From Candidatus Krumholzibacteriota bacterium (GTDB lineage: Bacteria > Krumholzibacteriota > Krumholzibacteriia > JAJRXK01): 64,000 nt of DNA. Position 1 is the stretch's first letter, and every line of letters begins with the position of its first letter. The stretch is from NCBI GenBank assembly GCA_963727455.1, contig CAVSGG010000008.1, forward strand, positions 192,001-256,000. The letters are read 5' to 3'. A model generated the notes under the pieces. The model ran no database searches. It worked only from the letters and a program-made list of their open reading frames with translations, and had not been told where the DNA came from. Shown here piece by piece: positions 1 to 64,000 of the stretch. The translations under genes and the position numbers were made by a program.

Positions 1-1156
1 TGGCGGTGAGGATGAGTTCCGCCCCCGTCTCCTGAAGAGAATCCAGCTTTTGCTCGCGGACCCTCTCTGCCATTTCCGGCTGCAGGAGGCTGAAGGCTCC
101 GGCGCTCCCGCAGCAGCTCTGCGCATCGAGAGCCTGGAGGACCGTGAGCTCGGGCACGCATTGGAGGACCCGGAGAGGCTCGTCCACGATGCCTTGGGCA
201 TGGGTGTGATGACAGGGGGGATGGTAAGCGATTCGCCGTGAATCGGCGCGGAAACGCAGCAAATCGCGGTTTGCATCGAGCCAAACCACCAGGTCGACGG
301 TGGCGTTTGCGACCTTCCTCGCCTTCTCCGCGTAGGCCGGCTCGTCGGCGAAGATACGTCCGTACTGGCGCATGTGAGCCGAGCAGCCCGCGCTCGGCAC
401 TACGATCGTCTCTTGCTCACAGAGAGCGTCGATGAGACTTCGAGCCAAGGCCTTGCCCCGCTCCACCGAACCCGCGTGATGGCTCAGAGCGCCACAACAA
501 GTTTGTCCGCGGGGAAGGCAGGCCTCGAAGCCTGCAGCCTTGACCAGAGCCGCCGTGGACGGCAGAACCTCCGGGCCGAAGACCTGCTGGGCACAGCCGG
601 CCAAGAGAGCAACCTCACCCCGCTCCGGCAGCTCCACTCGCGGCGGACGGGAGGGCGCGCGGGCTGGAAGACTGGCCAGAAGCTTTCCCAGTGGAGGAAC
701 TGCTCTCCCCAAAAGCGGCACTTTACGGAGGAGACGAGCGCAGGTGGCGGCAGGGCCGAGAACGGCTGGTTTGCTCATCACACGATCGACCAGCTGAATC
801 GAGAGTCGAGCGTGTGCGGTGGGGCTCGGTCCCAGAGTCTCCCGCGTATTCTCCAGCAGCTCACCGTAGAGAACACCGGAGGGACAGACCGTTTCGCAGT
901 TGCGGCATCCGAGACAACGATCCAATCCCTCTCGAGCCGGCTCGCTTTCCTCAAACGGGCTTTCGCCGTGAGCTCTGGAATAGACCTCATTCGCAGCACT
1001 CAGTTCTGCCATGACCATGAGGCGTCCGCGTGGGGAGTCAAGCTCGTCACCGCTGACGAGGTAGGTCGGGCAGGACCCCAAGCACAGTCCGCAGTGAATG
1101 CAGCTGCGAAGAAGCTCGTCGAGTCTCAGAGTATCGTTGGCCAGCGGCTGACTCAC
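1..1156 (-). CDS. glcF: Glycolate/2-hydroxyacid oxidase iron-sulfur subunit (3' end runs off the window)
   Basis: Hand translation from GTG 1156, which overlaps the glcE stop: MSQPLANDTLRLDELLRSCIHCGLCLGSCPTY...SPRGR. Near the window edge the same frame reads CCGSAG...LILTA. Not in the ORF track. Confidence 0.88.
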   Translation of the reverse strand, partial: MSQPLANDTLRLDELLRSCIHCGLCLGSCPTYLVSGDELDSPRGRLMVMAELSAANEVYSRAHGESPFEESEPAREGLDRCLGCRNCETVCPSGVLYGELLENTRETLGPSPTAHARLSIQLVDRVMSKPAVLGPAATCARLLRKVPLLGRAVPPLGKLLASLPARAPSRPPRVELPERGEVALLAGCAQQVFGPEVLPSTAALVKAAGFEACLPRGQTCCGALSHHAGSVERGKALARSLIDALCEQETIVVPSAGCSAHMRQYGRIFADEPAYAEKARKVANATVDLVVWLDANRDLLRFRADSRRIAYHPPCHHTHAQGIVDEPLRVLQCVPELTVLQALDAQSCCGSAGAFSLLQPEMAERVREQKLDSLQETGAELILTA

Positions 1157-2364
1157 TTGCCACCCCCCAGCTCGACCGGCGCTTGCGGCAAGAGGCTCTC
1201 GGGATCGAAGGCATCCTTCAGCCGCTTTTCGATCCCCGCCCGCGCGGGCGGAGTTTTGGCCGGACCCACGATTCGCTTCTTGCCGAGCGAATGCAATACG
1301 GCGCCACCCACTACACTCTCGCGCGCGAGTTCGGTCACCGCTCCCAGCAAACGGAAGTCGTCTCCGGTCAAAAAGAGCTCGGCCCGTCCGCTGGCGAAGT
1401 CGAGAACGAGCGCGACGTTGAGTCCTCGCTGGCGCCAGCGAGCCGCAAAGTCCGGCCAGCCGTTTTCGATCAAACCCAAGGGTGAGAGAACCGCGCCCCG
1501 CCACTGCTCATCGTTTTGGAACGAAGCCATGCACGCATCGAGCTCCACTTCGAACGCAGATTCTCCGACGCTCGCGCTCCAACCGCGGACGCTCTCCGCG
1601 CCTCCTTCGGCGGCCAAAACGAGCGCACCGTTTGCGGGAAGTCCGCTGGGGTGTCCCACGCCCACGTCGATCCAGAGTTGCACTACCGGTTCGAGAACGG
1701 CGCGCGGAAGTCGCAACTCCGTGAGTTTTCGCTTCGCCGCTTCGAAATCGGCGACAAGGCCGAAAGTGGCGCTGCATTCGGGGAGGGGAGAAAGTTTGAC
1801 GGTCAGATCGGTGATCAAGCCGAAAGCACCGCGAGCGCCGAAATGCAAACGAACTAGGTCGTATCCCGCGACATTTTTCACCACGCGTCCGCCACCTTTG
1901 AGCACGCGCCCGGTCCCGTCCACCGCGCTGAGGCCCAAGCTCGATTCTCTCAGACCCTGGTTGGGGCCGCTGCGCCAGCCGCGACTGCCTGAGCCAAACA
2001 GTGCGCCCAGACTCGTTTCCTCGGGCTTGTTGGCAGTCGCCGGAAAACGCATCGACTCCTCTGCCAAACGAACTTGAAGAGATGCAAGGGAGCTTCCCGC
2101 CGCCACGCGAGCCACGAAATCCTCGCGGTACAAATCGATGAGGCCGCTGAAACGTTCGGTGGAGAGCCCCACCCAACCCATCTCCGCCGCCCCAAAACCG
2201 ACTGGTTGCCAGGGGACCTTCTCCTCATAGAGCATACGCGCCGCGAGACGAAATCCTTCCAGTCCACTGGGGCTGATTCTGGAACTGGTCAGCTCGACCG
2301 CTTCTTCACCGAGCGCGGCCTGCAATTGCAGCGCGAACTTCTCCCGCAGCACCCGAACGTTCAC
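1153..2364 (-). CDS. glcE: Glycolate oxidase FAD-binding subunit
   Basis: GGRVVKNVAGYDL and GxxGxxGLI motifs. GTG start overlaps the glcD stop (GTGA). Confidence 0.85.
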   Translation of the reverse strand: MNVRVLREKFALQLQAALGEEAVELTSSRISPSGLEGFRLAARMLYEEKVPWQPVGFGAAEMGWVGLSTERFSGLIDLYREDFVARVAAGSSLASLQVRLAEESMRFPATANKPEETSLGALFGSGSRGWRSGPNQGLRESSLGLSAVDGTGRVLKGGGRVVKNVAGYDLVRLHFGARGAFGLITDLTVKLSPLPECSATFGLVADFEAAKRKLTELRLPRAVLEPVVQLWIDVGVGHPSGLPANGALVLAAEGGAESVRGWSASVGESAFEVELDACMASFQNDEQWRGAVLSPLGLIENGWPDFAARWRQRGLNVALVLDFASGRAELFLTGDDFRLLGAVTELARESVVGGAVLHSLGKKRIVGPAKTPPARAGIEKRLKDAFDPESLLPQAPVELGGGK

Positions 2365-3791
2365 AAGGCCACCTGCCTGCCGGCAACGCGCAGCTCTGCG
2401 CACTCGCCTCCTGTGGGAAGCACCTTGAGAGGATTGCACAGTCCGGTGGAATCGAGCGCCTCACGAATCTGCCACTGTGCGTCCATCTCGTCCGCGGAAA
2501 AGATGAGAGGCAGAAACTCTCTCTTCTCCATTCCCACGCCATGCTCTCCGGTGGGACTGCCACCCATGTCGATACAGGCCTGCAGGATTTCTCCTCCCAC
2601 CCTCAAGGCACGCTCCACCGAATCGGCGTCGCGTCGATCGTAGAGAATGGCGGGATGGATGTTGCCGTCACCTGCATGGAGCACCACTCCCACCGTGAGG
2701 CCGTAACGTCGGGCCGCGTCGGCGATGAAATCGCAAATCGCGGGGACCATGGCGCGCGGCACTACTCCGTCCTGGGTGGCGTAATCAGGTGAGATCCTTC
2801 CCACTGCACCGAAGGCGTGCTTGCGCGCCTTCCACAGGAGGGCGCGCTCGCGTTCGTTCTTGGCAACTTCCAGCTGACGGCATCCGTACTGGCGGCAGAC
2901 TTCTTCCACCACCCTCTCCTGGGCCGGGAGATCTTCGGCCGCGCCGTCGAGCTCGATCAAGAGCACCGCGCCAGCATCCTGGGGAAAGCCCAGCTGAAAT
3001 GCCCGTTCGACCGCGCGAATCATCACCGCGTCGATGAGCTCCATCGCTGCAGGAATGACACCGCGTGCGATCACTCGGCTCACGCTGTGCGCAGCTGCGG
3101 TGACGGTGGGAAAGACCGCGAGCAGAGTCCGAACCGCCTTAGGCAAGGGAGTGAGCCGCAGAGTGAGTTCCACCGCGAGACCTGCCGTTCCCTCCGAGCC
3201 CACCAGCAGTCCCAGAAGATCTACACCGGGTCCGGGATCGTGCCGTCCTCCCAGCTTCAACAGCTCTCCTTCGGGAGTGACCACCGTGGCGCCCAGTATG
3301 TGGGGAAGCGTGACCCCGTATTTCAGACAGTGCGGGCCGCCACTGTTGCCGGCGAAGTTTCCCCCCAGAGTGCACGCCGCTTGCGAAGAGGGATCGGGCG
3401 CGAAGGTGAGCCCGTGCGCCGCGGCCGCGTTCCCCAAATCGAGGTTCACCACTCCCGGCTCAACTCGCGCTACCCGGAGAAAGGGATCAATTTCCAGGAT
3501 GCGGCGCATACGAGCCAAGCCGATCTGCAGACCGCCCCTCAGCGTCAGACACCCCCCTGAGAGCCCCGTTCCCGCACCACGCGGAGCGTAGGGAATTTGG
3601 TGCCTATTGCACCAGCGAACGACTTCTAGCACCTGATCTTGTTCGCGAGGCAGCACGATCGCATCGGGAGTGAAGCGATCGAGAGTATAGGCGTCTCCGT
3701 CGTAGATCCGGCGGTGGGTCGGGTCGTCCAAAACGCCATCCTCACCCAGGATGGCGACGAGCTGGCGCCGCTGCTCGCGCGTGAGTGCCAA
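2361..3791 (-). CDS. glcD: Glycolate oxidase subunit (FAD-linked oxidase)
   Basis: PRGAGTGLSGG, APDPSSQAACTLGGN, GSEGT, HAGDGNIHP and GEHGVG motifs. GAGGAGG RBS lies in the cstA tail. Confidence 0.92.
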   Translation of the reverse strand: MALTREQRRQLVAILGEDGVLDDPTHRRIYDGDAYTLDRFTPDAIVLPREQDQVLEVVRWCNRHQIPYAPRGAGTGLSGGCLTLRGGLQIGLARMRRILEIDPFLRVARVEPGVVNLDLGNAAAAHGLTFAPDPSSQAACTLGGNFAGNSGGPHCLKYGVTLPHILGATVVTPEGELLKLGGRHDPGPGVDLLGLLVGSEGTAGLAVELTLRLTPLPKAVRTLLAVFPTVTAAAHSVSRVIARGVIPAAMELIDAVMIRAVERAFQLGFPQDAGAVLLIELDGAAEDLPAQERVVEEVCRQYGCRQLEVAKNERERALLWKARKHAFGAVGRISPDYATQDGVVPRAMVPAICDFIADAARRYGLTVGVVLHAGDGNIHPAILYDRRDADSVERALRVGGEILQACIDMGGSPTGEHGVGMEKREFLPLIFSADEMDAQWQIREALDSTGLCNPLKVLPTGGECAELRVAGRQVAL

Positions 3792-3795
3792 GGGA

Positions 3796-5454
3796 CTAGA
3801 CCTCCTCCACCCTGCTCACGGAACTACGCAGGCGCAGGATGGCCTCGAGGACGAGCCACAGTGCGAGCGAAAGCAACAAGAGGCCGACGATGAGCAGCGG
3901 CCAGTTGTGAGCCCGATAGAAGTCGCGCGCTTTGAGAATCATCGCGTAGAGCGTGACGCCGAGGAGGAAGATCATGGGAAGCAGAGTCACCCAGAAGTTT
4001 CGGCCGCGTTGCTGCAGGTACAGAGTGACCGCCAAAAGAGTGAGTCCCCCCAGAACCTGGTTGGTGGTGCCGAAGAGTTGCCAAAGCGCCAGACCGGCCG
4101 CTCTCCCGCCGATCTGGTAGAAGGCAAAAAATGCGATGGCCCCGCAGGCCAAAGCTCCGGCAAGATAGCGATTCCGCAGGGGCTTGAAGTGAATCGTCTC
4201 GCCCACCTCGCTCAAATTGAAGCGCAAGAGGCGTGTGGCCGAGTCGAGGCTGGTGAGCGCGAAGCTCACCACCACGAGCGCGATGAAGGCGGCGCCGATA
4301 TCGTGGGGCACTCCCAGCGAGGACAGGAAGTTAGCCGTGCCGTTGATGAATGCATCGATGCGGTCGCCCAGGTCCATTGCGGAGTGCCAGTTTGCATAGT
4401 GTGTGCTCCAGGACAATCGGTTGCTGAATCCCGCAGTGCAGGCGAGCACCGCCAGGAGACCCAGCAGCGATTCGCCGATCATTGCGCCATAGCCGATGGG
4501 ACGGGCGTCGGTCTCCCGGTTGATTTGCTTGGCCGTGGTCCCGCTGCTCACCAGTCCGTGGAAGCCACTCACCGCCCCACACGCGATCACGATGAACACG
4601 AAGGGAAATATGGGAGGCGCTCCCTGGGGTGCAGCCACCACCGCCGGAGCTTGAAAGGATGGACGCAGCGCGAAAAATCCGAGATAGGCCAGGATCAGGC
4701 CTAGATAGAGCAGCATCGAATTCACGTAGTCTCGTGGTTGCAGAAGGAGCCAGACGGGCAGGACCGAAGCCAAGAACGCATAGCCCAAGAGCAGCCATTT
4801 CCAGGTGTCCAGCGGAAGATCGGGAGAGGGGATCTTCAAGCCGGCCCAGATGAGCAGGATGGTGGCAAGGAATGCGACCGCGCTGAGGCGGCCCAAGGGA
4901 GCGTTCGCCTTGTAGGCCGCCAAACCCACCAGGACAGCGACGAGCATGAGCCCAAAGGTGGGAATGACCGCTTCCGGATGGAAGATGGAGGTGAAGAGCA
5001 GGGCCACCACGTGCACGAATACGCCCATGCCCAGCGCGATGAGAAAGAAGATGATGGCATGGAAGAGCGACTTCGCTCGCGGGCCGATGATGTCTTCTGC
5101 TACCTTGCCGATGCTCATGCCCTTCGCGCGCATGCTCACCACCAGAGCGCTGAAGTCGTGCACCGCGCCGATGAGAAGCGTACCCAATACCACCCAGAGC
5201 AGTGCGGGCAACCAGCCCCAGATCACCGCGATGGCGGGCCCCAGCATCGGGCTCAAGCCGGCGATCGAAGCATAGTGATGACCGAAGAGGATTTCCCGCC
5301 GGGTGGGCACGTAGTCCATGCCATCCGTCAGGGCATGGGCGGGAGTGACTCTGTCCGGGTCGAGACGAAAAACGCGTCGAGCGAGATAAGCGGAGTACAC
5401 GCGATAGCCGATGAAATAGCCTAGCATGCACAAGATTCCAACCAGGACCGGCAA
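3796..5454 (-). CDS. cstA: Carbon starvation protein A family transporter
   Basis: FGHHYASIAG, LLQPRDY, IACGAVSGFH and LWQLFGTTNQ motifs. Likely TTG start at 5454 after GAAGGA; the ORF extension to 6018 is an antisense shadow of the sigma gene. Confidence 0.9.
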   Translation of the reverse strand: MPVLVGILCMLGYFIGYRVYSAYLARRVFRLDPDRVTPAHALTDGMDYVPTRREILFGHHYASIAGLSPMLGPAIAVIWGWLPALLWVVLGTLLIGAVHDFSALVVSMRAKGMSIGKVAEDIIGPRAKSLFHAIIFFLIALGMGVFVHVVALLFTSIFHPEAVIPTFGLMLVAVLVGLAAYKANAPLGRLSAVAFLATILLIWAGLKIPSPDLPLDTWKWLLLGYAFLASVLPVWLLLQPRDYVNSMLLYLGLILAYLGFFALRPSFQAPAVVAAPQGAPPIFPFVFIVIACGAVSGFHGLVSSGTTAKQINRETDARPIGYGAMIGESLLGLLAVLACTAGFSNRLSWSTHYANWHSAMDLGDRIDAFINGTANFLSSLGVPHDIGAAFIALVVVSFALTSLDSATRLLRFNLSEVGETIHFKPLRNRYLAGALACGAIAFFAFYQIGGRAAGLALWQLFGTTNQVLGGLTLLAVTLYLQQRGRNFWVTLLPMIFLLGVTLYAMILKARDFYRAHNWPLLIVGLLLLSLALWLVLEAILRLRSSVSRVEEV

Positions 5455-5595
5455 GACGAACCATCCTTCGGGGGGATCGTTCTGCAGGCTAGTCCCATTC
5501 GCCTGGCCTTGGCAAGCAGGCAGAGATCGTTGCCGGGCATTCGCCCGTTTTGGTTCTCGGAGAGCGCCCTGTGCTGGGGTATTCTGGCGAAGCCG

Positions 5596-5621
5596 GGAAT
5601 ACGGCACCGGCCCAGCGAGTA
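5596..5621 (+). promoter_or_regulatory. Possible ECF-type autoregulatory promoter (GGAAT-N18-GTA)
   Basis: GGAAT at 5596 and GTA at 5619, about 10 nt before the sigma ATG, which lacks a clear RBS. Resembles the SigR/SigH-type GGAAT-N18-GTT consensus. Confidence 0.3.
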
Positions 5622-5631
5622 GAGAGAGAGA

Positions 5632-6294
5632 ATGGCAAGAACACCCGAGAGCCCCCCTTCGAAAGCGCGGCCCGCCCGCGATTCGAACGAGAGCGAAACG
5701 CAGCGGCTCGACCGCGAGGCACTGCGTGCGATTCGCCTCGGGGACTCGTCGGCCTTTGCCTCGCTGGTGAGGCGGCACGGTCCGCCGCTGCATGCTCTGC
5801 TTTCCCGCATGCTTCGCGACGAGCAAGCGGCCCAGGATGCGGTCCAGGAGAGCTTCATCAAGGCCTGGAAAGCGCTGGCGAAGTTCGATTCTTCTCGCGC
5901 GTTTTTCCCTTGGCTGAGGACCATCGGAGTGAACACGGCCCTGGACGAAATCGAACGCAAACGGCGTCAGCCGGTAGCGGAAAACTCCGAGGAGATTCTC
6001 ACCCGGATGCCGGCGCACCAGGACAGCGAGGAGGGGCTACACCGCCGCGAGCTGATGGAGCTGGTGGAGGAAGAATTGTCCAAGATGCCTTGCGAATTCG
6101 AAGCAGTGTTCCGCTTGCGCGTACAGGAAGATCTCAGTTACGCCGAGATCGCGCAGACCCTCCGGATCCCCCTGGGAACGGTAATGTCTCGCCTCGCACG
6201 CGCGCGCCTGCAACTGGCGCAGGCACTGCGGTCCCGTCTGGCGCCGGACGTGCTACATGCTCTACAGGAGGGCGACGATGACGGACAGGTCTGA
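5632..6294 (+). CDS. ECF RNA polymerase sigma factor
   Basis: Region 2 (AQDAVQESFIKAWK, FFPWLRTIGVN) and region 4 (LSYAEIAQTLRIPLGTVMSRLARAR). Confidence 0.92.
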   Translation: MARTPESPPSKARPARDSNESETQRLDREALRAIRLGDSSAFASLVRRHGPPLHALLSRMLRDEQAAQDAVQESFIKAWKALAKFDSSRAFFPWLRTIGVNTALDEIERKRRQPVAENSEEILTRMPAHQDSEEGLHRRELMELVEEELSKMPCEFEAVFRLRVQEDLSYAEIAQTLRIPLGTVMSRLARARLQLAQALRSRLAPDVLHALQEGDDDGQV

Positions 6295-7153
6295 ATGTCG
6301 GCGCTTTCAGTTACTGCTCTCCGAGCGGCTGGACCGCGAATTGCGCCCGGAAGAACTCGAAGCACTGGGCTCGCATCTCAGCTCCTGTGCGGCCTGCCGG
6401 GAAGTGGCCACCGCCCTGCGCCTCAGCGATACCCTGGCTCGGGAAGCTCCTGCGCCCGCCCCCCTCGCCGGAGATCGTTTGGAACAGCTGGTCGATGGGG
6501 TGATGGCAGATGTGGAGGCGGAGAAGGACGATGCCTTCCCGACGCCACTTCGAGGCATGCCCAACTGGAGAGAGTTGCTCGGAAGCTGGGCCTTTCCCTC
6601 GGTAGCGGGAGTGGTGGCCCTGGCGGTGCTGGCCTTCTTCCTTTTGCGTTCGCCGCAAGCTCCCTTGCCGACCACCACGGGCGGAAGCGTAGACAAGGAC
6701 CTGCTCGTACCCGCGGAAAATTCTCCGCAAACCGCGGGGGACGCGGAGTTGCCGGCACGAGAGGAAAACGAGAAGCGCGAGTTCTTCGGCACAGAGAAGA
6801 GTGCGCCTGCCGATCAGGGAGTGCGCAAGGAGCAAGCGGCTCCGCAAGCGAAAGAAATGGCCGAGGCGAAGCCCTCGTCGCGGGAGTCCCTCAACCAGCA
6901 GCAGCCTGTGAGTCTGGACGAACAGTCCAATTCGAAGATCGCGGCGGCGGGCTCCTTTCGCGCCGCCCAACTACCTGACTCCCTCGCGGTGCTGCATGCT
7001 CTGGGAGTCCGCCTCCCGCTCAGCGAGGCACAGAGGGACTCGCTGCGCGCCGCCTGGAACGCACGGCTGAAGGAGAGCGCCGATTCCACGGAACAGGAGC
7101 AGCTGCGGGCGGCGCTCGAGGCCCTGAAGAAGCTGCCCCCGCCGCAGGACTAG
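6278..7153 (+). CDS. Zinc-binding (ZAS/zf-HC2) transmembrane anti-sigma factor
   Basis: HLSSCAAC (HxxxCxxC) near the N-terminus, one TM helix, a low-complexity extracytoplasmic tail, and overlap with the sigma stop. Confidence 0.85.
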   Translation: MTDRSECRRFQLLLSERLDRELRPEELEALGSHLSSCAACREVATALRLSDTLAREAPAPAPLAGDRLEQLVDGVMADVEAEKDDAFPTPLRGMPNWRELLGSWAFPSVAGVVALAVLAFFLLRSPQAPLPTTTGGSVDKDLLVPAENSPQTAGDAELPAREENEKREFFGTEKSAPADQGVRKEQAAPQAKEMAEAKPSSRESLNQQQPVSLDEQSNSKIAAAGSFRAAQLPDSLAVLHALGVRLPLSEAQRDSLRAAWNARLKESADSTEQEQLRAALEALKKLPPPQD

Positions 7154-7161
7154 AAGCGCAA

Positions 7162-8016
7162 TTAGGCCATTGCGTCCTCGAACATCCGCCGCAGACGCAC
7201 CGCGGTGGCCGGCGCGTGGCCCGCATAGTGGTTGTTGACAAAAACCAGGACGGGAACGCCGTCCTTTACCCGCCGCACGAGAAAGGTGACCCAGCGATCC
7301 AGGCGCTCGCTCTGGTCGATCACTTCCTTCCCCCAGCTCTTGGTGATGGCCTCGATCCGCTGGCGATCGCCGAGCAGCCGCACATAGACCGGCTTAGCCG
7401 TGACCAGCTCCAGTTTTCCCTCGAGCTCGTCGCCGTGGGGCATCCAGGCCTGATCCACCACCGTCAAACTCACATCGCGCGCGCGTAGGAGAGAAACGTA
7501 TTCCGGCACGAGCCAGCTCTTGTTGCGGATCTCCACCGCGTAGCGAAACTCGCTTGGCAGATCCTCGAGAAATCGTTCGAGGCGTTCGAAGAAGTCACCA
7601 CGCCGAGCGAAGGTCCGCCGGTTGAAGTAGGGAAACTGCAGAAGGAGCGGGCCCAGTTTGTCTCCCAGTAGCGCCATGTTCGCCAGGAATGCGTCGCGAT
7701 CGCGATAGCAGTGCTCGGCGCTCAAAAGTCGCGAAGCATCGGGCTGCGCCCCCTTCCCCGCGTGCACGATGCTGCGTGGGAACTTGGCGCACACGAGGAA
7801 GCCCTCGGGTGTTTTCTCGTCCCAACCCTGCACGGTACGGCGATCGGGGACCGCGTAGTAGCTCGCATCGATCTCGACCGCGTCAAAATGCCGGGAGTAG
7901 ATCGAGAGGAACTCCCCGGGCGGTGTCTTGGGCGGATAGAAAGGTCCCACCCAGTCCTTACTGGAGAAGGACGAGCAGCCGAAGCGAACGAGATCGAGGG
8001 GTGAAGGTGTAGCCAT
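7162..8016 (-). CDS. DUF72 family protein
   Basis: WVGPFYP, VEIDASYY, LGPLLLQFP, AVEIR and FVNNHYAG motifs. Confidence 0.88.
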   Translation of the reverse strand: MATPSPLDLVRFGCSSFSSKDWVGPFYPPKTPPGEFLSIYSRHFDAVEIDASYYAVPDRRTVQGWDEKTPEGFLVCAKFPRSIVHAGKGAQPDASRLLSAEHCYRDRDAFLANMALLGDKLGPLLLQFPYFNRRTFARRGDFFERLERFLEDLPSEFRYAVEIRNKSWLVPEYVSLLRARDVSLTVVDQAWMPHGDELEGKLELVTAKPVYVRLLGDRQRIEAITKSWGKEVIDQSERLDRWVTFLVRRVKDGVPVLVFVNNHYAGHAPATAVRLRRMFEDAMA

Positions 8017-8068
8017 GACGCTCCCAGGATAGCGGAGAAACGAGCGAATGGGGAGGATCAGGCCTCCC

Positions 8069-8097
8069 TTGCACCAAAGCGGGGCCTGGAATACACT
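8069..8097 (+). promoter_or_regulatory. Putative sigma70 promoter of the POT transporter
   Basis: TTGCAC-N17-TACACT. Confidence 0.45.
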
Positions 8098-8198
8098 CGC
8101 GCGACTCCATGCCCGTGTCTCGCCCTTGGGCTGGGAGTTCTTGCGCGAAGGCGGACCAAGCCTTCACTCACCTTCTCCTCTCCCAGGAGCCCTGCCGC

Positions 8199-9704
8199 AT
8201 GAGCGACATGACCGCCGAGGATCACAAGTACGACCGCGCCTTTTTTGGCCACCCCCGGGGCCTGAGCACCCTCTTCTTCACTGAGTTGTGGGAACGCTTC
8301 AGTTACTACGGCATGCGCGCCTTGCTGCTCCTGTTCATGACCGACACGGCCCGACACGGCTTCGGCTGGGACACCGCCAAGTCGGCCGCGGTCTACGGTC
8401 TCTACACTTTCGGGGTGTACGCGGTAGCCCTACCCGGTGGCTGGATTGCCGACCGGGTCCTGGGACAAAAACGGTCGGTGCTTTGGGGCGGAATCATCAT
8501 TGCCTTGGGACACTATACTCTGGCACTTCCCGCCCTCGTTCCCTCGACCTCGGTCAGCGCTTTCTACGCCGGGCTCTTTCTCATCGTGATGGGAACCGGT
8601 CTGTTGAAACCCAACGTGAGTGCCATCGTGGGCGAGCTGTATCCGGAGGGCGGGGGACGTCGCGATGCCGGTTTTTCGATTTTCTACATGGGAATCAATA
8701 TTGGCGCTTTCGCCGGTCCGCTGATCTGCTCCTATCTGGGGGAGAAGGTCGACTGGCACCTGGGCTTTTCTGCGGCCGGCATCGGCATGACCCTGGGACT
8801 CATCCAGTACGTCTACGGCTGGAAGTTCCTGCACGGGAAGGGAGAGCTCGGTCCCGAGCAGTCCGAACCGGCTGCCATGAGCGAGGGCAGACGGCGTCTC
8901 ACTCTGGGTGTGGGCATCATTTGTCTGCTCATCCTGTTGTTGGTGGGGCTGAAGTGGCTAGGAATCGTCTCGTTCACGCTGGTATCCTTCGTACGCGGCA
9001 CGGGGGTTCTACTTCTCGCACTGGCGGTACTCTACTTCGCCTACATGATCTTCATTGCTTGCAAGACCCGGGAGGAGAAGGGGCGCGTCTTCGTGATCTT
9101 CCTGCTCTTCTTGGGAGCGGCGATGTTCTGGAGCGGCTTCGAGCAGGCCGGCTCCTCGATGAATCTCTTCGCGAAGGAATACACCAATCGCGTGGTCTTC
9201 GGCTGGGAGGCACCTGCCGGGTATCTCCAATCGGTGAACCCGCTCTTCATCGTGCTTCTCGCTCCGGTAATCGGCGCTCTGTGGGTGAAGCTGGGTGCGA
9301 GCAATCCCTCCATCCCTACGAAATTCGCCATGGGGCTCGTGCTCCTGGGAGTGGGCTTCTTGGTGATGGCCTGGGGCAGCCAGTACATCCAGGCGGGTAA
9401 GGTGAGCCCGATGTGGCTGGTGACCACCTACTTCTTCCACACCGTGGGCGAGCTCTGTCTCTCCCCGGTGGGTTTGAGTTCGATCACCAAGCTCTCGCCC
9501 CACCGCTTGGTGAGCCAGATGATGGGGACCTGGTTCCTGGGCGCCGCCCTGGGCAATCTCATCGCAGGACTCGTGGCGGGCTACATCGACGAGCTCCCCA
9601 AGGACGAGCTCTTCGGAGTGGTGGCAGCTATCGTCATCGTGACCGGTCTACTTTTCTTCATCTTCCACAAGCCGATCGATCGGATGTGTCACGGCATCAA
9701 GTAG
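8199..9704 (+). CDS. POT/PTR proton-dependent di/tripeptide MFS transporter
   Basis: ELWERFSYYG (ExxERFxYY), GTGLLKPN, FSIFYMGINIG and GELCLSPVG motifs. AGGAG RBS before ATG 8199. Confidence 0.93.
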   Translation: MSDMTAEDHKYDRAFFGHPRGLSTLFFTELWERFSYYGMRALLLLFMTDTARHGFGWDTAKSAAVYGLYTFGVYAVALPGGWIADRVLGQKRSVLWGGIIIALGHYTLALPALVPSTSVSAFYAGLFLIVMGTGLLKPNVSAIVGELYPEGGGRRDAGFSIFYMGINIGAFAGPLICSYLGEKVDWHLGFSAAGIGMTLGLIQYVYGWKFLHGKGELGPEQSEPAAMSEGRRRLTLGVGIICLLILLLVGLKWLGIVSFTLVSFVRGTGVLLLALAVLYFAYMIFIACKTREEKGRVFVIFLLFLGAAMFWSGFEQAGSSMNLFAKEYTNRVVFGWEAPAGYLQSVNPLFIVLLAPVIGALWVKLGASNPSIPTKFAMGLVLLGVGFLVMAWGSQYIQAGKVSPMWLVTTYFFHTVGELCLSPVGLSSITKLSPHRLVSQMMGTWFLGAALGNLIAGLVAGYIDELPKDELFGVVAAIVIVTGLLFFIFHKPIDRMCHGIK

Positions 9705-9729
9705 CGCAGGGGAATAGCGAGCGCAGGAC

Positions 9730-11277
9730 ATGACGCGCCAGATGGCCATCCTCATCATCCCGGCGATGCTCGTCGTCCTCGGGCTGGTCTTTCATTCGCT
9801 GCGCACGCGAGGCAAGCGCGACACCCTGGAGTTTTTTGGGGCCGCGCTCATTTTCGGGGTGCTGCGCGGCAACATCATCTGGTGGATCACCACCGTCCAC
9901 TTCGAGGGCAAGTTCCCCTACATCTTCGCCAAGCAGGTGCTGGGGATCTACCACGATTCCTTCACCGCCGACGCGGGCTGGATCCTCTGTCTCTATCTGG
10001 GAATGGTGCTGGCCTCGCGTATCCTGCAGCGCATCCCCGCGCTTCAGGGCCGCGTCTTTCCCCTGCTGTCCCTGGCCTGTCTCTTCCATCTCTGCCTGGC
10101 CTACGCGGTGGAGTCGACCGCGATCACCATGGGCTGGTGGCAGTGGACCCTGTCGACCAAGAGCTCGGTGCTGCGCGACGTTCCCACCACCGGGCTGTGG
10201 GCCTGGTTCTCGGTGGGCTTCGATTTCTGGATGCCCTATCTGCTGATTCGCTACTGCGCCCGGCCAGGGAGAACGTGGCCTTATCTTACGATCCTCATCT
10301 TCCCCTTGCACATGCTCACCCACTTGAGCAACGAGCGCGCGGGACACCTTCTGCCCATCACCCCCTACGGGATCTACCACTGGCTGATGCTGCTGGCGGT
10401 CATGATTCTCCCCTTTGCCAGCGCTCTGCGTCTGGAGCGGCCGTGGCTCGGTGAGGCTTTGCCGGCGAGCCAAGGGACGAAGGGCAAGAAGGGAAGGGAA
10501 GGGGTCGCGCGCGCGGCGGGCCCCGTGATTCGCGCCATCCCCACTCTGGGCCTTTTGGTGGTGGTCGCGGTCCTACTCTATTGCGATCTCATCCTGCACC
10601 ACGCGCCCGGTCTGCTGACCGCCAAGCTGCCCCTGCTCCTCTACTTCCTGCTCACCCTCAGCTTCGTTCCCGCCCTGGTCGTGTTGGTGCTGGCCGCCTT
10701 GGCCGCCATTTTCGGCGGAGTCTTCTTCGTGGCGCCCTTGGGGATTCCCCTCTTCTACTTCGCGCTGAAGGGCAAGGAGCGTTTCGAGAAGTGGCCCTGG
10801 CTCAAGTGGGCCTACCTGCTGGTGCCGATCGTGCTCAGCGTGTGGCATTACCAGTGGAGCGTGGCCAAGGACCGCCTGGACATGCGCTACTGGGCGCTCA
10901 TCGACCAGGGAACCGCTCTGGCCAAGCACGACAGCGCGGGAGCGATCGCCCACTTCAAGAGCGCGAGCGAGCTGAAGCCCTACAGCATTCCGGCCTACGA
11001 AAGATTGGTCATCATCTACACCCAGCAGCGGGACCTGGACGACGCGGAAGCGGTCTTGAAGAAGCTGATGGAATTGCGACCCGCGAGCGCGGAAGTAAGG
11101 GCCAACTTCGGCACCATCGCGATCATGCGCGGCAACTACGACGAGGCCCAGGAGTGGTTCGAAAAGGCGCTCAAGCTGGACCCGCACCACCGCTACAGCC
11201 GACGGATGCTCGCCAACCTCGACAAGTTGCGCCAGGGCGGAAAGTGGAAGGACGCGACCTCGCTTCCCGATCAATAG
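9730..11277 (+). CDS. Polytopic membrane protein with a CruF/DUF422-like N-terminal domain and C-terminal TPR repeats
   Basis: Many TM helices, GWWQW...DVPxxxxxAWF pattern, and TPR-like C-terminus (ANFGTIAIMRGNYDEAQEWFEKALKLDP). Confidence 0.55.
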   Translation: MTRQMAILIIPAMLVVLGLVFHSLRTRGKRDTLEFFGAALIFGVLRGNIIWWITTVHFEGKFPYIFAKQVLGIYHDSFTADAGWILCLYLGMVLASRILQRIPALQGRVFPLLSLACLFHLCLAYAVESTAITMGWWQWTLSTKSSVLRDVPTTGLWAWFSVGFDFWMPYLLIRYCARPGRTWPYLTILIFPLHMLTHLSNERAGHLLPITPYGIYHWLMLLAVMILPFASALRLERPWLGEALPASQGTKGKKGREGVARAAGPVIRAIPTLGLLVVVAVLLYCDLILHHAPGLLTAKLPLLLYFLLTLSFVPALVVLVLAALAAIFGGVFFVAPLGIPLFYFALKGKERFEKWPWLKWAYLLVPIVLSVWHYQWSVAKDRLDMRYWALIDQGTALAKHDSAGAIAHFKSASELKPYSIPAYERLVIIYTQQRDLDDAEAVLKKLMELRPASAEVRANFGTIAIMRGNYDEAQEWFEKALKLDPHHRYSRRMLANLDKLRQGGKWKDATSLPDQ

Positions 11278-11292
11278 CGGTAGCGAGGTTCC

Positions 11293-12333
11293 TCAGGAGA
11301 CCTTGCTGCCCATGTCGTGGTAGCGCCGCTTCATGTCTTCGAGGGTGAGCGCCGGGACTTTGTCCGCGTTTCCCGCCTGTCCAAAGGCGATCATGCGTGC
11401 CTTGACGACCTCTTTCATGGCGGCCCGCGCCGGCTTCAGGTAGTCGCGCGGGTCGAACTTGCCGCCGTCTTCGGCGAAGACCTTGCGGATGGCACCGGTG
11501 ATGGCCAGACGGTTGTCGGTGTCGACGTTGATCTTGCGCACCCCGTGGCGAATCCCCTCTTGAATTTCCTCGACCGGTACTCCGTAGGTCTCGCGAATCT
11601 GACCGCCGTACTGATTGATGATGTCGACCAGTTCCTTGGGCACCGAGGAGCTGCCGTGCATCACCATGTGGGTGTTGGGCAGGCGCCGATGGATTTCGGC
11701 GATGATGTCCATCTTGAGGACTTCCCCGGTGGGCTTCTTGGTGAATTTGTAGGCGCCGTGGCTGGTGCCGATGGCCACCGCGAGGGCGTCACAACCGGTC
11801 TGCGCCACGAATTCCTCGGCCTGCGCCGGATCGGTCAGGTGGGCCAGGGCTTCCTCCCCGCTCAGTCCGGCTCCATGACCGTCCTCGATCCCACCCAGAC
11901 AGCCCAACTCCGCCTCCACCGTGACGCCCTTGGCGTGCGCGGCGTCCACGACCTTTTGCGTGACCTCGACGTTGTACTCGTAGCTCGAGGGTGTCTTGCC
12001 GTCCTCCTGCAGGGAGCCATCCATCATCACCGAGGTAAATCCCATCTCGATGGCGGAGAAGCAGGTCTGGGGCGAATTGCCGTGGTCCTGGTGCATGGCG
12101 ATGGGGATCTTGGGGTTGAGCTCGGAGGCCGCGAGCATCAAATGGCGCAGGTAGTTGTCATTGGAGTACGCCCGCGCCCCGCGGCTGGCCTGCACGATCA
12201 CCGGAGAATTGGTTTCCCGCGCCGCCTCCATGATGGCCTGAATCTGTTCCATGTTGTTCACGTTGAACGCGCCCACTCCGTAGTCGTTCTCGGCCGCGTG
12301 ATCGAGCAGTACGCGCATGGGTACCAGTGCCAT
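11293..12333 (-). CDS. fba: Fructose-bisphosphate aldolase class II
   Basis: [28 protein letters not shown] and KINVDTD motifs. Confidence 0.95.
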
Positions 12334-12489
12334 CGTTCATCCTCCTGTTTCCGCGAAAAAGTCCGCCTTCTCCGCTCGATTCCCTTCGTCCCGCTCAAGG
12401 AGCGGGCGTCGATGCATGTGCGCCTTGTGATTCCGTTCGTCGCTGAAAAGATGACGCCTTCTCATCGGCTCGCCAGTTTCGTTTCGCTT

Positions 12490-13719
12490 TCAGGCGGGCC
12501 TGGTCTCTTTCAAGCAGCGCAGAAGCTCGTCGATGTCCGCTTCGGTGTGGGCCGCGTTGATTTGCACGCGAATCGTCTCGTCCCCGCGCGGCACCACAGG
12601 AAAGGTGAGTCCCACCACGAGGATGCCCCTCGCAAAGAGCTGGCTCACCCAGCGTCGCGTCTTCTCGGTGTCACGCACCAAGAGCGGGACTACCGGATGG
12701 GGCCCCGGAATGGACTCCAACCCCAAGAGCGCCACCCCGCGCCGGAACTGAGCCACCCGCTCGTGCAGGTGCTTCAGGCGCTTTTGACCCTCGGGCGAGG
12801 CGGCCAGTTCGACCGCGGCCAGCGCGGCCGCGCAGTCGGCCACTCCGAGCGGGTTCGTGTAGATGTAGGTGTCGGCCTTCTGACGTACCGCTTCGATGAG
12901 CTGGGCGCTCCCCGCGATGAAACCGCCGTTCACCCCGAAGGCCTTGCCGAAGGTCCCCACCACCACGTCCGCCTTTGCCTGGGTGAATTCCTCGGTGCCG
13001 CGAGCCGTATCCCCGTAGGCTCCGATCCCGTGCGAATCGTCCACGATGATGAGGATTCCCTCCTCGAAGCGCCCCTCGTGCGCAGCCACGATCTCACGGA
13101 TCTTCGCCAAGGGCGCGAAGTCGCCGCGCATACTGAAGATTCCGTCGCAGATCACCAGGACGCGCTTCATCCCCGCAGGCACCGCCTCCAGGCACTTTCT
13201 GAGTTCGGCCATGTCGTTATGGGCATAGATGGCCCGCTGTTGCGAAGGCACTCCGGCGATGCGCATTCCGCGGATGATGCAGTTGTGGTTGAGAGCGTCG
13301 CCAATCCAGTAGCTCTGTTTCCCGGCCAGGGTGAGGGCCAGGCCCAGATTGCTGGTATAGGCGGAATTGAAGATCTTGGCGGCTGGCTTGCCCAGGTACC
13401 GGGCAATCGCAGTCTCGAGTTGGCGGTGGTGGCGGAAGGTGCCGTCGATGAAGCGCACCGCGCCCGGCCCGACACCGAATTCGTGGGTGGCGCGGTCAGC
13501 GGCCTCCACCAGCTTGGGGTGATCGGAAAGGGAGAGGTAGGAATTGGAGTTCATGCGCAGGAATTCCTGCTCGCTTTCCTGCAGCCTATAGCGCGGTCCC
13601 CGCTTTCCCTTGGCGGGGAGATACCCCACGATCACTCTCTCGGGCGCCTTGGCCCGACCCTCATCCTTCAGGCCCTGCAGCTCCTTGGCCAATGCCTCGT
13701 CGATCTTCTGCATGCTCAT
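12490..13719 (-). CDS. kbl: PLP-dependent alpha-oxoamine synthase (glycine C-acetyltransferase/BioF family)
   Basis: NSYLSL, GAVRFIDGT, LNHNCII, DGIFSMRG, DDSHG and GTFGKAFG motifs. Start at ATG 13719 after GGAGG. Confidence 0.8.
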   Translation of the reverse strand: MSMQKIDEALAKELQGLKDEGRAKAPERVIVGYLPAKGKRGPRYRLQESEQEFLRMNSNSYLSLSDHPKLVEAADRATHEFGVGPGAVRFIDGTFRHHRQLETAIARYLGKPAAKIFNSAYTSNLGLALTLAGKQSYWIGDALNHNCIIRGMRIAGVPSQQRAIYAHNDMAELRKCLEAVPAGMKRVLVICDGIFSMRGDFAPLAKIREIVAAHEGRFEEGILIIVDDSHGIGAYGDTARGTEEFTQAKADVVVGTFGKAFGVNGGFIAGSAQLIEAVRQKADTYIYTNPLGVADCAAALAAVELAASPEGQKRLKHLHERVAQFRRGVALLGLESIPGPHPVVPLLVRDTEKTRRWVSQLFARGILVVGLTFPVVPRGDETIRVQINAAHTEADIDELLRCLKETRPA

Positions 13720-13822
13720 AACGGGTCCCTCCTCCAGCGTTCCGCGCCCTTCTCGCTCGGCGCGGGCAGTGTAGTGCAGGGCTCCTCGCGCTCGCAAGCA
13801 GACAGCGACCAGGGGGCGGGCA

Positions 13823-13899
13823 CAAAAAAGTTGGGCTCGAGGCAAAAAAGTCAAGCGGAGGATGCTGCGCGACTAGGGTATTTGACCTATTATGAGGTC
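13823..13899. promoter_or_regulatory. Direct repeat and inverted repeat in the divergent kbl/peptide promoter region
   Basis: CAAAAAAGT at 13823 and 13843 (20-bp period). GACCT-ATTATG-AGGTC at 13884-13899 overlaps a TATTAT -10-like box. Confidence 0.4.
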
Positions 13900-13969
13900 T
13901 ATCAACACGCTGTCGAGCCCTACGCCGGCTCGACCCCATCGATTGGTTCCAAGTCGCGGAGTTCGCGCC

Positions 13970-14110
13970 ATGAAGACGAGACACGACGCTGGCCAGAAGC
14001 GTCGCCCCTACAGTCCACCCGTAGTCAAGCGGCAGAGTAATCTCAAGTTGATCACGCTTTTCACCCAGATGGGTCCGGATTCGAAGCGGACGGCGAACGG
14101 TTCCCACTAG
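13970..14110 (+). CDS. 46-aa putative RiPP precursor with a lasso-type leader
   Basis: MKTRHDAGQKRRPYSPPVVKRQSNLKLITL|FTQMGPDSKRTANGSH. YxxP motif, Thr at -2, GGAG RBS upstream, and it fills the kbl-lipA intergenic space. Confidence 0.62.
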   Translation: MKTRHDAGQKRRPYSPPVVKRQSNLKLITLFTQMGPDSKRTANGSH

Positions 14111-14134
14111 GGCCGCTCACAAAGCGCCCGGCCC

Positions 14135-15028
14135 CTACAACTTTTGCTCGACTGGAACGTGCCGCTCTGCGTGATAAGAGGAGCGCACGAAGACGCCACT
14201 TTCGACATGCGCGAAGCCCAGGGTTTCCGCATGCGCACCGATTTGCTCGAATTCCTCCGGCGGAACCCAGCGTTCCACTGGCAAATGGCGCGCACTGGGT
14301 TGTAAATACTGCCCGATAGTCAAAATGTCGACCTCAGCTTCGCGCAAGCGTTCACAGACTTCGTAGATCTCGTCCAAGCTCTCTCCCAGCCCCAGCATCA
14401 AGCCACTCTTCGTCCGTAAAACCTTTTCCCCCTTGGCCTTGGCAGCGCGGGCCAGCAACTGGAGGCTGCGCGGAAAGTCCGAGCCGTGGCGTACCCGCGA
14501 GTAGAGCCGGGGCACCGTCTCCACGTTGTGGTTGAGGATCTCGGGCCGGGCGGCGAGGACGGTCTTCAAAGCCTCTTCGCTGCCCCCGAAATCGGGGATG
14601 AGAACTTCCACCGTACAGCCGGGGTTTTCGCGCCGGATGGCGGCGATGGTGGCCGCGAAGTGGGCCGCGCCCCCGTCCGGCAGATCGTCGCGATTGACGC
14701 TGGTGACCACGGCGTGGCCGAGACCCAGCTCCTGTACTGCTTGCGCCACATGCTCGGGCTCTGCGGGATCGAGCAGGGCGGTGGAGCCCTTCTTCACCGC
14801 GCAGAATCCGCAATGCCGCGTGCACACCTCCCCCATGAGCATGAAAGTGGCGGTCCGGGCCGACCAGCATTCGAAGAGGTTGGGGCACTGGGCTTCCTCG
14901 CAGACAGTGGTCAGATGCAGCGAGCGCATCATGGAGCTGACGCCCTTCACCGCCTCGGAATCGCGCAGACGCAGGCGCAGCCACGGCGGACGCTGCGCGA
15001 TGCGTTCCTTCAAGCTCTCCCTGGGCAT
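14135..15028 (-). CDS. lipA: Lipoyl synthase
   Basis: CEEAQCPNLFEC, CTRHCGFC and VRSSYHA motifs. Confidence 0.96.
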   Translation of the reverse strand: MPRESLKERIAQRPPWLRLRLRDSEAVKGVSSMMRSLHLTTVCEEAQCPNLFECWSARTATFMLMGEVCTRHCGFCAVKKGSTALLDPAEPEHVAQAVQELGLGHAVVTSVNRDDLPDGGAAHFAATIAAIRRENPGCTVEVLIPDFGGSEEALKTVLAARPEILNHNVETVPRLYSRVRHGSDFPRSLQLLARAAKAKGEKVLRTKSGLMLGLGESLDEIYEVCERLREAEVDILTIGQYLQPSARHLPVERWVPPEEFEQIGAHAETLGFAHVESGVFVRSSYHAERHVPVEQKL

Positions 15029-15030
15029 GA

Positions 15031-15693
15031 TCAGCTCACCCCTTCCACCATCTCGCGTTCGAAGACCGCGCCGAACTCGGGAACGAGTGCACGGGTGACC
15101 CGCTCCAGGCTCAGCTCCGAAAGCCCGAGCTCCTCAAGGGAGCTGACTCGTTTGTCCTGAATCCCGCAGGGCACGATGGTTCCGAAAAAGCGCAGGTCAC
15201 AGTTCACGTTCAGCGCGAAACCGTGGCTGGTGACCCAATGGCTGAGACGCACTCCGATGGCGGCTACTTTGGCGTCAGCCACCCACACCCCGGTGTAGCT
15301 CGGATGCCGTCCCGCCTGGATTTGGAACTTAGCCAGCACTCGGATCAAAACCTCCTCGAGACGCCGTAGGTAGCGGTGCGCGTCCCGTTCCCCTTCCCGC
15401 AATTGCAGGATAGGATAGCCCACGAGCTGTCCGGGGCCGTGATAGGTCACGTCGCCTCCCCGCCCGGATTCGTGCACCGTGAGATGGAGCCGTTCGCGCG
15501 CCGCCGGGTCCACTAGAATGTGTTCCTCACTCGCACGGCTTCCTTTGGTGAGAACGTGCGGATGCTCGAGCAACAGGAGCTGATCGGGGATCTCTCCCTG
15601 CCGACGCCGGCGCACCAGTTCCTCTTGCAAGCGGACGGCTTCCTCGTACCCCATGCAGCCGAGTGAGCGATAGTGACACGGAGGAAGTGGCAT
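15031..15693 (-). CDS. lipB: Octanoyltransferase
   Basis: LLEHPHV, RGGDVTYHGPGQLVGYP, HGFALN and IVPCG motifs. Confidence 0.95.
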   Translation of the reverse strand: MPLPPCHYRSLGCMGYEEAVRLQEELVRRRRQGEIPDQLLLLEHPHVLTKGSRASEEHILVDPAARERLHLTVHESGRGGDVTYHGPGQLVGYPILQLREGERDAHRYLRRLEEVLIRVLAKFQIQAGRHPSYTGVWVADAKVAAIGVRLSHWVTSHGFALNVNCDLRFFGTIVPCGIQDKRVSSLEELGLSELSLERVTRALVPEFGAVFEREMVEGVS

Positions 15694-15706
15694 TTCCGCC
15701 CTACCC

Positions 15707-17160
15707 TCAGAGTGCGGTCTCGTCGAAGTTCTCCAGGGTCCTCTTCACCGAGCTCAAGAACACCTCCGCGGTGGCGCCGTCGACCAGTCGATGATCGTAG
15801 CCCAGCGTCATGTACATCTTGGGCCGAATGGCGATGGCGTCGTCGACGACGCAGACCCTCTTCTCCACGCTTCCCATCCCCAAAATCGCGACGTTTGGCT
15901 GTGAGATCACCGGGAAGCCGATGAGTCCGCCGAAGGAGCCGGGATTGGTGATGGAGAAGGTTGAGCCCTGGATCTCACTCAAATCCAGCTTGCGATCCCT
16001 TGCTCGCTTGGCCAGGTCGTCGATGGCTCGCGCGATTCCGGTCATGGAGAGATCCTGCGCGCGGCGAATCACCGGCACGATGAGACCCTGTTCCAGGGCG
16101 ACGGCGATCCCGACGTTGATGTCACCATGGAGAATGGCCTCGTCCCCCACCAGCGATGCGTTGACCACGGGCGTCGCGCGGAGCGCGTCGACCACTGCCT
16201 TCACCATGAACACGGTGTAGCTGAGCTTGGCGCCGCCCGCCGCCTTCATGAACTCCTCGCGGTGAGCCTTGCGCAGCTGATCGATGCGGCTCATGTCCAC
16301 TTCGTACAGCGTGTGCACGTGCGGCGAAAGCGCCTTGGAGATGACCATGTGCTCGGCAATCTTCTTGCGCATCTGCGAGAGCGGTTCGACTGTGTCGTTC
16401 TCGCCCTTGCCGGAGAGATAGGCCTGGACGGTCTTGGCCGGCCATCCGCTGACTCCCAGCATGGCGGAGCCCTCTACCGCGGGGGGACCCCCGTTTCCTG
16501 CGGGGCGCCCTGCGCGGCAGACTGGGCGAGAACTACTGGCGGCTGCGGCTGCAGGCTTGGCACCGCCCTCCTCGATGTAGGCCAGGATATCCTTCTTGGT
16601 CACCCGGCCCTGGATTCCACTGCCTTCGATCTTGTGATGTCGATCTCGTGCTCGGCCGCGATCTTGCGGACCACCGGCGAACTCTTGGTCCGGATCCGCT
16701 CCTCCCGAGACGCCGTCCCCTTGTCGCCGGCCGCGCCGGAGACCTTGGACTCCTCGGACCGTGCCGGAACTGAGGGTGTGGCCTCAGCCGTACTGGATTC
16801 TTTGGTGGCCGCGGAGACCTCGGGCCCTTCACTTTTGGAGGCCTCGCTCTCTTGCGACTTCTCGTTCGCGGGCGTCGGGGAGGGTTCGGGCTCCTTGCTC
16901 TCGGACTTGGCGCCGGCGCCATCCTCTTCGCCGATTCGCGCGACGACGGTGTTGATTTCCACCGTTTCCCCTTCCCCAACCAGAATCTCCAGCAGAGTCC
17001 CCGCCTGGGGCGCGGGAATCTCCGCGTCCACCTTATCGGTGGAGATCTCGAATAGGGGCTCGTCGTGCTCGACCACATCGCCCACTTTCTTGAGCCACTT
17101 GGTGATGGTGCCCTCGGCGATGCTCTCGCCCATCTGAGGCATGATCACTTCGCTTGCCAT
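15707..17160 (-). CDS. 2-oxoacid dehydrogenase E2 acyltransferase (one frameshift near 16630)
   Basis: Lipoyl domain (MPQMGES...TDKVDAE) in ORF 16600..17331 and catalytic domain (DHRLVDG) in ORF 15707..16603. Confidence 0.9.
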
Positions 17161-17224
17161 GGATCCTCCCGGCCAGCATTGGCAACTGGCGCTCGTAGAG
17201 ATTTCGAAAGGAAAGCTCGAACTT

Positions 17225-18205
17225 TCAGTATCGTACCAAAGTCCGGGCTTTCGCCACCACCTGAGCCGCTTGAGGCAGGAATGCCTCTTCCAGGGGGGGA
17301 CTGTAGGGCACCGCGCTATCCGGGGACGCAAGCCGCATCAAGGGTGCATCCAACCACTCGAAGGCTCTCTCGGAGATTCGCGCGGCGAGTTCACCTCCGA
17401 AGCCACCGTTCAGTGTCGCTTCGTGCAACAACAACACTCGACCGCTGCGCCGCGCCGCCGCGAGTACCGCCTCTTCATCCAGAGGAACGAGACTGCGCAG
17501 ATCCACAACTTGCGCCTCGATCCCGTCTTCTTCGGACAGCTGGCCCGCAGCCCGCAGTGCGGTGTGTACCATCGCTCCGTAGGTGATGATCGCCAGATCC
17601 CCGCCCTCTCGCAAAGTTGCAGCCTTCCCCAGCGGAGTAAGGATCTCCTCGTCCTCGGGAAGCTCCTCTTTGATCCGGCGGTAGAGGTACTTGTGCTCCA
17701 AAAAGAGTACTGGATCGTCGTCGCGGATCGCCGCTTTCAGAAGACCTTTCGCGTCGCGTGCGGTCGCCGGCTGCACGATTTTCAATCCCGGCGTGGAGCT
17801 AAAGAAGTTCTCCACGTTTTGGCTGTGGAATGGACCTCCGTGGACACCGCCCCCCGAAGGTCCCCGAATGACGATGGGCACCGAATAGCCCAGTCGGTAG
17901 CGCGCCTTCGCGGCCCAGTTGACGATCATGTTGAAGGCACAGGCGATGAAGTCGATGAACTGCATCTCGACCACCGGCCGCATGCCCTCCAGCCCCAGTC
18001 CGATGGCGCATCCCACGATTGCCGATTCGGAAATCGGAGTGTCCAGAATGCGCTTGGGTCCGAAATGTTCGAGCAGGCCCGAGGTTGCGCGAAATGCTCC
18101 GCCGTAGTGTCCGACGTCTTCTCCCATGAGCAGCACCGATTCGTCGCGCTCCATCTCCTCCCACAGCCCGTCATGAATGGCCTCGATGTAGCTCCGTTCC
18201 GCCAT
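17225..18205 (-). CDS. 2-oxoacid dehydrogenase E1 beta subunit
   Basis: MAERSYIEAI..., GEDVG, DTPISE, EMQF and HSQ motifs. GGAGG RBS, and the ATG overlaps the E1-alpha TGA. Confidence 0.92.
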   Translation of the reverse strand: MAERSYIEAIHDGLWEEMERDESVLLMGEDVGHYGGAFRATSGLLEHFGPKRILDTPISESAIVGCAIGLGLEGMRPVVEMQFIDFIACAFNMIVNWAAKARYRLGYSVPIVIRGPSGGGVHGGPFHSQNVENFFSSTPGLKIVQPATARDAKGLLKAAIRDDDPVLFLEHKYLYRRIKEELPEDEEILTPLGKAATLREGGDLAIITYGAMVHTALRAAGQLSEEDGIEAQVVDLRSLVPLDEEAVLAAARRSGRVLLLHEATLNGGFGGELAARISERAFEWLDAPLMRLASPDSAVPYSPPLEEAFLPQAAQVVAKARTLVRY

Positions 18206-19236
18206 CACCCCTCCTCCCTTTGTCCGCGGCGAGGATCGTCGTCCTCCGCGTAGACTCCACCGAAGGCCAGCGAGGGATCGGGCATGGGCGAGTTCTGGGC
18301 ATACTCCGCGTCCTCCTCGAGTTCCTTGGCGATGGGTTCGCGCATTTCGTCCAGCTGCGAGCTGGGTGACCAGGCCTTCTCCCAAGAGGTAGTTCCGCAA
18401 GCGATCGATGGGATCGCGCGCCTCCCAGTACTTGCGAAGGTCCTGCGGCACGTAGCCGGCATCGTCGTGCTCGGCGTGTCCTCGACGGCGGAAGGTGAGC
18501 ATTTCCAACAAGATGGGGCCCTCTCCCTTGCGACATCGGCGCACGGCGCGCGCGGTCGAGTGATAGACTGCGATGACGTCGTTGCCGTCGACCCGCTCTC
18601 CCTTGATGCCATAGGCCTTGGCCCGGTCGGCGAAACGTGGATTGCCCGTTTGAGATGCGGTCGGAGTGCTGTACGCATAGCCGTTGTTCTCGCAGACGAG
18701 GATCAAGGGGAGCTTCCAGACCGCAGCCAGATTCAGGGCTTCGTGGAAATCTCCGGTGGAAGACCCACCGTCGCCGATGTAATTCATCGCCACGTTCTTC
18801 TTCCCGCGCAGCTTGGCGGCGAGAGCCGTTCCGGCGAGCACCGGAATCATCGCCCCCAGCATGGAAATGGGCGCCACGAGATCTCGTTCGATCGATCCGA
18901 AGTGGGTGTTGCCGTCACGACCGAAAGTAGGGACTTGTGGCGCGGGCCAGATACTGGGTGAAGATCTCCCGGGGACGAACGCCCTTGACCAGGAGCGATC
19001 CCAGGTTACGAATGAGCGCGCCCATTCGGTCGCCCTTTTCCAGGGCATAAGCGGTCCCCACCGCCACTGCTTCCTGTCCCAACGAACTGTAGAGACCGCC
19101 GACGACTTGGCCCTGACGGTAAAGCTTGCTCAAGCGGTCCTCGGTCATGCGCGTAAGGATCATGTACCGGTACAGTTCGAGAAGTTGTTTCTTGCCCAAA
19201 CGGGCAGTGGTATGGCGCAAGAGCGGAGGTACCGGA

Positions 19237-19256
<20 letters not shown>
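18205..19256 (-). CDS. 2-oxoacid dehydrogenase E1 alpha subunit (frameshifts near 18930 and 18365)
   Basis: GQEA, TPP motif GDGGSSTGDFHE...ENN, and RRRGH pieced together from three frames. Confidence 0.88.
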
Positions 19257-20690
<1,434 letters not shown>

Positions 20691-20846
20691 CTACCACGCG
20701 GAGAGGGAAAAGTAGCACAAGTCCACGGTTTGCCCACCCGAAGCCCCAATTCCTTCGCCCAAACCCCCGCCGTGGGGCGCCGATTCATGGATTCAAATGT
20801 TTGGGTTTGATCGTCAAATGGTCTTACGGTGCGCGTGCCTCGGCGA

Positions 20847-20875
20847 TTGACAGCGCCAAGCGCCAACCGTAACCT
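20847..20875 (+). promoter_or_regulatory. Sigma70 promoter of the PqqD/RRE gene
   Basis: TTGACA-N17-TAACCT. Confidence 0.6.
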
Positions 20876-20911
20876 CTTCTCCCGACCGGTCCTATGCCCC
20901 TTGGAGGAACC

Positions 20912-21205
20912 GTGGTCTTCAACCCCGACTTTCGCCCGAGCCGAAACGATCAGGTCCGTTGGCAGGCTGTCGACGAAGAGGGCATCCTCGTGAATCTCGA
21001 GACGGGCTTTTACTTCAGTTTGAATCCAGTGGCCCTGTTCATCTGGGACCTCTGCGATGGCGAAGCTTCCAACGCGCAGATTCTGGAGAAGATCGTGGAG
21101 AACTTCGACGTGGTCGAGGAGACGGCCCGTCAAGATTTCGAGGCATTTCTGGAGGCCCTGGAGAACGAGAACCTCCTCGTCGTGTCTCCTCCCAGGGCGA
21201 GCTAG
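20912..21205 (+). CDS. Stand-alone PqqD-family RiPP recognition element (lasso B1-like)
   Basis: About 97 aa: VDEEGILVNLETGFYFSLNPVALFIWDLCDG...FDV...ARQDFEAFLEALENENLL. GGAGG RBS before GTG. Confidence 0.85.
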   Translation: MVFNPDFRPSRNDQVRWQAVDEEGILVNLETGFYFSLNPVALFIWDLCDGEASNAQILEKIVENFDVVEETARQDFEAFLEALENENLLVVSPPRAS

Positions 21206-22308
21206 CCGCGAAAGTCCTCTCTTCGCGGATGCACAAACCCCCTCCCCCCAAGCGTGGATTGACGAAGCACGGGTCGCGCCAAGAGCGTGAGTACCTGTGG
21301 ACCCAGGATTTCGACCGCAGGAATACCTCCGTCGCATAGTTGAGATACCAGATCGGGACCACGCCACTTCTTCGGCGCTGCCATAGCGTACGCGCGACCA
21401 GACCGCGCCAAATCCGTGATCGAAGCGTCCCGGACCCGCCAGACTCTGGGTAGGCCCGCGGGGCCCTGGAGACCAAGGAGCAAACTGGCAGTCCGCAGCA
21501 CCCGGCTCAGCTCCTATTGCACTCCCATTTCCCTCGCGCGCGCGGAGAGGGTATGCCCATCGACCCTTCTCCGGCGCGCGAAGGCCAGCGTCTCCACACG
21601 GCCGGATCATGCCGGCGTAGTTCTCGTCATGGTCGATGCGGAGGCACGAATGGATGAGTGAATCGTAATCGTCCAGGCGCCTCATCTTCTCGTAATCGGG
21701 GCGAGAGAGGAAGGGAACGCGTCCACATCCCGTCCAGATCGAGATGAAAGGGATGCGGGGGACGAACCATGATCCCAGTGCAAGTTGAGCCTGAGTGCGG
21801 GACAGCTGGGTAAATAACGTGGCTCGGCGCGGTGATGGTGCAGGTAATATTCCTGCGGAAGCTTGCCGAGGCGCAGAAAGCCACAAGCATCGACCAAGCG
21901 TTCAGCCTCTTCCATCGCGGCGCGGCCGAGCAGGAGATCCATTTCGCCCGGACCGCGCAGCCAGCCCCGAGGCTCGTAGAGCAAGATGCGCAGGGCGGTC
22001 CCGTTCAGAGCGATCGCGGGAATGGAAGCTTCGGCGAATTTCTCAGCCAGCCGCCGTGTCGAGTCCCCGGCGACCAGATCGAAGGCAGCCGTGAGTTCGT
22101 GTGCCTCCTGCATCCTCAACTTGAGCAGTGGGGGAAGCTCGTCGTAGACGCCTTCGTCCTTTAGTACTCGGTAGAGCAAGGGGAGAATGCCGTTGTCGTT
22201 GGCCAGCTCCAAACCGGAGGCGTCGGGAGCCAGAAGGGGACAGCTCGTCTCGTCTTTGGCCATGAGACGAGCGATCCAGTGCAGCAGCTGATGAGGGGCG
22301 CGGTTCAC
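21202..22308 (-). CDS. Nucleotidyltransferase-family (NTP_transf_5-like) protein with several frameshifts
   Basis: IALNGTALRILLY...R...EMDLLL followed by LNLHW. The C-terminal half continues in other frames to a stop at 21202, convergent with PqqD. Confidence 0.65.
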
Positions 22309-22329
22309 GCTAGGCTCCGAGGAGGGGAT

Positions 22330-23286
22330 CTAGTGTCGATACACGTAGATGGAAAAGACGATGTACAGAGTCAAGAGCATCGCGGCTTCCGGCCGCTCCA
22401 CGCGGCCGTGGCGACGCATGATGGGAATGACCGCCAGCGTGAACAAGAGCATCACCATGAGCAAGAACCCAGTGGATCCGGATTCGTAAGGAATCTCAGC
22501 TCCTCCGAAGCACGCACTGATACCCAGCACGAAGAGCAAGTTGAGGATGTTCGAGCCAAGGATGTTGCCCACACCGATCTCATGCTGTCCTCTCAGTACC
22601 GCCACCACCGAAGCCGCAAGCTCGGGAAGGGAGGTGCCCTACGGCAACCATGGTGGCGCCGATCACACTCTCGTCGATTCCCAATTGCAAGGCGATGGCC
22701 CTGGCGCCCGTCACGAGCACTGTCGCACCGCCCACCAAGAAGGCCAGACCCAACACGACCATGAGCGAAGGAAGCAGCATACCTCCCTCGCCAGGATCGA
22801 TTACTCCCTCCAACGGTGTCTCCTTGATGGCATGTCCGCTTCTGACGTAGTACCAGGTGAAGAGAACGAGGCCCAGGAGGAGGATGATCCCGTCGTAGAC
22901 GGAATAACCCGCGCGGAAAGAGGGCCAGCGCGATTCCCAGGAGAGTCATCGCAACCAGGATCTTGACCTCCGCGCTCACCCGCGCCCAGGGCACATGGAT
23001 GGGCCGAAGCAGTCCCAGGATGCCCAAAATGAGTCCAATATTGGCGATATTGGATCCCAATACGTTTCCCAGGGCCAAACCGCCCGAACCCATTCGTGCC
23101 GCGGTGAGCGATGCGACCGCTTCGGGAGCACTGGTCCCGAAGGCCACGATCGTCATCCCCACCACCATGGGACGGACCCCCATGCGGAAGGCAATGCGAG
23201 ATCGAGCCCCGAACGAGGATCTCGGCACCGAACCAGGTACCGATCGCCCCACCCACCAGGTATGCGATAGCCAGGAAGCCATGCAC
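22330..23286 (-). CDS. Calcium/sodium antiporter (YrbG family), frameshifted
   Basis: GMTIVAFGTSAPE...GNVLGSNIAN, and a second repeat GATMVAVG...GNILGSNILN. Confidence 0.85.
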
Positions 23287-23359
23287 TTGGATCCGTCTCC
23301 TTTGCGAATGGGGCCTCACGGAGCGAGCCCGCGCCGCCTTCGTTCGCGGCGGCGCTCCG

Positions 23360-23388
23360 TTGACCGCTGATCGGCTTCACCGTATCCT
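23360..23388 (+). promoter_or_regulatory. Putative sigma70 promoter of the GDP-sugar operon
   Basis: TTGACC-N17-TATCCT. Confidence 0.5.
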
Positions 23389-23459
23389 TGCTTCTCCTTC
23401 ATGCCAAGACTCAGCTTGCCATGTCGCCCTCAAGGACGAACTACAGGAGAACGCGGATA

Positions 23460-24434
23460 ATGCGCGCATTGATCACCGGGTACACGGGTTTCGTGGGTAG
23501 CCATCTCGCGGAGGCCCTTCTCGAGCGCGGCACCGAAGTGTACGGGCTCTATCGCTGGCGGAGCCGGCTCGAGAACGTCAAACACCTCCAGGGCCGCGTT
23601 CACCTGGTCGAGGGAGACATCGCCGACGCGGCGGCGATGCGCCACGCCGTGGCGCTCTCGCGTCCGGACGAAATCTACCATCTGGCGGCACAGTCTTTCG
23701 TTCCGACCTCGTGGACGAGCCCGGGCGCCACTCTGGATACCAACATCCAGGGTGAGCTCAATCTTTTCGAAGCAGTGCGGCAGCTCGAAGATCTCCCCAC
23801 GAATTCAAATCGCCGGTAGCAGCGAGGAGTACGGACTCGTTCGTGAGGATGAACTGCCGATCACCGAGGAGCAACCGCTCCGCCCCCTCTCCCCCTACGC
23901 GGTGAGCAAGGTGGCCCAAGATCTCTTGGCACATCAGTACTTTCGCTCGTACGGACTCGATGTGGTTCGCACGCGCGGATTCAATCACACCGGACCCCGC
24001 CGCGGTCAGGTCTTCGTGTGTTCCAATTTTGCCTGGCAGATCGTCCGAATCGAGCGCGGCAGGCGGAGCCCATCATCCGCGTGGGCAACCTCGAAGCCCG
24101 CAGGGATTTCACGGACGTAAGGGACATCGTGAGGGGCTATCAGCTCGCCTTGCAAAAGGGCGAGGCCGGCGAGGTCTACAATCTGTGTTCCGGCCGCGAT
24201 TGGAGCATTCAGCAGATCCTGGATCACCTGCTCTCGCGCAGCGAGGTCGAGGTGAAAGTCGAATTCGATCCTGCGCGCGCTCGACCCAGCGACGTGCCCG
24301 TCCTTCAGGGCAGTGCCGCGAAATTTCATGCTGTCTCCGGATGGAAACCCGAAATTCCCTTCGAGAGAACCCTCGATCAGATTCTGGACCACTGGCGGCA
24401 AGATCTTGCGTCCGCAAGAGGCTCCGACTCTTGA
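23460..24434 (+). CDS. GDP-mannose 4,6-dehydratase/Rmd-like SDR enzyme (frameshifts near 23790 and 24060)
   Basis: LITGYTGFVGSHL, HLAAQSFV, SSEEYG, YAVSK, FNHTGP and RDFTDVRD motifs. Confidence 0.85.
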
Positions 24435-25403
24435 AGCGCGCTTGGGTCACGGGGAGTCATGGCTTCGTTGCGCCATGGTTGATTCGTGAGCTCACACGGC
24501 GAAGAATCGAGGTCTTCGGGATCGACCGTCCCGGCCGTCCGCCCCGCACAAGAAGGCGAATACGAGGGACTCGAGCTGGACCTTCTCGACCCAGGCCGTA
24601 GATCGCGCCCTGCGGAAACATCGGCCCGACGCAATTTTCCATCTCGCCGCGCAGAGTAGCGCCGCGCGTTCCTTCCAGCATCCCGCAGAGACCCTGCACG
24701 TGAACGTGCAGACCACGGTGAGTTGCTCGAGGGAATCAGGCGTTCGGCAAGAGACGAAATGGTGTTGCTCTCGGTGGGTTCCTGCGAAGAGTACGGGCCG
24801 ATTCATGACGAGCAGGAGATTCCAGTGCGCGAGGATCACGCGCTGCGTCCAGCATCGCCCTACGCCGTGAGCAAAGTGGCGCAGACGCTGCTGTGCCTAC
24901 AGTACCACGAGGCCTATGCTCTGCCCGTGGTCTGCACGCGATCCTTCACTCACAGTGGCCCCGGCCAGAGCGACCGCTTCGTGTTCTCGAGCTTTGCCCG
25001 CCAGATCGCCGAGCAAGAGAAGGAAGGCCAAAGGGGACCAGGTGAGCTCCTCGTGGGAAACCTGGCGGCAGTGCGCGACTTGAGCGACGTGCGAGACGTT
25101 GCGCGCGCCTATGTGGAATTGGCCGAGAAGGGTAAACGCGGCGAGGTGTACAACGTGTGCTCCGGGAGGGGTATCGCGATCGAAGATGGGCTCTCGATTC
25201 TCCGCTCGCTCTCCAAGCGCGAAGTCGAGGTCAAGGTCGATCCGAAACGGCTCCGGCCGCTCGACGTTCCCGTCCTAGTGGGAGACGTGAGCAAGTTGCG
25301 CTCTCTCTTGGGTTGGTCCCCCTCCACGCCGGTCGAGCAAACTCTCGGTGATCTGCTCCAAGATTGGCGCATGCAGCTTCAGAGAGGAGAGCCCAATGGC
25401 TAG
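24431..25403 (+). CDS. Second GDP-sugar dehydratase/reductase (Rmd-like), frameshift near 24570
   Basis: WVTGSHGFVA, HLAAQS, SCEEYG, YAVSK and RDLSDVRD motifs. Confidence 0.8.
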
Positions 25404-26703
25404 GATTTGCATGGTGGGGACCGGCTACGTCGGGCTGGTGTCGGGCGCCTGCTTCGCGGACTTCGGTCACGAAGTTCACTGCGTGGACATCGACGAAAAG
25501 CGCATCGAGGCCCTGAAGCGTCACGAAATTCCCTTCTTCGAGCCGGGTCTCGATCAGCTCGTGCTCCGTAACCATCAGTCAGGCAGACTCCACTTCAGCA
25601 CGAAGCTCGAGGCGGGTATCCGCGCCTGTGAGGTCATCATGATCGCGGTCCAGACTCCGAGCGGAGAGCGCGGTGAAGCCGACTTGCGTCACGTTTTGAG
25701 CGTGGCACGGGAGGTGGGACGGCATCTCTTGCCGAAGGAACGGAAGCTGATCGTGACCAAGAGTACGGTTCCCGTGGGCACCTCACGCCGAGTCAAGGCG
25801 GAGATCGCGGAGAGCGCGCCTTCGGGCTCGGTATTCGAAGTCGCTTCGAATCCCGAGTTCCTGCGCGAAGGCAGCGCGATTGAGGATTTCATGCGACCGG
25901 ACCGCGTGGTTCTCGGGGTTGAGTCCGAGGAGGCGGAGCGAGTGCTGCGCGAACTCTATCGGCCGCTCTTTCTGCTCGAGACGCCGATGGTCGCTTGCGA
26001 CATCTCCACCAGCGAGCTGATCAAGTACGCGAGCAATGCGTTTCTGGCTTTGAAGATCTCCTACATCAACGAGCTTGCCGATCTCTGCGAGCGGACCGGG
26101 GCCAACATCTCTGCCGTGGCTAAAGCCATGGGACTGGATGGCCGCATCGGCCCCAAATTCCTCCATCCCGGGCTGGGATTCGGAGGATCCTGCCTTCCCA
26201 AGGACACCAGAGCGATCGTGAACATGGCAAAGGAACACGGAGAGGAATTATCGATCATCTCGGCCGCGATCCGGGTGAACATGATGCGCGTCCCCCGAGC
26301 GGTACAAAAGCTCGAGGGGCTTCTGGGAAAGATCGAAGGCAAGCGCGTGGCCCTTTTGGGACTTGCGTTCAAACCCAACACCGATGACGTGCGGGAGGCC
26401 CCCGCGATCGAGCTGGTAAAAGTCCTGCGCGAGAGAGGCGCTAGTGTGGTGGGATTCGATCCCCAGGCCGCCGAGAGCTTTCGCCGAGTCGTGAGGGACA
26501 TGGAGACGGCGCAGGACGCTTACGCCTGCGCTGAAGCTGCGGACGCCCTCGTTCTGGTCACCGAGTGGAATTCCTTCCGTACCCTCGATCTACTGCGTTT
26601 GAAGTCCTCAATGCGGACCGCCGTATTCCTGGATTGCCGCAACGTCTACGAGCGTGCGCGCATGGAGAGTTTGGGATTCGCCTACGATTGCTTTGGACGG
26701 TGA
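25396..26703 (+). CDS. ugd: UDP-glucose/GDP-mannose 6-dehydrogenase
   Basis: GTGYVGL, KSTVP, NPEFLREG and GFGGSCLPKD motifs. Confidence 0.93.
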   Translation: MARICMVGTGYVGLVSGACFADFGHEVHCVDIDEKRIEALKRHEIPFFEPGLDQLVLRNHQSGRLHFSTKLEAGIRACEVIMIAVQTPSGERGEADLRHVLSVAREVGRHLLPKERKLIVTKSTVPVGTSRRVKAEIAESAPSGSVFEVASNPEFLREGSAIEDFMRPDRVVLGVESEEAERVLRELYRPLFLLETPMVACDISTSELIKYASNAFLALKISYINELADLCERTGANISAVAKAMGLDGRIGPKFLHPGLGFGGSCLPKDTRAIVNMAKEHGEELSIISAAIRVNMMRVPRAVQKLEGLLGKIEGKRVALLGLAFKPNTDDVREAPAIELVKVLRERGASVVGFDPQAAESFRRVVRDMETAQDAYACAEAADALVLVTEWNSFRTLDLLRLKSSMRTAVFLDCRNVYERARMESLGFAYDCFGR

Positions 26704-26713
26704 TTCCGTGGAG

Positions 26714-27976
26714 ATGAAGGCACGGAGCGGCTTCGCTGCGGGCATGGCCTGGAACCTGGCCTCCGCCGCTCTTCCCCTCGTCGCGTCGTTCTTGGTTTCG
26801 GTGCTCCTCTTCCCCTACCTCGGACGAGAAGCGACCGGGCAATACATCCTGGTCATGTCGGCCGCCACCGTGCTCCTCATCGTGGCCAAGTTCGGGGTGC
26901 AGTCAGCGGCCAGCCGACTGATCACCGAGAACCAAGAAGACCCGGGAGTTTGGATCAGGGCCGGTATCGCGGTGCGGAGTCTTTTCACGCTCCCAACCGC
27001 TTTGCTCGCACTAGTGATCTCCCCTTTTCTGGCGCGAGCGATCGACGGGCCTTCGCTCATACCTCCCTTCTGGTTGGTGGCTCCCGTTCTCTTGGCGGCC
27101 TCGGCCTATGAGCTCGCTAGCGAATCCCTGGTCGGGCTGAGGCGCTTCTCCGCGATCTTCTTGGTTCGCCTGTTGTTTCTCGTGCTGCGGGTGGCCGCGG
27201 TGCTCGTCGTGCGCTCGTCTGCCCTGGGTGTCGTGGCCTTTCTCGTCGGACACGTACTGTCCCAGCTTCTGACCTCCGCGGCAGCCTGGGGCTGGATCCT
27301 GCGGCACTTTCCCTCCCGTGCAACTCAGGAGGAGAAAACGCGGGCGCGCAAACGTGTATTGGCGGTGAGCGCCCCTTTGGCGCTGTCTTCGGCGTCCTTT
27401 CTCATCTACGCCCAAACCGACAAGCTCATGGTGGGTTGGTTGCGTGACGCGGCGACCGCAGGAGATTTTGGGGTGGCGCGCACGGTGCTCGACGCGGCTC
27501 TGTTTCCGACCTTTGCGCTCGCCTGGACGCTCAGACCAGCCCTGGTGAGCGCGTTCCAGTCGCGAGACGTCCAGGAGACACGCGCGCGTCTCTTGGAGGG
27601 ATTGCGCTGGTCGGTGGCCTATGCACTGCTGGGTGGACTCCTGCTGTATTGGTTGGGACCGGCCGTTCTGGTGCGGCTGTTTACGCGCGACTTTTCCGCC
27701 TCCGGACCCCTCCTGCGCATCATGGTGCCCATATTGGTGCTGCGCGGGATTGGCACTGTCATTTTCCCCAGCCTGCTCGCCGCTGACCGTCAAACTACCT
27801 ATGCCCGACTCATGGTCCTCACGGCTCTCTTGAACGTGGCGGCCAACTTCCTTCTCATTCCCCCCTTGGGGGCAGAAGGCGCGATCCTGGCCACCATCGC
27901 CAGCTTGCTCCCTTTGACCGTGGGTGGATTGTGGATCGTGGCGAAGCTCTTCTTGAGAAGTGAGCAAAGCCGCTGA
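26714..27976 (+). CDS. Polysaccharide flippase (Wzx/MOP family)
   Basis: About 12 TM helices, TDKLMVG and LIPPLGAEGAILAT; sits in a sugar-nucleotide operon. Confidence 0.8.
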   Translation: MKARSGFAAGMAWNLASAALPLVASFLVSVLLFPYLGREATGQYILVMSAATVLLIVAKFGVQSAASRLITENQEDPGVWIRAGIAVRSLFTLPTALLALVISPFLARAIDGPSLIPPFWLVAPVLLAASAYELASESLVGLRRFSAIFLVRLLFLVLRVAAVLVVRSSALGVVAFLVGHVLSQLLTSAAAWGWILRHFPSRATQEEKTRARKRVLAVSAPLALSSASFLIYAQTDKLMVGWLRDAATAGDFGVARTVLDAALFPTFALAWTLRPALVSAFQSRDVQETRARLLEGLRWSVAYALLGGLLLYWLGPAVLVRLFTRDFSASGPLLRIMVPILVLRGIGTVIFPSLLAADRQTTYARLMVLTALLNVAANFLLIPPLGAEGAILATIASLLPLTVGGLWIVAKLFLRSEQSR

Positions 27977-28143
27977 GAGTTCACGCTCTTCGGCCGCGGA
28001 TGCCCGAAAGACTCCGAACTCCAAGGTGAGAGTCCGCAGCATCGATAATGCTTGACCTGTTCGCCGGGGAACGGTAAACGAAGGGCAGCGCCGCGATTCG
28101 CCGCACTTGCGCCTTGCCTCCTCGACTTCGGAGAAGCGCGAAC

Positions 28144-29238
28144 ATGTCCATCCTGTCGACAATTTTCGGCTTTAGTCTCGCGTGCCTGGTTTGTCTCGCT
28201 CTCACTCCTCTGGTCGCTCGCCTGGCAATCTCGGATGGACTTCGCAGCTCGACACCGCGCCGTTCCGGCTTGGCACCCGAGGTGCGGCCCCGGATCGGTG
28301 GGCTCGCGATCTATGGGGCGGTAGTACTCACCCTCCTCCTCTCGGCCTTCGCGTTCCCCGCGCTACAGAACCCCGCTGCAACGCGCTTCTTGAGCGGAGT
28401 CATCCTCTCCGGTGGACTGGTCGTCATCTTAGGACTGATCGACGATTTGCAGGAGAGCCTTCCCTGGAAGAAGTTGATCACTCAGGCGCTGGCCGTGCTG
28501 GTGCTGCAGTTCTACATGGACGTTCTGGGTTTCGCGATGGCCATGGGTCCCTGGTTGCACTTGGTGGTCTCACTGGTGCTTTTGCTCTGGATGCTGGGCC
28601 TGAGCAATGCCATGAACCTCATCGACGGTCTGGATGGACTGGCAGCTTCCATCGCGGCGCTGATCGGCTTGGGCATGTCCGTCGTGGCGCTCGCCCTTCA
28701 TCTGCCTTTGGCCGCATTGACCGCGGCCGTAATCTCAGGGGCGAGCTTCGCCTTTTTGCGCAAGAATGCACCGCCCGCGTCCATCATCATGGGCGATACT
28801 GGCTCGATGTTCACCGGATTCGCGCTTGCCGCGGTAGGAGTCGCGATCTTCGGAGCCCGTCCTTCCGCGCGGACTCTCCTGGGCCTACTTCTCATCTCCT
28901 GGGTTCCTGCATTGGACACCTTCTACGCGGTTCTGCGGCGCTGGGCGCGCAGGAGCAGCATCTTCCATGGCGATCTCGGACATCTGCACCACCGCCTGCT
29001 CGATGCCGGCTTTTCGCAGAAAAGCGCAGGGCTCGGTCTGAGCGCACTCACACTCTTGGGAGCAGTCACTGGAGCGGCGGTAATCCTGGGCCGCCACGCT
29101 CTTCTCTTTACAACTGCCCTCCTGCTTGCCACCTTCTTGCTGGTGTGGATCGTACTGCCGCACCTTTTCTCGCGCTTGGATGAGTCGAGCGCGAAGAGCC
29201 GGCGTGTCGACGCCGTTTCGCATGACAAAGCCGCCTGA
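28144..29238 (+). CDS. WecA/TagO-like undecaprenyl-phosphate sugar-1-phosphate transferase (MraY family)
   Basis: GLIDD, NAMNLIDGLDGL, MGDTGS and HLHHRL motifs. Confidence 0.88.
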   Translation: MSILSTIFGFSLACLVCLALTPLVARLAISDGLRSSTPRRSGLAPEVRPRIGGLAIYGAVVLTLLLSAFAFPALQNPAATRFLSGVILSGGLVVILGLIDDLQESLPWKKLITQALAVLVLQFYMDVLGFAMAMGPWLHLVVSLVLLLWMLGLSNAMNLIDGLDGLAASIAALIGLGMSVVALALHLPLAALTAAVISGASFAFLRKNAPPASIIMGDTGSMFTGFALAAVGVAIFGARPSARTLLGLLLISWVPALDTFYAVLRRWARRSSIFHGDLGHLHHRLLDAGFSQKSAGLGLSALTLLGAVTGAAVILGRHALLFTTALLLATFLLVWIVLPHLFSRLDESSAKSRRVDAVSHDKAA

Positions 29239-29241
29239 TCC

Positions 29242-30324
29242 ATGGTTCAGCCACTCACCATTGGGACGAGAGAGGATGGTCTCGCGAGAGCTCAGGCTGA
29301 GCTTTTCATGGAGCAGTTGCGGGAGTATGAACCCCCCTATCCAGTTCATCTGGAACTAGTCCGTCCTTCACAGGACCGGCCAATCGCGGTCCACGTCGAT
29401 CACATCGCGGAGAACCGCCGCAACATCCAGCTTCTTCATCACATTCTGCGCGAAGGTGATTGCGACGTCGTCATCCATCGTGGCTTCGATTTACGGGACA
29501 AGTTGCCCCCCGATCTCGCCATTGCCGCGATTCCAAAGCGGTGTTCACCCTACGATGCGCTTCTCTCACCTTCGGGGCTCACTCTCGACGAGCTGGAACC
29601 AGGAACTCCCGTAGGGGTAGTCCAACTCCGTGCGCGGGTACAGATGCTCCAGTACCGCCACGATCTCGACTGGACTCTCATGTCGGGAGACGTCGCCACC
29701 TGGCTGGCTGATCTACTGGATCAGAAAATCGAAGCGCTCGTCATGCCCAACGCGGCCATCGAGCAGTTGGGACTGCAGGAGCGTGTGAGTGAAATATTTC
29801 CCGCCGACCTGGTGATTCCCGCCCCGTGCTCGGGTATCCTCGTCTGCATTACCCGCCGCGATGACGAACTGGCACGGGGGCGCCTCTCTTGCATCCACCA
29901 CAAGGAGACCGCGCGTGAGTACGCGGCAGAACGCTCCATGATGGACGCACTGGACTGCGAGTGGGATTCTCCGGTGGCCGCACTCGCGCAGTGCAAGGGA
30001 CGCAGGCTTCTACTTCTGGGTATGGTCGCCGATACCGACGGCTACCGACTGATCAGGGAAGGAGTGGAAGGCAAGTCCTCCGAGTCGATCGAGGTGGGCG
30101 AGGCTGTCGCGGAGCTTTTATCACGCGGTCTCAGGCAGTCCGCGGAGGAATGGGACAGCGAAGAGTTCTCCGAGTCGCAAGTGGAGACGGATGAAGTCGC
30201 GGACGAACTAACTGCGCTCTTACTGGCGACCAACTTGAACGACCTCGAGGACGACTACCCCGAGAGCGACGAAGAGAAAGAGAAAGATCCAGACGATTTT
30301 GAAGAGGAGGAGTTTCTCGAATGA
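29242..30324 (+). CDS. Hydroxymethylbilane synthase (HemC)-like protein with a degenerate active site and acidic tail
   Basis: Fold landmarks IGTR..LARAQ, PAP.SG.L, AERS and P.AALA are present, but most substrate and cofactor residues are altered. Confidence 0.75.
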   Translation: MVQPLTIGTREDGLARAQAELFMEQLREYEPPYPVHLELVRPSQDRPIAVHVDHIAENRRNIQLLHHILREGDCDVVIHRGFDLRDKLPPDLAIAAIPKRCSPYDALLSPSGLTLDELEPGTPVGVVQLRARVQMLQYRHDLDWTLMSGDVATWLADLLDQKIEALVMPNAAIEQLGLQERVSEIFPADLVIPAPCSGILVCITRRDDELARGRLSCIHHKETAREYAAERSMMDALDCEWDSPVAALAQCKGRRLLLLGMVADTDGYRLIREGVEGKSSESIEVGEAVAELLSRGLRQSAEEWDSEEFSESQVETDEVADELTALLLATNLNDLEDDYPESDEEKEKDPDDFEEEEFLE

Positions 30325-31313
30325 CTAAGCCCCTGCCCACCCTCTTGCTAACCGCCCTTCCAGCCTCGGGCAAGTCCGAGGTCCGGCGCTACCTCGAACA
30401 TCTCAGTCCCGAGGAGGTCACGCGCGATTTCCATCTGGGCGAGACGGTCCAGCTGGATGACTACCCCTATGTCCATGCCATGCGTCGCATCTCGGAAGAG
30501 TTGGTATCGCGGGGACGCGACGGGATCTTCTTCACCTCACAGCTCGAGCCCTTCAAGGAACCGCTGGACTGGGGAACTCTGATGCACCTGCTCAACGAGG
30601 ACTATCGCGACCTCCACGAGCCGCCGAAGATCGAAGTCGATTCCGCGGCGAACTGGCTCTTCGACCGTCTCGATCGCTGTCGCTCCGCCGTGGGCGCACC
30701 GGCCGAACTGGGGGCTCTGGAGCCCGGCTTGCGCAAAGAGCTGAGCGAGGCACTCGAAGACGAAGCACGCTCCCTTCTGAACGACAAGCTGGCCGGTATC
30801 CCCGAGGATCTTAGGGGCAAGACGATCGTCATCGAGTTTGCCCGTGGAGGCGCCGATGGCTCCTCGATGCCTCTTCCCGCTCCCTTCGGCTATGCTTTTG
30901 GATTCGCCCAGTTAAGCGACGAAATTCTGAAGGACGCCAGCGTCCTCTACATTTGGGTTTCGCCCGAGGAGAGCAGACGCAAGAACGAGGAGCGCGCCAA
31001 GCCGGGTCGCAGCGGTGATGCGTCGATTCTCAACCACGGCGTGCCCATCAAAGTCATGCTAGGCGATTACGGCTGTGACGACATCGAGTGGTTGCTTGAG
31101 CAGAGCGACCGCCGCGACACCGTCCGCATCGAGACCCGCGGCAGGGTCTTCCATCTTCCTCTGGCCCGTTTCGACAACCGCGAGGACCTTACAACTTTCG
31201 TCCGAAAGGACCCCCAGCAGTGGACGAAGGAGGAAGTGAGTGCGCTTCACTCGGGTCTGAAGGACGCATTCGAACATCTTCTACGGGCGCGCCGGGAGTC
31301 GCCCGAGGCCTAG
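30321..31313 (+). CDS. Hypothetical P-loop NTPase/kinase-like protein
   Basis: N-terminal LLTALPASGKS Walker A-like motif and IVIEFARG. ATGA-coupled to the HemC-like gene. Confidence 0.6.
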   Translation: MTKPLPTLLLTALPASGKSEVRRYLEHLSPEEVTRDFHLGETVQLDDYPYVHAMRRISEELVSRGRDGIFFTSQLEPFKEPLDWGTLMHLLNEDYRDLHEPPKIEVDSAANWLFDRLDRCRSAVGAPAELGALEPGLRKELSEALEDEARSLLNDKLAGIPEDLRGKTIVIEFARGGADGSSMPLPAPFGYAFGFAQLSDEILKDASVLYIWVSPEESRRKNEERAKPGRSGDASILNHGVPIKVMLGDYGCDDIEWLLEQSDRRDTVRIETRGRVFHLPLARFDNREDLTTFVRKDPQQWTKEEVSALHSGLKDAFEHLLRARRESPEA

Positions 31314-31810
31314 GGAGTCGAGGAGCCCTCGCAGCGGCCGGGCTGCCGGCCGCTGAGCTTCCACTCCCCCTGCACCTTCCGGTACAACTCCACCCAGGGC
31401 TCGAAGCTGTCGATCGCGGTCTCCACTCCGTTCTCGTCCTTCTTTGTCCCTACGAGGTGTATGCGCGTGATCAACCAGGCGAGAGATCCGTCGTTGGCGA
31501 CCTCCACCACGGGATCTGAGGTATCCTCGTAGCGCTGAATGGCGAGGGACCCCAACCAAAGGGAACGCTGAGCGCGACGCTCTGAAACACTGGATTCACG
31601 GATTTTTCCCTCGCTGCACTCCACGAAGTCCTCCGTCTCCAGCGCCAACCAAGCATCGAGATCGCCCTGGCGCACCGCCCGTAGTAGTTCCTGGTGACGT
31701 TGGAGCAGCTCTTGCTTTTCCAGCTCTATGGGCCGTCCCGGAGAGAGCCCGCGTATCAGTACGAAGAGAGCGGCGGGAATTAGCAGCAACCAAGGCCAAT
31801 GGCGTGACAA
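31310..31810 (-). CDS. NTF2/SnoaL-like (DUF4440-type) protein with an N-terminal membrane anchor
   Basis: AVRQGDLDAWLALETEDFV, VANDGSLAW and YRKVQGEWKL pattern. Confidence 0.6.
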   Translation of the reverse strand: MSRHWPWLLLIPAALFVLIRGLSPGRPIELEKQELLQRHQELLRAVRQGDLDAWLALETEDFVECSEGKIRESSVSERRAQRSLWLGSLAIQRYEDTSDPVVEVANDGSLAWLITRIHLVGTKKDENGVETAIDSFEPWVELYRKVQGEWKLSGRQPGRCEGSSTP

Positions 31811-31824
31811 AGCGAACCTCCGGT

Positions 31825-32781
31825 CTAATGCAATGACTCAGAACGCAGCTCTGCGGGGCTTCTTGCCCCTCTGGACGCCAGAGCCGCCGCCAGTTCATGA
31901 AGAAGAGTATGTGCCAGATCCGGCCGTGGAAAGAGCGCGGTCCCCAGCTGGACTGCGCAGGCGCCGACCACGAAGAATTCCAGGATATCCTCGATACTCG
32001 CGATCCCTCCCACTCCCACGACCGGGATATTCTGGGATCTCGTGACCTGCCAGACCTTCGCCAACGCAATTGGCTTGATACCCGCGCCGCTGTAGCCGGC
32101 GATGCCACGCGCGAATACTGGGGCGCGAAGGTCGAGATCGACCTTGCACCCGACTACGGTATTGATACAGGTGACGGCATGAGCCCCGCCCTCGGCGGCC
32201 GCGCGGGCAAGGAGTTCGATGGGCGCATCGTTGGGAGTGAGCTTTGCCCACAGGCACTTGTCCGAAGGCAACTCGGTCCGGGTGAGTTCGGTGATCCGCC
32301 TGATGGCGACTGGATCGATACCGAAATCGAGCCCACCTTCGGAGACGTTGGGACAGGAGAGATTCAGTTCGACCCCGCTGTAGCCCTCGTGCCGCGCCAG
32401 CTCCTGGGTCATGGTTGCGAATTCGTTTTCGTTGCGTCCCGCGAGGGAAACGATCACCCGCACTTTCGCTTCCCGCAAACGTGGCAATTTCTCCTCGAGG
32501 AAGGAGCCGAGTCCCACGTTTTCCAGACCGATGGAGTTGAGCAATCCGGTGGGCACTTCGCGAAGACGGGGCTGGGGATTTCCCAGTCGTGCTTCGACGG
32601 TGAGCGTCTTGGTAACCACGCCGCCCAAGAGCATCGGATCCACCAGATCCAGGTAATCCAGTCCGTAGCCCCAGGTGCCCGATGCAGTGAATACGGGATT
32701 GGGAAAACGGACCGGGCCGATTTGCACGCTGAGATCGACTTCGCCGGGTTGGACGGGGGGATGTGGCGCTGCTTCAGCCAT
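31825..32781 (-). CDS. pyrD: Dihydroorotate dehydrogenase family 1B catalytic subunit
   Basis: NPVFTASGT, NSIGLEN, ELNLSCPN and KLTPN motifs. Confidence 0.93.
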   Translation of the reverse strand: MAEAAPHPPVQPGEVDLSVQIGPVRFPNPVFTASGTWGYGLDYLDLVDPMLLGGVVTKTLTVEARLGNPQPRLREVPTGLLNSIGLENVGLGSFLEEKLPRLREAKVRVIVSLAGRNENEFATMTQELARHEGYSGVELNLSCPNVSEGGLDFGIDPVAIRRITELTRTELPSDKCLWAKLTPNDAPIELLARAAAEGGAHAVTCINTVVGCKVDLDLRAPVFARGIAGYSGAGIKPIALAKVWQVTRSQNIPVVGVGGIASIEDILEFFVVGACAVQLGTALFPRPDLAHTLLHELAAALASRGARSPAELRSESLH

Positions 32782-33541
32782 ACTGGATCTCATTCAGCGG
32801 GAACACGGGCCCTTCCTTACAGACCGGTCTCATGCGGGAACCATCTGCGGCGGGAATGACACAGGAACGGCACACTCCGGCACCGCATGCCATCTGCTCT
32901 TCCAAGCAAACCCAGGTCTCAGTGTCCCGTTCCGCAGCGATTCGCGCCACCTCTTTCATCATTGTGGTGGGGCCGCAGCAGGCGACGGTGGCCGCAGGAA
33001 AACGCTGCAGCGCCTCTTCCAGGCCACGAGTAACCAATCCCTCTCGCATCTGGCTCTGCGGATCTTCTTCGACCCAGAGCTCCCAACCGTCAAGAAGTTC
33101 CTGTGGCAGATCGTGCGCGCGGCGAGCACCCATGATTGGGATCAATCGCGTGCCGAGTTTCGCGAACTCGAGTTGGAGGCAGCGCAGCGGCACGATCCCC
33201 ACTCCGCCAGCAACTAGGATGAGAGCCTCCCTCGATGAAAGCTCCGAGGGGAAGGCGCGGCCCAGAGGGCCGAAGATCTCCATGACGGATCCGGGAGCTT
33301 TGTGCGCCATGGCGCTGCTGCCCTTGCCCAACTCCTTCACCAGGATCTGGAGCACGCCGTCATCCAAGGCCAATATCGAGAACGGGCGCGGTAACAAGCA
33401 GCCCTCGACCCGTGGCTGCACCATGACGAACTGACCCGCTCGAAAGGAAGCCCTCGAATCATAGGCCAGCTCTAGGATCCAGGTCTTAGAAGCAACTTCT
33501 CGGCTGCGGAGCAGACTGGCGGCGGAGAGAATCCGCTTCAT
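32774..33541 (-). CDS. pyrK: Dihydroorotate dehydrogenase electron transfer subunit
   Basis: RPFSI, GGVGIVP and EEQMACGAGVCRSC...VCKEGPVF motifs. Confidence 0.92.
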   Translation of the reverse strand: MKRILSAASLLRSREVASKTWILELAYDSRASFRAGQFVMVQPRVEGCLLPRPFSILALDDGVLQILVKELGKGSSAMAHKAPGSVMEIFGPLGRAFPSELSSREALILVAGGVGIVPLRCLQLEFAKLGTRLIPIMGARRAHDLPQELLDGWELWVEEDPQSQMREGLVTRGLEEALQRFPAATVACCGPTTMMKEVARIAAERDTETWVCLEEQMACGAGVCRSCVIPAADGSRMRPVCKEGPVFPLNEIQYG

Positions 33542-35156
33542 CGTTGAGTCCGTTCGCGTGGGGTGGTGGCTCCCGGGCCTCCTCTGCGCAGGGCCCGCAA
33601 GGGATTCAGTGCGGGCCGGTTTGCGATCTCCTCCTTGGAGAATTCGGTGGAAGCACCACTCGATCCGCCACGGCGCAAACCTCGGTTGCGCGCCAAGCCT
33701 GGAGTCGAAGTGAAGGTACGTGGTTTCGCCTTCAAGAACACTTCTCCGTTGCGTCCACGCGCTTGGAGACTATCCGGGTATTTCTCTTCCAGCAGCGCGT
33801 AGGCCTGCTGTGCAGCGTCCTCGTTCCCGAGAACTTCCTCCTCGATGTAGCCGATCGCGTATGCCGCGCGTGGAGCGGCTGGGGTAGTCGGGATAGTCGT
33901 CGAGCACCATCCGGTAGTACTCCAAGGCTCGCTCCGGCTTGCCCAAGTCGAGATACAGAAGTTGTCCCAGCGCGAAAGCCGGGCGCCAGGAAGTGCTGTC
34001 CGGTTTCTCCAGACTGGAAAGTAGTTCATCGTAATGCGCAATTTCGTTCTGCAAATTCTTCACCGGCTCGAGCGAAATCTCCTTTCAGACCCTGCTCCAC
34101 TGCGGCATCGAGCTGGTCGCGGATCACCTGTTCTCCCGGGCCCTTCGTCTTCAGAGCATGTTCCGCCACCAGATAATGCGACTGGGTTTCGAACTCGGTC
34201 TCGGGAAAATCCTCGTTCACTTGGTTGAGCGCGGTCATCGCATCATCTTCGTTTCCCAGCGCCAAGTCGATTTTTCCTTTCAGAAGAAGAACCTCGGCTT
34301 GCTTGTCAAAAAGGGCCGCATCCTCCTCCACCTTGGCCAGGACCTTCAGAGCGTTCTCATTCTGCCCGAGATCGTTCAGTGACTCGGCCAATAAGAGCTT
34401 GGCCTGCACCCACTGCTCCAGCTCGTCATTCTTCGAGTTCTTCCCGTACTCCTCGAGCAGGGCGACGGCCTCGTCGTCCTGCTTCTGTTGATGGTAGATG
34501 GTCGCGGCATCGAAGAGTACGCGTTTGCGTGCTTTGTCCTTCGGATAGTGATCGAGGTACTCCCGATAGTATTTCAGGGCCTGGCTCCAGTTTGCATCGG
34601 CGGCAAAAGTGTCGCCCAGCCGGTAGAGAGACTCCGCCGCGAACTTGCTCTTGGGATATCCCTCGCGCAGACGATGGAGAGTATCCAGAGCTACCCGTTC
34701 TTCACCGAGCTGCAAGTGAGCGATGCTCTTCAAGAAGAGGGCTTCCTCGGCAAACTTGCTTCGCGGAAAGTTGTTGAGAACGTTGTCGAAGTTCCGGATT
34801 GCTTTGCGGAATTCCCTGAGCTTGTACTGGCACTTGCCGATGAGGAACAGCGCGTCGTCCACGTACTTGCTGTTGGGATATAGATCGAGCATTTGCTCGC
34901 ACTTGGCAATGGCGGTCTGGTACTTGGCTCTCTGAGAGGAAGTAGGCTGTTTGTCGCGGGGAACGTCCTTCCCCAGCTTCTCGGCAGTGGAATACGCAAC
35001 CTTCGCGTTGTAGAAAGTATTGAAGTAGGCGCAGCCCGCCGATAGCTCCCACTGCGAGAGCGACGAGACAGACTCGACAAAGAGCAGGCGGATCCGACGG
35101 CTACGGCCCGCCTTCAAGTGGGACGAGATGTCCTGGATTTCACGCACACGGATCAC
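33538..35156 (-). CDS. TPR-repeat outer-membrane lipoprotein (frameshifts near 35040, 34050 and 33880)
   Basis: GC-AYFNTFYNA lipobox-like start, and repeated YP.SK..DDALF/AEEALF BamD/YbgF-type TPR units across three ORFs. Confidence 0.72.
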
Positions 35157-36487
35157 CCGTTCAGACGACGGTAGCTGAATCCCTCTCCCCGGTGGGTCGC
35201 GACCACCCGGCCGGTCAAGCTACGCCCGAGCCAGGGACAATTCTGCCCTTTGCTCCGCAGATCTTTCAGCCGCGGAGTCCAGGTCTCATCGAGGTCGATC
35301 AGGGTGAAGTCACTTCGACTGCCCGGGGCAAGAGTACCACCGGGCAGTCCCATGATACGCGCCCCGGCGGTGGACATCAACTCCACGAGTTTCGCGACGC
35401 TCAGAGGTCCGCGTCGCACCAGTCGGTCATGACACACCGCAAAGGAAGTCTCCAAGCCGATCACGCCGAAAGGCGCATCGGCGAAGGGCCGGTTCTTCTC
35501 GGCCGGCGTATGGGGCGCGTGGTCGGTGGCGATGCAATCGATCGTCCCGTCCTCGAGCGCCTTCACCAGAGCTTCCTGGTCGCCGAGGGTGCGCAGAGGT
35601 GGGTTCATCTTGAAGCGAGGATCATACTCGGCGCAGTCCGCGTCGGAGAGATCCAGGAAGTGGGGGGCGGTCTCCGCGGTGACCTTGATTCCCTCTTCCT
35701 TGGCACGACGAATGAGCGTCACCGCCCTCTCACTGCTGACGTGAGCCACATGGAGATGGGCGCCCGTGAGTCGGGACAACTCCAGATCGCGTGCGATGCA
35801 AGCGGCCTCGGCCGCGTAGGGAATGCCTCTGAGTCCAAGCCGAGTGCTCCAGGAGCCCTCGTGCATCACTCCGTGGGCCGAAAGGCTCAGATCCTCGGCG
35901 TGCGTGATGATGGGAACCTTCAGGATGCGGCTGTATTCCATGGCGTGGCGCATCAGCCCACCATCTTCCACCGGGCGACCATCATCGGTGAATCCCACTG
36001 CGCCCGCATCGACGAGATCGCCGTACTCGACCATGCTCTGACTCAGAAGTCCCGCGCTGATCGCACCGGTAGGATGTACCGTGCAGAGATCGGCTTGCTC
36101 GGCCCTTCGGAGAATGAAGGAAACCGCTCCGGCCGTATCCACCGGGGGCAGGGTGTTGGGCATCGTCACCACGTCCGTGAAACCGCCGCAGGCTGCTGCG
36201 CCGCTTCCGGTGGCGATGCTCTCTTTGTCCTCTTGACCCGGCTCGCGGAAATGGACATGCACGTCCCACAGACCGGGAGCGAGAAGGAGCCCCTCGGCAT
36301 CGATCCTCTCCGCGCCCTCGCTGACCAATTCATTCGGGACCAGCCCGCCCTCGCACTGAAGAACTACTCCGCCCTCGCAGACCAGATATCCTGATCCGTC
36401 CAGGCCGCGCGAAGGATCCACGACTCTGGCGTTCTCGATGACGCGGCGCGGCGCGCGGGGCTCTGGTTTTCTTTCGTCTGCATGCAT
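35153..36487 (-). CDS. pyrC: Dihydroorotase
   Basis: DVHVHFREPG, MPNT, KMNPPLR and ATDHAPH motifs. Confidence 0.94.
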   Translation of the reverse strand: MHADERKPEPRAPRRVIENARVVDPSRGLDGSGYLVCEGGVVLQCEGGLVPNELVSEGAERIDAEGLLLAPGLWDVHVHFREPGQEDKESIATGSGAAACGGFTDVVTMPNTLPPVDTAGAVSFILRRAEQADLCTVHPTGAISAGLLSQSMVEYGDLVDAGAVGFTDDGRPVEDGGLMRHAMEYSRILKVPIITHAEDLSLSAHGVMHEGSWSTRLGLRGIPYAAEAACIARDLELSRLTGAHLHVAHVSSERAVTLIRRAKEEGIKVTAETAPHFLDLSDADCAEYDPRFKMNPPLRTLGDQEALVKALEDGTIDCIATDHAPHTPAEKNRPFADAPFGVIGLETSFAVCHDRLVRRGPLSVAKLVELMSTAGARIMGLPGGTLAPGSRSDFTLIDLDETWTPRLKDLRSKGQNCPWLGRSLTGRVVATHRGEGFSYRRLNG

Positions 36488-36510
36488 GCTCGAATCCTCG
36501 GGAGCGGAGA

Positions 36511-37464
36511 TCAGTTCAGGTTTTCGCCCAGGCTCTGCGGAGCGCCCCCGGAGAGCAGGTAGATGACGGCCATTCTCACGGCCACGCCGTTGGTGACCTG
36601 ATCGAGGATCACCTGGCGAGGGCCATCGGCGACAGTGGAGGTGATTTCGACTTCGCGGTTCATGGGACCGGGATGCAGTACGAAGCAAGACTCCTTGGTC
36701 AGAGCCAGGATCTCCTCGTCCACCCGGTAGCTTCTGGCGTATTCCCGATTGCTGGGGAAGGTTTGCACGAGTTGGCGTTCGAGTTGGATTCGCAGAACGT
36801 TGATGGCATCGGCCCCGCGAACCGCATGGCGAAGATCGTAGTCGACCTCACAACCGAGCTGGTCGGCCTCGACGGGAATCATCGGGGGTGGACCGCACAA
36901 AGTGACCTTGGCCCCCATTTTCATCAAGCCCCAGAGATTTGAACGAGCGACACGGCTGTGCAGGATGTCTCCCACCACCACCACTCGTTTCCCTTGCAGC
37001 GACCCCATTCGCTGACGCATCGTCAAGAGGTCCAAGAGGCCCTGGGTGGGATGCTCGTGGGTTCCGTCGCCGGCATTGATCACTCCCACTTTGATTCTGT
37101 CTGCGAGGTAGCGCGCGGCGCCGGATGCGGAATGACGCATGACCACCATGTCCGCGCGCATTGCGAGGATGTTGTCCACCGTGTCCTTGAGTGTCTCCCC
37201 CTTACTCAGAGAGGAAGTGGACGCGGAGAAGTTGATGACGTCCGCGCTGAGTCGCTTTTCGGCCAGCTCGAAGGAAATTCGCGTTCGAGTGCTGTTCTCG
37301 AAAAAGAGATTCACGATGGTCTTGTCGCGGAGGATGGGAACCTTGGGAATGGGGCGCCGCATCACTGCCAAAAAGGACTCCGAGGTGTCGAGAATGAGTT
37401 TGATTTCTGCGGCGGAAAGACTCTCGAGGTCGAGCAGGTCTTTGCTTCTGAGCATCTCAGTCAT
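36511..37464 (-). CDS. pyrB: Aspartate carbamoyltransferase catalytic subunit
   Basis: [20 protein letters not shown] and HPGP motifs. Confidence 0.96.
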
Positions 37465-38008
37465 CCATGATCTCTCCGACGACCACGCACTCGCGGCCGT
37501 CGATCTCTTTGACCATCACCTTGATGACTTCCTTGCGGGAAGTCGGCACGTTCTTGCCCACGAAATCGGGGCGTATGGGAAGTTCGCGGTGACCACGATC
37601 GACGAGCACGGCCAGCTCGATGCGCCGTGCCCGACCGAAGTCCATCAGCTCATCCAAGGCTGCGCGCACGGTTCGACCGGTGTAGAGTACGTCGTCGACG
37701 AGAATGACCGTCTTGTCATTGATGTCGAAGCCGATGTCGGTGTGGCCAACTCGCGGGACGGGACCCAGGGTACTGAGGTCGTCTCGATAGAAGGTGATGT
37801 CCAGCGTGCCCATCTCCGGCTCGACGCCCTCGTTCTTGGCGATGGCGCGTGCCATGGCTGCCGCGAGATTGACGCCCCGCCGTTGGATCCCCACTAGGAC
37901 CAGATTCTCGGTTCCCTTGTTCTTCTCGACGATTTCCAGCGCGATCCGGGTGAGCGCCCGGCGCATGCGCTGCGCGTCCATGATCGTGGCTTTCTCGTGA
38001 AAGCTCAT
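37457..38008 (-). CDS. pyrR: Pyrimidine operon attenuation protein/UPRTase
   Basis: [19 protein letters not shown] and DRGHRELPI motifs. Confidence 0.96.
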
Positions 38009-38096
38009 CTCTCTCCCATCGTTGCGTTACTCTATTGCTCTTGGAGCTCATCCTCCGGAACAGTTGGCTGAGCGGGGAAATCGGACTTCCGGGCGC

Positions 38097-38124
38097 AAAA
38101 AAACCCCGCCGCCGCGCGGTGGGG
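38097..38124 (-). terminator. Attenuator terminator in the pyr leader
   Basis: Minus strand CCCCACCGCGCGGCGGCGGGG-TTTTTTT upstream of pyrR. Confidence 0.75.
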
Positions 38125-38157
38125 TGCACTCCAAGCTGACAGATCGACCATTTTCGC

Positions 38158-38195
38158 CATCCTTATGGACCTCACGGGATCCGCTTAAAGGACAG
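38158..38195 (-). ncRNA. PyrR-binding RNA element (anti-antiterminator)
   Basis: Minus strand UCCUUUAA-GC-GGAUCCCGUGAGGUCC-AU-AAGGA matches the CUUUAA / RUCCnGnGAGGY PyrR motifs. Confidence 0.8.
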
Positions 38196-38219
38196 AGTTT
38201 CGTTTGCGCCTCGAGGGGC

Positions 38220-38248
38220 ATCTTGCCGGCGCCTCCGGAAGCAGTCAA
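38220..38248 (-). promoter_or_regulatory. Sigma70 promoter of the pyr operon
   Basis: TTGACT-N17-CAAGAT immediately upstream of the PyrR element. Confidence 0.55.
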
Positions 38249-38271
38249 AGCATCCTAGTGCAAGCTGCGCC

Positions 38272-39022
38272 TCAAGGCAAGGTCTCGAGGTGAGTCTTGG
38301 CCTCCTTGGCCCAAGCGCTGCTCGAATCCAGGTGCAGATAGGCTTCCCAGGCCTTCCGCGCGGCTTCGCTATCGCCCATCCGTTCCAGCGCGAGGGCAAG
38401 CGTGAAACGGGCGCGCAAGAAATTCTCGTCCAGTCGCAGGGCTTCCCTCAGCTCCTCCGCCGCTTGCGGGTATGCCCCTTGGTGGAAATATGCCGACGCC
38501 AGGCCGTAGTGCGCGTCCTTGTCCCCCGGGCGGGCCAACACGACAGGTTGAAGTTCCTTTGCTGCCTCCGTCGGCCGACCGAGCTTCAAGAGCGCCAATC
38601 CCAGATTGTAGCGCGCATCCACGAACTCCGGGGCTCTCCGCAGGGCCTCTCGGAACGCCTTGACCGCGTTTTCGTAGTCCTGCGCTTCGTGATAGGCGAC
38701 ACCGGCATTGTAGGGCTCGCGTGCCGCGGCCAGATGCCGCACCTGGTCCAGCTCGTCATGACGTATGCGAATTTTGAGCTTCTGCCCTTCGCGAGGCGGC
38801 GTCGACAGATCGGCGCCATTGTCGGCGGCGATACGTGCCGCGTTGTCGCCCTCGCCGAAGAAAGTCCTCGGAGATGGAGCGCCAGGTTTGCGAAGGGAGC
38901 ACCGTATATTCCATCCAGGTGTCGCCACTGACATCTTCGTAATCTGTGGCGGGACCTTGGCCACAGGAGGCGACGAAGAAGGCAAGCACCGGTATCAGAG
39001 CGAGCAGCAGCTTCCTCTTCAC
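38272..39022 (-). CDS. LysM plus TPR lipoprotein (frameshift near 38865)
   Basis: MKRKLLLALIPVLAFFVASC lipobox, YTV...TWRSIS...IAADN...GQKLKI LysM-like segment, then TPRs (ARYNLGLAL, AHYGLASAY). Confidence 0.7.
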
Positions 39023-40012
39023 GCCACCCTCTCCTCTCCGAAAGAGTCCCGGTATTCCAAGAGCAGAGCCACTACTTTGTCGCGCTCTTCCTCCTGATAC
39101 ACACGCTTTCGCAAGGAACTCACTCCCGGGTGACCTTTCAGGTAGTGCGAGAAGTGCTTGCGCATACGCATCATCCCGGTGTGGGCCCCCTTGAGCTCGA
39201 TTTCCGCATCGAGGTGCTCGATCATCGTGTCGATGATTCGCGCTACCTTGGGAGGCGACCACTCCGAACCTTCCTCCTGCGCGTTGATTTCCTCGAAGAC
39301 GAAGGGATTGCCGATGGCGCCACGCGCGATCATCACGGCCTCGCAACCGGTCTCGCGCTTCATACGGAAGTAGTCCTCACCACAAACGACGTCCCCGTTG
39401 CCGATGATGGGCACGCTCGCGATTTCCACCATTTCCGCGATGGGCTTCCAATCGGCTTCTCCGGTAAAGAGCTGGTCGCGGGTACGTCCATGCACGGTGA
39501 TCGCACAGGCGCCCGCCTCCTCGAGCATCCTGGTAACCTCCAGGTAGTTGAGTTGATCGCGACTCCATCCGATACGAATCTTGGCCGTCACCGGAAGAGA
39601 GACGGCGCTCACGACCTCAGATACGATCCGCCGCATGAGCGGGACGTCACAGAGCAGACGCGGATCCTCCGTTGCGCTTCACCACTTTCTTTACCGGACA
39701 TCCGAAATTGAGGTCGATGATGTCGGGTCCCACCTTTTGTGCGGTGCTGGCCGCTTCGGCCAAAATCGCGGGTTCGCTGCCGAAGAGCTGGATGCCTACG
39801 GGATGCTCGTTCTCTCCCAGTTCCATCAGGTCGAAGCTCGCGGGGTTCCCGTGCAACACGCCGTTGGCGCTCACGAATTCGCAATAGGTTAGGTCCGCAC
39901 CATGGCGCGCACAGAGGGCACGAAAGACGCGATCGGTCACTCCAGCCATGGGCGAGAGCACGGCATGGGCCGACTCGAAAATCGCGCGTACCGTGCGGCG
40001 TTTGTCGTCCAT
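39019..40012 (-). CDS. dusB: tRNA-dihydrouridine synthase B (frameshift near 39650)
   Basis: PMAGVTD, IDLNFGCP, KIRIGW, VHGRT, IGNGD and MIARGA motifs. Confidence 0.9.
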
Positions 40013-40068
40013 GCTCGGACCCGTCTTCGGTGTCGATGCGAGTTGATTTGCCACGATCTTCCTAAATC

Positions 40069-40476
40069 TCAGATGTAGAGCACATGGCTCGCCCGGGACA
40101 TGAGAGAGGTCACGGTTGGCCACCCCACGATTTCATCCACCATCCGCGCCACCTCGGATTGCTCGAGTCCTTCGAGCTTCACCGAGGCGCTGCAGGCCAG
40201 GACCCTCGTCCTGTCGCTCTTTCGCGCCTGCGCCAAGAGCTCACTGGGAGGAGTGGTCCCCGCTTCGAAGGCGCGCTCTTGGAGCCCCGAATCCTCGGCT
40301 TCTTTCCCGGGCGGCGGGAACTCGTCAAGCCGGTGCTCGACCAGCTTCGAGAGCGCCTGGAAGTAGAACACCAGCACCACCTCTTGCCCGACGGCGCTCG
40401 CGGAAGCTGCCGCAGCGAAGGCCTGGTAGAGACGGTCCCAGCGACCCGAATGGCACAAGAGTAGGAGAAGGGGCAT
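40069..40476 (-). CDS. DsrE/DsrF-like family protein
   Basis: AASASAVGQEVVLVF, VLACSAS and VDEIVG...SHVLYI pattern; about 135 aa. Confidence 0.65.
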   Translation of the reverse strand: MPLLLLLCHSGRWDRLYQAFAAAASASAVGQEVVLVFYFQALSKLVEHRLDEFPPPGKEAEDSGLQERAFEAGTTPPSELLAQARKSDRTRVLACSASVKLEGLEQSEVARMVDEIVGWPTVTSLMSRASHVLYI

Positions 40477-40495
40477 CGAATCGCACATGACAGGC

Positions 40496-42211
40496 CTACA
40501 TCTTGGAGAAGTGCGGGCCGCCCCCTCCTTCCGGCGTGACCCAGTCGATGATCTGGTAGGGATCCATGATATCGCAGGTCTTGCAGTGCACGCAGTTCGC
40601 CGGATTGATGTTGAAATCGTAACGGTGGCCCTTCTCGTCCGGCTCGGCCCGGGCGATCCACTCGTACACTCCCGCCGGACAAAAATGCTGACAGGGGTTC
40701 CCATATTCCCAGGTGCAGCGTCCGTAGCAGAGATCGAGATCACGGACCTTCAAATGGCAGGGTTGATTCTCCTCGTGTCCCGTATCCGAATGGTAGACAC
40801 AGGTGAGCTTGTCGAAGGTCAATTCGCCGTCGTAGTCGGGCTGCTCCGGGGTAGCTCCCTCGGTGTCGGCGGTGTCGGCGTAGGGTCGACCGTAGTACTC
40901 CGAGACGGTTCGCATGTGCTCGTGTCCAGCCGGTGCCGGCCAGGGATCGTGGAGGCCGCGCCCTCCACTGATCATCTGCAGCCCGGCGTGAAAGAGCCCC
41001 GACCAGAGGCCACCTTGAAAGGCCTGGTGGAAGTTACGCGTCTTGTAAAGCTCGTCGTGCGCCCAACTCGCTTCGAAACGCTTCTTGTATCCCGCGAGCA
41101 CTTCCTGACTGCTGTCCTTGCGCACCAGGGCCTCGAGTGCGGTCTCCGCCGCGAGCATTCCGCTCTTCATGGCGAGATGAATGCCCTTCAGCCGCATCCC
41201 GTTGAGGAAGGAGGCGGAGTCGCCCACTACCATCACGCCGTCGTGATAGAGCCGGGGCATGGTGTAATAGCCTCCCTCTGGAAGTGTGGCCGCACCGTAT
41301 TTCAACAATTTGCCGCCCTGAAGAATACGGCGGAAGGTGGGATGCCCCTTGAGTTTCTGCAGACGCGCGTGCGCATCGAGGAAGGGATCCAGATAATCCA
41401 GACCGATCACCAGACCCAGACTGAGCTGGGTCTCGCTGATCGCGTAGAGAAACGAACCGCCGTACTCCTCGTGTTTGAGAGGATAACCCAGGGTGTGAAC
41501 GACCTCTCCCTTACTCATGCGGCCGGCCGGAACTTCCCACAGTTCCTTCACTCCGATGCCGTAGACCATGGGATGCGTGGCCGAGTGCATCTGTTTGTCG
41601 GCAAAGAGCTGCTTGCAGAGGCTGCCGCGACTGCCCTCCCCCAGTACCGTCACCTTGGCCAGTAGGTCCACCCCCGGCTCGTAGTTGCCCTTGTGGTTCC
41701 CTTCGCGATCGACTCCCTTGTCCCCGGTTCGTACTCCGACGACTTCGCCCTTTTCTCCGTAGAGCATCTCACTGCCGGGAAAACCGCAGAAGATCTGTAC
41801 GCCCAACTCCCCGACCTTCTCCGCCAACCATTTCGTCACATCCGAGAGACTGACCACGAAGTTTCCGTGGTTGTCCATGGGTTTGGGAACGATGGGGGCC
41901 TTGAGAGCATGGCCCTGCGTGAGAAACAGCAGCCTTTCCTGCACCACCTTCGTCTGGAAGGGAGCTGCCTGTTCGAAATCTGGCAGCACTTCACGCAGGG
42001 CTCTCGGGTCCAGGACGGCCCCACTCAGGATGTGGTCTCCAACCTCGCTTGATTTCTCGATGATGGCGATCACGGGCTCGAGCTTGCTCTCGGCCGTTTC
42101 GTTGTGCGCAGCCACGAGCTTGGCGAGATGGTAGGCAGCGACGAGGTTTGCGGGGCCGGCTCCCACGAAGAGGACGTCGACCGGTAGGCTCTCGTGTTGA
42201 TTCTCGCTCAT
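40496..42211 (-). CDS. Electron transfer flavoprotein:quinone oxidoreductase
   Basis: VGAGPA, HILSGA, KGIHLAMKSG, and a C-terminal 4Fe-4S site (FCPAGVYE, NCVHCKTCDI). Confidence 0.93.
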   Translation of the reverse strand: MSENQHESLPVDVLFVGAGPANLVAAYHLAKLVAAHNETAESKLEPVIAIIEKSSEVGDHILSGAVLDPRALREVLPDFEQAAPFQTKVVQERLLFLTQGHALKAPIVPKPMDNHGNFVVSLSDVTKWLAEKVGELGVQIFCGFPGSEMLYGEKGEVVGVRTGDKGVDREGNHKGNYEPGVDLLAKVTVLGEGSRGSLCKQLFADKQMHSATHPMVYGIGVKELWEVPAGRMSKGEVVHTLGYPLKHEEYGGSFLYAISETQLSLGLVIGLDYLDPFLDAHARLQKLKGHPTFRRILQGGKLLKYGAATLPEGGYYTMPRLYHDGVMVVGDSASFLNGMRLKGIHLAMKSGMLAAETALEALVRKDSSQEVLAGYKKRFEASWAHDELYKTRNFHQAFQGGLWSGLFHAGLQMISGGRGLHDPWPAPAGHEHMRTVSEYYGRPYADTADTEGATPEQPDYDGELTFDKLTCVYHSDTGHEENQPCHLKVRDLDLCYGRCTWEYGNPCQHFCPAGVYEWIARAEPDEKGHRYDFNINPANCVHCKTCDIMDPYQIIDWVTPEGGGGPHFSKM

Positions 42212-42312
42212 GTACGGTCTCCAGCCGAATGGAGGGTGAGATCGAGACTCGGCGATAGCGTTCGAATTTCAGTCTAGAGCCACACCCCCTTGCGGGCAAA
42301 GGGCGGAATTCT

Positions 42313-43033
42313 TCAGAGCTTCGGCCCCTCCTCCTTCAGATCAAAGAGCAGGAACTCCCCACCGCCCTGCTTGCCCTCGATGAGCAATCGATCCTCGCGT
42401 TCAATGGCGAGACCGTCGCCTTCTTCGAGCTCCATCCCGTTGACCGCAAGATGGCCGCGTGCGAGCTGCAGCCAGGCCACGCGCTTCTCGGCCAGGAGGT
42501 GTTCAACGCTCTCCCCACTCCCCAGGATGCACGCGAAGACCTCGGCGTTTTGATGGATTTTCAAAGCACCCTCGCGTTCGTCGCGGCTCGCCAGAAGACA
42601 GAGCCGGCCGCGCTTTCGCTCTTCGGGGAACTTGCGATCCTCGTAGCCGGGCTGAAGGCCTCTCTCCTCGGGGTGGATCCAGATCTGCAGGAGTCGCAGG
42701 GGTTCGTCCTTGGAGGCGTTGAACTCGCTGTGTCGAATTCCACTCCCTGCGCTCATACGCTGCACGTCGTCGCGGCGCAGGATACCGCCGTGTCCCTGAC
42801 TATCCTTGTGCTCGAGCGCCCCATCCAGCACGTAGGTGACGATCTCCATGTCGCGGTGCCCGTGGGTGGGGAAGCCGGTGGCAGGCTCGATGATGTCGTC
42901 GTTGATCACCCGCAGCGCGTGAAATCCCATCTGATGGGGATCGAAGTATTCGGCGAAGGAGAAGCTGAATCGCGAATGAAGCCATCCGTGGTTGGCGTGA
43001 CCGCGCTCTCTCGGCTGCGCGCTTTTTCAGCAT
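42313..43033 (-). CDS. Pirin family protein (YhhW-like; frameshift near 43010)
   Basis: RGHANHGWL, LRVINDD, HGHRDMEI and MSAGSGIRHSE motifs. Confidence 0.9.
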
Positions 43034-43248
43034 GGTCAAGACCCCCTCCCGGCCCAAGCCGTTTCCCTTGATGAACTTATGCGGGGGAATGGCGCTGATG
43101 TGACTCCGCTCGGCACAAATCGGACCTCTCTTGCCTGGAAGAAGATAGGAGTGTCTGGTAGCTTGCGCGACGGAGAACCCATGCCTTGAAACTCCATCCT
43201 CTCGAGGCAGCCCGTGCAAGAACGAGACTCGAGGTTCTTGCCGAGGCA

Positions 43249-44388
43249 ATGCTCACGGCCAAATCTGCGCATCCTGCTGTCCAACACCATCCGCTGTGGG
43301 CGGGCGCCGAACGTTTCGTGCTGGATGCCGCGGTGGGTCTCATGTCGCGCGGCCACGAAGTGACGGTCCAGAGCTATCCGGGCACCCCCCTGCTCCAGCG
43401 CGCCCGAGGAGCCGGCCTGTAGGTGATGGCCACGCGCGTGCGGGCCGACGCCGCGCCCTGGACGGTGATTCCCCTGGCCTGGCGTCTGCGTAGACAGCGC
43501 TTCGACCTGGTGTGGACGACTCGCGATAAGGATCTGCGCACGAGTGGACTGGCCGCCAAGTTGGCCGGCCGAGGGATCAAGGTGGTCCACAGCCGCGAAT
43601 GCGACGATCCCATCAAGCAGAGTCCTCAGTACCGCTGGTTCTTTCGCGCGGTAGCGGACCGCGTGGTGGTCAACAGCGAATCCACCGCACGGACCACATT
43701 GAATTCGGCGCCCTGGCTTTCGTCCGAACGCATGGATCTCCTGTACAAGGGAATCGACCTCGCTCCCCTGGGAACAGGCCGAGGCCGGCGACTGGCCACG
43801 GCGCTTCAGATTGAAAGAGGGCGAGGTCGTACTCGGCTACGCGGGCCAACTCGTGCCGCGCAAGCGGGTGGACGTGCTCATGCGGCTTCTCGCCAGCGAA
43901 TGCACTGTGCGAGAAACCCTGGCGGCTGGTGCTCGCGGGAAAGGGCCCCGCGGAAGAGACGCTGAGGAGCTTGGCGCGAGAGCTGAAGATCGAAGATCGC
44001 GTGTGCTTCTGCGGATTCGTGGATGCACTTCCGGCTTGGATGAAGGCCATCGATTTCCTGGTTCTGCCCTCCCTCATCGAGGGCTTCGGCTACGTCCTCA
44101 CCGAAGCCATGGCTGCCTCACGACCTGTCGCGGCCTACGGGGCCAGTAGCATCCCCGAGCTCGTTCGCGACGGCGTGTCCGGTCTCATCGCACCCGCGCG
44201 AGACGATGCCGCGCTGGCGCCGCTTCTCTGCGCGCATGATCGACGACCGGCAGCTGCGTCAGGAGATGGGCGCCAGGGGCCACGAGGAGGTGCGCACACG
44301 CTTCTCCCTTGATACCATGCTGGACACCATGGAGGAGATCCTGTGGCGCGCTCATGGGGGCGCTCAGCCCGAGGAGAATCAGGCATGA
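43249..44388 (+). CDS. GT4 glycosyltransferase, interrupted by frameshifts and an in-frame TAG at 43420
   Basis: WAGAE, GQLVPRK and LPSLIEGFGYVLTEAMA pieced together across ORFs. Confidence 0.72.
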
Positions 44389-45179
44389 GAGTGGGAATCG
44401 TTCAGAGCACTCCTGAGTTCGGAGAGATTCAGCGCAACTTGGACGAGGTCGAGCAGCTCATGGAATCCCACGAGGCAGAGCTCTGGGTGCTACCGGAACT
44501 CTTTGCCAGCGGATATCTGTTCTTGAATCGCAAGGAAGCCCGAGAGCTGGCCGAACCTTTGGGCGAAGGGCTGATCTCGAAGGCCATGCTGCGTTGGGCC
44601 AGGACTCACGACGCCGCCATCTGCGGCGGCATCGCCGAACGCGACGAGGACAAGATCTACAATTCCGCTCTGCTCGTGCACCCGGGAGGGACTCTGGCCT
44701 CCTACCGTAAGCTCCACCTCTTCCACGGCGAGAAGGACGTCTTCGATCTTTCGCACACCCCACCGCCCGTCGCGCAATGGAGAGAAGCGAAGCTGGGGAT
44801 CATGATCTGCTTCGACTGGCGCTTTCCCGAAACTGCGCGCAGTCTGGCCATCGACGGCGCCGATCTCATCCTGCATCCCAGCAATCTCGTACTGAGTTCG
44901 AGTCCGTCGGCCATGGTCACCCGCGCCCTGGAGAACGGAGTGTTCATCTTCACCGCCAATCGCGGCGGCGTGGATGATCGCGGCAGCAAGCGTCTGGAGT
45001 TCCTCTGCGGAAGCCAGGCCGTGGATCCAAAGGGAGAGATTCTGGGAAAGATCCCGCCGGGCGGAAAGGGCGTTCTCGTGGTGGACATCGATCCCGCCCT
45101 GGCGCGCGACAAGAGCGTGGCCGAGCGCAACGATCTGTTGGCCGACCGCAGGCCGGAGCACTATCACCTGAAGAGCTGA
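44385..45179 (+). CDS. Carbon-nitrogen hydrolase (nitrilase superfamily)
   Basis: E-K-C triad motifs LPEL, YRKLHLF and ICFDWRFPE. Confidence 0.9.
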   Translation: MRVGIVQSTPEFGEIQRNLDEVEQLMESHEAELWVLPELFASGYLFLNRKEARELAEPLGEGLISKAMLRWARTHDAAICGGIAERDEDKIYNSALLVHPGGTLASYRKLHLFHGEKDVFDLSHTPPPVAQWREAKLGIMICFDWRFPETARSLAIDGADLILHPSNLVLSSSPSAMVTRALENGVFIFTANRGGVDDRGSKRLEFLCGSQAVDPKGEILGKIPPGGKGVLVVDIDPALARDKSVAERNDLLADRRPEHYHLKS

Positions 45180-45205
45180 ATCGCGATTTCGGCCCTGACG
45201 CGCAG

Positions 45206-46360
45206 CTACTTCACCAACACTGCGCTTCCTGAGGAATGCTGCCCGCGCCCGTCGATCAAAATCACCCGATACACTCCGCTGGCCAGCGGAGCCCCCGAGT
45301 CCCCGGTGCCGTTCCAGGTGACTTCGTGCGGTCCCTGGTCGAGATAGCTCAACTCGAAGCGGCGAACCGTACGACCCGCGCTGTTGACGATGCGCAAGCT
45401 CGCCGGGCCGGAGCTGGCCAGCTCGAAGCGCAGGCGGGTGGAAGGATTGAAGGGATTCGGTACGTTCGAGAGCAAGCGCGTGCGCGCCAGAAGCGGCGCG
45501 CTGCCGGCATCGGTCGCGTCCCCGGGAAGCGGCGGCGATCCGGCCTCGATCCAGGCGGTATACCAGAAACTGGCGAGGGCCAGGCTGGCCTCGCTGATCC
45601 AGTCCATGGTGTCGCTGCCGATCTCCTGCCAGAGAGTATTGTAGTAGGTCGAACCCGAGGTGTTGCCTCCCGCCGCGTCGGTCGCCACCTGGTCGGCATC
45701 CAGAATCGCCTGCACACCGGGATACACCACGTCGATCCAGTCGAAGACCGCCTCGAGGGGGTTCGCAACCGCTGCCCCCGTTTGTGGTCCCGGAACGAGT
45801 TCACTCAGGTGATAGCCGGTCATGGTGCTCTCGAAGCGCGAGTGAATCCCGTACTGACCGCTGAGCTGTCCGTTGTAGTTCTTGGTGACGTGAAGCGGTT
45901 GGTGGCTGTCCGCGATGTAGTGGCCGAGATCGGCTGCGTCGGCCACGGCGCTGGTCCAGTCCTCCGCCTGAAAGTCCGTGACGAGCGCCTGATAGCTGGC
46001 CAGGATCGCCCAGGGGACGGTGCCGTTGTTGTCGACGCGTGATTGACCGTAGTTCGCGACCATCGTCGCGTAGTCGTGCGGAAGCGTTCCGCTGAAGAAC
46101 TCGGGATAATCGTCGATGTCGATATAGTGCTTGATCGACTCGCCCGAAGTATAGGATTTGCGCTCGTCCGCCGCGGTCGAGAGATTTTCCAAATCGTCCG
46201 CCCACTGCGCGAAGCCCTGAAAGCTGCTCGGCAGTTCCTCCGTCGCGGCGCGATTGATGAGTCGATGGACGCTCGAACCCCAGCCATAGGCCACGCCGGG
46301 CAGAGCAAGCAGGGCAGCGAGAGTGACGACGAGAATCCTACGGAAAACGGACGTGCTCAT
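45206..46360 (-). CDS. Secreted S1/P1 nuclease or zinc phospholipase C-fold enzyme with a FlgD-Ig-type C-terminal domain
   Basis: Signal peptide ending AYG|WGSSVH (W1/H6 zinc ligands), HYIADSHQPLH, IHSRFE, and CTD NVPNPFNPST...WNG...ASGVY. Confidence 0.82.
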   Translation of the reverse strand: MSTSVFRRILVVTLAALLALPGVAYGWGSSVHRLINRAATEELPSSFQGFAQWADDLENLSTAADERKSYTSGESIKHYIDIDDYPEFFSGTLPHDYATMVANYGQSRVDNNGTVPWAILASYQALVTDFQAEDWTSAVADAADLGHYIADSHQPLHVTKNYNGQLSGQYGIHSRFESTMTGYHLSELVPGPQTGAAVANPLEAVFDWIDVVYPGVQAILDADQVATDAAGGNTSGSTYYNTLWQEIGSDTMDWISEASLALASFWYTAWIEAGSPPLPGDATDAGSAPLLARTRLLSNVPNPFNPSTRLRFELASSGPASLRIVNSAGRTVRRFELSYLDQGPHEVTWNGTGDSGAPLASGVYRVILIDGRGQHSSGSAVLVK

Positions 46361-46511
46361 GCGGGAAGCCTCACGATCGAGCCAGGGGTGCCATGACTTG
46401 GATGGAAGTTTCAAGTTTAGCGCTCACGAGCGCAGAGTTCAAACCGAGACTCGGCTGATTCCATGGGGCAATATTGCCTACTCGGACTCTGCGAGGTTGT
46501 CGTCCCCAGCC

Positions 46512-47411
46512 TCAGTGGGGCAAATCTGCGACCGAAGAAATCCGGGGAGCCTCCTCGCGTACACGCGCGGCCCACTCCCCCAAGGTCACCATCTCGCGCC
46601 CCTGAAGAGCCCGTGCCAGCTTGGCGTAAAGGTCCTTCTTGCCGCCCTGGCTGCGCAGGTTCTGCCAGAATCCGAGGTCTACATCGGGTAGGAAGGCGTC
46701 CAGCTCCCAGGGATGGAAGTAGAACACCACCGGCTCCTTCTGAACTTTGCGTACCCAGCTTGCGGCCGCCCGCACCGCGCTCAGGGGAAAGAGCCGGAAG
46801 TAGCCGCCGCCGCTGAAGGGAAAGTTACGGCCGGGCAAGCGCAGAGTGGTCATGGGCAGAACGAGCAGCCCCTCGCCCCCGTTCTGCAGCACCAGGGGTT
46901 CGCGCGGACCCTTGGGATTGCCGTAGCGCGGATGACTGACTGGAAAGATGGAGGAGTCGACGCGAAAGCCCTCCTCGGCCAGGATCTCCAGCGCCCAGTA
47001 CACGCTTGGAACGATGGTGAAACTCGGCGCGCGGTAGAGGGTCACTTCCTGTCCCAGCGCCTCGCACAACGCGTCCCGGCCGCGCCTCGTGTCCTCGCGA
47101 AATTGCTCGGGTGTCATTTCGAACACGATGGGGTGGGCGTAGGAATGACAACCGATCTCGTGACCGCGTTCCGCTATCTTTCGCACCAGCTTCGGTTCGC
47201 GCTCGGCGAGCCAGCCCAGAACGAACCAGGTCGCGCGGATCGAGTGCTCATCGCAGAGATCCAAAAGTCGGGCAACGCCCTCCTCCGCGCGCCGCTGGCG
47301 TCCCTCCCAACTCGAAGCCTCCACTCTTGCCGCGTAATTGTGCGCGTGAAACCACTCCTCGACGTCGATGGTGAGGATGGAGGGCATCGTTTCGCCTTTG
47401 AGCGAACTCAT
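46512..47411 (-). CDS. Polysaccharide deacetylase, PEP-CTERM-locus type
   Basis: TIDVEEWF, ATWFVLG, GHEIGCHSYAH, YRAPSF, SGGGYFR and YFHPWE motifs. Confidence 0.88.
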   Translation of the reverse strand: MSSLKGETMPSILTIDVEEWFHAHNYAARVEASSWEGRQRRAEEGVARLLDLCDEHSIRATWFVLGWLAEREPKLVRKIAERGHEIGCHSYAHPIVFEMTPEQFREDTRRGRDALCEALGQEVTLYRAPSFTIVPSVYWALEILAEEGFRVDSSIFPVSHPRYGNPKGPREPLVLQNGGEGLLVLPMTTLRLPGRNFPFSGGGYFRLFPLSAVRAAASWVRKVQKEPVVFYFHPWELDAFLPDVDLGFWQNLRSQGGKKDLYAKLARALQGREMVTLGEWAARVREEAPRISSVADLPH

Positions 47412-48616
47412 CGCGTCGTACTCTCCGCTGCTTCCTTCAAAAGTCTCTCGAGATGATCGGCGGAACTCTCCCAAGAATGATACTCGCCGATCATACGGAG
47501 CGCGGCCTCTACTTGCGCCGTTCTCGCAGGAGAATCGTGCAAGAGACTCACCACAGCCGAGGCGAAATCCTTGGGATCATCCTCCACCATCACATGGGGG
47601 CCACGCGGAGCTCCAATCCCGCGCGTGGCGAGGGAAGTCGCGACCACCGGCACCGAAGCGGCCATGGCCTCCAGAACCTTGTTCTGGGTTCCCTGTGCGA
47701 TGCGCAGGGGCGCCACCGCCGCGCGCGCACCCCACAGAAAGGGTCGCACATCCTCCACCCGACCCGTGACCGTCACACCTTCTGCTGCGTCGAGCTGGGA
47801 AACTTCGGGCGTCGGCCGCGCCCCCACGATGAAAAACTGCGCCCCAGGTTCCTCACGCAAGACCAAGGGCCACACTCTCGAAACGAACCAGATCACCGCA
47901 TCCACGTTGGCCCGGTAGTCCATCATTCCCACGAAGACCACGCGTGGAGGAAACGCGAGCTTCTCGTCTTCCGGACGCGTGAAATACGCGCGGTCCACTC
48001 CATTGCTGAGCGCCTCCACTCTCAGCTCGGGCACGAGCTCGCGGAAGGCGGCTACCTCGACCGGATTGACGAAAAGATTGGTGTACGCCGCCCTGGCCAC
48101 ACCCAGCTCCCACTCCTTCAGAAGACGGTGTTCACGACCATAGATCCAAGCCTTGGGGCCCGAGCTGGCGGCGGCATACTGTGACCATTTGAGACTGTCG
48201 ACGTCGATGAAGTCCATCACTGCTGGAAGATTCTGTCGGCGAGCCAGGTCCAGCCAATAGGGCGCCATCGAGGAACAGAAAACGTAGGCGGCATCGAAAT
48301 GCACCTCGTTCTGCCAGGCTCGCAAGGTCCGCAAGAGTCGCGGGTGGTAATACCATGCCAAACTCAAGGCTTGCCGCGTGAGCAGAGACCCCGCGCTCTG
48401 AAGGAGGCGGCGCGCGCGCCCGATTCGCACCACCTCGTGCCGCTGGCAGAAGGAATCGAGAACCCCACGCGCATCCCGAGGAATCCTCTCGTCGCTCAAG
48501 CAAGCCAACCAGAGTTCGTGGCGGGCGCCCAGGCGTTTGAGCAGATGGTGACTGCGGATGCGGTCGCCTCGATCGGGCAAATGCGGAACGCGTTGCGTGA
48601 GGGCCAGAATGCGCAC
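47408..48616 (-). CDS. GT4 sugar transferase, PEP-CTERM/EpsH1-associated type
   Basis: P..PDRGDRIRSHH, DFIDVDSLKW.QYA, MDYRANVDA and QNKVLEAMA motifs. Confidence 0.85.
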   Translation of the reverse strand: MRILALTQRVPHLPDRGDRIRSHHLLKRLGARHELWLACLSDERIPRDARGVLDSFCQRHEVVRIGRARRLLQSAGSLLTRQALSLAWYYHPRLLRTLRAWQNEVHFDAAYVFCSSMAPYWLDLARRQNLPAVMDFIDVDSLKWSQYAAASSGPKAWIYGREHRLLKEWELGVARAAYTNLFVNPVEVAAFRELVPELRVEALSNGVDRAYFTRPEDEKLAFPPRVVFVGMMDYRANVDAVIWFVSRVWPLVLREEPGAQFFIVGARPTPEVSQLDAAEGVTVTGRVEDVRPFLWGARAAVAPLRIAQGTQNKVLEAMAASVPVVATSLATRGIGAPRGPHVMVEDDPKDFASAVVSLLHDSPARTAQVEAALRMIGEYHSWESSADHLERLLKEAAESTTR

Positions 48617-48630
48617 GCCTCGAACACTCC

Positions 48631-49668
48631 TCAGGGTAAAAAGCGCACGATGCGTTCGCTCATCCAGACGGAGAGCCCCACCGGGAGCTTCTTCCAGGCC
48701 TGGATGGCGAGGCGATAGCGTGGACTGTCCACGCGCGTGTCTGGAATCTCAGCCCCCGCAGCGAGCTGGTACGCCCAAGGCAGAGGCAGCTCCGTGGCGC
48801 CCCACTGCTTCTTGAAGCGGTGGGTCCCGGAGTCACGGGTACTGCGCCCAAAATCGAAGAGAGTACACCCCCGCGCGATCGCATCCTCCAGGATCTTCCA
48901 GTATAGAAACATGTTCGGAGCATGGCGGCGGTATTCGGTCAAGCTGGCCGCGAAGGGGATTTGCTGGCGGTCGCGGTCCTGCAGGGTGAAGCCCACCGCG
49001 ATGGGCAGGTCCTCGGGCGGCAGAGTGGCCAAGTGGATTGCTGCCTTGCCGGGAAAGTGCCGCAGCAGGGCCGCGAAGAATCTCTTGGGATAGCAGGGCG
49101 TGCCTAGGTCACGCAGATTGCGTGCGTAGATCGGGTAGAAATGTCGAGGAGTTCCTCGGCTCCCTTGCCGGTAGTCCATCTCGAGCTTCTGGCCCTTCCT
49201 CACCAGATTGCGGACCTTCGCCTTCAAGTTCCTTCCACAGAAGCTCGGGGTTCTGGGGCAGCGCGAGTTCGAGAGTCAATTTGTGCTCGGATCGTGGAAG
49301 CTCCGCCAGGGTCGGTCGGTCTGAGCTGACGAAGCTCCAGAGAATCCAGACCTTCCTCCCGCAAGAGCGTGGGCAGCTCGTTCAGACAGCGCGGCCGCCG
49401 CCGTTTCGTCCTCGTAGCATAATCCAGCATGGTCGCTCACCGGCAGGCTCACGGCAAAGCGCCCGAACAGCGGGCTCTTGACGAGGGCAAGGGAGAGACA
49501 GGCGCGCAGACCTGCATCGTCTGTGGCGGCCAGACGCAGGATCCGGTAACCGATACCCTCGGCAAGGCACTCGGAAAAACCCCAGCTCTGGTAGAGACAA
49601 CCTCTCCGCGCGACCAATTCGTCCCATCGTTGCGCATCATTCTTGATGGGCGCTACCCGCAGCCTCAT
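48631..49668 (-). CDS. FemAB-like GNAT protein, PEP-CTERM-locus type (frameshifts about 49230-49390)
   Basis: SPLFGRFAVSLP, KVRNLVRKG, RDLGTP and FDFGRST..SGT..FKKQWG motifs. Confidence 0.82.
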
Positions 49669-50791
49669 CGGTGCACCCGGTCCCCATCCAGGACGCGACG
49701 GTAGATTTCGAGATAGTTGTCGATCATCCCCTGTTGCGTGAAACGCATCTCCACTTCCAGACGCGCGGCCGCACCCATCCGGGTGCGAAGCCCGGCGTCA
49801 GTCAGCCGCAGGATTGCGCCAGCGAAGGCCGCGCTGTCGTCACTGGGAACCAAGTAACCCTGTACCCCGTCCTGTACCAGCTCCGGATTTCCCCCGACAG
49901 CAGTTGCCACCACGGGGAGGCTACACGCCATCGCCTCCAGCAGCGTCACCGAGGTCCCTTCGCTGAAGGAAGAGAGAGCGAAGATATCGAAGGCGCACAG
50001 CAAGTCGGGCACATCCGAGCGTTGACCCAGGAAGCGAACATGCTCTTTCAACTGCAGTTCGTCACACAGCGCTCTGAGCTCTTGCTCCAGCGGACCTCCC
50101 CCGACCAGAATCGCAACCCAATCCAGCCGAGGTTCTCTACGGGCGAGCTCGGCCAGAGAGCGCAGCAGCAACGCCTGGTTCTTCACCGGCATCAATCGCC
50201 CGGCGTGACCGATGACCAGAGTCTGCAGGAGAGAGACCCAGTTCCTCGCGCACCCGGCGCCGAATCGACTCGTCGCGTTCCAAACTGTGATGGTCTACGC
50301 CGTTGTAAACGACCTCGACCCGCTTGGCGGGCAGCATCTCGTTACGCAGCAGAGCATCGCGGATGCTCGCACTCACGGCAGTGATCGCCTTGGTGTTGCC
50401 GCAAAAGATAGCGATTGAAGAGAATTCGCCGCAGACGACGATGGTCGGGTTGATGACGCCCGTGTTCGGTGAAGATCACCGGGAGATGGGCCCGCGCGCC
50501 CGCCCAACCTCCGTAGAACCAGGGTGTGTACTGGTGGCAGTGCAACAGATCGGGACGCAACTGCTGGTAGACCCTCTTCAGGCGCCCGAGGATGGCCAGG
50601 TCAATACCGGGACGGCGGCGCACGCAATGCACTTCGATGTCGCTGGCCGCGACCCGCTCGCCGAGCGGGCCGATCTGGTCCAGGAGGGCCACCGAGTACT
50701 CCACACCCTCGGGGGCCTGCGAGATCATACGGGCGACGAGCATCTCGGCGCCTCCCACCCCCATCGTGTGCAGCACGTGACAGACCCGCAC
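49665..50791 (-). CDS. GT4 glycosyltransferase (frameshifts near 50370 and 50200)
   Basis: MGVGGAE, FTEHG, VYNGVD and SFSEGTSVTLLEAMA motifs. GGAGG RBS before GTG. Confidence 0.85.
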
Positions 50792-50845
50792 TTCTCATAC
50801 CTCCGGGGAAATGAAAGGAGGGTTCAACTCTCGAGTGCTCTTTCC

Positions 50846-50861
50846 AGCAAAGTCTGCGCCG
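50846..50861 (-). promoter_or_regulatory. Putative sigma54 (-24/-12) promoter of the EPS cassette
   Basis: Minus strand CGGCGCAGACTTTGCT (GG-N10-GC, TTGCT), about 55 bp before the start codon. Confidence 0.5.
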
Positions 50862-51036
50862 TTACCCTAGACGGGCCTGGGGGCAATGGGGCAAGAGCAG
50901 ATCTCTGGAGAGCCTGGGCTCATCTCCTGCTTCTCTTCCTGCCGCTATCCGGGCTAATTTCGCTCAGTCAGCGATTCGTACCCCGACTTCCGACGGGACG
51001 CGGGAAGCGCACTCCCTTCTCACAGAGGAACAGATC

Positions 51037-52915
51037 TTGGCAATTCGACAACTGAGCGAAGAACAGGTCCGCCGGATGAGCCTCGTGGAGAAGGACCAGT
51101 TGGTGGCTGCAAACGGTCTACAAGGGCGACATGCCCCAGTTGACCCTGCGGTCGGCGGTGACCGGAATGCTCCTGGGGAGCATTCTCAGCCTCACCAATC
51201 TCTACATAGGAATCCAGACTGGATGGACCTTGGGCGTGGGCATCACCTCGGTCATCGTCTCCTTCGCCGCCTTCAAGGTACTCTCGAAGCTGGGGCTCGG
51301 CCACGAGATGACGATTCTGGAGAACAACGCGATGCAGAGCATCGCCACGGCAGCGGGCTACATGACCGCACCATTGGTCACAAGTCTGGCCGCCTACATG
51401 GTCATCACCGGAAAACTCATCCCCATCAGGGTGACGATCGCGTGGATGATCACACTTTCCCTCATGGGTGTGCTCTTCGCATTTCCCTTGAAGCGGCGTT
51501 TCATCAACGACGAGCAGTATCCCTTCCCCGAGGGAAGAGCCTGCGGCATCGTCCTGGACGCTCTGCATAGCGAGAACGAGGCGGAAGGCCTGTTCAAAGC
51601 CAAACTGCTGTCCCTGGCGGCCGCCCTCTCCGCGCTGATCGAATTGATGAGAAGCGCGCGCTTCATGGAGCTGATTCGGCTCCCTGGATTGAAGCTGCCC
51701 GAGTACTGGGATGCGCTCGTATACCGCTATTTCACACCGGCCTTGGCGGGCACTCCGCTCAACGAACTTACCATTCGGCTCGAATCCTCGATCGTCATGG
51801 TGGCCACCGGGGGACTGATGGGAATCAGGGCCGGGCTCTCGCTCCTGCTCGGCGCAATCGTCAACTACTGCGTGCTGGCGCCCTGGGCCATCCAGCAGGG
51901 AATCATCGTGGAAACAGGCTTCCGGGGCATCCTCAAATGGGGCATGTGGGGCGGCGTGGCGATGATGACGACGGCCAGCCTCTTCTCCTTCTTCAGCCGG
52001 CCCGAGGTCATCGCCCAGGCCTTTCGGAAGGCATTCCGGCGACAGGGCGGCACCGGAGAGGATCCTCTGAGGAACATCGAGTTGCCGCTGAAAGTCTCGA
52101 TGGTGGGGATTCCCTTGGTCGGCGCAGTCGCAGTGTGGCTCGCCTCGAACTACTTCGGGGTCTCCGTCTGGCTGGGAATCCTCGCCGTTCCCCTGGTCTT
52201 CATCTTCGTAACCATCGCCGCCACTTCGGCCGGTCTCACTTCCATCACTCCGACCAGCGCTCTGGGCTACCTGACCCAGACCACCTTCAGCGTCCTGAGC
52301 CGGGGCAACATCACCACCAACGTCATGACCGCCGCGATTACCGCGGAGGTGGCGAGCAACACAAGCAATCTCCTCATGGACATCAAACCGGGCTACATGC
52401 TGGGCGGGAAACCGAGGCACCAGGCCATGGGGCACGTCTTGGGGATCTTTGCCGGGGCGGCGGTTGCCATCCCCGTCTTCTACGCCATGATCGGCCATGA
52501 TCCGGCGAATCTACTCACGGACAAGTTGCCGATGCCCGGCGCGCAGGCGTGGCGCGCCGTAGCCGAAGTCCTGACCAAAGGTCTCTCCTTCCTGCATCCC
52601 AGTGCCCGCATCGCGGTGATGGTAGGTGGAGCACTTGGCATCGTCTTTGAACTGTTGCGCAAGTTCACACGCAACCGCTTTCCCATCTCGGCGGTGGGTT
52701 TCGGGCTCGCATTCGTCATCACCTTTCACACCAGCCTCAGTATGGGGTTGGGCGCGATTCTCTTTTGGGTGCTGGGAAGGATCCTGCGGAAGCGGCCCGC
52801 GGGTCGCAGCTATCGTATTTGGATCGAGAACCAGGAGACCCTCTGCGCCGGTGCGATTGCCGGTGGCGCCATCATCGGCATTCTGGTCATCCTCCTGGAG
52901 GCCTCCTCCCGCTGA
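51037..52915 (+). CDS. OPT/YSL family oligopeptide transporter (frameshift near 51100)
   Basis: PQLTLR, ILENN.MQS, FPEG.A and LLMDIKPGYMLG motifs. Confidence 0.9.
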
Positions 52916-52952
52916 GATTCTAAGGAGCCAGAGGAGCATCCGAGCTGTGAAA

Positions 52953-52979
52953 GTGGCCGCGCCCGAAGGACGCGGCCAC
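52953..52979. terminator. Hairpin terminator between the convergent OPT and tricorn genes
   Basis: GTGGCCGCG-N9-CGCGGCCAC, followed by TTT on the minus strand. Confidence 0.6.
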
Positions 52980-53013
52980 CACGAAAAACCCCGAGAATAC
53001 GAGTTCGCGCGAA

Positions 53014-56000
53014 CTACTTCCCGCTGGGCTTGGACTTGTCGGGGAACGCCGGCTCGGGCGGGATCGCCCACTTACTCGGGTTCTCCTTCAGCTGTTTCTC
53101 GAGCAGATCGACGGCCGCCCGCAACTGGGTGTCTTTTCCCGAAACCACGTCGGCCGGCATGTTCTGCACCTCGATGTCCGGCACCACTCCGATTCCCTCG
53201 ATCAGCCACTTGCCCGAGAGCCCGTAGAGTCCGAACTGTGGCGGGGTGACCGTACCCCCGTCGACCACATCTTGATGCGGCTCGATTCCGATGGCGCCGC
53301 CCCATGTACGCATGCCCATGACGGGCGCTAGCTTGTCGAGCTGAATCGCTCGCGAGAAGAACTCGCCGTTACTCCCGGTGTCCTCGTTGATGAGCACGAC
53401 CATCGGGCCATAGAAAGTTCTCTCAGGATCCCGCGAGACTCCTCCTTCTCGCGGCGCGGTGATGCCCCAGAGTTTCCGTTCCAATCGATCGATGATCATG
53501 TCTCCCACGAAACCACCGGAGTTGTAGCGATCATCGATGATGAAGGCCTTCTTGTTAAACTGAGGGTACCAGTAACGTGCGAACTCGATGAGTCCGCTGG
53601 TCATCATGTCCGGGATATGGACATAGCCGATGGTCCCGTTCGACCACTCGTCCACTTTCGCGCGGTTGTTCTCCACCCATTCTCGATAGCGGATGGCCCA
53701 CTCGTTGCCGAGCGTCTTGACCCGCCAGGTCTTGGTATCGCTACCGTCGGGGTTGTGACTGTAGCCCAGAACGACCCACTTCCTAGCGCGATCCACCAGG
53801 TAGGAAAAGACGTTGTCCCCTGAACCGATCTCTTGGCCATCGATCGAGACCAGGTAGTCGCCCTCGCGGATGGGACAGCCCGGCTCGTTGAGGGGTGAAC
53901 GCTGGGATTCGTCCCAGCTCACTCCCGGGATGATGTGCGAAATCCGCGGGTGTTTCGCACCCTTCGGCGAGTCGAAGTCGCAACCCAGCATCCCCACCCC
54001 CACGCGATCTCCGTGATCTTCGCGATCACCGCCGTAGACGTAGGTATGACCGATGTTGAGTTCGGCGATCATCTCACCGATCAGATAGTTCAGATCGCCA
54101 CGGGTTCCGCAATACGGAACGAACTGGCCGTACTTCTCTCTCATAGCGTTCCAGTCGACTCCGTGCATGCCGGGGTCATAGAACCAGTCCCTTTCGATGC
54201 GCCATGCCTCATTGAAGATCTGCTGGTACTCCTGCCCGCGAACTACTTTCAAGCGCAGAGCGGAAAGGTCGACCACTCCATCACCCGACTTCGCTGGCTT
54301 GCCCGCGTCGACGACGCCGTAACGCGTGCCCGAACGGTAGACCATCTTCTTCCCGTCGGCCGAGAAGTGGTAATTCTGGATGCCGGGCATAAGCTCTTTG
54401 GTCTCCGCGTCCTTCAGATTGTAGCCGTAGAGATCGACACGGTCCGTGGTCTGGTCATCGATTCGCTGATACTTGAGGAACTCGAGCTCCGTCTTCTTCA
54501 GGTATACGAAGCCGTCCTTGGTGGCGGTGAGGCGGAAGTAATTGCCGCGCTCGACTCCCTTGGCCGCCAACACCCGGCCCTGGATGCCATCGAGGTCGAT
54601 GCGGATGGCCTTCATATCTTCGCTGGCGTCCTTCTTGGATTTCTTGTCGTTCTTCGCATCGACGGAATCCTTCGCGTCCTCCGCGGCATCGTCGTCACGG
54701 AAGGGGGACACCTGGTCGCTCCGCAGCAAAACCAAGTAAGGCCGCGTCATGTCCAAGAAGATGTGATTCTGGTCTTGGAAGCCCATGACGGGTTCGAAGG
54801 AACGGTTGGAGAGAAAGTAGAGATAGTTGCCCTCGGGGTCGAAGGAGGGACTCCAAGCCGTCGTCATCTCGTCGGTCAAGCGCGTGATCTTCTTGCTGTC
54901 CATGTTGTACAGGAAGATGATTTCGTTCATGTTCGCCTGTTGCTTGGTGTAGGCGATCCAGTGTCCGTTGGGAGAGAAAACGTAGTCCTGGATACCCCAA
55001 CGCTCCCAGGCATCGTCGTACCCCGAATGATCCACAACGGTCAGCTTTCCCGTTTCGGCGTCGACCAACACCAGGTCCAGGAACTTGTCGCTGTACAGCA
55101 GGTGGCGGCTGTCCGGCGACCAGATAGGCTGCAGCATGAAGCCCTTGCCGCGGTGGGTGAGCTGGTGTGGTTTCTCCTGCCCCTTGGCACCGGCGAGCCA
55201 GATCTCTTCCTCACCGGTTGCGTCGCTCACCCAGGCGACCTGCTTGCCGTCCGGGGACCAGATCGCGTTCTTCTCGCGGCTCGCCGAACCCGGTGAAATC
55301 ACAAAGGGGACCTCATCCGACTGTTCTACCGGAAATACCGCAATATCACCGCGGTCCTCCAACAAAAGGTGCTCGCCGTCGGGCGAGAGACCGAAAGAGC
55401 CGGTTCGTGGAGAAATCTCCATCCACTCGGGACGCATGCTCACACGATCGCTGGGGATCTGCACGTCCACCTTGCGCACCTTCTTGGTGGCGAGATCGAG
55501 CACGTGCAGGCTCTCCTTGTATTGGAAGATGATGCGCCCATCCCCCATCGAGGGGTACTTGACGTCATAGTCGTCGTATGAGGTGAGCTGCTCCACTGCG
55601 CCGCTAGTGGGGTCTTTGGAGAAGAGATTGAGGGTTCCCCCGAAACGATCGGAGGTGAAATAGACCTTACCCCCGTACCACATGGGATAATTGTCGGTTC
55701 CTTCCCAGTCTGTCAGAGCGGAAATCTTCCCGGTCGTGAAATCGGCGAGCCAGATTTCCTGCGCCTCGCCGCCCTTGTAGCGCTTCCAGGTTGCGTTCTC
55801 ACGACTGATGCGATTGTAGGCCAGCTTGGTCGCGTCCTGGTTGAGCGCGGCCAGGCCCCCGCGATCGATCGGGAGGCGCTGGGGCATGCCGCCGTCGACG
55901 CCGATGGAGTAGACCTCTTCAGCCCGGATGGGGTACTCGCGCCTGGAACGAAAGAGAATGCTCCTGCCGTCTGGATACCATTGCAGAACGCGGTCGTAAG

Positions 56001-56316
56001 GCGACGAGAAAGTCAGACGCTTCGGCACTCCGCCTTCGGAATTCATGAGATAGACGTTGGGTTCGCCATCGTAGCTGGCAGTGAAGGCGAGAGTCTTCCC
56101 GTCGGGACTGAAGTGCGCGTAAGCCTCCACGCCTGGATCAGTGGTGATGCGGTGCGCCAGGCCGCCCTCCTGCGGGACGAGCCAGAGGTCGTCTTCATAA
56201 GTGAAGACGATCCAATCTCCGTGAATGTTCGCGTAGCGCATGAGATGGCCTTCGTCCGCGGCCGCATTGAGTGAGGTGAGGGCCACCAGAACGGCGGCCA
56301 AAATCAGCTGTTTCAC
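53014..56316 (-). CDS. Tricorn protease homolog (peptidase S41B), secreted
   Basis: Signal peptide, PD40 beta-propeller repeats, ELNIGHTY, PDZ domain, RYNSGG, GSNGE nucleophile motif and RTWGG. Confidence 0.93.
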   Translation of the reverse strand: MKQLILAAVLVALTSLNAAADEGHLMRYANIHGDWIVFTYEDDLWLVPQEGGLAHRITTDPGVEAYAHFSPDGKTLAFTASYDGEPNVYLMNSEGGVPKRLTFSSPYDRVLQWYPDGRSILFRSRREYPIRAEEVYSIGVDGGMPQRLPIDRGGLAALNQDATKLAYNRISRENATWKRYKGGEAQEIWLADFTTGKISALTDWEGTDNYPMWYGGKVYFTSDRFGGTLNLFSKDPTSGAVEQLTSYDDYDVKYPSMGDGRIIFQYKESLHVLDLATKKVRKVDVQIPSDRVSMRPEWMEISPRTGSFGLSPDGEHLLLEDRGDIAVFPVEQSDEVPFVISPGSASREKNAIWSPDGKQVAWVSDATGEEEIWLAGAKGQEKPHQLTHRGKGFMLQPIWSPDSRHLLYSDKFLDLVLVDAETGKLTVVDHSGYDDAWERWGIQDYVFSPNGHWIAYTKQQANMNEIIFLYNMDSKKITRLTDEMTTAWSPSFDPEGNYLYFLSNRSFEPVMGFQDQNHIFLDMTRPYLVLLRSDQVSPFRDDDAAEDAKDSVDAKNDKKSKKDASEDMKAIRIDLDGIQGRVLAAKGVERGNYFRLTATKDGFVYLKKTELEFLKYQRIDDQTTDRVDLYGYNLKDAETKELMPGIQNYHFSADGKKMVYRSGTRYGVVDAGKPAKSGDGVVDLSALRLKVVRGQEYQQIFNEAWRIERDWFYDPGMHGVDWNAMREKYGQFVPYCGTRGDLNYLIGEMIAELNIGHTYVYGGDREDHGDRVGVGMLGCDFDSPKGAKHPRISHIIPGVSWDESQRSPLNEPGCPIREGDYLVSIDGQEIGSGDNVFSYLVDRARKWVVLGYSHNPDGSDTKTWRVKTLGNEWAIRYREWVENNRAKVDEWSNGTIGYVHIPDMMTSGLIEFARYWYPQFNKKAFIIDDRYNSGGFVGDMIIDRLERKLWGITAPREGGVSRDPERTFYGPMVVLINEDTGSNGEFFSRAIQLDKLAPVMGMRTWGGAIGIEPHQDVVDGGTVTPPQFGLYGLSGKWLIEGIGVVPDIEVQNMPADVVSGKDTQLRAAVDLLEKQLKENPSKWAIPPEPAFPDKSKPSGK

Positions 56317-56543
56317 GATCGTCCTCCATCGATTCCGATGCTCTGAACCTTCGGGCAGAACCCAAAGAGGCTAATACACTCGAGCCCAAGAGCCTACGCA
56401 TTTTCCCAGCTAAAGGGTTCGGTCTGCCGCACATGGAATTTCCCGAACAGATTTGGTACATTCGAATGGCGGCAACTGGCCGCGTGTCCTACACCACATC
56501 GCGCTCGGATCGCCCCTTTTTTCCTTCATCCGGGAGCACGGTC

Positions 56544-57802
56544 ATGCCCGTTAAGACTCTGCGATTTTGCGTTCTCTGGGTCCTTTTGGGAGCGTTCCTG
56601 GGAGCTTGTGGGGATTCCACGGCGCCCACACTGCCGCCGAGTGATCATGCTTCCTTCGACGGCAGCTTCGATCTCACGAACGGCTCCTTCCTGCTCAGCC
56701 GCGTCCGGGAACCGTCAAGCCCATCGCTGAATGTCGACCTTCGCGGCTCGAAGATCCGTTTTGACCGCGCAAATTCCACGGTGAGCATCGATGTCGTGGT
56801 GGTAAACCGGAGCGGCCAGCCTCTGTATCCGCCGGCCATCATCTGGCTGGAGCGCTTCGTTCCTTCCGACGTGACGGTGGTGAATCCCGACATCATTCCT
56901 CCCTGGGTCGGCCCCATCGATCCGGGGATCTATGGCTTCGTCTACTCCAATTCTCTAGGCAGCGATGGGGTGCTGCTGCCGAACGAAACCTCGCAAGCAC
57001 GCACTTGGGTTATTCACGATCCAGGACTCTCGAGCTTCTCCTTCGCCGCGCGGGCAGCCTTCGCGCTCTCAGATACCACTTCGTCCATCTCAGGAACGGT
57101 GTTTCACGATTCGAATTATGACGGCATCCGTCAACGCAACGAAGGTCCACTGGAGGGCGCGCTCGTCCGCGGGCTCTCCCCCGGGGGCAGCCACTCGAAG
57201 CGGTTCCCGATGAGATGGGCTTTTACCGGCTCGTCGTAACGCAGCCGGGCCTGTACCAACTGCAGCTGGATAGTCTGCTGGACTGCGTGGCGAGCCTCAC
57301 CGACTGCCCAATGTGTTACACCACAGAACGTGTCCGGCAAATTTTCCTCTCCGTCGGTGAGGATGGAAGGCCGATATCCTTCGAGCATGCGGATTTCGGC
57401 GCCGTCCCCGGGCCCTGTCCGGGGGCCGTCCGACCCACGCAACTCACACGAGCCGATCCGGACTCGGTCCAGCCACAGGATTACTACCGGCTCCTGGATG
57501 CTACGATCGAGGGGAGGATCTTGAAGCTGCACCTCGGCTTCGGGGGCTGTTCGTCCGACCATGACTTCGCGCTCTTCGCGGGTCTGCCGTTCACCATGGA
57601 ATCCGGGGAAGCGAATACCTGGCTGCGTCTAGTCCACGACGATCACGGCGAGTTGTGCGATGCCTGGTTCGAGTGCTTCCTCAGTTTCGACTTACAGAAG
57701 GTGGAGGACGCTTACCAGCAGAGCCACAATGAACCGGGACCGGTGGTCCTGGAGCTGCAGGAACCGAATGGACAAATCACGAAGTTCCGCCTGGAGCCCT
57801 GA
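56544..57802 (+). CDS. Cys-rich lipoprotein with an SdrD-B-like domain (frameshift near 57190)
   Basis: LGAFLGAC lipobox, SISGTVFHDSNYDG..Q.NE..LEG, and C-terminal GGC...LVHDD.GE.C segment. Confidence 0.65.
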
Positions 57803-57824
57803 ACGGAGTTTGGGCCCAAATTGA

Positions 57825-57856
57825 GAAGGGCGCCCCGTGAGGAGCGCCCTTCTTTG
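57825..57856. terminator. Hairpin terminator between convergent genes
   Basis: GAAGGGCGC-N10-GCGCCCTTC-TTT. Confidence 0.65.
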
Positions 57857-57877
57857 AAATGGGAAACTCGCCAGGAT

Positions 57878-60800
57878 CTACTCGATGTCTCCGATATAGG
57901 AGCGGTAGGTCTCCACGTCGCGACCCACCAGAATGTGCTGCTTCTTGTCCCGGTAGAGGACGATGAGCTGCTTGTCAGGGAACTTGCCGAGAACTTGAGT
58001 GTCCAGGCTAAAGGTGTCGGAGTCGATCGCCCTCTCGTACAAGAGGTGCCCACCGGTATCGTAGATCCGCAAGGTACTTCCCGGATCGAGTTCACTGAAC
58101 TCCACCTGGTACCCCGACACAGAGATCGTTCCCACGCGGGCAATGTTGGCCAGATCGGAGCCCGTCGGCGCAATGCCCGCCCCACCCTGCACGTCGAAAT
58201 TCATCGGCTGCAGCGTGCCGCAGTTCTCCGCGTCTCCCAACGGCGCGCCCGACTGCGAAATGATCCCGTCGTCAAAACTCAGGGAGAGGCTGGCCGGCTC
58301 GGAGATGGCCGCATCGAGAACCAGGCGGAGACGCGTGTCGCTCACCCATTGCTGGGACAGTCCGAGCGTCTTGGCCTGGATCTGCGATCCCGAGGCTTGG
58401 AGCACGAAGCTGCTGGGATGCACGCTGCTCCTCAACACGGGCTCGTCGAATTCGAGTTCGATCTCGGAGATGCTCTGAGCGGAACTCCCCGCAGTCGGCG
58501 TGGTGGAGATGATGTGCAGACAGCCGGAGGGGGTCAGATTCGGATCGAGCTGGAAGGTGAGCGCGGGCTGGGGATCACAGTTGTCACCCAATCCCAGGGG
58601 TGCCCCCGTGCTGCTCTTCAGGTTCGGATCGAGCGAAAGCGTGAAGGTGCCCACTTCGTCCGGAGGACTCGCGGTCGTCACCTTCAGCTCGCTTGGCGAA
58701 ACCGCAGAGAGGCTGACCGGATAGTCGACCGATCCCCCGGCAGCGGGCGCGAAGCTGAGCGTGAACCCCGAAGGATCCATGCTCGCCGTGTCGACGACTT
58801 GATCCAAGCGCAGGATCACGCTCGTGAAACTCGCGATCTGGGCCCCGTCCACCGGCTCGCTCTGATACATCGTCATGCAACTGCTGTTGGTGCTTGCCGG
58901 AGCGACCTCCACGCTGATTTCAGCGGGAGTCGGTGTCCAGTTCGCCGCCATGTCCAGGCCCTCCACCCGGAGGGTATGTGTCTCTCCAGCGGCCCAATTG
59001 GTGGCATCGACGGTGTAGTAGAGTAAGGCGACGTCTTCGGTGAGACCAGGAGGATGCTGGAGCTCGACGACCTCCCCTTGCCAGGTTTCTTGGGAATCGT
59101 AGGACAGCCTCGCGTTGGTCACGGCTGCGTGTCCCGTCGTGGCGTCGCTGATGAGCAATTGGATCGTCGCGGTGGTACCCTCCTCCACGGTCAAACTGCC
59201 AAATCCTTGATGCACGACCGCGGGGCCGGCCGAGTCTTCGGCGATGTTGCTCACCACGGAGACGTTTCCCGCGGCGTCAGTCGTGCGTATGGCCACGCGC
59301 AACGCGCCGTTGCTGGCGTCGATCGTCCCCAAATTCACCGTCTGCACGTTGCCGGGGAGTTCGGGGGCCGGGGGATTGGCGACCACCGTCGCGGTATTCC
59401 AATCAAAATTCTCCGAAGGATCCGCCGTGGCATAACGAATCTCGACCTCCGACGGCATGCCGCTGGGTCCCTGATCCGCCGGAGCAGACCATTGCAGTAC
59501 GGCGCTGCCGTCATCGGCGTCGAAGTTCAGTTCGAGATCGTCGACCGCGTCCGGTGCCACCTCGTCGGGTCCCGCGCTACTGGCGACTATGAGCGTGAAG
59601 GTGGCGGGATCCCCGCAGGAACCGTCGCCGTTCCCGTCGAGGAAATGGCCCGCTTGGCTGCTGAGATTTCCGCTCACCGTGAAGGTTAGGGTTTCCCCGT
59701 TCTGAGGCACCGGGTTCAAGCTGAGACTAACCACCGTCGAACTCAGCTGGGAATCGACCGTGAAGGATCCTGAAGCGCTGCCTTGGGCGGCGATAGCACC
59801 CTGCAGAGAAGTCGGATCGAGAGACTCGGAGAAGAGGAGAAGGACGCCGTTGGAAGACGGGTCATAGCTCTCCCCTTCGTCAGGGGTGGTGCTAAGCAAG
59901 CTGAGACAGCCATCATTCGAGCCGCCTTGCGAGTTCAGGTACTGCAGGTAGGCACCGCCATTTCTCGCGGCCACTGCCTGGTTCTTCATGTTGGAGTAGG
60001 TGATACCACTGCCGTCAAACCAGGGGTTCTTGGTCGCGGTGGCCCAGTCGGTGTCCACGTGCGTCAACATGGCAGGATCACCGGTCAGCCAATAGGCATA
60101 GCTCAGTCCTTCGTCGACTCGTAGATTGAGCCCGGCATCGGCAACGGCCGTAACTCCCCCGTGATAATCCCACGAATAGGCCCAACGCGACGAATCGGGG
60201 ACCCAACAGTAAGTCTGCAGCCAGTTGCCGTAGTCATGGAGAGACTGCACGCCCTGTGCGTCGGGGGTGCCCAGCTGCCGTTCCCGTTCCTCGAGGAACT
60301 CTCCGAGATTCCCCATGAGCATTCCCAACTGCCAGACCGAGACTTGGCTCTGCCAGGGTGGATCGAAAGTAGTGTCGTCGCACTGATCCGGGCCGTTGAT
60401 CCAGCAGCGGTCGGCCGCATTGGTACGCCGCATCACGTCCAAGCATGCGTCGAGGTACTTTTGTTCTCCCGTGGCGCGCCATGCCTCGAGCGAGATGTTG
60501 AGGAACCAGGCCGAAGCGCGAATCTCGCCGTCGGTCCTGACCTCACTATAGCCGCCGCTGTTGGGATCGTTGGCCAGGCGCCAGGCCGTATTGTCTGCCA
60601 CTTCGACCGCCGAGTCGTAAACGACGGGATCGCCGGTGAGATAGTAATAATAGAACATACCCTGAGCGTTGTAATGCCCGGGCTGAGGATAATCGGTGCG
60701 GTGCTTGTGCGAGCCGGTGCGATCGTGGGTAAAGAACCCGCCGTTGCGCCAACCGAGGTCCCCCTGGGTGTGATAGACGTCGATATCGGCCAAATGGCGC

Positions 60801-62407
60801 GCCGCCGGCTCGATGAAGGTCCACCAGTCGAAATTCCCGGAGCGCACCATCTGCAAGACCATCCCGTAGGAATAGTCGTTCTCACAATTGGCCCGATCGC
60901 CCTGATGTTCGTACTCGGCCCAGAAGTCGCCGTAGTCCCACCAACCGTAGACGTCGTCATAGGCTAAGTTTCCCGCGGCGGAAGCTTCTGGACGGTCTGC
61001 CGTAAAACCTATGCCACCGTAGAGACCGGCCCGCTCGAAGAGTTCATAGTCGGGCGAGGGAGATTCGGAGACGGGCACGGTCCGCCGGAAACAGCCAGTG
61101 CCCAGATAGTACTCGGGCGGCGCCAGTGCGATCATGGGATTCAGAGCCGAGAGCATGCGAGCCTGGGTATTCGCTCCGCCGTCGCTGAAGAAGTCGACGC
61201 GAATCCGATGCGTCTTCTGCTCACCACCACGCATCGAGTGATCGCCGCTCTGAAATTCGCTGAAGAACTCCGCTTTGACGGTTCCGTCGGCCTGGGCGAC
61301 CAGACCGTTGGGGTAGTTTTGCCAAAACTCGTCGATTCCGAAGGCCACGCCGTTCTGTCCATTGCGAACTTCCATCCAGCCCTCGGCTTGATCGCCGCTC
61401 CCCACTTGGGTTTCGTTCTGCGAATCCCCGGCGTAGAAACGCCAGCCGCGGTAAGTGTTTTTCTTCAGGTCGGTCCACTTGTTCCAGCTATCGAGTCCGC
61501 TGCTGTCCTGGTGGATGTAGCCCCTCTGTCCGCTGCTCAAGGACACCGACATCGGAGCGCTACCATCGTCCGCTCCCACCTTCAACGAGCCGTTGCTGAA
61601 GGGCGTGGCGAGCTCGATTCGCGCGTCTTCGAACGCGACCGATCCATCGCCGCGATAGTCGATTGCTCCTGGCCGCCAGTTGTGAAGAGTCTGCTGAATG
61701 CGCAACTCGGCGCTGCCCAGAGTAGCGGTGATACGCGTGACGTAGTTCAGAATCTGGCTGCTGGAGCTTTCGCTCTGCAACTTGCCCTTGAAAAGCAGGG
61801 TCACGCTCTGTGGACCCTGGTGCTCGATCTGGGCAACCGTCGGCGCGGCAGTGGCCGCGGTGTAGCGCTCACCATCACTGCCGTCCACTACGAGTCCGGC
61901 GGACTGTCCGGGGCGCAGTACCTCCAGGTCGTAACTGCCGTCACCGTCGCTGTCGATGGATGCCGTCTCGAGAATGTGGAAGTTGGTCTTGTCGACGGTG
62001 AACCGCAGCACTCCCGTTTCCACGGTGATGGTGGTGCCGTCGTCCGTGGCGACGAGTGCGCTCGTACCATTTGCATTGCCGTTGTCACTCAGTTGGTAGA
62101 CGCTGGTTCCGCGGGCGGGAACGTCGACTGGAAGCGTCAACAAAACCCATCGCGGTGAACCGTCCCACCACTTGGCGAGCGTTCGCGCTTGCAGAGCGTT
62201 GACCGGTCCGTTGGGACCAGAGATGCCGAGCTGATCGGGAGAAGAGATCGCGCCCTGCGCGAATGGAACCCCGACCTGAAGGGTGGCGCCTTCGCGCGGA
62301 ACCGCGAGCTCGTTGCGAACGGTCAAAGGAACCGCCAATGCGAAGGCGGAGGAGGGGAAGGCCATGAATAGGAATACGATCAGCCAACGCCGCAAGCTCG
62401 ATTTCAT
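57878..62407 (-). CDS. 1509-aa secreted multidomain protein: exo-rhamnogalacturonan lyase (PL26/YetA)-like module, Ig-like repeats, FN3-like domain and sorting CTD
   Basis: Signal peptide, GVPF..G...LA.WWDGS.RW N-terminal barrel, YGWWDYGD, three 'P..G....I.L.F.E.V...S' Ig units, WSAPADQG..G....IRY FN3 unit, and LRIYD..G.L CTD. Confidence 0.68.
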   Translation of the reverse strand: MKSSLRRWLIVFLFMAFPSSAFALAVPLTVRNELAVPREGATLQVGVPFAQGAISSPDQLGISGPNGPVNALQARTLAKWWDGSPRWVLLTLPVDVPARGTSVYQLSDNGNANGTSALVATDDGTTITVETGVLRFTVDKTNFHILETASIDSDGDGSYDLEVLRPGQSAGLVVDGSDGERYTAATAAPTVAQIEHQGPQSVTLLFKGKLQSESSSSQILNYVTRITATLGSAELRIQQTLHNWRPGAIDYRGDGSVAFEDARIELATPFSNGSLKVGADDGSAPMSVSLSSGQRGYIHQDSSGLDSWNKWTDLKKNTYRGWRFYAGDSQNETQVGSGDQAEGWMEVRNGQNGVAFGIDEFWQNYPNGLVAQADGTVKAEFFSEFQSGDHSMRGGEQKTHRIRVDFFSDGGANTQARMLSALNPMIALAPPEYYLGTGCFRRTVPVSESPSPDYELFERAGLYGGIGFTADRPEASAAGNLAYDDVYGWWDYGDFWAEYEHQGDRANCENDYSYGMVLQMVRSGNFDWWTFIEPAARHLADIDVYHTQGDLGWRNGGFFTHDRTGSHKHRTDYPQPGHYNAQGMFYYYYLTGDPVVYDSAVEVADNTAWRLANDPNSGGYSEVRTDGEIRASAWFLNISLEAWRATGEQKYLDACLDVMRRTNAADRCWINGPDQCDDTTFDPPWQSQVSVWQLGMLMGNLGEFLEERERQLGTPDAQGVQSLHDYGNWLQTYCWVPDSSRWAYSWDYHGGVTAVADAGLNLRVDEGLSYAYWLTGDPAMLTHVDTDWATATKNPWFDGSGITYSNMKNQAVAARNGGAYLQYLNSQGGSNDGCLSLLSTTPDEGESYDPSSNGVLLLFSESLDPTSLQGAIAAQGSASGSFTVDSQLSSTVVSLSLNPVPQNGETLTFTVSGNLSSQAGHFLDGNGDGSCGDPATFTLIVASSAGPDEVAPDAVDDLELNFDADDGSAVLQWSAPADQGPSGMPSEVEIRYATADPSENFDWNTATVVANPPAPELPGNVQTVNLGTIDASNGALRVAIRTTDAAGNVSVVSNIAEDSAGPAVVHQGFGSLTVEEGTTATIQLLISDATTGHAAVTNARLSYDSQETWQGEVVELQHPPGLTEDVALLYYTVDATNWAAGETHTLRVEGLDMAANWTPTPAEISVEVAPASTNSSCMTMYQSEPVDGAQIASFTSVILRLDQVVDTASMDPSGFTLSFAPAAGGSVDYPVSLSAVSPSELKVTTASPPDEVGTFTLSLDPNLKSSTGAPLGLGDNCDPQPALTFQLDPNLTPSGCLHIISTTPTAGSSAQSISEIELEFDEPVLRSSVHPSSFVLQASGSQIQAKTLGLSQQWVSDTRLRLVLDAAISEPASLSLSFDDGIISQSGAPLGDAENCGTLQPMNFDVQGGAGIAPTGSDLANIARVGTISVSGYQVEFSELDPGSTLRIYDTGGHLLYERAIDSDTFSLDTQVLGKFPDKQLIVLYRDKKQHILVGRDVETYRSYIGDIE

Positions 62408-62597
62408 AAAGTACCTTCGCAGTCTGGTGTCATTCTCTGATGCTCGATTCGTTCATCGAGAGCCGTGCGCGGCACGGTCGCCGGTATGGTGAAAGCGGAG
62501 GAACGATGAGAAGCTTTCGCAGACCAAAGCCGACGATTCCACTCGATGGTTCCCCCTGAGGAAGGGTTGGAACTCGGCAGCGGATATCTGCGCAGGG

Positions 62598-62614
62598 AGC
62601 ACGCAATATGCCAG
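62598..62614 (-). promoter_or_regulatory. Putative sigma54 (-24/-12) promoter of the giant secreted protein
   Basis: Minus strand CTGGCATATTGCGTGCT (TGGCA-N7-TGCT). Inverted repeat GCAGA-N11-TCTGC at 62695-62715 lies upstream. Confidence 0.5.
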
Positions 62615-62858
62615 CCTGTCTACGAGTGTGAATGTCATACCTGGGTGCAGTGGGGCGAGCCATATGAGAAACGGAAAGTAAGCAACAACCGCATGCAGAA
62701 TCCAGAGCAATCTGCTTCATTTCCTCCGTGGGTGAATGCTCAGCTCAGCGAGAAGTTCCCATCCTCGCAGGATGCGCGCAAGAAGATGGTTCGTGAGCTG
62801 ATTTTCAAGTTCCGCAGCGAAGCGCCCCCAAGAAGTCCGTGCGAAGACTTCACCCTTC

Positions 62859-63833
62859 TCAGCGGCCCAAAAATCCCAGCACGAGAGCGCACAGACGCGC
62901 CAGCACATAGCACGAATAAAGGACGAAGATCGGGAAGATCCGCTGGATTTCGGGTCTTTTCCGCACGACGGCTCGCAGTGTGAGCAAGGAGGGCAGGCTC
63001 ACCAGCCCAATCCAGCCCAGGTGAAGCGGCCAGGAACGGAGACCGTGCGGACTCGCGATGACGCCAGCCACGAAGAGAAGCGCGAAGGAGAGCGCGAGCA
63101 AAGGAATGATCAGGCTGGGGATCTCGTCCGCCACCATGCCCCCTGCGCGCAGCCGATGGTAAGAATCCTTGCCGTGCCAGATTTCCTTCCGCAGAAACGC
63201 GGCGAGGGTGGCCGGTTCCCGGTGGTGCAGAACCAGCACTTCCGGATCATCCAGTAGCGTACCGCGACGGGTGAGCCGGTAGGAGAGATCGGCATCCTCG
63301 CAGGTCGTCAAGCTCTCGTCGAATCCCCCGAGCGCTTCGAACGCGTCGCGACGCACCGCCAGATTGGCCGAGGGAAGCCAGCGCGCCCGCTCGGGTTCAC
63401 CGCGAACCCGCAAGAGAAAGGACCAGGTCTTCTGGACCCAGGTCGTCCCCCGCTCGGCGACATGCGGGTAGTTCCCCACCGCGACCACGGTCTTCTGCCC
63501 GAGTGCGCGCTCGATCGCCTCCGCCCAACCGGCCTCGACGGTGCAGTCCGCGTCGAGGAAGGCGAGGTAGCGTCCGGTTGAGATCCTGGCCCCCTCGTTG
63601 CGCACGGCCGCGATGGTCTCAGCTCGTGAATGCACGACGAGCGCACCCTTTTCGCGCGCGAGTTCGGCGGTACGGTCCGTCGATCCGTTATCGACCACCA
63701 CGCATTCCACGGAGATGCTCGAACTCGTATTGCCCCGAATGGAATCGAGGCATGCCGGAAGATACTGCTCCTCGTTCCGCGCGGGAATGATCACGCTCAG
63801 ATCGACATGTTTCCTCTCTTGCGAAGCGTCCAT
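62859..63833 (-). CDS. GT2 glycosyltransferase with C-terminal TM helices
   Basis: SVIIPARNEE, VDNGSTD, FLDAD and GGFDE...EDADL motifs. Confidence 0.9.
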   Translation of the reverse strand: MDASQERKHVDLSVIIPARNEEQYLPACLDSIRGNTSSSISVECVVVDNGSTDRTAELAREKGALVVHSRAETIAAVRNEGARISTGRYLAFLDADCTVEAGWAEAIERALGQKTVVAVGNYPHVAERGTTWVQKTWSFLLRVRGEPERARWLPSANLAVRRDAFEALGGFDESLTTCEDADLSYRLTRRGTLLDDPEVLVLHHREPATLAAFLRKEIWHGKDSYHRLRAGGMVADEIPSLIIPLLALSFALLFVAGVIASPHGLRSWPLHLGWIGLVSLPSLLTLRAVVRKRPEIQRIFPIFVLYSCYVLARLCALVLGFLGR

Positions 63834-64000
63834 CAGATCTCGAATTCTTCCATGAGCTCATCCTGCTCGATTTCTTCGCTCTTCCCCTCGAGAGTGAGGG
63901 TGAGGGATACCGCTAGTGCGCCGATGAACCAACCAAACTCATAGCGTTCCGCGCTAATGAAGAACGCGGTTACCCAAAACGCCACCTGGCTGGCCAGGAG
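63833..64000 (-). CDS. C-terminus of a membrane protein, possibly O-antigen ligase/polymerase-like (partial)
   Basis: Hand translation LLASQVAFWVTAFFISAERYEFGWFIGALAVSL...EEFEI*. The stop overlaps the GT2 ATG. Confidence 0.45.
   Translation of the reverse strand, partial: LLASQVAFWVTAFFISAERYEFGWFIGALAVSLTLTLEGKSEEIEQDELMEEFEI

Follow-up and report, generated by a model that had tools for sequence, protein, structure and literature searches.

A conserved 46-residue peptide with a lasso-type leader in Krumholzibacteria, a probable precursor in an RRE-dependent pathway without a lasso cyclase

Within a 64,000-nucleotide stretch of DNA from a Candidatus Krumholzibacteriota bacterium (the window, from the genome we call G000) there is a short open reading frame that lies inside the 414-nt gap upstream of kbl. 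It encodes a peptide of 46 amino acids, and is flanked by kbl and lipA on the opposite strand, in agreement with an initial annotation that saw no enzyme gene adjacent. The elements of the peptide gene, and two genes lying further downstream, are as follows.

13958 to 13961, plus strand: Shine-Dalgarno-like GGAG, 8 nt 5' of the ATG, read directly.
13970 to 14110, plus strand: peptide gene, 46 aa by translation, with the ATG at 13970 and a TAG stop at 14108-14110.
13970 to 14059, plus strand: leader, codons 1-30, with a basic N-terminus, then RRPY-x-x-P-x-V, L25 and T29-L30.
14060 to 14110, plus strand: presumed core FTQMGPDSKRTANGSH, codons 31-46, and the stop, from translation and the alignment of homologues.
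20894 to 21205, plus strand: stand-alone PqqD-family RRE of the lasso-B1 type (PF05402, 69.6 bits).
21211 to 22323, minus strand: NTP_transf_5 (PF14907) nucleotidyltransferase gene, convergent with the PqqD gene and split over several frames.

Our translation is identical to that annotated initially, the GGAG is present as annotated, and a GGAG or GGA-rich stretch is present at the equivalent site in most of the homologous ORFs for which the start was printed. The suspicion that a sequencing indel had altered the core was not borne out. Contigs assembled from the reads of one RNA-library run and three DNA runs (X1, X2, X3 and X5, of which X3 and X5 cover 13600-14400 in part only) span the ORF without a single indel; the other runs, X4, X6 and X7, contain small shares of the stretch and did not enter the comparison. 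They do contain two substitutions within the core, 14079 A>G (D37G) in X2, X3 and X5, and 14096 A>C (N43H) in X1. A 283-nt contig from the metatranscriptome library spans 13931-14213; carry-over of DNA is possible and the contig may stem from either strand, and it is thus only a hint that the peptide is transcribed. A promoter scan covering sigma-70-like sites alone found none 5' of the ORF on the plus strand, and a terminator scan found no terminators. On the minus strand there is a promoter-like site at 13916-13889, and a hairpin lies at 13912-13934. Searching Rfam with 13500-14400 gave no family, the one lncRNA match (E 0.17, 21.8 bits against 50) being a chance one, and nothing in the composition profile was distinctive.

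The conservation of ORF and leader that the initial annotation had left to be checked is evident. In a set of 5.8 billion proteins, 34 of between 34 and 78 aa match the peptide at E <= 0.01, a HMMER scan of 1.84 billion proteins gave 30 representatives, and the named records among the homologues are Krumholzibacteria. Matches occur in 14 of 208 genomes of the phylum, although related genomes are non-independent samples. Seven close homologues keep both the length of 46 aa and the C-terminal S-(H/R). Comparing G000 with its sister genome G001, there are six synonymous and two non-synonymous changes over 22 codons of the leader (dN/dS 0.09), and G002 and G004 differ in their leaders by ten synonymous changes and no non-synonymous ones. 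For the whole peptide dN/dS is 0.21, compared with 0.12-0.13 for kbl and lipA. The region 5' of the ORF can be aligned only with indels, one of which, of 2 nt, falls immediately before the ribosome binding site. In paralogues from other, unrelated surroundings the protein has been kept and the DNA has diverged. The ORF is a genuine conserved gene coding for a 46-residue peptide. A diverged paralogue without the Thr at -2 is also kept in G000, G001 and G003. Beside a second copy of the peptide on C18 lies a 738-aa ORF that has no Pfam match and may be spurious. No curated precursor model recognises the peptides. None of nine peptides was matched by NCBIfam precursor models at E <= 10, the window peptide (P0001) has no Pfam match at E <= 1, and PF19397 matches two of 55 family members faintly (best E 0.056). 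The closest named cluster in a protein atlas is 'Lasso RiPP family leader peptide-containing protein' (0.83), which we treat as a lead only.

The leader has the spacing of a lasso leader, as initially annotated, and the register is exact. Counting L30 as -1, Y14 falls at -17, P17 at -14, V19 at -12 and T29 at -2, and the register of lasso leaders given in PMC10368454 is Tyr(-17), Pro(-14), Leu(-12), Thr(-2). Across the family the residue at -12 is V, L or I. In an alignment of 55 homologues Y14, P17 and L30 never vary and L25 and T29 hardly do, with Thr at -2 in 54 of the 55. The bare pattern Y..P.[LVI].{9}T. occurs 35 times in a six-frame translation of the genome (67,698 open segments, 6.1 M residues), and eight of these matches have D or E at +7 to +9. 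Taken alone, the motif thus does not exceed what chance would give. It is the conservation, the coding-type evolution and the linkage to other genes that raise the peptide above chance.

The presumed core is a different matter. Lasso cores usually begin with a small residue, Gly, Ala, Ser or Cys. In this family residue +1 is F in 44 members, Y in nine and L in two, and is never G, A, S or C. An acidic residue is found at +7 to +9 in 19 of the 55 members, and 21 have no Asp or Glu anywhere after the leader. The core is no longer than 10 aa in 16, the shortest having 6-8 residues. Position 37, where the initial annotation placed the acceptor Asp of a ring closed onto Phe1, is D in four of seven close homologues, Gly in the 98%-identical P0003, and K or N in P0007 and P0017. 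The core thus lacks both a conserved acceptor at 7-9 with sufficient core length and a small residue at +1. By contrast position +2 (T32) holds Thr or Ser in 54 of 55 homologues. The best-conserved stretch of the peptide, NLKxITLFTNFGPP, straddles the presumed cleavage site, unlike RiPPs with hypervariable cores, and the peptide could be left uncut there.

No lasso cyclase was found in the genome, which is 88.85% complete. Its four Asn_synthase-domain proteins all start MCG(I/L); they clear the threshold of TIGR01536 (433-492 bits, cut-off 267) but not that of the lasso cyclase model NF033535 (198-243 bits, cut-off 525). By these sequence models all four are ordinary glutamine-hydrolysing enzymes. 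No Asn_synthase gene was found near the cluster in five of five relatives checked, nor among the cluster genes scanned. On this count, and on those of the variable position 37 and the cores that are short or have no acidic residue, the Phe1/Asp7 lasso peptide first proposed is not supported.

A single PqqD domain was found in the genome, at 20894-21205, 6.8 kb downstream of the peptide gene, with a housekeeping 2-oxoacid dehydrogenase operon in between. Its best solved relative is TbiB1, matched at E 7e-9 with the single sequence and 4.6e-19 as a profile, while the same family profile matches true PqqD structures at just 2.6e-4. It is 90% identical to its orthologue in G001, with a dN/dS of 0.05. 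Readings of this protein as part of a PQQ, SynChlorMet or GeoRSP system were rejected, since the scores lie far under the cut-offs (32.5 bits on TIGR03859, cut-off 46) and lasso B1 structures fit far better. Relatives place the peptide gene directly beside an orthologous PqqD gene, and the RRE noted initially near 20912 is therefore likely to be the recognition partner of the leader. Structure prediction of the complex gave an ipSAE of 0.58, compared with 0.03 for the best of three controls, which supports the pairing weakly. In calibration 58 of 80 solved complexes reached the mark, as did 2 of 110 mismatched pairs; among these, values up to 0.60 included just seven of the 80 solved complexes and both of the passing mismatches. 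The runs share at least 95% of contacts and the partner pLDDT is at least 52, although a similar solved complex exists (TbiB1 with leader, 5v1v) and the pass may reflect memory.

What the peptide gene lacks at its own locus is found around it in relatives. In seven of the 14 peptide-bearing genomes (G008, G009, G050, G057, G075, G090 and G091) it lies within about 300 nt of a PqqD or HprK-like gene, and in a further four (G000, G001, G004 and G005) it lies 4-7 kb from the PqqD gene on the same contig. The linked genomes span three taxonomic families. A search for related loci with a narrow alignment of the peptides gave two genome loci already included here and two short metagenome contigs, and the linkage counts are those of the genome search. 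The clusters of the relatives contain PqqD, a B2-type Transglut_core3 protein, an HprK-like protein and NTP_transf_5. The Transglut_core3 proteins of G050 and G090 score over the cut-off of the NCBIfam lasso_biosyn_B2 model (NF033537; 39.6 and 42.7 bits against 33), and the B2-type protease adjoins PqqD in G002, G004, G005, G008 and G009. A 105-aa ORF of G005 considered as a PqqD proved unrelated, the real PqqD lying just upstream. The HprK-like gene is next to the peptide in relatives, and the P-loop GxSGxGKS of its product is invariant. An ABC ATPase and an ABC-2 permease are present in the clusters of G050 and G090. The radical-SAM/SPASM partner suggested initially was not seen in the related clusters scanned, lipA being the only such gene near the peptide, and the cluster genes scanned include no pqqB, pqqC or pqqE. 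The association is not universal. In G052 the peptide lies away from any cluster and one cluster has no peptide within 10 kb, and in G003 a peptide paralogue is present but PqqD was not found. Sortilin/BNR-type T9SS proteins are frequent neighbours of the peptide genes (G002, G005, G050 and G057). T9SS C-terminal domains are very numerous in the genome by tblastn with Sortilin/PKD proteins, and such adjacency is therefore weak evidence, some of it perhaps due to chance.

In the genome of the window the set of genes is reduced. The B2 peptidase (PF13471) that the initial annotation would have sought as a partner is present in the clusters of relatives, and was not found in G000 (88.85% complete) or G001. 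An HprK-like gene was not found in G000 either by profile search or by tblastn with the HprK-like proteins of relatives, and the ABC-2 proteins of relatives gave no tblastn match in the genome. Both B2 and HprK-like genes are absent from G000 and G001 at a syntenic site where G002 and G004 carry the two. From this comparison of sequences the protease and kinase genes appear to have been deleted in G000 and its sister, with PqqD and NTP_transf_5 staying in place. The loss most simply predates the split between the two genomes because the genes are absent from both, and the full pathway proposed below cannot run in G000, from which the B2-type protease and HprK-like gene are missing. Peptide and PqqD are under purifying selection in the two genomes in spite of this loss.

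The nucleotidyltransferase gene is itself interrupted. PF14907 is matched on the piece at 21682-22308, the intact G001 protein aligns by tblastn over 22323-21211, and pieces matching that protein are visible in other frames in the list of ORFs. The break may be an assembly error or real decay, the former because two other genes of the window, lpdA and that of a Na/Ca exchanger, are likewise frameshifted. In the G001 protein the first Asp of the D-x-D motif is displaced. Neither the HprK-like nor the NTP_transf_5 proteins had a usable match when their sequences were searched against the PDB. A model of a related NTP_transf_5 copy (pLDDT 63 overall, 80-93 in the N-domain) resembles the O-nucleotidyltransferases LnuA and ANT(2'')-Ia, with E 1.9e-5 and a TM of 0.66 on the target for LnuA.

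We consider that the peptide is probably the translated precursor of a lasso-derived, RRE-dependent pathway that operates without a lasso cyclase; the alternative offered by the initial annotation, another kind of RRE-dependent RiPP, appears from the sequences to be the best reading. We infer the binding, cleavage site, chemistry and site of modification, and export by comparison with related proteins. The leader (Y14-x-x-P17-x-V19 ... T29-L30) would dock on the stand-alone lasso-B1-type PqqD. Where the system is complete, as in relatives, the small B2-type protease of transglutaminase fold would cut after T-L. The HPr-kinase-like P-loop enzyme would place a phosphate on a hydroxyl of the core, most plausibly that of the near-invariant Thr/Ser at +2, and a nucleotide or phospho-sugar would be attached by the NTP_transf_5 enzyme. 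In some clusters the ABC-2 exporter would export the linear product, and no macrolactam ring would be formed. In G000 and G001 PqqD probably binds the peptide, and any modification would probably come from the nucleotidyltransferase alone.

The alternatives depart from this at different points. That the ORF arose by chance, or belongs to a non-coding region that regulates kbl or lipA and is conserved as DNA or RNA, might be suspected from the gap upstream of kbl with its minus-strand promoter-like site and hairpin, and from the 35 occurrences of the bare motif. We find this barely credible, given that paralogues elsewhere keep the protein while the DNA diverges, synonymous changes far outnumber non-synonymous ones, indels occur 5' of the ORF and none inside it, and the region has no Rfam family beyond a chance match. 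A true lasso precursor, whose Phe1-Asp7 ring would be closed by a cyclase and protease encoded elsewhere, has rather more to recommend it: the exact leader register, the lasso-B1 character of PqqD, the four Asn_synthase-domain proteins, the acidic residue at +7 to +9 in 19 members, and the lasso-leader name of the nearest atlas cluster, a lead only. Yet it too is very unlikely. The acceptor is Gly in three of the sequencing runs and in P0003, and K or N in two other homologues, the core has no acidic residue in 21 members and at most 10 aa in 16, and none of the 55 has anything but F, Y or L at +1. The Asn synthases fail the cyclase model and are not near the cluster in any of the five relatives, and PF13471 was not found in the genome.

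Two further possibilities accept the gene and question its role, and we regard both as improbable without dismissing them. The peptide of G000 might be a relic, intact but unprocessed and functionless after the protease and kinase genes were lost. The absence of those genes at a site syntenic with G002 and G004, the frameshifted local NTP_transf_5, the displaced Asp in G001 and the core polymorphisms D37G and N43H are consistent with that view. Against it, since a loss that likely preceded the split of the sister genomes there has been purifying selection on the leader (0.09), the whole peptide (0.21) and PqqD (0.05), length and C-terminal S-(H/R) are kept in the seven close homologues, and the frameshifts in housekeeping genes of the window mean that the NTP_transf_5 break may be an artefact. 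With about the same low probability the peptide is a small protein that is active unmodified, for example as a regulator or ligand binding PqqD or a cell-surface protein, and is not a RiPP precursor. The conservation of the 'core' itself and across the supposed cleavage site would fit this, as would the Sortilin/BNR-type neighbours in four genomes and the retention of the paralogue without Thr at -2 in three genomes, in one of which, G003, PqqD was not found. However, the close, operon-like placement of the peptide gene next to a B1/B2 pair and two enzymes of modifying type in seven genomes is the signature of a modified peptide, and T9SS-domain proteins are so numerous that their adjacency is perhaps partly chance.

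Taking the cyclase-free precursor as the preferred reading, we tentatively suggest, as a possibility somewhat less probable than not, that the family defines a new class of RiPP that arose from lasso machinery by loss of the cyclase. B1 and B2 would free a short linear peptide with the consensus F-T-N-F-G-P-P-S after T-L. Its Thr/Ser would be phosphorylated by the HPr-kinase-like enzyme and then nucleotidylated or phosphoglycosylated by NTP_transf_5, ahead of export by the ABC system, and G000 would have a further reduced version comprising the RRE and nucleotidyltransferase and still acting on the peptide. Given that different families of the phylum have kept the core, the product may serve as a common signal or ligand and not as an antibiotic, possibly one for the adjacent Sortilin/BNR-type T9SS surface proteins.

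To our knowledge lasso-peptide pathways are the only setting known for lasso B1/B2 proteins, HPr-kinase homologues and the 'uncharacterised nucleotidyltransferase', the latter two being optional tailoring enzymes there. Searches of full-text literature, with subscription journals largely outside their scope, turned up no published account of a cluster of this kind. In the present case these components are found again in three families within an uncultured phylum, grouped about a conserved precursor that would be unable to form a lasso. If the product were confirmed, tailoring enzymes could become the class-defining chemistry of a RiPP, and pairs of lasso-type RRE and protease would serve outside lasso biosynthesis. 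A whole group would then escape genome-mining rules built on the presence of a cyclase, and Krumholzibacteria would have their first natural-product lead. G000 and G001 provide a natural experiment, in which precursor and RRE are still selected after the loss of protease and kinase.

Several known systems share parts of this arrangement. PqqA and PqqD likewise combine a short peptide having a conserved motif with a protein of PqqD fold, and the conserved core is as in cofactor precursors. PqqA needs a cross-linked Glu-x-x-x-Tyr pair, and the PQQ cassette contains pqqB, C and E; unlike PqqA, our alignment of 55 has no conserved Glu-x-x-x-Tyr pair. The juxtaposition of an HPr-kinase-like P-loop gene and a PqqD-family gene is also found in the SynChlorMet cassette (ScmC/ScmD) and in the system of TIGR04352, which we take to be the 'HPr-rel-A system' of cassettes with HprK-related kinase A, PqqD and a nucleotidyltransferase. 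The best NCBIfam matches of the kinase-like proteins are indeed TIGR04352, TIGR04355 and TIGR04249, and that of the window PqqD is TIGR04248. Yet the scores fall far under the curated cut-offs (33-56 bits against 200 on TIGR04352 for seven HprK-like proteins; 49.8 against 100), indicating non-members, none of ten genomes of the order has a protein over the TIGR04352 cut-off, and unlike those cassettes the clusters scanned have no radical-SAM/SPASM gene.

The closest comparisons are with lasso systems. Among solved structures of B1 proteins (TbiB1 and the TbiA leader, 5v1u/5v1v; TfuB1, 6jx3; 9x90; 9x8z) the window PqqD aligns with TbiB1 over the whole RRE. The Y-x-x-P-x-(L/V) motif reported in PMC10368454 as needed by lasso B1 RREs is carried by our peptide, although, in comparison with TbiB1 and the TbiA leader, its pairing with PqqD is a prediction only, the ipSAE margin over the controls lending weak support. 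According to PMC8498205 and PMC10368454, the residue of lasso precursors that HPr-kinase homologues phosphorylate is the C-terminal Ser or core Ser3, B1 speeds phosphorylation of the precursor, and the nucleotidyltransferase of the cluster places hexose on the phosphate. The clusters for paeninodin (PadeK), the Bradymonas bsf product (BsfA/B1/B2/K/N) and pseudomycoidin (PsmK/PsmN) differ from those described here. Our peptide clusters, as scanned, have no cyclase, their cores can be short and are conserved, with an aromatic residue or Leu at +1, the exporter is of the two-gene ABC-2 type, and B2 and kinase are missing in G000. As described in PMC8498205, PMC10368454 and PMC7533575, the lasso clusters have the same Y-17/P-14/L-12 leader with a penultimate recognition residue, their kinase acts on the linear precursor aided by B1, and they share with the clusters of the relatives separate B1 and B2, an HPr-kinase homologue, an 'uncharacterised nucleotidyltransferase' and an exporter.

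The peptide ORF sits within a 414-nt interval flanked by two genes of the minus strand, and its translation is identical to the 46 residues read by the initial annotation. The elements of this region are:

13958-13961, plus strand: GGAG ribosome binding site, 8 nt upstream of the ATG
13970, plus strand: ATG start of the peptide ORF, with a 46-residue translation
14108-14110, plus strand: TAG stop of the peptide ORF
to 13719, minus strand: neighboring class-I/II aminotransferase of kbl type; its match to the orthologue in the sister genome (G001) stops here
14135-15028, minus strand: neighboring lipA (lipoyl synthase)
14135-20736, minus strand: 2-oxoacid dehydrogenase operon (lipA, lipB, E2, E1, lpdA), separating the peptide gene from PqqD

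The ORF is free of indels in covering contigs from three wetland-metagenome DNA runs and from one salt-marsh metatranscriptome library, which matters because the assembly is error-prone elsewhere in the window. The RNA-library contig, of 283 nt and covering 13931-14213, is no more than a hint that the gene is expressed. Upstream of the ATG the alignment with the sister genome requires indels, one of 2 nt directly before the ribosome binding site, and the start is therefore placed at 13970.

A perfect 8-bp hairpin at 13912-13934 (GTCGAGCC, a 7-nt loop and GGCTCGAC) is found 36 nt upstream of the peptide start and overlaps the -35-like hexamer in a promoter-like site on the minus strand (13916-13889). 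The sister genome retains the hairpin, with one mismatch and one compensatory change from T-A to C-G, and it could act in the regulation of the peptide gene or of kbl.

Searched with the single peptide sequence, 41 related genomes yielded a syntenic copy in the sister genome that is 80% identical, together with copies in G002, G004 and G005 that are 44-59% identical, several of which stand in different genomic surroundings. Among 5.8 billion proteins a profile matched 34, of 34-78 aa, and a complete HMMER scan returned 30 out of 1.84 billion representatives (E <= 0.001). All the homologues are annotated as hypothetical, and the named records among those looked up belong to Krumholzibacteria or Krumholzibacteriota. 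Over 22 codons of the leader, our genome (G000) and its sister differ by six synonymous and two non-synonymous changes (dN/dS 0.09), and G002 and G004 differ by ten synonymous changes and none that is non-synonymous. For the full-length peptide dN/dS between our genome and its sister is 0.21, with values of 0.12-0.13 for the flanking kbl and lipA. Judged by these coding-type substitutions, the ORF is a real, conserved gene.

The family alignment comprises 55 members, with the repetitive or dubious homologues P0048, P0049 and P0055 excluded. P0048 (141 aa) has about seven tandem repeats of a unit like the ITLYTN(Y/F)G motif of the family, P0055 (199 aa) has four repeats of a unit like a classical lasso leader (Y-E-P-P-x-L ... 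G ... L-T), and both may be multi-unit precursors. Our genome also carries a diverged 40-aa paralogue on another contig (C18:11597-11704, minus strand), adjoining an MFS transporter gene; it keeps the Y-x-x-P part, and the T-L at which cleavage is presumed, with its T at -2, is missing. This paralogue is also conserved in G001 (C6) and G003 (C39).

With L30 as position -1, the leader places Y14 at -17, P17 at -14, V19 at -12 and T29 at -2, the register given for lasso leaders in PMC10368454. Y14, P17 and L30 are invariant in the alignment, and L25, T29 and T32 nearly so. On its own the motif proves little: the pattern Y..P.[LVI].{9}T. has 35 matches in the six-frame translation of our genome, eight of them with D or E at +7 to +9.

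The initial annotation had proposed a lasso peptide, with Asp7 as ring acceptor, or another RRE-dependent RiPP, and the lasso reading does not survive comparison. The 98%-identical homologue P0003 has glycine in place of Asp37, as do sequencing runs X2, X3 and X5 (14079 A>G), and the seven closest homologues have D, D, G, K, D, N and D at this position. An acidic residue at +7 to +9 occurs in 19 of the 55 members; 21 have none anywhere past the leader, and in 16 the part following T-L is no longer than 10 residues. Residue +1 is F, Y or L throughout (55/55). The four Asn-synthase homologues of our genome begin MCG(I/L) and pass the glutamine-hydrolysing asparagine synthase model, and all four fail the lasso-cyclase model; the five genomes checked have no Asn-synthase gene in the vicinity of their related clusters. 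The variable Asp37, the acid-free or short cores, the residue at +1 and the lack of a lasso cyclase make a lasso peptide very unlikely, and by cyclase, acceptor and core length this is not a lasso cluster.

A single PqqD domain is found in our genome (window 20894-21205). The profile of its family hits the lasso B1 protein TbiB1 with 4.6e-19, followed by other lasso B1 structures, and true PqqD at only 2.6e-4. The peptide profile matches 14 of the 208 genomes of the phylum, spread over three families. In seven the peptide gene abuts PqqD or the HPr-kinase-like gene, in the order peptide, PqqD, kinase-like (G050, G057, G075, G090, G091) or PqqD, B2, kinase-like, peptide (G008, G009). It lies 4-7 kb from PqqD on the same contig in G000, G001, G004 and G005, and in genus g1 the 2-oxoacid dehydrogenase operon stands between them. 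G002 has the same kbl-adjacent peptide with a contig break between it and the cluster, the peptide is unlinked in G052, and G003 has the diverged paralogue only; no PqqD was found in G003. The gene lpdA adjoins PqqD in G002, G004 and G005 as well, and this neighborhood therefore predates the split of the genera.

The clusters of the relatives hold a 140-170-aa Transglut_core3 protein that scores above the lasso B2 cut-off of NCBIfam, an HprK-like protein whose P-loop, GxSGxGKS, is invariant, and a 350-430-aa NTP_transf_5 protein with a G...D-x-D motif. The model of the last (pLDDT 63 overall, 80-93 in the N-domain) has a predicted resemblance to the hydroxyl-directed nucleotidyltransferases LnuA and ANT(2'')-Ia. 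An ABC ATPase and ABC-2 permease are present in the G050 and G090 clusters and, judged by gene sizes, probably in G057.

In genus g4 (L036 2076-4271 in G009; L037 7288-9552 in G008) a peptidase S46 gene (dipeptidyl-peptidase 7-like) directly precedes the PqqD, B2, kinase-like and peptide cluster, and SnoaL-like and MerR/B12-binding genes come after the NTP_transf_5 gene. Four genomes, belonging to two families, encode Sortilin/BNR-propeller and PKD proteins that carry T9SS sorting domains, directly next to peptide genes or overlapping the HprK-like gene at its end (L047 7903-10197 in G050; L048 14152-16500 and 6930-10133 in G057; L032 6720-12879 in G005; L035 3-2132 in G002). Their function may be linked to that of the peptide, or the adjacency could be chance, because these genomes encode T9SS proteins in very large numbers.

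B2 and kinase-like genes were not found in our genome or its sister, where PqqD and NTP_transf_5 abut convergently; in G002 and G004 about 3 kb with both genes lies between them. PqqD is constrained between our genome and its sister (dN/dS 0.05), as is the peptide, which argues that the pair still works despite the loss of the B2 and kinase-like genes. Compared with the intact sister proteins, three genes of the window are split between two or three reading frames:

19264-20736: lpdA, three frame segments
21211-22323: NTP_transf_5, several frames
22336-23210: Na/Ca exchanger, three frame segments

The assembly probably carries many indel errors, since the housekeeping lpdA is also split; the splitting of NTP_transf_5 may be such an error or decay.

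Beyond gene content and conservation we infer a mechanism, modelled on the published behavior of homologous lasso enzymes (PMC8498205, PMC10368454). The leader would bind the B1-type PqqD, and in complete systems B2 would cut after T-L. The kinase-like enzyme would then phosphorylate a hydroxyl, the best candidate being the T or S at +2 (54 of 55 members), NTP_transf_5 would decorate the phosphorylated residue, and the ABC-2 system would export a short linear product. In that work, lasso kinases act on linear precursors at the C-terminal Ser or at Ser3, phosphorylation is accelerated by B1, and PsmN, a nucleotidyltransferase, attaches hexose to the phosphate (PMC8498205, PMC10368454). Complex prediction lends weak support to PqqD-peptide binding: ipSAE is 0.58 (best control 0.03), which passes the mark. 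Among 80 solved complexes 58 passed it, and among 110 mismatched pairs 2 did; with a score of 0.60 or under, only 7 of the 80 passed, together with both of those mismatches. At least 95% of contacts recur between runs, and partner pLDDT is at least 52. A structure of TbiB1 bound to its leader already exists, and the prediction may have passed by reproducing it.

The peptides match no curated precursor family, and the closest cluster with a name in the protein atlas is a lasso-leader family (0.83), a lead only. The kinase-like proteins score far below the cut-offs of bioinformatically defined HprK-related families. Full-text searches of a library with few subscription journals returned no account of such a cluster without a cyclase, nor of any lasso peptide from Krumholzibacteria. 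The system is unlike lasso clusters in cyclase, acceptor and core length, and would work like the tailoring half of a phosphorylated lasso pathway.
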